UHGV virus genome: UHGV-0299584 | Length of the DNA stretch: 29,351 nt | Source: a virus | Direction: 5' to 3' (one strand) | Shown: one piece after another, positions 1 to 29,351 of the stretch | Layout of the letters: each line of letters starts with the position of its first letter | Position numbering within the stretch: the first letter of the stretch is position 1 | Notes under the pieces: model-generated | What the model was told of the DNA's origin: nothing | The model's input: the letters and a program-made list of their open reading frames with translations, nothing else | Databases searched by the model: none | Position numbers and translations under genes: made by a program

Positions 1-59
1 AAGGTCTCATGACTCGTCGTGAGATTGAGCGTGAAATCTGTTTGTGGGGTCAGCAATGA
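1..59 (+). CDS. Endolysin, 3' end only (partial; reading frame begins at nt 3)
   Basis: Open frame entering the window translates ...[18 protein letters not shown] and stops at TGA 57-59, overlapping the Rz ATG (ATGA). Assignment rests on position immediately upstream of Rz/Rz1. Confidence 0.45.
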
Positions 60-523
60 ACAGAGTAACCGCGATTATCTCCGCTCTGGTTATCTGCATC
101 ATCGTCTGCCTGTCATGGGCTGTTAATCATTACCGTGATAATGCAATCGCCTACAAAGAACAGCGCGATAACAAGGCCAGTGAACTGGAGAAGGCGAACG
201 CCACCATTACTGACATGCAGCAGCGCCAGCGTGATGCTGATGCACTCGATGATAAATACACGAAGGAGTTAGCTGATGCGAAAGCTGAAAATGATGCTCT
301 TCGGCGCAAGCTTGATAATGGTGGTCGGGTGCTCGTCAAAGGAAAATGCCCTGTGCCATCCTCAGCCGAAACCTCCAGCGCCTCCGGCATGGGCAATGAT
401 GCCACCGTCGAACTCTCTCCAGTTGCTGGACGAAACGTTCTCGGTATCCGGGACGGAATTATCCGCGACCAAACAGCATTGAGAACGCTTCAGGAATACA
501 TCAGGACGCAATGCCTTCGATGA
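56..523 (+). CDS. Rz: Rz-type i-spanin (inner-membrane spanin)
   Basis: Protein [31 protein letters not shown]... has an N-terminal transmembrane segment then a coiled-coil periplasmic domain, closely resembling lambda Rz as recalled. ATG at 56 preferred over the GTG at 44 used by the ORF track. Rz1 is embedded in the +1 frame. Confidence 0.85.
276..482 (+). CDS. Rz1: Rz1-type o-spanin (outer-membrane lipoprotein), embedded in Rz
   Basis: +1-frame ORF wholly inside Rz. Product [21 protein letters not shown]... has a signal peptide with lipobox (VVGC) followed by a proline-rich segment ([11 protein letters not shown]), as in lambda Rz1. Confidence 0.75.
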
Positions 524-698
524 TAGCGATAATTTTACTCATCATCCTTCACATCTAGCTCTGTAGACAGGGTGATGATCACTTCTGGAGTGAATCCAGA
601 TTAAACATCTCATTGCTGATGCTTGATATTGAGCATCTGGCGCGCGGTAAGGGGGCTGCGTTGAGATAAGAGCCAGTCATTACAAATACCAGGATTTA

Positions 699-722
699 GC
701 CTCGCATTTGCGGGGCTTTTTT
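699..722 (+). terminator. Putative intrinsic terminator downstream of lysis genes
   Basis: GCCTCG-catttg-CGGGGC stem (6 bp including one G.U) followed by TTTTTT at 717-722. Confidence 0.45.
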
Positions 723-870
723 ACATCTGCAGTAAACCGCGCATCGCAGCGCGTAACAATCCCGAGTCTTTCAGAAAGCTGAGCCTGAGAATTGCCGTAT
801 ATGGTGGCGACCATCTCGGGGACGGCTTTTCTGTGCGAACAGGCTCATCTTTCTAAAAGGTAAAGACGCA

Positions 871-1413
871 ATGAACTACCCAACCGTTGTTAACGATATA
901 GATTTCAGAGACCTAATTTTTGTAGCAAACAACGATCCGGTTACAGATTCTTTTATGGTGGCAAAAGCATTTGGAAAGCTGCCGAAGAACGTAGTCCGTG
1001 ACATTGAGCGAACCATAGAAGCTTGCCCTCCTGAGTTTGATACAAAGCTCAACTTTGAGCTTTGCTATAAAAACAATGAGTTACAGAATGGTAAGCCGCA
1101 AAAATTCTACCGTCTCCGCAAGGATGGGTTGATGCTTTTGGTTATGTCCTACACCAAAAAAGAAGCAATGCGTATCAAAATTGCTTACATCAACGCATTT
1201 AACTGGATGTACGCCATGCTTCAGGTTGGTCATCGTCAATTTGAAGAAGAGAGAAATGCCGTAATGCTGGAGTACATGAAAGAGAAGGATGTTGCCAGCA
1301 TGTCAGGCCGCCTGCTTAATCGCTGGGGAAAAATTAAGAAGCCTCAGCTACTGGCGAGAATTGAACGCCTTGAACAGCACGGGCAAACCGTAATCCCCGG
1401 ACTCACCAATTAA
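871..1413 (+). CDS. rha: Rha-family phage regulatory protein
   Basis: 180-aa ORF with RBS AAAGG at 856-860. Product matches my recollection of the Rha family, and the position between lysis cassette and terminase is where rha sits in P22-like phages. Confidence 0.65.
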   Translation: MNYPTVVNDIDFRDLIFVANNDPVTDSFMVAKAFGKLPKNVVRDIERTIEACPPEFDTKLNFELCYKNNELQNGKPQKFYRLRKDGLMLLVMSYTKKEAMRIKIAYINAFNWMYAMLQVGHRQFEEERNAVMLEYMKEKDVASMSGRLLNRWGKIKKPQLLARIERLEQHGQTVIPGLTN

Positions 1414-1632
1414 CGGCAGTACAGCGAAACAACCCAAGCCAGAAAGTGGGGAAATAACACTGGCAGCCACTGAAAGATGAACCTCCTGCCTTATGGCAAA
1501 AAAGATTCTTTGTGGTGGCGGACTGATGGAAAGACATCGGATAGAATAAAACAGTGGCTAGGGTAGCTCCCGAAAAGCGGAATCGTCACCGCCAGCCACT
1601 GAATCTATGACGAACAACTAGACGAGGTTGTG

Positions 1633-1848
1633 ATGGATGATAACGGAAACCAATGGATCAATGTTGAACACCGGCTACCAGAAAGCAAAGAAGGGATGTG
1701 GTCTAAAGAGGTTATAGCTCTTACTGATACTGGTGACGTGTTCAAACTATCATGTATGGGCTCTTACTGGCAGAGAACCAAGGCATTCATCGATTCAGGA
1801 GCAAGCAAGGTTACACACTGGATGCCGCTTAATTACCCAGATGATTAA
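1633..1848 (+). CDS. Small DUF551-like protein
   Basis: GAGG RBS 6 nt upstream of ATG 1633. Motifs WINVEHRLPE and VTHWMPLNYP are shared with the C-terminal domain of the 336-aa early-left protein (WISCSERMPD, VTHWREMPAAP). Confidence 0.55.
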   Translation: MDDNGNQWINVEHRLPESKEGMWSKEVIALTDTGDVFKLSCMGSYWQRTKAFIDSGASKVTHWMPLNYPDD

Positions 1849-1866
1849 AACGGATGAAAAATGAAA

Positions 1867-1888
1867 GGTCGCTCAGGCGGCCTTTTTT
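1867..1888 (+). terminator. Intrinsic terminator
   Basis: GGTCGC-tcag-GCGGCC hairpin (6 bp, one G.U) followed by TTTTTT. Confidence 0.55.
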
Positions 1889-1995
1889 ATTGCCATCACA
1901 AAAGCCATTCCCTACAGAGTGGCTTTGATAATGGCTTATACCCTACACGGGATAACTTAACTGATATCCCTTTTAACGGATAAACGGAGCCAACA

Positions 1996-2238
1996 ATGGC
2001 AGAGATTATTCCCATGACTGAAGAACAGAAATTCCAGTTAGAGATTTACAAGCTGGTCATGAACCAGAACGCAGCCGCAGAAGAAGCATTTCAATTCATT
2101 GGCACTGACGAACTGAAGCTTGAGCTATTCAAAATTCACTTCCAGTCAGGTGGCGCTAATTCAGATATCACGACCCGCACTATCGAAGCGGTGCGTAAAT
2201 CGAAGGAAGCGTTAGACCTGTTCACTACCGGAGCATGA
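1996..2238 (+). CDS. Hypothetical small protein (80 aa) upstream of terminase
   Basis: ATG with GGAG RBS at 1986-1989; no recognisable motif. Confidence 0.5.
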   Translation: MAEIIPMTEEQKFQLEIYKLVMNQNAAAEEAFQFIGTDELKLELFKIHFQSGGANSDITTRTIEAVRKSKEALDLFTTGA

Positions 2239-2239
2239 T

Positions 2240-2431
2240 GTGAGCCGCGTAATCAATTTGGGTAAGGAGAAGAAATTCCCAATTACTCAAGAGCTATACG
2301 AGCGGCTGGAAAGCGTCATCCATGATTATGGTGAAATCAGTGTATGTGAGGCGATTGGCACACTCGAATTGCTGAAGCAGTCATTGATTGAAAGCATGAA
2401 GAGCCAACGACCAGAAATGACAACTAAGTGA
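2240..2431 (+). CDS. Hypothetical small protein (63 aa), coupled to the preceding ORF and to terS
   Basis: GTG start 2 nt after the previous stop, GGAG 8 nt upstream; its stop lies 1 nt before the terS ATG. Confidence 0.45.
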
Positions 2432-2432
2432 G

Positions 2433-2927
2433 ATGAATATGGCAGCACCAAAGGGCAACCGATTTTGGGAGGCCCGCAGTAGTCATGGGCGAAATCCTAA
2501 ATTCGAATCGCCTGAGGCGCTGTGGGCTGCTTGTTGTGAATACTTCGAGTGGGCTGATGATAACCCGCTATGGGAGGGTAAGGTATTTTCATATCAGGGA
2601 GAAATAATTAAGGCTAATGTCCCTAAGATGCGAGCCATGACTATTTCAGGATTGTGTACCTTCCTTGATATCACCAGGCAAACATGGGGAACCTTCCGGT
2701 CAATGGAAGGTTTTTCTGACGTCACATCACGAGCGGAAGACATCATCTACGACCAGAAATTCTCTGGTGCAGCCGCTGACCTTCTCAACGCTAACATCAT
2801 CGCCCGTGATTTGGGCCTCAAAGAGCAGTCGCAAGTTGAAGACGTGACACCTGATAAGGGAGATCGCGATAAGCGACGCTCTCGTATCAAGGAGCTATTC
2901 AACCGTGGAACTGGACGCGATTCTTGA
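2433..2927 (+). CDS. terS: Terminase small subunit (P22 gp3-like)
   Basis: 164-aa product [40 protein letters not shown]... closely matches P22 gp3 as recalled; overlaps the terL start by 23 nt. Confidence 0.85.
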
Positions 2928-4404
2928 TAACCTGAGCGACGAAGAGCAAATCGAATTGCTCGAGCTACTCGAAGAAGAAGAAAACTACCGGAACACACAC
3001 CTGCTATATGAATTTACGCCATACAGCAAACAGCGTGAGTTCATCGACGCCGGACATGACTATCCAGAGCGATGTTTTATGGCTGGTAACCAGCTTGGTA
3101 AGTCATTTACTGGTGCTGCTGAAGTCGCGTTTCACCTTACAGGGCGTTATCCGGGCACAAAAGGCTATCCTGCTGATGGTAAATATGGTGGGGAGTGGAA
3201 AGGTAAGCGTTTCTATGAGCCTGTTGTCTTCTGGATTGGTGGCGAGACAAACGAGACGGTAACCAAAACGACTCAACGCATCCTGTGCGGTCGTATCGAA
3301 GAGAATGATGAGCCAGGCTACGGTTCCATACCTAAAGAAGACATCATTAGCTGGAAGAAGTCTCCTTTCTTTCCGAACCTTGTTGATCATCTTCTGGTTA
3401 AGCATCACACGGCTGATGGCGTTGAAGATGGCATTTCAATCTGCTACTTCAAACCATACTCGCAAGGCCGCGCTCGCTGGCAGGGTGACACAATCCACGG
3501 CGTGTGGTTTGACGAAGAGCCACCATACAGCATTTATGGCGAAGGTCTTACCCGTACCAACAAATACGGGCAATTCTCAATTCTGACGTTTACCCCGCTG
3601 ATGGGGATGTCTGACGTTGTTACCAAGTTCCTGAAGAATCCAAGCAAGTCGCAGAAAGTGGTCAACATGACCATCTATGACGCTGAGCACTACACCGACG
3701 AGCAGAAAGAGCAAATCATCGCATCCTATCCTGAGCATGAGAGAGAGGCGCGTGCTCGCGGTATTCCTACGATGGGTAGTGGTCGAATCTTCCAGATACC
3801 GGAAGAGACGATTAAGTGTCAGCCGTTCGAGTGTCCTGATCACTTCTACGTAATTGGCGGGATGGATTTCGGATGGGATCACCCGCAGGCGCAGGTTCAG
3901 CTTTGGTGGGATAAGGACGCAGACACAATCTACGTTTCACGCGTGTGGAAGGCGAAAGAAAAAACAGCGGTTCAGGCATGGGGAGCTGTTAAATCATGGG
4001 CGCATAAAGTGCCAACCGCATGGCCTCATGACGGAAACCAGCATGAGAAGGGCGGCGGTGAGCAGCTCAAAGGGCAGTATGCAGACGCTGGATTTATGAT
4101 GTTACAGGAGCATGCGACATGGCCTGATGGCGGTAATGCTGTTGAGCCTGGCATCACTGAATTGCGCGACATGATGCTCGATGGTCGCTTCAAAGTATTC
4201 AACACCTGTGAGCCATTCTTTGAGGAGTTCCGCCTCTATCACCGTGATGAAAACGGGAAAATCGTCAAGCTTAACGACGACGTTCTCTCAGCCGTTCGCT
4301 ATGCATACATGATGCGCCGCTTTGCCAAAATGATGCGCGATATCAAAAAACCAAAAGAGAAAAAGATACCAGCCCCAATCAGGCCCATCGCACGGAGAAC
4401 TTAA
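2905..4404 (+). CDS. terL: Terminase large subunit (P22 gp2-like)
   Basis: 499 aa, the same length as P22 gp2 and near-identical by recollection; GTG start. Confidence 0.93.
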
Positions 4405-6570
4405 ATGGCCGACGAAAACAGACTCAATTCCATTCTGTGCAAGTTTGACGCGGACTGGATGGCGAGCGATGAAGCCAGAACCGAGGCGACAAATGACCTG
4501 TATTTTAGCCGAGTGTCGCAATGGGATGACTGGCTATCAAACTACACCACCCTGCAATATCGCGGACAATTCGATGTTGTTCGCCCGGTGGTCAGGAAAC
4601 TGGTCGCAGAGATGCGTCGGAACCCTATCGACGTTCTATTCAGACCCAAAGACGGCGCTAATCCTGATGCAGCCGATGTGTTGATGGGGATGTATCGTAC
4701 TGATATGCGCCATAACACGGCAAAGATTGCCGTTAACGTTGGCGTTCGTGAGCAGATAGAGTCCGGCGTTGGTGCATGGCGTCTGGTCACACAGTACGAA
4801 GACAACGACCCAACAAGCAACAATCAGGTAATCCGACGCCTTCCAATCCATGAAGCCTGCTCACACGTCATATGGGACGCAAACAGCAAGCAGATGGATA
4901 AGAGCGACGCTAAGCACTGCACGGTGATTAACGCCTTGTCGCGCAATGGCTGGAAAGAGTTCGCAGAGGATTACGGTATTGATCCTGACACCCTGCCATC
5001 TTTCCAGAATCCGAACGACACATGGCTGTTTCCGTGGGTATCGAATGATGTCGTCTACGTCGCTGAGTATTACGAGGTAGAAGAGAAGAAGGAGAAAGTC
5101 TTCATCTACCGCGACCCGTTGACAGGTGAGCCAGTCAGCTATTACCAGCAGGATATTAAAGACGTTATCGACGACCTGGCTAATCGTGGATTCATTAAGG
5201 TAGCAGAGCGCAAGGTGAAGCGTCGTCGTGTGTATAAGTCGATCATCACCTGCACGCAGATACTGAAAGACCGAGAAAAGATAGCCGGAGAGCATATCCC
5301 AATCGTTCCAGTGTATGGAGAATGGTCATTCGCTGGTGACAAGGAGTGCTACGAGGGAGTGGTAAGGCTGACGAAAGACGGTCAACGCCTTCGTAACATG
5401 ATCATGTCGTTCAACGCCGATATTGTTGCTCGTTCACCGAAGAAGAAACCGACCTTCTTCCCTGAGCAAATCGAAGGCTACGAATACATGTACGGTGGAA
5501 ATGATGACTATCCGTACTATCTGCAGAACAGGACCGATGAAAACGGTAACGACCTGCCGATTGGTCCAATCTCCTACATGGAAAACCCTGAAGTGCCGCA
5601 AGCCAACGCTTACATGCTTGAGGCTGCCACCAACGCAGTGAAAGAGGTGGCTAGTCTTGGCGTGGATGCGCAGGCAGCAAACTCTCAGGTCGCTTTCGAT
5701 ACTGTCAATCAACTGAACATGCGAGCAGACCTTGAGACATATGTGTTTCAGGATAACCTGGCTACCGCAATGCGACGTGATGGCGAGATTTATGCCTCAA
5801 TGGTCAACGATATTTATGACGTTCCTCGTCATGTAACGCTGACACTTGAAGATGGTAGCGAGAAAGACGTTCAACTATACGCGCAAGTTGTAGATTACCA
5901 GTCCGGTAATGTGGTCACGCTCAACGACATTCGCGGTCGCTATGAGTGCTATACAGACGTTGGACCATCCTTCCAGAGTATGAAGGAACAGAACCGCGCA
6001 GAGATTCAGGAGTTGCTCACCAAGGTTCCGCAAGGTACTCCAGAGTTCCAGATGCTGATGCTGCAATACTTCACGCTGCTTGACGGTAAAGGCGTCGAGA
6101 TGATGCGAGAGTACGCGAACAAGCAACTGGTGATGATGGGGCTGAAGAAACCAGAAACACCTGAAGAGATGGAGATGGTACAGCAGGCTCAACAGCAGCC
6201 GCAGCAGCCATCAGCAGAGCAAATTCAGGCGCAGGGTATCCTTCTGCAAGGTCAGGCTGAATTGCTCAAGGCAGAGAACCAACAGGCGCAGATTCAGGTT
6301 GAAGCCGCCAAGGTTGAAGCCCAAAACCAACTCAACGCCGCGAAGATTGCGGAAATCTTCAACAATATGGACCTCGACAAACAGGCAGAACTGCGTGAGT
6401 ACCTCAAGCTCGTAGGTCAATTCCAGCAACAGCGCAGCAAAGATGCTCGTGCTAACGCTGAGCTGCTTCTTAAAGATGCAGACCAGACTCATTCACAACG
6501 CATGGATTTCGCGAATCTTATGCGTCAAGTTCAAATCCCCTCCGGCGGAGTAGCCGAGACACCTCAATAA
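4405..6570 (+). CDS. Portal protein (P22 gp1-like)
   Basis: 721 aa; N-terminus [18 protein letters not shown]... and Q/A-rich C-terminal barrel region match the P22 portal as recalled. GGAG RBS; ATG abuts the terL stop. Confidence 0.95.
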
Positions 6571-6583
6571 GAGAGAGTTAACC

Positions 6584-7495
6584 ATGGACCAAACCACCGA
6601 CATTCAGGCTTCTGAAGAATTAACCCTGCCCGGCAATCATGCAGCGGCATCTGCTGATGGCTTAGTTGTCGATAATGCCAACGACATCGCAGGTCAGGAA
6701 GAAGGCTTCGAGATTGTCCTGAAAGACGATGAGAAACCAAAACAAGACCCGGCAACTAATGCTGAATTTGCCCGTCGCCGCATCGAACGCAAACGCCAGC
6801 GTGAGCTTGAGCAGCAGATGGAAGCGGTTAAGCGTGGAGAGTTGCCGGAGCACCTGCGGGTGAACCCTGAGTTACCAAAACAACCAGACCCTAACGATTA
6901 TCTTTCCGAAGATGCACTGGCTAAGTACGACTATGACCAGAGCCGCGCACTGGCTGCCTTCCAGCAGGCAAACAGTGAATGGCAGATCAAGGCTATGGAC
7001 GCACGAAGCCAGGCTGTCGCCGAGCAGGGTCGCAAAACTCAGGAGTTCACCCAGCAATCAGCGCAATACGTCGAGGCAGCCCGTAAGCACTACGACGCAG
7101 CGGAAAAGCTCAATATCCCTGACTATCAGGAGAAAGAGGATGCATTCATGCAACTGGTGCCGCCAACAGTCGGTGCCGATATCATGCGCCTCTTCCCGGA
7201 GAAATCCGCTGCTCTCATGTATCACCTTGGTGCTAATCCTGAGAAAACACGCCAGTTGCTGGCGATGGACGGGCAATCCGCGCTGATTGAACTCACTCGA
7301 CTGTCAGAACGTTTAACTCTCAAGCCTCGAGCCAAGCCTGTTTCAGAAGCCCCGTTACCTGATGAACCCATTCAGGGACATGCTGTTGCTGCAAATATCT
7401 CTGCGATTGAAAAGCAGATGGAGGCGGCAGCAAACAAAGGGGATGTAGAGACGTACCGCAAGCTCAAGGCGCAACTGAATAAAGGAATTCGATAA
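6584..7495 (+). CDS. Scaffolding protein (P22 gp8-like)
   Basis: 303 aa, same length as P22 gp8, with conserved C-terminal coat-binding helix-turn-helix region (...[18 protein letters not shown]). Confidence 0.92.
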
Positions 7496-8017
7496 TTATT
7501 TCGATATCGTGATGTTGTTTTCCTCGTCAAACTTTCTGATTACTTCTTTCGCCTCTTCGAATGAAGAACATACTTTTTGCACTCTTGCATTAAGCAGTCG
7601 CTTATGAGCGATCCATCTTTTCCGCGTGTTGCAAAAGTAAACTCCAGATATTCCGCTGGAGTTATTTTTAGATAGTTTGATTCTATTCCTTTGGTTTGCT
7701 GATTTTTTCACAAGACGAAGATTTTCAATTCTGTTGTCGTGGCGAATCCCATTTATATGGTCAATTTCCATGCCTTCTGGAATATCTCCGTTAAACATTA
7801 CCCATACGATGCGGTGTGCTAGCCACTTAATGCCGTTAATTCTTATGCGGATATATCCATTGCTTTCTAAAAGACCAGCAACTTTTCCAGCGTGTTTTGC
7901 ATTCCAAACGTTGTGATAGTTGCGATTCTTTTTGTTGTTGAAAAATTCAGAGCTTCTGGCTTTCCAAACCAAAGAACCATCGCGGTATTCGAAGTATTCA
8001 TTCAGTTCCATGCTCAT
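7496..8017 (-). CDS. Free-standing HNH homing endonuclease
   Basis: 173-aa product contains the HNH core EIDHINGIRHDNRIENLRLV plus a C-terminal basic region (GISGVYFCNTRKRWIAHK) resembling the DNA-binding modules of phage homing endonucleases. Antisense to the late operon, AT-rich by eye; its stop abuts the scaffold stop. Confidence 0.8.
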   Translation of the reverse strand: MSMELNEYFEYRDGSLVWKARSSEFFNNKKNRNYHNVWNAKHAGKVAGLLESNGYIRIRINGIKWLAHRIVWVMFNGDIPEGMEIDHINGIRHDNRIENLRLVKKSANQRNRIKLSKNNSSGISGVYFCNTRKRWIAHKRLLNARVQKVCSSFEEAKEVIRKFDEENNITISK

Positions 8018-8084
8018 AACCCTAATGCGCTATATGTTGATATAACAATAGTATAGCACATAAAGAAAGTAAGGTATTCAATAT

Positions 8085-9380
8085 ATGACTCTCAAAGAAG
8101 GGCAGTTAGTTACTTACGCTATCGATGAAATCATCGAAACCGTCCAGAACCTGACGCCAATGGCGTCCAAAGTGACAAAATACACCCCTCCGGCAGAATC
8201 CATGCAACGTTCAAGCAACACCGTGTGGATGCCTGTTGAGCAGGAAGCGCCAACTCAGACTGGCTGGGATTTAACTGGCAACGCAACCGGGATTCTGGAA
8301 CTCTCCGTGAAGTGCAACATGGGCGATCCGGATAACGATTTCTTCGAGCTTCGTGCAGATGACCTGCGTGATGAGCGTTCTTACCGTCGCCGCATCCAGG
8401 CATCCGCCAAAAAACTGGCGAATAACATTGAGTCAGCAATTGCCAAACAGGCAACCGAAATGGGCTCACTTGTTGTTCACGATACCAGCGCAATTGGTCC
8501 ATCTACTGGCCTGTCTGGCTGGGATTTTGTGTCTGATGCAGAGCGACTGATGTTCTCCCGCGAACTCAACCGCGACATGGGTATCAGTTACTTCCTGAAC
8601 CCTGACGATTACCGCAAAGCAGGCCGCAATCTTGTAGATGGTGACATCTTCGGGCGCGTTCCTGAAGATACGTATCGCAACGGTACTATTCAGCGTCAGA
8701 TTGCTGGCTTTGATGAAATTCTTCGCTCACCGAAACTTCCGGCAGTTACCAAGTCAACCGCTACTGGTGTAACTGTTTCTGGCGCGCAGAAGTTTAAGCC
8801 GCAGGCATACACCCTTGATACCGATGGTAACAAAGAGAACGTCGACAACCGTGTTGCAACGGTGACCGTATCCTCCACCACCGGATTTAAGCGCGGCGAC
8901 AAAATCAGTTTCACTGGTGTGAAATTCCTGTCTCAGATGGCGAAGAACGTGCTGACTGATGATGCAACTTTCTCAATCACCCGTGTGATCGATAGTACTC
9001 ACATCGAAATCACGCCGAAGCCGATTGCACTGGATGACGCGTCACTGACAAAAGAAGAGAAGGCTTACGCTAACGTAAACACCTCTCTTGCTGATACCAC
9101 TCCGGTAAACGTTCTGAACGTGGCAACAACCACCGCTAACGTGTTCTGGGCTGATGACTCAATCCGCCTTCTGTCTCAGCCGATCCCGGTAACCCATGAA
9201 CTGTTTGCTGGCATGAAAACGTCTTCCTTCAGCATTCCTGGTATTGGTGTTAACGGCATCTTCGCAACGCAGGGTGATATCAACACTCTGTCTGGTAAGT
9301 GCCGTATTGCTGTGTGGTATTCAGCATGTGCTGTACGACCAGAAGCAATTGGTGTTGGTCTGCCTAATCAGACCGCGTGA
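8085..9380 (+). CDS. Major coat protein (P22 gp5-like)
   Basis: 431 aa; sequence tracks the P22 coat protein along its length by recollection (e.g. ...[12 protein letters not shown]..., ...[11 protein letters not shown]..., C-terminal [14 protein letters not shown]). Confidence 0.95.
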
Positions 9381-9387
9381 TAACCAG

Positions 9388-9409
9388 AGGGAGCTTCGGC
9401 TCTCTTTTT
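9388..9409 (+). terminator. Hairpin with C(UUCG)G tetraloop plus U-run just after the coat stop (terminator or attenuator)
   Basis: AGGGAGC-ttcg-GCTCTCT stem with TTTTT at 9405-9409, 8 nt after the coat TGA. Confidence 0.5.
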
Positions 9410-9423
9410 ATCTGGAGACAAGC

Positions 9424-9696
9424 ATGACACACATGATCTTTCGTCATGGCGACATGAAGAAATGGAAAGGCGTTGGATACGACTTTGAAATCGTGAAAGC
9501 CGAAGAGCTTCAGGAATATCTGGATGCTGGCTGGTTTGCACATCCTGATGATCTTCTGAAGGATGTTGCAGAGCCAGAGCCAGAGCCAGAGCCAGAGCCA
9601 GAACCAGAGCCAGAGCCAGAGCCAGAAGAAAAACAGCGTAAAAAGCCTGGTCGAAAACCTAAGGCGGCAGCAGATGAACCTGACAACGAAGGGTGA
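9424..9696 (+). CDS. Small acidic protein with (Glu-Pro)n linker repeat
   Basis: ATG 9424 with GGAGA RBS. Product [38 protein letters not shown]... then an EP dipeptide run, then the basic tail [11 protein letters not shown]. Overlaps the gp4 start. Confidence 0.6.
9571..9624 (+). repeat. Tandem hexanucleotide repeat (GAGCCA)x9, one unit GAACCA
   Basis: Nine contiguous 6-nt units read directly from the sequence, in frame as Glu-Pro. Confidence 0.95.
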
Positions 9697-10174
9697 TTTA
9701 GTTCTTGCGGCATTACGTAAGCTCGGTGTGGCATCAAATGCCACGTTAACCGATGTCGAACCGCAGTCTATGGAAGACGGCGTCAACGACCTTGAAATGA
9801 TGATGGCTGAATGGCTTGGCGGTGATGCGTCACCTGGTATCAACGTTGGCTACATTTTTGCTGATGCAGATGTCGCTCCGGATCAGGGCGATGAGCACGG
9901 TTTATCAAATAACGCCATCAATGCCGTCATTTTCAACCTTGCCTGCCGCATTGCTCCGGATTATGCGCTGGAAGCGCCAGCAAAACTTATAACCACTGCC
10001 AGATACGGGAAAGAGCGACTCGTCAAACTGTCTGCAATGGACAGAGCAAAAGCCGCTAAATGTAAGTCCGGTTATCCAAACCGTATGCCTGTTGGTAGCG
10101 GTAACCAGTTGGCGAAGTGGAATGGTTGGAATTACTTCCACCGGAAGGAACCTTGCGATAACGGGGGCGAATAA
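9674..10174 (+). CDS. Head completion / portal-binding protein (P22 gp4-like)
   Basis: 166 aa from ATG 9674 ([21 protein letters not shown]...), same length as P22 gp4. The ORF-track extension from 9563 (MLQSQSQ...) is a frame artefact of the hexamer repeat. Confidence 0.85.
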
Positions 10175-11593
10175 ATGCCGATTCAGCAACTTCCGCTTAT
10201 GAAAGGTGTCGGCAAAGACTTTCGAAACGCCGACTATATCGACTATCTGCCAGTGAATATGCTGGCTACACCCAAAGAAATCCTGAACAGCAGCGGATAT
10301 CTTCGCTCATTCCCTGGCATTGCCAAACGCTCTGATGTGAACGGTGTATCTCGCGGCGTCGAGTACAACATGGCGCAGAATGCTGTTTATCGCGTGTGTG
10401 GTGGCAAACTGTACAAAGGAGAAAGCGAAGTCGGTGACGTCGCCGGAAGTGGTCGCGTATCAATGGCGCATGGTCGAACATCACAGGCGGTAGGTGTTAA
10501 TGGTCAACTGGTCGAGTATCGCTATGATGGCACGGTTAAAACAGTCTCAAACTGGCCTACAGACAGCGGATTCACTCAGTATGAGTTAGGTTCGGTTCGC
10601 GACATTACGCGTTTACGTGGGCGTTATGCGTGGTCAAAAGACGGAACTGATTCATGGTTTATCACTGACCTTGAAGACGAATCACATCCTGACCGTTACA
10701 GCGCACAATATCGCGCAGAATCGCAGCCTGACGGCATCATTGGCATCGGAACATGGCGAGACTTCATCGTCTGTTTTGGTTCATCGACGATTGAGTATTT
10801 TTCCCTGACTGGTGCAACTACCGTTGGTGCCGCTTTGTATGTTGCACAACCATCGCTGATGGTGCAGAAAGGTATTGCCGGGACTTACTGCAAAACGCCG
10901 TTTGCTGATTCGTATGCGTTCATCAGCAATCCGGCAACGGGTGCGCCGTCTGTATACATCATCGGATCAGGTCAGGTATCACCAATCGCCAGCGCGAGCA
11001 TTGAGAAAATCCTCCGCTCCTACACTGCTGATGAACTGGCTGATGGCGTGATGGAATCTCTGCGATTTGATGCGCATGAGCTTCTGATTATCCATCTTCC
11101 GCGCCATGTTCTGGTGTACGACGCATCTTCAAGCGCCAATGGTCCGCAATGGTGTGTGTTGAAAACTGGCTTGTATGACGATGTGTACCGCGCTATCGAC
11201 TTCATTTACGAAGGCAATCAGATAACGTGCGGCGATAAGCTGGAATCTGTTACCGGGAAACTGCAATTCGACATCAGCAGCCAGTACGACAAGCAACAGG
11301 AACACCTGCTGTTTACTCCGTTGTTCAAAGCGGATAACGCCAGAGTTTTCGACCTTGAAGTTGAATCGTCAACTGGCGTTGCGCAGTACGCCGACCGCCT
11401 TTTTCTCTCTGCAACCACTGACGGCATCAATTACGGACGTGAGCAGATGATTGAGCAGAATGAACCGTTCGTTTACGACAAACGCGTTTTGTGGAAGCGA
11501 GTTGGGCGCATCAGGAAAAATGTCGGCTTCAAATTGCGTGTTATCACTAAGTCACCTGTCACTCTGTCAGGCTGCCAGATAAGGATCGAGTAA
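10175..11593 (+). CDS. Tail accessory / head completion protein (P22 gp10-like)
   Basis: 472 aa, same length as P22 gp10; conserved order after gp4. Confidence 0.88.
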
Positions 11594-12546
11594 TGGCTGA
11601 TTCGAATCTCAATGAGCCGGTAATCATTCAGGCTACACGACTCGACACATCAGTCCTTCCACGCAATATCTTCTCGCAGTCGTATCTGCTTTACGTTATC
11701 GCACAGGGCACTGATGTTGGTAACGTGGCTAACAAGGCCAACGAAGCAGGGAAGGGGGCTTATGATGCACAGGTGAAGAATGATGAGCAGGATGTCATCC
11801 TTGATGACCATGAATCCAGAATTGAAGCTGCTGAAGCAACTCTCATCAATCATGAACATAGAATTGCAGCAGCGGAAAGCACTCTTGCAGATCATGAAAC
11901 AAGGATTACGGCTGCCGAAACAGAGCTGGCTGATCACGAGACGCGAATTGCTGCCAATGAATCTGAGTTAGCAAACCATGATGCGCGAATAACTCAGAAT
12001 ACAGCCGATATCGGCGCACTTGATACCAGGCTCACAGCGGCAGAGGGAAGTATTTCGACGCTACAAAGCACAGTTGGTGATCACTCAACAAGAATATCTG
12101 CGCTTGAGTATGCCACCACGCGCAAGAAATCAGAGGTTGTTTACTCAGGACTATCGGTAACCATCCCGACAGCGCCGACCAACCTTGTTAGCCTGCTGAA
12201 AACGCTCACGCCGTCATCCGGCACGTTGGCACCATTCTTCGACACCGTTAACAACAAGATGGTTGTGTTCAACGAGAACAAAACCCTGTTCTTCAAGCTG
12301 TCGATTGTCGGGACGTGGCCCAGCGGAACCGCCAACAGGTCAATGCAGCTAACCTTTTCCGGCTCTGTTCCTGACACACTTGTGAGCAGTCGTAATGCGG
12401 CGACAACAACCGACAACATCCTGTTAGCTACGTTCTTCAGCGTGGATAAAGACGGCTTTCTTGCCACAAATGGCAGCACGTTAACCATTCAGTCGAATGG
12501 TGCGGCGTTTACTGCTACAACCATCAAAATCATTGCGGAGCAGTGA
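11593..12546 (+). CDS. Tail needle (P22 gp26-like) with extended coiled coil and C-terminal knob
   Basis: N-terminal ~60 aa ([27 protein letters not shown]...[13 protein letters not shown]) resemble the gp10-binding tip of P22 gp26. Followed by 11-residue-periodic DHExRIxAAE repeats and a ~140-aa beta-rich C-terminal domain, as in Sf6-type needles. Confidence 0.8.
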
Positions 12547-13025
12547 TGGAAATAAAGCTCATCGATAATCCGGTGAAGCTTGCAGAATTCCTCAACAACC
12601 CGGCAAACACGGGAAATATCGTAGACAGTGGAGATAAATACTACATCAAGCCTGATGCGGTATATCTCGGCATCTACGAAGGATTAGTGCTGGCTGGGGT
12701 TCATGAAGTGCGTAACTTCTGGCATAGCGTTGTTGAATGCCATGCTGTGTACGACCCCGGATTCCGTGGCGAATATGCACTGCAAGGGCATCGATTATTC
12801 TGCAAATGGCTTCTCGAAAACTCACCATTCCTTAACAGCATCACCATGGTTCCTGACACCACCAAATACGGACGGGCAATTATCCGTTTGCTTGGCGCTA
12901 CCCGTGTTGGTCACCTTGATGATGCTTATACCAGCAATGGAAAGCCTGTAGGCATCACGATTTATCAGTTACCGCGCTCAAAATACGAGGAGCTAAAGAA
13001 TGTTAATTTTCCAGATTGCCAATAA
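12546..13025 (+). CDS. Putative gp14-like ejection/assembly-associated protein (position-based)
   Basis: 160-aa ORF in the gp14 position; ATG overlaps the needle stop (TGATG). Confidence 0.5.
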   Translation: MEIKLIDNPVKLAEFLNNPANTGNIVDSGDKYYIKPDAVYLGIYEGLVLAGVHEVRNFWHSVVECHAVYDPGFRGEYALQGHRLFCKWLLENSPFLNSITMVPDTTKYGRAIIRLLGATRVGHLDDAYTSNGKPVGITIYQLPRSKYEELKNVNFPDCQ

Positions 13026-13653
13026 GCACCTCAGCAAAGCTGTTTACTGCAAAGGCGGCAGTGATGGCGGTTCAAAAGCCCAGGCACGCGCAACTGAAAA
13101 GGGTATCGAATTGCAGCGTGAAATGTGGCAAACGAACATGCAAAACCTCGCACCGTTCACGCCACTCGCTCAACAGTACGTATCAGAGTTGCAGAATCTT
13201 TCCTCTCTTCAGGGGCAAGGTCAGGCGCTTAACCAGTATTACAACTCCCAGCAGTACAAAGACCTTGCTGGTCAGGCGCGTTACCAGAGTCTGGCAGCAG
13301 CAGAGGCAACTGGTGGATTAGGCTCTACAGCAACAGGAAACCAGTTAGCATCAATCGCACCTACACTCGGTCAAAACTGGCTGTCAGGTCAGATGAACAA
13401 CTACAACAATCTGGCAAATATCGGCCTTGGTGCTCTTACAGGTCAGGCAAACGCCGGACAGAACTACGCTAACAACGTCAGCCAATTGTATCAACAGCAG
13501 GCGGCAGCATCTGCGGCTAATGCGAATAAACCATCAGGATTTCAGAGCGCCTTGAGTGGAGCGGCAGCAGGTGCAGCTGCAGGTACTGCAATCATGCCTG
13601 GTTGGGGTACAGCAATTGGTGCTGGCGTCGGTCTTCTTGGTTCACTTTTTTAA
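13000..13653 (+). CDS. Ejection protein (P22 gp7-like)
   Basis: 217 aa, Q/N/A-rich with a Gly/Ala-rich hydrophobic C-terminus (AAGAAAGTAIMPGWGTAIGAGVGLLGSLF); GAGG RBS. Confidence 0.7.
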   Translation: MLIFQIANKHLSKAVYCKGGSDGGSKAQARATEKGIELQREMWQTNMQNLAPFTPLAQQYVSELQNLSSLQGQGQALNQYYNSQQYKDLAGQARYQSLAAAEATGGLGSTATGNQLASIAPTLGQNWLSGQMNNYNNLANIGLGALTGQANAGQNYANNVSQLYQQQAAASAANANKPSGFQSALSGAAAGAAAGTAIMPGWGTAIGAGVGLLGSLF

Positions 13654-13665
13654 TGGAGGTGTCTC

Positions 13666-14967
13666 TTGGCTACATGGCAACAGGCTGGTAATTCAGGCGC
13701 GCTTCTTGCCGGGTTAGGCGGCATGAACTCCAACGCTCCAAGAGCAAGTGATGCAGACGCCACACTTGCATACATTCGACAGAATAACGAGATGGAGCGT
13801 TCAGGACGTAATAACGTTGGCTTGCAGGCTTTGCAGGGCATTTCATCTGTCATGGATATGTATAAGCAGATGGATCAGCAGAAGCGGCAGCAAGAGTTTC
13901 AGCAGGCTTATGCTGATGCATATACATCTGGTGACCGCGATGCAATGCGAAAACTGGCATCACAGTATCCTGAGCAGTTTGACGCTGTAAGAAACGGCAT
14001 GAAATTTGTCGATGAAGACCAGCGTTCCACTGTCGGTACACTGGCAGCAAGTGCCAGACTCGCAGCTTCATCTCCAGAAGCCATGATGTCATGGTTGCAG
14101 AACAACTCATCTGAGCTTACTCGTGCCGGAGTAGACCCTCTGGATGTGGCGAAAATGTATCAGCAAAATCCACAAGGTTTCACAGAGTTTGTTGATCACC
14201 TTGGAATGGCTGCACTTGGTCCGATTGATTACTTCAATGTTCAGGACAAGATGGCTGGTCGTGAGATTGACCGAGGTAGGCTGGCAGAGACAATCCGCAG
14301 CAATCAGGCTGGCGAGGCACTAACAGCACGAGGTCAGGACATCCAGATACGTGGCCAGAACATCAGCGTACAGAATGCTGCTCTTTCCCGCAAAATACAA
14401 AGAGCAGAATTACAAGAAAAGGCTCTGGACAGACAGATAGCCAGAGAAAGCAATCAGTTAAAGCTTGAAGAGCTAAAGCAGAAACAGGCAGATGTTCGGC
14501 AAAAGGCTGAAATAGCTCGTGCTGACAGACAGGCCGCCGCTCAGGGCGCTGTTGATACGTTCAGCACTGCGCTTGATTCTCTCAACGAGATAGAGCAAAG
14601 CCCTGGACTTTCAAAAGCAGTTGGTATTCGCTCAGCGTTTCCGACAGTTCCTGGATCTGATGCGGCTAACTTTGAAGCAAGACTCGACACCTTTAAAGCT
14701 CAAACTTTCCTCCCTATGGTGCAGTCCCTGAAGGGGATGGGGGCTCTTTCAGATGCTGAGGGTAAAAAATTATCCGATGCGGTTGGTGCTCTAAGTCCCA
14801 AAATGAGTGAAAAGGCTTTTCGTGACTCTATCGGAAAGATTCGAAATCAGCTTGAAAGCAAGTTGAGCACTGTTAAAAAACAGTTTGATTACCAGGAGCC
14901 GGTGCAGAATACGCCAGGACAACAATCTCCTGCTGGCAGTAATTTTTCTTCACTATGGGGTGATTAA
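13666..14967 (+). CDS. Ejection protein (P22 gp20-like)
   Basis: 433 aa; TTG start preceded by a strong GGAGG RBS; stop overlaps the next ATG (TAATG). Confidence 0.75.
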   Translation: MATWQQAGNSGALLAGLGGMNSNAPRASDADATLAYIRQNNEMERSGRNNVGLQALQGISSVMDMYKQMDQQKRQQEFQQAYADAYTSGDRDAMRKLASQYPEQFDAVRNGMKFVDEDQRSTVGTLAASARLAASSPEAMMSWLQNNSSELTRAGVDPLDVAKMYQQNPQGFTEFVDHLGMAALGPIDYFNVQDKMAGREIDRGRLAETIRSNQAGEALTARGQDIQIRGQNISVQNAALSRKIQRAELQEKALDRQIARESNQLKLEELKQKQADVRQKAEIARADRQAAAQGAVDTFSTALDSLNEIEQSPGLSKAVGIRSAFPTVPGSDAANFEARLDTFKAQTFLPMVQSLKGMGALSDAEGKKLSDAVGALSPKMSEKAFRDSIGKIRNQLESKLSTVKKQFDYQEPVQNTPGQQSPAGSNFSSLWGD

Positions 14968-16964
14968 TGGCTAAAGCATGGAAAGATGTTATCGCCTCTC
15001 CACAGTATCAGGCGTTAGCACCAGAACAAAAAGCGCAGGCTCAGGAGCAATACTTCAATGAAGTCGTGGCCCCGCAAGCCGGAGAAAATGCAGAGCAGGC
15101 TAAGCAAGCTTTCTATGCTGCCTATCCATTGCCATCTGTGCAGCAAGTGGAGACACAGCAACCAGTAGCACAGCAACAACCACAGCAAAGTGGATTTATG
15201 TCTGATCTTGGCGAAGCAGTAAAAGAGACTGGTCGCGGACTGGTGCAGGCTGGCGTGAACGTGGCAAACATACCTGCATCAGTTGCCGATGCTGTAACAA
15301 GTGCGGCTGCATGGGCTGGCGGTAAACTCGGCATTGGCGATGGTACATATCAACCAGCGCCACGAGTAACAACGCAGGGATTAGAGCAGGACTTTGGCCT
15401 TCAGCAAGGCGCGCTGACTCCACAAACGACAGAGGGCAGGGTGTTTGCTGAAGCATTGCCTTACCTCACTCCTGCTGGCGTTGAGAGAGCGGCAACACTG
15501 GCACCAACACTTGCTGGTCGAATTGCTCAGGGGGCAACTCGCCTTCTCGCAGAAAACGCAGTTGGATCACTTGCTGCAAACAGTGCGAAAGATGATGCGG
15601 AAGCACTCGCCACCGATTTAGGCGTTGGTGTGCTGGCTGGCGGTGCTATTAACGCTGCCGGACGTGGATTAGGTGCTGCTTATCGTGGTGTTCGTGGTTC
15701 GATAGCACCAGAAGCGCAACAGGCTATCAGATTTGCAGAGCGTGAAGGAGTTCCTCTGCACACCACAGACCTGTTACAACCAACTTCCCGCGTCGGAAAA
15801 ATGGCGCAGACTACAGCAGAAAATATCCCTCTGGCTGGCACAAGCGGAATGAGAGCAACGCAACAGGAAGCGAGAAGCCAGTTGGTGCAGAGATTTGCTG
15901 ATAAATTCGGCGAGTACGATCCGGCAGTTGTTATTGACAGCCTTAAAGCGAAAACATCAGGAATTCGTCGTGCTGCTGGGAACCGTCTTGAGCAGGTACA
16001 GAATGCAATGGCAGGAATCAACATTCAACCTGCCAGAGCAATTCAGCAGATAGATACTGAGATATCTAACCTGCAGAAGCTTGGTAAGGTCGCTGATAAC
16101 GAGACGATTTCAAAACTTCAATCCTATCGTGATGAGCTTGTTCGCAATGCTGGCCCTGATGGTCCGGTAAATCTGGATTTGAAGCAATTAAGCGACCTGC
16201 GCAGTCAGTTCAGAATGGACGTGAAGGGTGAGCGACCAGTGTTACCAAACCGTTCCGATGCCGCCATTCAGCGCGTTTACAAGGCGATGACCGACGATAT
16301 CAATGGTGCCATTGGTCAGAATCTTGGCAACGATACTCTCCGTAAATATCAGCAGGCCAATGCCGTCTACGCTGACGAAGCGGCGAAACTCAAGAATACC
16401 AGGCTGAAGAATGTTCTCATGAAAGGCGATCTGACGCCGGAAGTTGTCAACAACATGCTATTCAGCAAGAACAAATCGGAAATTAAGACGCTGTATAACT
16501 CAGTTGGTCGTGTTGGCAGGACGCAAATGCGCAATGGCATCATTGGAAAGGCGATGGAGAAATCTGGCGGATCCCCTGACCAGTTCCTTCGGCAGCTTAA
16601 CATCCTGCAAAACCAGACTGGCATCACATTTAAGGGGCAGGACGCTGCTTATCTGAAGGGATTAAAAAACTACCTGCAATCCACGCAGCAGGCTGCAAAA
16701 GCGGCAGTAACAACCCCCACAGGGCAGCAAACCATCCCGTTCATTATCGGGTATGGGACGGCAATGAACCCGGCGACAACTGGCGCAGCAGTAAGCTACG
16801 GACTTCTTACTCGCGCCTATGAGAGCGAGCCATTCAGAAATGCAATGCTCCGAATGGCAAACACCCCACGCGGATCAACAGCGTTTGAGAAAGCCATGCA
16901 GCAGGTACAAAAGGCAATTAACGCCCTGACTCAGGGAGCTAAGTCTGATGCGTTGTCAGAATAG
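14967..16964 (+). CDS. Ejection protein (P22 gp16-like)
   Basis: 665 aa, last of the four-gene ejection block before the tailspike; Ala/Gly/Gln-rich. Confidence 0.8.
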   Translation: MAKAWKDVIASPQYQALAPEQKAQAQEQYFNEVVAPQAGENAEQAKQAFYAAYPLPSVQQVETQQPVAQQQPQQSGFMSDLGEAVKETGRGLVQAGVNVANIPASVADAVTSAAAWAGGKLGIGDGTYQPAPRVTTQGLEQDFGLQQGALTPQTTEGRVFAEALPYLTPAGVERAATLAPTLAGRIAQGATRLLAENAVGSLAANSAKDDAEALATDLGVGVLAGGAINAAGRGLGAAYRGVRGSIAPEAQQAIRFAEREGVPLHTTDLLQPTSRVGKMAQTTAENIPLAGTSGMRATQQEARSQLVQRFADKFGEYDPAVVIDSLKAKTSGIRRAAGNRLEQVQNAMAGINIQPARAIQQIDTEISNLQKLGKVADNETISKLQSYRDELVRNAGPDGPVNLDLKQLSDLRSQFRMDVKGERPVLPNRSDAAIQRVYKAMTDDINGAIGQNLGNDTLRKYQQANAVYADEAAKLKNTRLKNVLMKGDLTPEVVNNMLFSKNKSEIKTLYNSVGRVGRTQMRNGIIGKAMEKSGGSPDQFLRQLNILQNQTGITFKGQDAAYLKGLKNYLQSTQQAAKAAVTTPTGQQTIPFIIGYGTAMNPATTGAAVSYGLLTRAYESEPFRNAMLRMANTPRGSTAFEKAMQQVQKAINALTQGAKSDALSE

Positions 16965-17128
16965 CGTTGCAAACACCAGGAACGTGCAAAAACCAAATAT
17001 GTAGAACGCAATATTCAACAGATCTTTTTGCATAGACTCATCTCATAGTTAACAAATCATAACTTACATTAAGGCAATGCCGGGCAAGTTGCATCTTGTT
17101 CCGCATTGCTACGTCTGGAGAAAATTAA

Positions 17129-18790
17129 ATGACAGACATTACAGCCAATGTTGTAGTGAGTATGCCTTCGCAACTCTTCACTATGGCGCGTTCTTTTAAA
17201 GCGGTTGCCAATGGCAAAATTTATATCGGTAAAATTGACGCTGACCCGGTAAATCCTGAAAACCAGATTCAGGTTTATTTAGAGAACGAAGACGGCTCTC
17301 ACGTTCCTGTATCGCAACCAATCATCATTAACGCTGCTGGTTACCCGGTATATAACGGACAGATCGCCAAATTCGTTACTGTACATGGCCATTCTATGGC
17401 TGTTTATGATGCGTACGGTGCTCAGCAGTTCTATTTTCCTAATGTGCTGAAGTACGATCCCGATCAGCTTAGATCACAGATAGAATACGGGCAGTATATT
17501 CACATTCCTGATGGTTATTCACATTATGATGAGTTTGATAATATTCCTCTGAATATATTGGGTGTGGATTATAGTCCTGTTAATGTATATGATGTTTCTT
17601 ATGATGTGTTGACTGGTATATTTAAAGTTTCTGTTCAGAATGCAGATAATTTTCATGTTGGTAAATATTGTATACTTTCTGGCAGGAGAGACATTTCATG
17701 TGGAGCGATGATAATTTCCAAGGATGGAAATGTTTTAACATTGGATATGAGTCACAATGGTATAATTTCAGGCCCGGTTAACGGGGTTGTGGCAAAACCA
17801 ATAAATTCCATAATAAAAACAACAAAAGGAATACAATTTAGATCAAATATATACAGCATAAAAAATGTTGCTATTGAAACAGATGGTGATTACGGACTCA
17901 TTATCGGAGGTGGATACTACCCTGATTCACAATGTGGTAGTTGCGTAGTTTGGGATGCAAACAATTTAATTGTAAATGGAGGCTCTGTTTGTGGAGTTCT
18001 TGTTTCTGGCTCTGGATCTCAGTTTTGTATCAATGAAGTTCATATTACTAACGCAAATATTTCGCTGGAATGTATTTACGCAGCTAGCGTGAAAGGTTTT
18101 TCATTTTCATCATACAATTCAAATGAAGACTCAATTAAGGTTGAGCATGCTTCATCTTGCTATATAAAAGAATTGTCAATTATAAAACCGAAAACTCAGT
18201 CTTGCGTAGCGGCTCGTTATTCATCATCTGTAGAGATATCTGATTGTTATATGGTTGGAAGTGAAGGTTCAGCATTTGCTACCAGCCAATTTTCCTCATA
18301 TTTATCATTAAGAAATATTGTTATGCTAGGGAGCGCAAAATATGCGATAAACTGCGTCGATGGTGCTGTTGTCGCAATAAATAATATCGACGCCTCTTTA
18401 GCTAAAGTGGATTATGGGGTAAGGGTTGAAAAACACTCAGTTTTAAGACAGGTAGGTATAAATAGCAATTTTTCAGGTTCTATTGCCGATTCGCTAATAA
18501 ATAACTCTCATGTTGATTTCAATGATATCGTGTTTTCTGGGAAAAAAATTAAATCAACAATTAATGTTGGTTCAATTAATCCAAACTCTAGATTTTCAAT
18601 TCAGAGGGTAGCTACTGGATATAAAATAGAAAATGAACTTCCAATCAATATGACGGTGTTAGGAGATCTGCCAATAGGGGTTATAACTGATGTATTGGCA
18701 ATATCAGACGACATGATTCGTGTTACATTCCAAAACACTAGCTCATCACCTGTTGATGTTGGCAGTGTTGATGTCATTATAGGATGGTAA
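17129..18790 (+). CDS. Tailspike: conserved head-binding domain fused to a divergent beta-helix receptor-binding domain
   Basis: First ~115 aa ([34 protein letters not shown]...VLKYDPDQ) match the P22/Sf6/HK620 head-binding domain as recalled. The remainder is AT-rich, Ser/Asn/Ile/Gly-rich and shows no recognisable similarity to P22 gp9. GGAG RBS. Confidence 0.85.
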
Positions 18791-18840
18791 TAATACTAAA
18801 AAGTAGATTTATTTTGTAAGTTTTTTATTATTGTTTATAA

Positions 18841-18859
18841 GGCCAAAAAACTTTTGGCC
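18841..18859. terminator. Palindromic hairpin between convergent tailspike and acetyltransferase genes (putative bidirectional terminator)
   Basis: GGCCAAAA-aac-TTTTGGCC, an 8-bp perfect stem in an AT-rich context between two convergent stop codons. Confidence 0.45.
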
Positions 18860-18875
18860 TTATGCTAAATGAGAT

Positions 18876-19469
18876 TTATAGTAATCGCCTATCCCATTTC
18901 ACACCTGTTTTGATTATTTTTGCTGGAGTACCAGCAATAATAATATTGCTTTCAGAAAATTTACCAGTTACAGTTGCCCTTGCGCCAACAATAGTTTCAT
19001 CTGGAATAAAGGCACCTTTCATGATGAGCGCATCAAGACCAATCCAGCACTTATCTCCTATTGATATGTTTTTTGCTGGATTTATCCTGTTTCCATCCAT
19101 ATCTGTTATTGAATGTGAGTCTGTTGTTCTTATTTGAACGCCTGACGCAAACATGCAATTAACACCAATTGAAACACTAGTCCCCTCTTGAATGTTTATA
19201 TTGGTGTTCTGAAAGCTTGTAAGGCTTGATATCACGAGACAGTTCCCATCGCCTCTCATATTTACAGAGCCAACTATAGAACACCTCTCACCGATATTAA
19301 TAGTATTATTATCACCATTTATCAAAATGGATAAATTATGTATTTTTGCATGCTTTTCTATATTTATATGATTGTTCTTTCCATTAATGCGAATAGATAT
19401 TTTTTTTATGTCAGCATCAACATGATTTATAGAGTTATTTTCTCCGGAAATCTGTTTTATTATATCCAT
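18876..19469 (-). CDS. Hexapeptide-repeat (left-handed beta-helix) acetyl/acyltransferase, moron
   Basis: Product shows periodic [LIV]-G-x4 hexads (INIGERCSIVGSVNMRGDGNCLVISS..., ISIGDKCWIGLDALIMKGAFIPDETIVGARATVTG) typical of the LacA/WcaF/CysE-type family. AT-rich; sits between tailspike and int. ATG 19469 preferred over TTG 19481. Confidence 0.7.
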   Translation of the reverse strand: MDIIKQISGENNSINHVDADIKKISIRINGKNNHINIEKHAKIHNLSILINGDNNTINIGERCSIVGSVNMRGDGNCLVISSLTSFQNTNINIQEGTSVSIGVNCMFASGVQIRTTDSHSITDMDGNRINPAKNISIGDKCWIGLDALIMKGAFIPDETIVGARATVTGKFSESNIIIAGTPAKIIKTGVKWDRRLL

Positions 19470-19783
19470 CACTATACTCAATTATTTTGATTGATTTATT
19501 TACAACTTATTAATGTATATGTCATAAATTATATCATAATTTTAATAAAAATCAATATACGAGGTTTTGCATGTATATATTGTAATTTATTGCATATGTT
19601 GATAATAAATTTTATTTGATGCTTAACATAATTATCATGAAATTAGTTATTCAATAACTCTTGTTTTTTAATGTGACAATCACGTTGCTTATATTTAATA
19701 ATGAAACTATATGGTTTTATTATTAAATTTGTGTTTACCTAGATGAATTAATTGTTTTATTTATGATTTTTATCATGGAATCA

Positions 19784-20941
19784 TTAATCCACCTTTTCAT
19801 CAACCCAATCCGCCCACCACTGCATCATTTCTCTGCGCTTATCGAGATACTGAGCATGGTTGTAAATCCCGCGCACAGATCCGCCGTTGGCATGTGCCAG
19901 TTGCGCTTCAATAGCATCAGCAGGCCATTCGTGCTCGTTCATAATCGTGCTGAATTCATGCCTGAATCCGTGACCGCTTTCCAGACCCTCATAGCCGATT
20001 TGTTTGATCACAAGTAGCACCGCGTTCTCGCAGATTGGCTTTTTCTTATCGTTGCGCCCGGCAAAAACAAACTCTGATACTGGTTTGGTGATTGAACTTA
20101 GCGTAGTGAGAAGTTCAACTACCTGGTCTGACATAGGAACCACATGAATTTTGCGTCCCTTCATCACACTGGCGTCGATGGTGATAATCCTGTTTTCAAA
20201 ATCGACGTTCTTCCATAGCATGGAACGAAGCTCTTTCGTTCTTAGGGCTGTGTAGCGTAAAACTTTGGTCGCAATGAGCGATACGATACTTCCTGAAAAT
20301 GTTGCCAGTGCTTTGTTGAATGCCGGGATCTGGTCTGCAGGAAGAAACGGGAAGTTCTTCTTGCGGTATCCCTTCATGGCGTCAGCAAGGTCAGGTGCCG
20401 GGTTATATTTAGCCCTACCAGTGACAATAGCGTAACGGAAAACCTCGCCGCATCTTCTGCGGGCTTTGTTGGCTCGCTCCATTGCACCGCGATCTTCAAA
20501 TCTGCGGATTACTTCCAGTAGTTGCATCGGCTCAATATCCTGAATTTCAAGACCGCCGATGATGGGTAAAATGTCGTCATCAAACATTTTTGCAAGTTCA
20601 TTTGCATAGCCTACTGACCAGACTTGCTTCTTGTGCTCGTACCATTCCTTGTAAATGGCGCTAAAGGAATTGTTGTTAGACGAAGCCTTTTTCGCCTTTA
20701 CCGGATCGATGCCAACCGAGATGTCTTTCCTCGCAGTCCATGCTTTATCCCTTGCCTCTTGCAAAGTCATAAGCGGATATTTTCCGACGGTCAGTATTTT
20801 CTCCTTACCGTCAATCTTGTAGCGAAGCTGCCATACCTTTTTCCCTGACACAGGGACATAAAGGTACAGGCCATTACCATCGAGTAGGCGGTATGGTTTT
20901 TCTTTCGGTTTTGCTGCTTCAATCTGCTTAACGGTGAGCAT
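19784..20941 (-). CDS. int: Tyrosine integrase (P4-like family)
   Basis: Product has the typical N-terminal arm (LTVKQIEAAKPKEKPYRLLDGNGLYLYV) and C-terminal catalytic region (...HGFRHEFSTIM..., ...RGIYNHAQYLDKRREMMQWWADW). Start ATG 20941, or GTG 20977 as in the ORF track. Confidence 0.9.
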   Translation of the reverse strand: MLTVKQIEAAKPKEKPYRLLDGNGLYLYVPVSGKKVWQLRYKIDGKEKILTVGKYPLMTLQEARDKAWTARKDISVGIDPVKAKKASSNNNSFSAIYKEWYEHKKQVWSVGYANELAKMFDDDILPIIGGLEIQDIEPMQLLEVIRRFEDRGAMERANKARRRCGEVFRYAIVTGRAKYNPAPDLADAMKGYRKKNFPFLPADQIPAFNKALATFSGSIVSLIATKVLRYTALRTKELRSMLWKNVDFENRIITIDASVMKGRKIHVVPMSDQVVELLTTLSSITKPVSEFVFAGRNDKKKPICENAVLLVIKQIGYEGLESGHGFRHEFSTIMNEHEWPADAIEAQLAHANGGSVRGIYNHAQYLDKRREMMQWWADWVDEKVD

Positions 20942-20986
20942 GGGTAAAAATCCGGTGGGTAAAATTATTTTATCCACTTTTTACCC
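20942..20986. repeat. Cluster of TTTTACCC / GGGTAAAA octamers (putative arm-type Int-binding sites)
   Basis: GGGTAAAA at 20942-20949 and 20957-20964; TTTTACCC at 20979-20986, read directly. Confidence 0.4.
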
Positions 20987-21102
20987 GTCATGTAGTGCGG
21001 CTGTCAACGATCTGACGCGAACCATGACGAACTGTAAATCTACGGAAGGCTTGATATTCAGGGGATTTTGCGGACTGGTACGGATGGGAGCGAACTGATA
21101 AA

Positions 21103-21117
21103 TGGTGTCCCCTGCAG
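21103..21117 (-). other. attP core: 15-nt identity to the 3' end of tRNA-Arg (argW), flanked by an 8-bp inverted repeat
   Basis: The - strand reads CTGCAGGGGACACCA, matching the acceptor-stem/CCA end of E. coli argW from memory. TCCCCTGC (21108-21115) and GCAGGGGA (21134-21141) form a perfect inverted repeat; phage genes lie on both sides. Confidence 0.6.
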
Positions 21118-21176
21118 ACATCTACTTGAGGCGGCAGGGGATTGATTGGAATGGTGTTTTTTAGATGTGAAAAATA

Positions 21177-21196
21177 TTTTACCCGCTATTTTACCC
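21177..21196. repeat. Two further TTTTACCC octamers on the other side of the attP core
   Basis: TTTTACCCG at 21177-21185 and TTTTACCCA at 21189-21197, same motif as flanks the int start. Confidence 0.4.
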
Positions 21197-21391
21197 ATTG
21201 GCGCGGCTTAAGAGCTTATTTTTGAATTCACAATGGTCACGATATAACCATCTTGCTCGCCCGTGGATAACTTTGGCTTTAGGTAGGTCTCCGGACTTAA
21301 TCCGGTCATAGATGAAGGTCTTACCGAAGCCAGTATCGGCCATGATGAATTTCAAATCAACCAGGGAATCAGGCTGTAGTTCGTGTTGCAT
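21191..21391 (-). CDS. AlpA-family DNA-binding protein / putative excisionase
   Basis: 66-aa product with a helix-turn-helix (FIMADTGFGKTFIYDRIKSGDLPKAKVIHGRARWLYRD) resembling AlpA/Xis proteins that partner P4-like integrases; adjacent to attP. Confidence 0.65.
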   Translation of the reverse strand: MQHELQPDSLVDLKFIMADTGFGKTFIYDRIKSGDLPKAKVIHGRARWLYRDHCEFKNKLLSRANG

Positions 21392-21436
21392 GAGTGCTAT
21401 CTCCGAATAGGGAATCGAATCTGCAAATCAGGTAAT

Positions 21437-21457
21437 AAAAAACCGCCATCAGGCGGC
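21437..21457 (-). terminator. Intrinsic terminator on the - strand between the early-left operon and xis
   Basis: - strand reads CCGCC-tgat-GGCGG followed by TTTTTT. Confidence 0.5.
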
Positions 21458-21616
21458 TTGGTGTTCTTTCAGTTCTTCAATTCGAATATTGGTTACGTCT
21501 GCATGCGCTATCTGCGCCCATATCATCCAGTGGTTATGGCAGTCGTTGATGTCCTCTGCTTCGATAACCCTGTCGAATGGCTCTCCATTCCATTCACCTG
21601 TGACTCGGAAGTGCAT
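21449..21616 (-). CDS. Small ORF (55 aa) missing from the ORF track
   Basis: ATG at 21616 preceded by GGAGA. Product MHFRVTGEWNGEPFDRVIEAEDINDCHNHWMIWAQIAHADVTNIRIEELKEHQAA; its stop lies in the terminator hairpin. Confidence 0.45.
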   Translation of the reverse strand: MHFRVTGEWNGEPFDRVIEAEDINDCHNHWMIWAQIAHADVTNIRIEELKEHQAA

Positions 21617-21723
21617 TTATCATCTCCATAAAACAAAACCCGCCGTAGCGAGTTCAGATAAAATAAATCCCCGCGAGTGCGAGGATTGTTATTCACATTT
21701 GACGGCAAGTTGCAGGTTAGCCA

Positions 21724-21981
21724 TTACCGCACCTCCAGTCTCCATACCGCCTGACCAATCCGGCTGGCATATGTATCTTTGGATACTGCTCCGTCTTTAG
21801 CCAGCTCCATAAGAATTTTGCGCAAATCTGCCGAACGCCATTCTTCATCAGGAAATTCCTTCTCCATTGCCAACCGCAAATTCCAGGTTGCCATCCTGAA
21901 TGGATATTCCCCGCCGAGAGCTTTATCTTGCAGGGCAGCCCGGGAACGCATCACCTGCAAAACCTTCTCTTTTACATCCAT
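21724..21981 (-). CDS. Hypothetical early-left protein (85 aa)
   Basis: ATG overlaps the upstream stop (TGATG); last gene of the coupled chain. Confidence 0.6.
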   Translation of the reverse strand: MDVKEKVLQVMRSRAALQDKALGGEYPFRMATWNLRLAMEKEFPDEEWRSADLRKILMELAKDGAVSKDTYASRIGQAVWRLEVR

Positions 21982-22991
21982 CACTTCACCTCCTGCTGTG
22001 GTGCTGCTGGCATTTCACGCCAGTGCGTAACTGAGTGCGGATCCGGATATTCGGTGCCATCATCCCAGCGATTGCCATTCCACATTGCAGACCACATCTC
22101 ACCGTCTTCATACATGACCATTACCGGAATTAACTTATCCGGCATTCGCTCACTACAGCTTATCCAACCATCCGGAGTCACCGGAAGCGAGAACGGCAGC
22201 ACATCTCTGTGAACAAGTTTTTGCTGTGACAGGTTATCCAGAACTTTCTGTACTGCTGCATCACCGAATACACCAAGCGCATCTGCCATAACTCCTACAA
22301 CCTGATAAGCCTCAGCGCATACCGTGGATAAACCATCCGGAATTACCGGAGAGTTGCCGGGTTCTTTAATGTGCAAGCGAGGCTCACCATCTTTTGGTTC
22401 AGGCCACTGGCGCTCCATGTTGATCTTCAATTTATCTTCCATAGCAGCGGTAATTTCAGCATCGCTGATGCCAGCACGGCGCTGTGCATCCCACAACAGG
22501 AAATGCATATCAGCCCACTCGCTGAGATCGTCTGGTTCGGCTGCGGCTTCCAGAGCCTCTTTTGAGAGGTGTTTCAGTGGACCAATGGGGCCAACGCAGC
22601 CAAATGTGGAGTCAGACCATTTGGCATGCTCGTGGCGAATCAGTTCGCGTTCCAGTGATGCCAGTGCAATTCGTGCCAGTTCTTCCGCTTCTTCTGCTGG
22701 CAGTACAACGTTGCTACCAGGTCCGTATGTTTCGCGCCACCGCTTGATTGTCAGCAGTCGCTCTTTGGTAATAGTGCTCATGGGTTTTCCCTCCGCCATC
22801 TCTTCATCGGTTTCCCATAAAACTCGCGCCTGCCCCTCACAGACTTGAATGACTCCGCCACGACCGCAGGAGTTGCACTTAACGGCATCGTCATCCCACA
22901 AGGCGGTTTCATTTCCGCGAGCTGTTTTGACCGTGTGTGATTTATTCCCGCAGCGGCATTTGTTGAGCCAGTCAATAGTGAAAGTTTTCAT
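21981..22991 (-). CDS. EaA-like multidomain early protein (Cys cluster, DUF550-like, DUF551-like)
   Basis: N-terminal CxC...CxxC cluster (CRCGNKSH...CNSCGRGG); a central region resembling the dATP/dGTP pyrophosphohydrolase-like DUF550; a C-terminal domain sharing motifs with the 71-aa protein at 1633-1848. ATGA overlap with the upstream gene. Confidence 0.7.
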   Translation of the reverse strand: MKTFTIDWLNKCRCGNKSHTVKTARGNETALWDDDAVKCNSCGRGGVIQVCEGQARVLWETDEEMAEGKPMSTITKERLLTIKRWRETYGPGSNVVLPAEEAEELARIALASLERELIRHEHAKWSDSTFGCVGPIGPLKHLSKEALEAAAEPDDLSEWADMHFLLWDAQRRAGISDAEITAAMEDKLKINMERQWPEPKDGEPRLHIKEPGNSPVIPDGLSTVCAEAYQVVGVMADALGVFGDAAVQKVLDNLSQQKLVHRDVLPFSLPVTPDGWISCSERMPDKLIPVMVMYEDGEMWSAMWNGNRWDDGTEYPDPHSVTHWREMPAAPQQEVK

Positions 22992-23215
22992 GATGCCTCT
23001 CCTTTACTCGCTGCTTTCGCCTGCTCTTTAGCAAGTCGCTCCGCTTCTCTGAAATCCCAGTCAACTCGACGTGCTATATCAATTGCAGAACGCACGGTCC
23101 GTTCAATTAGCGCATCCAGATTATCGATTGTCATTGCCATATCTGGATTGCGAGATAAAATCTCCGCCCTCTGAATCTGCCAGTTGTTGCAGGTTTCAAG
23201 TAATGAGTTAGCCAT
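22988..23215 (-). CDS. Hypothetical small protein (75 aa)
   Basis: ATG 23215 with strong AGGAGAG RBS, 1 nt after the upstream stop; the longer ORF-track version lacks an RBS. Confidence 0.5.
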   Translation of the reverse strand: MANSLLETCNNWQIQRAEILSRNPDMAMTIDNLDALIERTVRSAIDIARRVDWDFREAERLAKEQAKAASKGEAS

Positions 23216-23216
23216 A

Positions 23217-23705
23217 TCACTCTCCTTTGATGCGAATGCCAGCGGCGCGCGGCACATTAACTTCCACAATGCGCACAGTTGGTTTGTACATCTCAATTGC
23301 TGTCAGCCAGTCAGCGCCAGTCATGCGCTTTTCTGCATCGCCAGTAGTCCACTTAACCGGTACACCAATAGCCTTCATCGCGATTTCTATTTCCCCGGCA
23401 ATGGCGCTTTTCCCGCAACCAGTAAAACCAGATACAACGACAAGAACTTCGCCTTTGGCTGGTTTTATTTCCCGCGCTTCCAGTTCTGCTATGCGCTTCT
23501 CTGCGGCTTCCAGCTCAACACGCAGCTTCCCTACCGTTAGCGCAATATCCTCGTTCTCCTGGTCGCGGCGTTTTATGTATTGCTGGTTTCTTTCCAGTTC
23601 ATCCAGTAGTGCGTTAGCTTCATCCTCTCTCAACACCACTGTGTCGAAGCTTTCGGCCTGCTTTTTGATTTTTGCAATCAGCGCCTGTTTGTTGATGTTG
23701 CTCAT
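23217..23705 (-). CDS. Hypothetical protein with coiled coil (Ea22-like?)
   Basis: ATG 23705 overlaps the upstream stop (ATGA). Coiled-coil segment (LRVELEAAEKRIAELEAREIKPAKGE); family assignment tentative. Confidence 0.55.
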   Translation of the reverse strand: MSNINKQALIAKIKKQAESFDTVVLREDEANALLDELERNQQYIKRRDQENEDIALTVGKLRVELEAAEKRIAELEAREIKPAKGEVLVVVSGFTGCGKSAIAGEIEIAMKAIGVPVKWTTGDAEKRMTGADWLTAIEMYKPTVRIVEVNVPRAAGIRIKGE

Positions 23706-24019
23706 TGGGCGGACTCCTGTGCTCCAAGTTTTGCCCATACTTCAAGGCTGTTATGCGAAATCAGCGCTTCGCGAACGCATGGCCTGTAGTAGTGATGGAA
23801 AGCGAAGGTCAGGCCGAGTTTTGTCGGGCGATCGTGTTTGCCAAGCAATCCCAGGCGAATACAGATAGTCGTTGCCGTGTAGCCAGAGTGATAGCCAGCA
23901 GCACGCTTCATGACTGTTTCTGCCAGAATGGTGCGGAAATCAGTTCGCCCGAAATTGGTACCTTCGAAAGCGGCGTTAACCACTTCGTCTGTAAGATGTG
24001 AATCATCAACTATGCTCAT
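23702..24019 (-). CDS. Hypothetical protein (105 aa)
   Basis: ATGA overlap with the upstream gene; no recognisable motif. Confidence 0.55.
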   Translation of the reverse strand: MSIVDDSHLTDEVVNAAFEGTNFGRTDFRTILAETVMKRAAGYHSGYTATTICIRLGLLGKHDRPTKLGLTFAFHHYYRPCVREALISHNSLEVWAKLGAQESAQ

Positions 24020-24561
24020 ACCGCTTCCCCCTTACGAAGCTGGGCAGCGAACTCGTCGCATACGTGCGTTAAAGAGCAAATCTGGATAGCAGGATGCTCG
24101 CGCAACAATTCCACCCCCTGCGCCAGCACTTCATCCAGGAAGGCGTCCGTAGCTGGGGTTTTGATGTCGTTGAGAGCATCGGTAAACCCGCCTCGATCCA
24201 TACCAAGCTCAGCCTCGTAATCAGCATCGAATGCTGCGTCTTTGCAGAACTTCTTCAGCCCCGCATTCTCCGCTGCCAGCGCTGAAAACTTCTCGTGTGC
24301 CAACTTAACGGCTGCATCTGCCTGCCTCATTGCCTCCATTGCTTTCTTGTTATCAGCAGCCAGCGCCGCGCACTTGGCCTCAAGGTTATCAATCGTGATT
24401 CCAGCAGAACGACACTCCCGCAACGCCGTTTCCAGTTTTGATTCAAGTTCACCGAACTTACGGACAAGATATTCAGCGTTTGTTTCGTTAACCTTTAAAT
24501 CTCGTGGGATGCATTTACCTTTCAGAAAACCATCCATCTCAATTAGTGACATTTGTTTCAT
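24016..24561 (-). CDS. Ead/Ea22-like protein
   Basis: Coiled-coil-rich product ([45 protein letters not shown]) resembling Ead/Ea22-family early proteins. ATG 24561 chosen for its ATGA overlap with the upstream stop; GTG 24579 is an alternative. Confidence 0.6.
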
Positions 24562-24722
24562 TTCTTCCCACTCCGCCACATCGCATTCAGATATTTGTTT
24601 TGATTTACTGACGGAAAAGAATTTCTCTTAAGCAATTCCTCTCTCGATGGCATTGGCTTTACGCGTTGGCGAATAATCATTTCTGCCGGAAGAATGCCGG
24701 GATTGTATGCAAGTCCTCTCAT
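24558..24722 (-). CDS. Hypothetical small protein (54 aa)
   Basis: ATG 24722 preceded by GAGGAA; the longer ORF-track version would overlap the upstream gene. Confidence 0.4.
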
Positions 24723-24732
24723 GGTAAATTCC

Positions 24733-25026
24733 TCAGTCATTACTGATAGCGCCGTAACGTGAGCGGTAATTACGCAGGCGCGGGTCAATTTCAGGGAAGT
24801 GGGTATATGTGGCTTTGCGGAATGGTCGGATTGATGTCTGGTAAATTCGCTCGCGTTCTTCTTTCTCTGCAAGCCATATACAATGGCGAAATTCCTTTTC
24901 CTCTTTCGTTTCCTGCGGTAGCGACATTATCCGGTCGTAGTTTTTTCTGAATTTATCCAGCACCTCCGATACGGAATTGCCGGAACAGCGGCGCGGGTCA
25001 TCCGCACCATACAGAGGCGCTGGCAT
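24733..25026 (-). CDS. Hypothetical protein (97 aa); possibly an Abc-type anti-RecBCD protein by position
   Basis: Sits just distal to ssb-erf, where P22 carries abc1/abc2; size is compatible but sequence identity is not verified. Confidence 0.5.
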
Positions 25027-25049
25027 AATGGAATCCTTATTTTTCTAAA

Positions 25050-25433
25050 TCAGAATGGGATGGAATCGTCGTATACAGGAGTGTTCTGCTGGTTACTACT
25101 TTGCTGCTGCGGGCTGTTTCCTGAAGTTGCAAATCCAATCTTTGCATTCAGTAATTCAAGAGTGATTGATTGACCATTTTGCCCCTGATAAACATCAACC
25201 CTGATGTTTTCTCCGGTAATTTCCACAATTCCACCTTCAACAAGAACACTACGGTAGTAATCCGCTTGCGCTCCCGGCTTGGCAAATACAACGGCGCTGT
25301 AGTTTGCCCATTCTTTCTTTTTTGTCTGGCGATCGTAATACTGAACGCCAGCACGGATGTTGAATCCGATATTTTCCCCGGCCTGAAACTCTCTTGCGGG
25401 CTTGTTTAGTCTTACAGTAATCGAATGTGCCAT
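25050..25433 (-). CDS. ssb: Single-stranded DNA-binding protein (phage SSB)
   Basis: 127-aa product from ATG 25433 (MAHSITVRLNKPAREFQ...) with a Gln-rich linker and the acidic SSB tail ...YDDSIPF (compare E. coli SSB DDDIPF). Start overlaps the erf stop (TAATG). Confidence 0.7.
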   Translation of the reverse strand: MAHSITVRLNKPAREFQAGENIGFNIRAGVQYYDRQTKKKEWANYSAVVFAKPGAQADYYRSVLVEGGIVEITGENIRVDVYQGQNGQSITLELLNAKIGFATSGNSPQQQSSNQQNTPVYDDSIPF

Positions 25434-26038
25434 TAAGCAGCCGCTCCTTCTAATTCGTCTCGTCTGATGTTGTAAACGTCCTGCGCTTTGTGCTGCTCCG
25501 GTGTGCCTTCGAGCATCTTCCACGCTTTGGCGAACGCCTGTTTAAGCTCTTCCACGGTGTTTTTCTGCATTGCTGCGTCAGTGAATGCTTTTAGAACCTG
25601 TTCAGGTGTAGGTGATGGGTTTGATTGCTTTGCTGCTGCGTTCTGCTGATGTTTATGCTCGTCTGTATCTGCATCTTTCGCATCATCAATGCCGAATAAA
25701 CCATTGAGGCAATACTTGCGTGCATAAGAGCTTGTAGCTCCCGTAACTTGTGCAGAATCCATTCCTTTCTTGCTTTCTTCCTCTCGTGCAAGAGCGGTTG
25801 CCGTATGACTGTTTTCGCCATCGGTAATAGTTGCCGTGGCTTTCACGTAATACCGATCACCAATCAACACAACTTCATCGCTGATTGATAAAAACAGGCC
25901 ATTCAGTAACGGCTTAACACCCTCAAGAATGTCTTCGCAGCTTCTGTATTTATATTTGCCGAATGAGTTGTATTGATTCTTTGGCGCGTTCAGATTCTCC
26001 TGAATAGCTGCCAGTCTTGCGTAAAATTCTTTGCTCAT
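25433..26038 (-). CDS. erf: Erf-family single-strand annealing recombinase
   Basis: Product from ATG 26038 (MSKEFYARLAAIQENLNAPKNQYNSFGKYKYRSCEDILEGVKPLLNGLFLSISDEVVLIGDRYYVKATATITDGENSH...) matches P22 Erf as recalled. Confidence 0.85.
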   Translation of the reverse strand: MSKEFYARLAAIQENLNAPKNQYNSFGKYKYRSCEDILEGVKPLLNGLFLSISDEVVLIGDRYYVKATATITDGENSHTATALAREEESKKGMDSAQVTGATSSYARKYCLNGLFGIDDAKDADTDEHKHQQNAAAKQSNPSPTPEQVLKAFTDAAMQKNTVEELKQAFAKAWKMLEGTPEQHKAQDVYNIRRDELEGAAA

Positions 26039-26139
26039 ATGATTGTTCTCAGAATGGACATGGACCAAGGAAATAACGCTGATTTAATACTTCTACTCGG
26101 GACAAATTAAGGCATACCCGCATTCCTTCGCGGTCGCCA

Positions 26140-26298
26140 TTATGGCGATACCAGAGAGCTTTCTGCGTGTACATGCGTCTCTGTAACTTGCTCTCCTTCA
26201 CTGTGGTTGCAAGTGACATGAATATCTCCTTCGTTACCGATTAATTCTTTCATCTGACGAATGAATTCTTCGTCTGACCAGTTATCCGTAAAACTCAT
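26140..26298 (-). CDS. Hypothetical small acidic protein (52 aa) in the kil-equivalent position
   Basis: ATG 26298 overlaps the cIII-like stop (ATGA); product MSFTDNWSDEEFIRQMKELIGNEGDIHVTCNHSEGEQ... Confidence 0.45.
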   Translation of the reverse strand: MSFTDNWSDEEFIRQMKELIGNEGDIHVTCNHSEGEQVTETHVHAESSLVSP

Positions 26299-26465
26299 GG
26301 ACGGCCTTGTTGTTTCAAAATATCCCAAAGCTTTTCGAGCAAACTTTTCATTCTTGGTTGTTTAAAGTCTGCTCCGGTTAAAATATTTTTTCGTGAATGC
26401 TGTACCGATAAAATCGGGTTGAAAGGGCGAACCGATGCCGCCCCTGCAATAGCGAACTGTTGCAT
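26295..26465 (-). CDS. cIII: cIII-like small regulator (putative FtsH inhibitor)
   Basis: 56-aa product from ATG 26465 (AGGAG RBS) begins MQQFAIAG, like lambda CIII MQYAIAG, and lies between N and the recombination genes. Confidence 0.6.
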   Translation of the reverse strand: MQQFAIAGAASVRPFNPILSVQHSRKNILTGADFKQPRMKSLLEKLWDILKQQGRP

Positions 26466-26617
26466 AGGATGCTCCTTCTGTTTGATTGCATAACGAAAAC
26501 GCCTCGAGTGAAGCGTTATTGGTATGCATATAAAAAAGCCCCCACACTGGAGGGCAAAGAAGATTTCCAATAATCAGAACAAGTCGGCTCCTGTTTAGTT
26601 ACGAGCGACATTGCTCC

Positions 26618-26645
26618 GTGTATTCACTCGTTGGAATGAATACAC
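26618..26645. repeat. Perfect 9-bp inverted repeat GTGTATTCA / TGAATACAC with 10-nt spacer
   Basis: Read directly; intergenic, between the 207-aa gene and cIII. Confidence 0.8.
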
Positions 26646-26673
26646 AGTGCTATGTTTATTCTGTTGTTTATGC

Positions 26674-26699
26674 CAAAAATAAAGGCCGACTATGCGGCC
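26674..26699 (-). terminator. Putative intrinsic terminator after the 207-aa gene
   Basis: - strand reads GGCCG-catagt-CGGCC followed by TTTATTTTTGG; the gene's stop codon lies in the loop. Confidence 0.45.
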
Positions 26700-27313
26700 T
26701 CGGAAGGAAGTCCAATCATCTTATTCAAATCTTCTACCCGTAAAGCAGGAAGTGCTGTACTTGCTTTATCTGCTTCTTTTGGTAGCAACTCTTTGCTTTC
26801 AGGCCAAACTTCAATAAGTCGCTTAACTGTTGTGACTGAGTTCAAAGCAGCCCATACATTTGATTCGATATCCTTTTTCTTGGCTTCAAGTTTTTGTTGC
26901 AATGCGCAGATTTCATCAAACCTTTTTGTTATTTCGTGTTCTGCGTCAAACATGCATTTATCTTTTTCTGGGGTGGGGAGCAATATATCTTCACCGTTGC
27001 CGTCTTTTCCGTATGAATGCCAGCCAACTCTTCTGCCAGATACAGTCAGATAAATTGAAGCAAAACGAACATCGCATGAGTAAAATGAACATCCCAGTTT
27101 TTCAAGTTCTTCACTTATAGCTACTAACTTGGATGATAACTGATCCACTTCCTCAGTTTTCTTTTTACCGCCAAACGCAATAACTCTGGCGTCAAGTGCA
27201 AGCTGGTTCTTTAACTTTATTACTTCTTCAAGTTCAGTGAAAACCCCAGACTTAATTAAAGCGTTACGAGCGATTTCCTCTTTCATTCTCGTAGTTAAGC
27301 GGATTGATGACAT
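26690..27313 (-). CDS. Unrecognised 207-aa protein, AT-rich, between N and cIII
   Basis: ATG 27313 with GAGAGGAA RBS, 11 nt after the N stop. No transmembrane segment or motif I recognise. Visibly lower GC than flanking genes (not computed). Confidence 0.6.
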   Translation of the reverse strand: MSSIRLTTRMKEEIARNALIKSGVFTELEEVIKLKNQLALDARVIAFGGKKKTEEVDQLSSKLVAISEELEKLGCSFYSCDVRFASIYLTVSGRRVGWHSYGKDGNGEDILLPTPEKDKCMFDAEHEITKRFDEICALQQKLEAKKKDIESNVWAALNSVTTVKRLIEVWPESKELLPKEADKASTALPALRVEDLNKMIGLPSEAA

Positions 27314-27324
27314 ATTAATTCCTC

Positions 27325-27624
27325 TCAAATAAGTGGTTTGCTGCCTAATTTCATTTTCTGGCGACCAACACAAGTCACACCTATTTCACTGCGTGGCTTG
27401 CTGTAGTAAATACGGTTCTGTTTACGCTCGACTTCTTCTGCCTTCTTGCAGCGAAGGCTTCCGAGTGATGCTGCTTTATCTGCTCTGACGCAACCAGAGA
27501 GCTTTAGCGAAATTTTTCGCGCCAGTCGCTGCTCTTGCATTGCCTGTTCACGTTGAGCCTGTCTGCGTGCTCTGCGGCGATTTCTGGCGTTATCGTCAGC
27601 CAGATATGTAATGACTACTGTCAT
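27325..27624 (-). CDS. N: N-family transcription antiterminator
   Basis: 99-aa product with an N-terminal arginine-rich motif (NARNRRRARRQAQREQ). C-terminus NRIYYSKPRSEIGVTCVGRQKMKLGSKPLI matches lambda N (RTWYSKPGERGITCSGRQKIKGKSIPLI) as recalled. GGAGG RBS. Confidence 0.8.
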   Translation of the reverse strand: MTVVITYLADDNARNRRRARRQAQREQAMQEQRLARKISLKLSGCVRADKAASLGSLRCKKAEEVERKQNRIYYSKPRSEIGVTCVGRQKMKLGSKPLI

Positions 27625-27937
27625 GTTGACCTCCGATGAAACAACTTTGGAATTTTTTTATTACAAAGTGGTTTCCTTCCCCGCCAATTAGACGGGGATG
27701 GAAGAGCATTTATGAGCCTTCATGGACTCTGCTCGATCAGTTCTATTTAATTAATCTCTCAATTGAATGTAAGTATTCACATAAATCCTCCTACCTCTTG
27801 TGCAGCTTTCTTGAATATGGTGGCGGCTGCATAACGCCTATGGAATTGACTTTGGCGGTGACGCGCCGGGTGCTTATCTTCCGGTTGCCGTCGTGCAGCT
27901 GCACTTCACGTCACCCCAAAGCCAACTACTCTTTGGT

Positions 27938-27978
27938 TCCCGCATTTCGGCGGGACAATCCCATCAATGTTAAAGAGC
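27938..27978 (-). promoter_or_regulatory. nutL: boxA (GCTCTTTAACA) plus boxB hairpin (TCCCGCCGAAATGCGGGA) on the pL transcript
   Basis: - strand reads GGCTCTTTAACA, 12-nt spacer, TCCCGCCGAAATGCGGGA; the same 18-nt boxB recurs in nutR at 29094-29111. Confidence 0.65.
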
Positions 27979-28025
27979 CTGCCAATCTGTTCCGTTTGGC
28001 TACCAGCGTCCTGCTGATGGCTTAA

Positions 28026-28110
28026 ATTTAAGATCTCTTTAATTAATGGTCAAGGGGATTTTTGAAGAAAACTTAAATTTTCTTTCGTAACTTAAGTTTA
28101 GCTTTGATTT
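28026..28110 (-). promoter_or_regulatory. OL / pL operator-promoter region
   Basis: ATTTAAGATCTCTTTAAT at 28026-28043 has the same ATTTAAG-N4-CTTTAAT architecture as OR1; further ACTTAA-containing repeats follow. Confidence 0.5.
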
Positions 28111-28121
28111 TTAAAGGAAAT

Positions 28122-28142
28122 AAAAAAAGGGGCGAATGCCCC
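28122..28142 (-). terminator. Intrinsic terminator immediately downstream of cI
   Basis: - strand reads GGGGC-attc-GCCCC followed by TTTTTTT, 2 nt past the cI stop. Confidence 0.6.
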
Positions 28143-28144
28143 CC

Positions 28145-28795
28145 TTATGGAAGGTTTGCTAGTTTTGCATCGACAACTACGCCGATGATTTTGCAGTTTC
28201 CGTTGATCTCGATCATCGGATATTGTGGGTTAAGTGGTTTTAGAAACTTCCTGCCTGCATCAATAACTAACTTCTTGAAAGTTGCCTCGTTTTCTCCTTC
28301 GAGCTTTGCAACTACAAGTTTCCCGTTACGCGGCTCTACTTCAGGATCGACGAGTATTATCATTCCTTCAGGGATACTGAGACCGGCCGGAGCCGTCATT
28401 GAGTCTCCCTTCACGTCCAACCAAAACGAATCTTCTGAACAGTCTACGGTTGTATCGTACCAGTTATCTATTGCACGCTTATGATATGGTTCTACAGCTT
28501 CCATCCAGCATCCTGCGCTCACCCAGCTAATCAGAGGGTATGACCCTCTTGGATCATGCCTACTGTGATAGGCAATGTTTGAAAGACTTTCCTCTCCTTT
28601 CATCAGATAGTCAGGGGAACACTTCAACGCATTAGCCAGGGCGAGAAGATTCTCTCCATTTGGCTCTGTCTCAGAGCGTTCCCACTGAGATATGGCAACA
28701 TTAGACACGCCGACCATCTTTCCAAGTGCGGCCTGCCTGATCTTGAGTTCTTTTCTCCGAGCGCGAATGCGCTCTCCCATCAATTGAGTTTTCAT
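28145..28795 (-). CDS. cI: CI-type repressor (P22 c2-like), LexA-like S24 autocleavage domain
   Basis: 216-aa product MKTQLMGERIRARRKELKIRQAALGKMVGVSNVAISQWERSE... matches the P22 c2 repressor as recalled; has the helix-turn-helix, the Ser (GDSM) and the Lys (NGKLVVAKL) of the S24 dyad. Confidence 0.93.
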   Translation of the reverse strand: MKTQLMGERIRARRKELKIRQAALGKMVGVSNVAISQWERSETEPNGENLLALANALKCSPDYLMKGEESLSNIAYHSRHDPRGSYPLISWVSAGCWMEAVEPYHKRAIDNWYDTTVDCSEDSFWLDVKGDSMTAPAGLSIPEGMIILVDPEVEPRNGKLVVAKLEGENEATFKKLVIDAGRKFLKPLNPQYPMIEINGNCKIIGVVVDAKLANLP

Positions 28796-28797
28796 AG

Positions 28798-28861
28798 TTA
28801 AGACATCTTAAATAAACTTGACTTAAGATTCCTTTAGTGGATAATTTAAGTGTTCTTTAAT
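28798..28861. promoter_or_regulatory. OR operator region (three P22-type operators) with divergent pRM/pR
   Basis: TTAAGACATCTTAA at 28798-28811; ACTTAAGATTCCTTTAGT around 28821-28838; ATTTAAGTGTTCTTTAAT at 28844-28861. Lies between the divergent cI and cro starts. Confidence 0.7.
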
Positions 28862-28875
28862 TTCGGAGCGAGTCT

Positions 28876-29061
28876 ATGTACAAGAAAGATGTTATCGACC
28901 ACTTCGGAACCCAGCGTGCTGTAGCTAAAGCGTTAGGCATTAGCGACGCAGCAGTCTCTCAGTGGAAGGAAGTCATCCCAGAGAAAGACGCCTATCGACT
29001 GGAAGTCGTTACAGCTGGCGCCCTGAAGTATCAAGAAAGCGCTTACCGCAAAGCGGCATAA
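28876..29061 (+). CDS. cro: Cro repressor (P22 Cro-like)
   Basis: 61-aa product MYKKDVIDHFGTQRAVAKALGISDAAVSQWKEVIPEKDAYRLEVVTAGALKYQESAYRKAA matches P22 Cro as recalled; GGAG RBS. Confidence 0.9.
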   Translation: MYKKDVIDHFGTQRAVAKALGISDAAVSQWKEVIPEKDAYRLEVVTAGALKYQESAYRKAA

Positions 29062-29067
29062 GCAAAT

Positions 29068-29111
29068 TGCTCTTTAACAGTCATGGTCCTCATTCCCGCC
29101 GAAATGCGGGA
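29068..29111 (+). promoter_or_regulatory. nutR: boxA (TGCTCTTTAACA) plus boxB hairpin
   Basis: boxA at 29068-29079 and boxB TCCCGCCGAAATGCGGGA at 29094-29111, identical to the nutL boxB. Confidence 0.65.
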
Positions 29112-29169
29112 ATACAACGCGCATAAGTTGATGCGCATAACTTCTTATTTGTTAAGGAAATACTTACAT

Positions 29170-29351
29170 ATGGTTCGTGCAAACAAACGCAACGAGGCTC
29201 TACGAATCGAGAGTGCGTTGCTTAACAAAATCGCAATGCTTGGAACTGAGAAGACAGCGGAAGCTGTGGGCGTTGATAAGTCGCAGATCAGCAGGTGGAA
29301 GAGGGACTGGATTCCAAAGTTCTCAATGCTGCTTGCTGTTCTTGAATGGGG
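29170..29351 (+). CDS. cII: CII-type transcriptional activator, 5' part (runs off the window end)
   Basis: ATG 29170 with AAGGA RBS; translation MVRANKRNEALRIESALLNKIAMLGTEKTAEAVGVDKSQISRWKRDWIPKFSMLLAVLEW matches lambda CII as recalled. Absent from the ORF track because no stop falls within the window. Confidence 0.8.
   Translation, partial: MVRANKRNEALRIESALLNKIAMLGTEKTAEAVGVDKSQISRWKRDWIPKFSMLLAVLEW

Follow-up and report, generated by a model that had tools for sequence, protein, structure and literature searches.

The DNA considered here, referred to throughout as the window, is the whole 29,351-nt stretch of the virus genome UHGV-0299584, and all coordinates refer to that stretch. Its leftward early operon, read on the minus strand, runs from a pL-like promoter through a nutL-like site, the antiterminator gene N, a gene of the Nmad5 family, a cluster of terminators, and cIII to kil and the recombination genes for Erf, SSB, and Abc2. 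The features needed for the argument are as follows.

28146 to 28125, minus strand: cI terminator, with the pL-like promoter just downstream
28025 to 28053, minus strand: pL-like promoter, TTGACC-17-TAAATT, located by promoter scan
27978 to 27968, minus strand: boxA-like GCTCTTTAACA of the nutL-like site, read from the sequence
27954 to 27939, minus strand: boxB-like hairpin CCCGC-cgaaat-GCGGG of the nutL-like site, read from the sequence
27325 to 27624, minus strand: N antiterminator gene, matching at 97–99% identity the regions that bear the N annotation in CUS-3 and Gally
27319 to 27326, minus strand: Shine-Dalgarno sequence GAGAGGAA of the Nmad5 gene, read directly from the sequence
26690 to 27313, minus strand: Nmad5-family coding sequence, 207 aa plus TAG, from the ORF list, the sequence, and Pfam and PHROG matches
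26701 to 27323, minus strand: exchangeable cassette (cargo of slot A, the slot after N), delimited by homology breakpoints
26532 to 26700, minus strand: 171-bp conserved backbone segment, 95–97% identical by blastn to CUS-3, HF4s, N7, and Gally
26295 to 26465, minus strand: cIII-like gene (MQQFAIAG...), from its ORF translation, with a counterpart annotated as cIII in mEp235 and CUS-3

The gene and its setting in the pL operon

Read from the sequence, the Nmad5-family gene begins with an ATG at 27313 and ends with a TAG at 26692–26690, so that the 207-aa reading frame proposed in the initial annotation is confirmed and assigned to the minus strand (27313..26690). An extension in the ORF list to a TTG at 27373 is ruled out as the start because all of the homologues aligned (23 of 23) begin at the same methionine as that encoded at 27313; they share the N-terminal pattern M-S/T-S-x-R-L-T. 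The strong ribosome-binding site attributed to the gene is present as well. It reads GAGAGGAA at 27326–27319, with a spacing of 5 nt to the ATG, and overlaps the TGA stop codon of N (27327–27325); the gap between that stop codon and the Nmad5 ATG is 11 nt. Compared with the allele of mEp235, the gene has a dN/dS of 0.27.

In base composition the gene (40.1% GC, with a GC3 of 32.9%) lies below N (48.5%), cIII (42.9%), and the window as a whole (47.0%). The earlier observation that it is more AT-rich than N and cIII is thus correct as a comparison of neighbors, but it does not single the gene out: among 621-bp windows taken across the window, its GC content falls ~1.3 standard deviations under the mean, at only the 11th percentile, a modest bias and no outlier. 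The real AT-rich outlier of the window is found near 19 kb, where GC in a 621-bp window reaches its minimum of 24.8%. This AT-richest stretch, between the tailspike gene (17129–18790) and the integrase gene (19784–20977), contains a 201-aa ORF (18876–19481, minus strand) that has no Pfam or PADLOC match and whose sole match is to PHROG 30105, which has no assigned function. On visual inspection the 201-aa product resembles a hexapeptide-repeat (left-handed β-helix) acyltransferase, and the ORF is possibly a moron encoding a serotype-conversion O-acetyltransferase, comparable to neuO of CUS-3.

The leader upstream of N carries a putative antitermination site. The designation of 27939..27978 as nutL-like is our own, made on its resemblance to the P22/lambda nut consensus, and the boxA-like element GCTCTTTAACA is one that we take to be of P22 type; the exact lambda boxA, CGCTCTTA, is absent from the leader. 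Scans detected no promoter-like site from pL down to the Nmad5 gene and no terminator-like or promoter-like site between N and that gene, and the Rfam scan of 26000–28300 returned no credible RNA family, its single match scoring 18.5 bits where the gathering score is 94. The first gene past the terminator cluster is the cIII-like gene. Because the Nmad5 gene has no promoter of its own, follows directly on N in translation, and precedes the first terminators, the anatomy and the consensus scans suggest that the two genes would share the immediate-early pL transcript, which does not depend on N, and would be expressed before antitermination is established. With no promoter after pL and a gap of 11 nt to N, the gene should likewise be repressed in a lysogen and silent in the repressed prophage. 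The early region of this genome also encodes a 336-aa protein (21981–22991, minus strand) that has both a dATP/dGTP pyrophosphohydrolase domain (PF04447) and DUF551, a nucleotide-metabolism accessory gene of the ea region.

An exchangeable slot bounded by N and a terminator segment

Comparison with CUS-3 defines the limits of the exchanged DNA. A blastn match of 99% stops at 27324, the base after the N stop codon, and homology to CUS-3 resumes only in the 171-bp segment at 26532–26700. With breakpoints at 27324 and 26700, the cassette is therefore 26701–27323, which is essentially the open reading frame and its ribosome-binding site. The 171-bp segment carries two terminator-like hairpins (26701–26682 and 26555–26538), and a third is situated just downstream of it (26517–26498); the terminator scan of the region yielded 10 sites where 3.3 were expected. 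In the first of these hairpins, 7 pairs, 5 of them G-C, are followed by TATTTTT, and the stop codon of the Nmad5 gene sits in the loop. The initial annotation had credited the gene with a terminator of its own. A hairpin with a U-run does exist at 26701–26682, but it falls within the segment shared with CUS-3, HF4s, N7, and Gally, and since that segment is common to relatives with other cargo, the terminator is part of the phage backbone rather than the property of the Nmad5 gene.

The contents of the slot differ from one relative to another. CUS-3 has ral and a 140-aa gene there, N7 has ral and a 121-aa gene, HF4s encodes a 149-aa transmembrane (TM) protein, Gally has genes of 83 and 149 aa, and mEp235 has nun together with an Nmad5 gene. 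The proposal that the position after N is an accessory hotspot is well supported by these relatives, which carry ral, nun, a TM protein, or other cargo, and the comparison across related P22-like and lambdoid phages, in which the cargo varies, makes the Nmad5 gene an accessory rather than a core gene. In the window it is the sole cargo of an exchangeable slot between the N stop codon and the conserved terminator cluster. Within the N-to-cIII region, the 171-bp segment also separates two cargo slots that are independent of each other. The second, from the segment to cIII, is empty here, and in N-01, HF4s, and N7 it encodes a coiled-coil protein of 322 aa.

A trace of such an exchange is seen in mEp235, where ~100 bp between nun and Nmad5 (mEp235 4897–5000) match the 3′ end of the N gene of the window (27314–27417) at ~97%; the stretch is a relic of cassette exchange by recombination within N. 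In Klebsiella lambdoid prophages, whose immunity region is of another type and which lack N, the genes on the pL side of the repressor gene begin with a 57%-identical homolog, placed before kil.

Ral of lambda and P22 and other early pL cargo, namely Nun and SieB, are comparable to the Nmad5 gene in occupying the same exchangeable position right after N in close relatives. The resemblance does not extend to the proteins. Ral has ~66 aa as opposed to 207, and in CUS-3 and N7 ral occupies that slot as a gene in its own right. SieB resides in the membrane, whereas no transmembrane segment is found in the 207-aa protein, for which the Kyte-Doolittle mean over 19 residues peaks at 0.99 and the AlphaFold2 model is soluble and helical; these properties, along with the lack of a promoter-like site upstream, uphold the initial statements that the product has no transmembrane segment and is not SieB-like. 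The Ral, Nun, and SieB families were all missing from the Pfam matches of the protein.

Family membership, predicted fold, and conserved residues

The gene had been presented as undescribed and its product as having no recognizable motif, and in both respects the searches indicate the opposite. Pfam PF18757 (Nmad5) is matched end to end, with residues 4–203 aligned to model positions 1–206 of 206 (E = 1.1e-69) at a score of 235.1 bits against a Pfam gathering cutoff of 27, and the protein also matches PHROG 1965, a family without assigned function (E = 1.9e-81). The Pfam name stands for “nucleotide modification associated domain 5,” and the original computational description of Nmad5 is that of Iyer et al. 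in 2013, as cited in PMC11846954 (ref. 29). A 100% identical gene in Escherichia coli N-01 bears the RefSeq name “Nmad5 family putative nucleotide modification protein,” such names being given routinely by the NCBI pipeline, and copies at 95–96% identity are found in mEp235 (mEp235_037), HK542, PhiR12 phages, and Stx1a phages. By megablast, the gene is present at 90% identity or more in 211 of 5,426 complete E. coli genomes (~4%). It is thus already catalogued, with annotation attached to its identical and near-identical copies.

In Stx2a phages the Nmad5 match, at ~94%, covers residues 34–207 only (for example, LC616075.1, 11131–11652), and each of those phage records has a second place that matches; the copies in these phages may be disrupted or rearranged.

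Beyond the lambdoid phages, a profile search of 1.84 billion representatives, each standing for a cluster at 50% identity, recovered, at E ≤ 1e-3, 2,274 clusters. The 150 highest-ranking among them are all stand-alone proteins, nearly all of ~180–230 aa with a few short fragments, and fused domains that might have served as functional hints were not found among them. Homologs are present in the strictly lytic Dhillonvirus, Yuavirus, and Schitoviridae. A search of plasmids for the leading-region placement typical of anti-defense genes gave six non-mobilizable records, five of them phage-sized (24–49 kb). No defense family in PADLOC-DB v2 was matched by the protein at E ≤ 1, nothing meaningful was matched in NCBIfam, and searches of the literature on PF18757, mEp235, and lambdoid anti-defense hotspots brought up nothing concerning this gene. 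The “NMAD” defense domain of DefensePredictor was discarded as a lead, as the supplement of that work identifies it as Nmad2 (PF18753), not Nmad5.

An AlphaFold2 model of the 207-aa protein, built from an alignment of 24 sequences, is confident (pLDDT 85.5, pTM 0.70). It predicts three long N-terminal helices (residues 8–72), a small β meander (~86–121), and a long helix (127–158), followed by a C-terminal part made up of short helices, a disordered stretch at 183–192, and a last conserved helix. A fold search of the PDB with this model found no relative, and a sequence search of PDB chains gave chance matches only, all with E ≥ 0.38. Among the 12 matches that Foldseek returned from BFVD at E ≤ 1e-3, several bear the name Nmad5, and TM-scores lie at 0.6–0.74. 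Neither an enzyme-like fold nor a DNA-binding or replisome-related one emerged from the fold searches.

Conservation was computed over 145 diverse Nmad5 members with a median identity of 30%. Residues conserved family-wide in this set include Arg-5, Ile-14, Ala-18, Arg-43, Gly-48, Gly-49, and Gly-93, and conservation of at least 0.94 is reached at Thr-162, Leu-166, Trp-170, Pro-171, Glu-172, Leu-176, Pro-178, Leu-196, Asn-197, and Gly-201, which gives a C-terminal signature of the form T-x3-L-x3-WPE-x3-L-x-P ... LN-x3-G-L-P. No catalytic-looking set could be found among the residues conserved across the 145 members, and an enzyme-like signature is absent from the protein. The conserved residues, concentrated in the C-terminal 50, make up a structural or interaction signature. 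The middle β region (residues 73–126) is the least conserved, with a mean of 0.29 against 0.67 for residues 159–180, and five of the eight differences from the mEp235 allele fall within it.

The protein therefore resembles the Nmad5 family in its full-length profile match, its stand-alone architecture of ~200 aa, its WPE and LN-x3-G-x-P signature, and a predicted fold that matches Nmad5 phage proteins in BFVD. It departs from the YuA-type members in that their association with hypermodification genes is absent here, where the gene is instead the lone cargo of a lambdoid pL slot.

Genetic evidence, alternative roles, and a proposed function

The only genetics for the Nmad5 family come from Dhillonvirus, in which mutants that escape the Tmn defense carry K296E (SM_S22) or K216E (SM_A8) in nmad5 (Yamashita et al. 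2025, PMC11846954). Reverting the escape change restores sensitivity to Tmn, deletion of nmad5 gives no escape, and attempts to clone the gene failed, apparently owing to its toxicity (PMC11846954). In SM_S22, nmad5 is CDS6 (5005–6009, minus strand), annotated as 334 aa and overlapping the head-scaffold gene; by comparison with the 254-aa Dhillonvirus homolog Oekolampad gp07, its true start is very probably Met-81, which would explain the difference between the K296 and K216 numbering in PMC11846954. The lysine in question aligns with Arg-165 of the protein studied here, five residues before the invariant WPE. The Dhillonvirus protein belongs to the same family, its C-terminal module can be aligned with the one described above, and its gene is also a non-core accessory. 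It differs in having only 24% identity and a middle region ~50 residues larger, and in the location of its gene on the opposite strand within the head-morphogenesis module of a virulent siphovirus.

A second phage protein connected with Tmn offers a point of comparison. The T2 early protein RIIB directly activates Tmn, and some RIIB variants bind Tmn yet do not activate it (bioRxiv 10.64898/2026.03.01.708804). Like the nmad5 product, T-even RIIB is an early, non-essential protein, and in both of them single missense changes alter the outcome with Tmn. In contrast, loss of RIIB gives escape from Tmn while deletion of nmad5 does not, and there is no detectable homology between the two; T4 RIIB was rejected as a distant Nmad5 relative at an hhalign probability of 0.5%. 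The parallel suggests that Nmad5 proteins may physically contact defense machines such as Tmn.

The reading preferred here, to which a probability of roughly 0.4 is assigned, is that the Nmad5 protein has no enzymatic activity and, made in the immediate-early phase, binds a host factor or a component of a defense system, thereby acting as an accessory in counter-defense or host takeover. An elongated helical protein would bind its target early in infection, with the conserved helical stalk and C-terminal module providing the constant function of the family and the poorly conserved β-rich insert (~73–126) setting its specificity. An arms-race role is plausible by analogy with the one genetic result in the 24%-identical Dhillonvirus homolog (PMC11846954).

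It is possible, if somewhat doubtful, that the protein instead assists phage DNA replication, recombination, or nucleotide metabolism as an accessory factor, or serves general takeover by targeting the replisome or nucleoid of the host, and that it takes no direct part in immunity. The contexts of the gene in lytic phages, within replication and nucleotide-metabolism modules, fit a function in DNA metabolism at least as well as one in counter-defense. In an N4-like Salmonella phage the homolog lies between ThyX and a PD-(D/E)XK nuclease plus primase, in YuA it is flanked by the 5-hmdU DNA kinase and dU hydroxymethylase genes, upstream of DNA polymerase, and in Vibrio phage Athena1 it comes just ahead of replication protein O. 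The presence of Erf, SSB, and Abc2 in the pL operon of this window points in the same direction, as does the toxicity that hindered cloning of the Dhillonvirus homolog (PMC11846954). These associations are not uniform, however. A conserved partner gene was sought in seven phage contexts and none was found, and the Dhillonvirus copy is a lone opposite-strand gene in the head module, between spanin and scaffold genes. Moreover, the Nmad5 gene is dispensable, being replaced by unrelated cargo in close relatives, and the folds that such a role might lead one to expect, DNA-binding or replisome-related, did not appear in the fold searches.

The annotated function, by which the protein would be a nucleotide- or DNA-modification enzyme or else a scaffold or targeting subunit of one, is improbable. 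The “modification” label rests only on gene neighborhood in YuA/M6-like phages, and the family name reflects the thymidine-hypermodification cluster of M6/YuA/SN1-type Pseudomonas phages, in which the Nmad5 gene is found beside the 5-hmdU DNA kinase. In M6 the thymidine-hypermodification pathway has been reconstituted enzyme by enzyme, and its steps were assigned to gp51–gp54, a transferase, a PLP decarboxylase, a radical-SAM isomerase, and a kinase, none of them an Nmad5 homolog (PMC8989533). Nor are modification genes among the neighbors of the gene here (N and cIII/kil/erf) or in mEp235, N-01, and the Klebsiella prophages, and the family lacks catalytic-looking invariant residues, as the protein lacks an enzyme-like fold.

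A prophage-encoded defense or superinfection-exclusion gene protecting the lysogen, an idea raised in the initial annotation and encouraged by the occurrence of nun (mEp235) and a TM protein (HF4s) in the same slot and by an AT bias like that of many morons, is similarly improbable, and a prophage-expressed exclusion role is unlikely, given a gene that follows N by 11 nt with no promoter-like site after pL, homologs in obligately lytic phages of three groups (Dhillonvirus, Yuavirus, and Schitoviridae), and a product with neither a PADLOC match nor a TM segment.

Extended from this one gene to all of its relatives, the host-factor or defense-binding reading would make Nmad5 an extensive family of new structure, its members being first-wave phage proteins directed at host immunity, a generalization that is decidedly tentative. 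More than 2,000 clusters would then represent early proteins that are non-enzymatic, have a fold without counterpart in the PDB, and play no part in nucleotide modification; they would physically engage host immune or takeover targets, the variable β insert setting target specificity. A change of charge by the WPE motif, at the position of Arg-165 here, could turn such a protein from one sensed by Tmn into one that blocks it. The lambdoid copy would be a first-wave counter-defense factor, with a timing comparable to that of T7 Ocr. The family name is probably misleading.

As a sequence the gene is ordinary, a catalogued member of its family, and its value lies in providing a tractable handle on the large Nmad5 family. 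The lambdoid copies reside in genetically easy phages such as mEp235 and HK542, as a sharply bounded single-gene cassette on what would be the earliest transcript. The borders of that cassette, the N stop codon on one side and the 171-bp terminator segment on the other, also yield a simple criterion by which early accessory genes can be collected from prophages of the P22-like and lambdoid kinds.

Follow-up and report, generated by a model that had tools for sequence, protein, structure and literature searches.

Mosaicism is textbook knowledge for lambdoid phages. In lambda N, RNA polymerase is bound by the C-terminal region, and the extruded loop base of lambda boxB has been proposed as the feature that NusA or the arginine-rich motif (ARM) of N reads. 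The loop of lambda boxB is a GNRNA pentaloop (PMC12027372), the P22 loop GACAA adopts a GNRA fold whose looped-out C makes contact with one His and one Arg residue of the peptide (PDB 1A4T; PMC12550061), and in the CUAACC hexaloop of phage 21 a C-C pair flanks UAAC, which has a GNRA-like fold (PDB 1NYB; PMC12550061). Joint change of the N ARM and boxB has long been part of the field's reasoning, as in phage epsilon34, where a divergent N-terminus on a conserved N was taken as a new boxB specificity (PMC2629481).

Nut sites of the reference phages were taken from their own genomes. Lambda boxB reads GCCCTGAAGAAGGGC at nutL and GCCCTGAAAAAGGGC at nutR, and the same boxB is found at nutR of Sf6 and Sf101; P22 boxB reads GCGCTGACAAAGCGC at nutL and CCGCCGACAACGCGG at nutR; HK97, which has an H-19B-type N with the ARM RSRRRER (PMC3526286), carries GCGCTGACAAAGCGC at nutL; and phage 21 and mEp235 have a boxB with the hexaloop CTAACC at nutL and nutR, as does mEpX1 at nutL only. 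The HK620 record (AF335538) annotates a 'putative nutL' and a 'putative nutR', the coliphage 21 record (OL657228) annotates boxA-L, nutL, boxA-R and nutR, and the record of CUS-3 (CP000711), a P22-like prophage of E. coli K1 RS218, leaves its nut sites unannotated and labels the leader only 'boundary sequence bsq5'.

We analysed a 29,351-nt stretch of the virus genome UHGV-0299584 (hereafter the window), the left 25 kb of which carries P22-like virion genes including portal, terminase, coat and tailspike. The region at its right end very probably serves a temperate E. coli phage of P22-like (CUS-3/HK620-like) type as its early antitermination module, with an ARM and boxB of an HK620-type fourth class.

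Two identical boxB hairpins at nutL and nutR

The 18-mer TCCCGCCGAAATGCGGGA has exactly two copies in the 29.4-kb window, one on the minus strand (27938-27955) and one on the plus strand (29094-29111), with no third copy in the window even at up to three mismatches; two matches were obtained in 0 of 100 shuffles. Both copies are preceded, in the transcribed orientation, by the same boxA-like sequence, GCTCTTTAACA; the first belongs to the pL transcript and the second to the pR transcript. At nutL, boxA (27968..27978, minus strand) is separated from boxB by a 12-nt spacer (27956-27967), and the site lies between N and a pL-like promoter (TTGACC-17-TAAATT; 28053-28025, minus strand) that was found by consensus scan and is homologous to the OL/pL region of phage 21. 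At nutR, boxA (29069..29079, plus strand) is followed by a 14-nt spacer (29080-29093), and the site lies between the cro stop (29061) and cII (29170). The boxA, (G/T)GCTCTTTA, is close to the consensus CGCUCUU(U)A, with a first base other than C, and is the same sequence as the annotated boxA-L and boxA-R of phage 21.

As RNA, both copies are predicted to fold into UCCCGC-CGAAAU-GCGGGA, a 6-bp stem with the loop CGAAAU at -9.7 kcal/mol, compared with -3.5 +/- 2.2 for shuffled sequences, and the nutR stem can be extended to 8 bp (29092-29113). The initial annotation had reported the same 18-nt hairpin after a boxA-like element in both nut sites and had proposed folding as a check; when this was run, the hairpin appeared in the minimum-energy fold of every context tried (18, 66, 131 and 409 nt). 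The z-scores of the 66-nt nut contexts are -1.4 and -0.3 and are not significant alone, so the case for the hairpin rests on its exact repetition, its position and its conservation. The pair is the nutL and nutR boxB of an ordinary lambdoid N antitermination system.

Intrinsic terminators were considered for the two hairpins and ruled out, as neither has a U-run after it and a terminator scan calls neither. An Rfam scan matched no nut family and returned only a chance-level match (RefA1, E = 0.63). A second hairpin, GCGCAU-AAGUUG-AUGCGC (29119..29136, plus strand), is predicted from folding directly 3' of nutR at the position of the tR1 region, a role it may have by analogy with HK620, where tR1 is annotated directly after nutR.

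The window hairpin matches none of the lambda, P22, HK97 and phage 21 boxBs, confirming from the phage genomes the earlier statement that it is neither lambda's nor P22's. A search for an exact match to a known class yielded no experimentally characterised one; it did yield the annotation of HK620, in which boxA, spacer and boxB of both putative nut sites are base-for-base identical to those of the window. On this comparison of sequences, the N/nut combination is not new.

Mosaic structure of N and the immunity region

N is the first gene of the leftward operon (27325..27624, minus strand), identified as an open reading frame with homology to known N proteins; it encodes a small basic protein of 99 aa with an N-terminal ARM. 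The ARM codons (residues 11-32, DNARNRRRARRQAQREQAMQEQ; 27529..27594, minus strand) align without gaps to the lambda, P22 and phage 21 ARMs, and A13, R16, R20 and R21 (window numbering) are invariant across the four classes. Taken whole, the protein is 96% identical to CUS-3 N and 70% identical to phage 21 N (E = 2e-48), and it scores weakly, under the cut-off, against Pfam N_peptide (18.3 vs 27.9 bits). Its residues 1-64 equal those of HK620 N with two substitutions, the ARM being identical; over residues 33-99 its identity to phage 21 N is about 97%; and lambda N, as present in the 6GOV antitermination complex, is matched by the C-terminal residues 62-99 (E = 5e-5). By these alignments N is a three-part mosaic, HK620-like over residues 1-64, phage 21-like over 33-99 and with a tail homologous to the C-terminal region of lambda N.

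The initial annotation had described N as chimeric, with a P22-like N-terminus and a lambda-like C-terminus. Its chimeric nature stands, with HK620 and phage 21 rather than P22 and lambda as the parents found by alignment. P22 gp24 resembles it only in MTV(V)ITY, at an overall identity of 25% (E = 0.006), and at the C-terminus there is a genuine, though remote, resemblance to lambda N.

The genes around the hairpin pair form a standard lambdoid immunity region. The cI repressor (28145..28795, minus strand) has 216 aa, with HTH and S24 peptidase domains in Pfam, and is of imm21/P22-C2 type; a pR-like promoter (TTGACT-16-GATAAT; 28818..28845, plus strand) was found by consensus scan inside OR; cro (28876..29061, plus strand) encodes 61 aa of the P22_Cro family (PF14549, E = 9e-28); and the 5' part of cII (29170..29351, plus strand) continues past the window end. 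The region is of imm21 type, a close relative of P22 immC, as judged from cI, cro and the operator sequences. Identities to phage 21 and P22 are 97.2% (to the 216-aa cI ORF) and 92.1% (to C2) for cI, 96.7% and 95.1% for cro, and 80/81 and 78/81 for OR, so that by sequence the nearest relative of cI, cro and OR is coliphage 21, with P22 next. The earlier description of cI and cro as P22-like is thus right as to family although not as to closest relative, and that of cII as lambda-like is borne out by 60/60 identity to lambda cII.

The closest match over this region is CUS-3, with 99% DNA identity over 27324-29351. Its N type, nut sites, leader insertion and cI/cro/cII arrangement are all as in the window, and its N differs at four amino acids. 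HK620 shares the nut sites and, but for two substitutions, N residues 1-64. Its N has 90 aa and a P22/H-19B-type C-terminus (...CLPNVAIYAAGYRKSKQLTAR) where that of the window is of phage 21/lambda type, and it has another repressor (238 aa), a P22-c1-type cII and no leader insertion. This insertion, 222 nt of the N leader that phage 21 and HK620 lack (27629..27850, minus strand), was seen as an alignment gap against phage 21, has no convincing ORF inside, and is found among phage records only in CUS-3 (99.5%) and HK140 (73.5%).

The immunity part of coliphage 21 is about 87% identical to that of the window, its boxA and the upstream flank of boxA are the same, and the layout of a hexaloop on a 6-bp stem is shared. 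The two differ in the ARM (AKSRYKARRAELIAERR in phage 21 vs ARNRRRARRQAQREQAM in the window, with the ARM region about 35% identical) and in boxB, where the phage 21 loop is CUAACC vs CGAAAU and the stems are unrelated, so the window falls outside the phage 21 class. With lambda it has in common the architecture and gene order, the RRRxRR core of the ARM, the C-terminal homology (6GOV) and the identical cII. Lambda differs in a boxB (GCCCU-GAARA-AGGGC) that is closed by a U-A pair and extrudes its fourth base, in the ARM residue Trp18, which is Ala in the window, and in a shorter boxA-boxB spacer (about 7-8 nt vs 12-14 nt); the window does not carry the lambda combination of a GAARA pentaloop closed by U-A with Trp18.

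The nutR boxB of P22, CCGC-C-GACAA-C-GCGG, has the stem and the mismatch-flanked design of the window hairpin, the first N residues (MTVITY) are similar, and the register of the ARM is the same; the P22 loop is a GACAA pentaloop with a looped-out C vs GAAA in the window, and its ARM, AKTRRHERRRKLAIER, differs. Neither P22 (GACAA pentaloop; ARM AKTRRHERRRK) nor H-19B/HK97 (ARM RSRRRER, P22-type boxB and a structured spacer) provides a class into which the window fits. H-19B was considered separately on account of the annotation of HK620 N as H-19B-like, and was ruled out by the ARM RSRRRER and the P22-type boxB at HK97 nutL; the H-19B likeness of HK620 N lies in its C-terminus.

Co-variation of the ARM with boxB

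Compared with phage 21, the DNA of the window is about 99% identical over 27330-27509 (the C-terminal part of N), about 50% identical over 27510-27628 (the ARM codons), matches at 13/30 positions over 27925-27954 (boxB-L) between flanks of about 80%, and is mostly 75-100% identical over 27955-29093 (operators, cI, cro and boxA-R); from 29094 onward (boxB-R and beyond) homology stops. The two diverge only in the ARM codons, in boxB-L, from boxB-R onward and in the leader insertion.

A wider comparison covered 320 viral loci from IMG/VR in four samples of 80, for which the N of the window, phage 21, lambda and P22 served as seeds. Both boxBs were predicted by the ARM class: a table of ARM class against boxB class was strictly diagonal, with 0 off-diagonal loci, while the C-terminal tails of N were found shuffled between the ARM classes. 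The window carries the ARM NARNRRRARRQAQREQ together with the boxB UCCCGC-CGAAAU-GCGGGA at both nut sites, the combination that defines the HK620-type class, and among loci with this type of ARM the hairpin is present in 94/96 nutL and 90/96 nutR sites, the remainder being sites in which it was not found. In the loci seeded with the window N, the 18-nt boxB and the 11-nt boxA show 0 deviations across 37 distinct nutL and 23 distinct nutR contexts, in which spacers and flanks vary. The proposal that the N motif and boxB co-vary is supported by the diagonal table and by the three islands of divergence from phage 21, with the qualification that the sampled loci are mostly related E. coli prophages and the counts represent non-independent events. 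Shared ancestry of the loci means that linkage by descent accounts for part of the perfect co-variation and of the invariance.

From these comparisons the ARM/boxB pair would represent a fourth natural class of the lambda N family, apart from lambda, P22/H-19B and phage 21. We infer boxB binding, Nus dependence, antitermination activity and a separate specificity, and posit the following mechanism, modelled by homology. The pL and pR transcripts would each carry a nut site composed of boxA GCUCUUUAACA, a spacer of 12-14 nt and the boxB hairpin. In N, the product of the first gene of the leftward operon, the arginine-rich helix near the N-terminus (about residues 11-32, NARNRRRARRQAQREQ...) would bind boxB, the central residues 33-64, common to the N proteins of phage 21 and HK620, would recruit NusA, and the lambda/21-type C-terminus (residues 62-99) would engage RNA polymerase, which would then pass downstream terminators.

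The loop, read as C-GAAA-U, combines the hexaloop layout of phage 21 (C-NNNN-Y) with the genuine GNRA tetraloop GAAA inside a C·U mismatch, where the counterpart in phage 21 is UAAC flanked by C·C. Seen from P22, the window hairpin is the nutR boxB minus the looped-out C, and the ARM position of the P22 His is Arg in the window N. This loop layout, with the replacement of the P22 His by Arg and of lambda Trp18 by Ala, would fit a recognition mode distinct from but related to those of the other classes. That it amounts to a natural fourth N/boxB specificity class, with a true C·U-flanked GNRA tetraloop and no looped-out base, is a tentative suggestion, which we regard as possible rather than probable. 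Were it true, and were the extruded loop base of the lambda and P22 boxBs read by NusA or the ARM, the antitermination complex of this class would have to assemble differently, and the pair would provide a fourth peptide/hairpin combination for RNA tethering, orthogonal to those of lambda, P22 and phage 21.

The alternative that survives best, although we consider it unlikely, accepts the nut sites as real and denies them a separate class, the GAAA-type boxB being interchangeable with that of P22, lambda or both and its difference being neutral drift within a shared recognition of GNRA folds. Cross-reactivity between the lambda and P22 ARMs and boxBs is documented and counts in favour of this, and lambda N binds a GAAA-tetraloop variant of boxB; N ARMs are known to be partly promiscuous, and we therefore offer the separate specificity of the HK620-type class as a proposal. 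In the same direction, stem and flanks of the hairpin are near-identical to those of the P22 nutR boxB, and all classes show a GNRA-like fold to a homologous ARM with the invariant register A-x-x-R-x-x-x-R-R (PMC12550061). Against interchangeability, none of the 320 loci (0/320) pairs the ARM of one class with the boxB of another, though the rest of N recombines freely, and the hairpin is invariant across 60 distinct contexts. Moreover, the P22 His that contacts the looped-out C (PMC12550061) is Arg in the window N and the C itself is absent, and the closing U-A pair and Trp18 of lambda are both missing.

The surroundings of the hairpins are modular. The identical boxB pair brackets 130 distinct inter-nut sequences, counted as distinct, oriented sequences since the boxB pair alone does not reveal orientation, and these fall into eight repressor clusters: imm21-like (54 distinct sequences, including the window), HK620-type (54), a 235-aa type (12) and five rarer clusters, one of which is lambda cI itself. 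The pairing of this boxB and N with a P22-type immunity region, to which the initial annotation had drawn attention, is accordingly present but is one of at least eight. The 5' edge of boxA-R and the position just past boxB-R are points at which homology to other phages breaks off, and this puts the nut sites at module junctions.

Both the bracketing of at least eight different immunity cassettes and these nearby breaks could be taken to mean that the hairpins are not N targets but terminators, sites for another factor or DNA inverted repeats serving as recombination joints of the immunity cassette, a reading we hold to be highly improbable given that each hairpin lies at the canonical distance 3' of a boxA in the transcribed orientation, that its presence tracks the ARM of N and not the immunity type, and that conserved nut sequences are known to give rise to mosaic junctions, which represent no alternative function.

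Occurrence and value of the pair

The module of ARM and boxB proposed here as HK620-type is real and is ordinary lambdoid biology, already annotated in HK620 and common in E. coli prophages. A segment comprising the ARM and nutL is present in about 29 deposited phage records, which include HK620, HK630, HK140, mEp213, mEpX2, ECP1, N7, JEP4, Gally, IME10, CUS-3 and some Stx1a- and Stx2c-converting phages. It has a match in 547 of 5426 complete E. coli genomes (about 10%).

Full-text literature searches for the hairpin sequence and for the ARM sequence returned no paper, and in the literature on HK620, CUS-3, nut and boxB, the HK620 genome paper excepted, we found no binding, structural, genetic or functional study of this class; a paper on co-transfer in lambdoid phages mentions neither nut nor N. 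The HK620-type ARM/boxB class with its plain GNRA tetraloop appears uncharacterised by experiment. It is routine as a genome feature, and its value is modest, lying in a pair that is this common, several Stx-converting phages included, yet for which no study was found. Whereas the loops of lambda, P22 and phage 21 only imitate a GNRA tetraloop, the boxB of this pair has the plain form itself; the pair therefore offers a natural control in studies of boxB reading by ARM helices and NusA, and is a candidate for a fourth orthogonal tether between peptide and RNA.

Among contigs from one genome per species, matches to the segment occurred only in an Escherichia sp. and in two short MAG contigs. 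The matches in E. coli include the 5' part of N, and the label that the NCBI pipeline places under them is mostly 'hypothetical protein'.

Structure of the N leader

The leader of N, the 99-aa antiterminator gene (27325-27624, minus strand), carries, between nutL and the N start codon, a 222-nt insertion (27629-27850, minus strand) that both HK620 and phage 21 lack. CUS-3 (99.5%) and HK140 (73.5%) were the only deposited phages found to share this insertion, and the CUS-3 record labels it solely as 'boundary sequence'. In addition, 154 of the 547 complete E. coli genomes matching the segment from the arginine-rich motif of N to nutL cover at least 80% of that segment, a coverage at which the insertion must be present. 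A search for a convincing open reading frame within 27629-27850 found none. A strong hairpin lies inside the insertion (~27670-27705), and the entire N leader folds into a much more stable structure than shuffled sequences (z = -4.5). A further long hairpin (~27846-27921, minus strand) directly follows boxB-L, and the leader of phage 21 contains a corresponding hairpin; its placement appears to resemble that of the structure that RNase III processes in the leader of lambda N.

Variation at boxB-R and the junction with cII

Among IMG/VR loci L212-L291, the boxB-R of the phage 21 class varies naturally and has the loop CTAACC in 48 loci and CTAACA in 12 loci, the latter with two stem lengths, in addition to a few further variants. 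The last loop position of this class tolerates change, whereas the HK620-type hairpin is invariant. In the window, homology to phage 21 stops at boxB-R, and the cII identical to that of lambda, together with lambda-like bases ahead of it (taaggaaatacttacat), starts approximately 20 nt ahead of the ATG at 29170. The mosaic junction occupies 29112-29169, between boxB-R and the cII start codon, and contains a hairpin (GCGCAU...AUGCGC, 29119-29136) between boxB-R and the lambda-like stretch.

Annotation of N, its neighbour and phage 21 cI

The match to the same segment takes in the 5' part of the window's N type, and in most of the matching complete E. coli genomes the label beneath it is 'hypothetical protein' (for example, NZ_CP009050.1, 2973522-2974017). 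The N of the window scores 18.3 bits against the Pfam model N_peptide, below the cut-off of 27.9. Adjoining N on its downstream side is a gene (26690-27313, minus strand) that encodes a full-length Nmad5 domain (nucleotide modification associated domain 5; Pfam PF18757, E = 1e-69), an unusual gene to find directly behind N in the early leftward operon. The cI of phage 21 (L001, OL657228) is annotated as 190 aa. Its start is probably placed too far downstream, because a 216-aa reading frame (1416-2066, minus strand) from an upstream ATG aligns over its full length with P22 C2 and the window's cI.

Unusual nut loci

In one IMG/VR locus boxB-R is broken after its eighth base (nutR context GCTCTTTAACAGTCATGGTCCTCATTCCCGCCG|TGAACCGCCCCGGGTTT) by what looks like the terminal part of an IS3-family element, and this prophage would be without a functional nutR. 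Other IMG/VR loci, including L080, carry lambda cI itself (MSAKKKPLTQEQLEDARRL...) between two HK620-type, non-lambda boxBs, with 2027 and 2864 nt between the nut sites. An additional reading frame in one such locus has an N-terminus apparently resembling that of an IS200/IS605-type transposase. The window's E. coli-phage nut site was also detected on short contigs of two non-enterobacterial MAGs, L453 (Bacillales, 5.6 kb) and L454 (Segatella copri, 4.2 kb), one of which has both nut sites; these are most likely mis-binned phage contigs.
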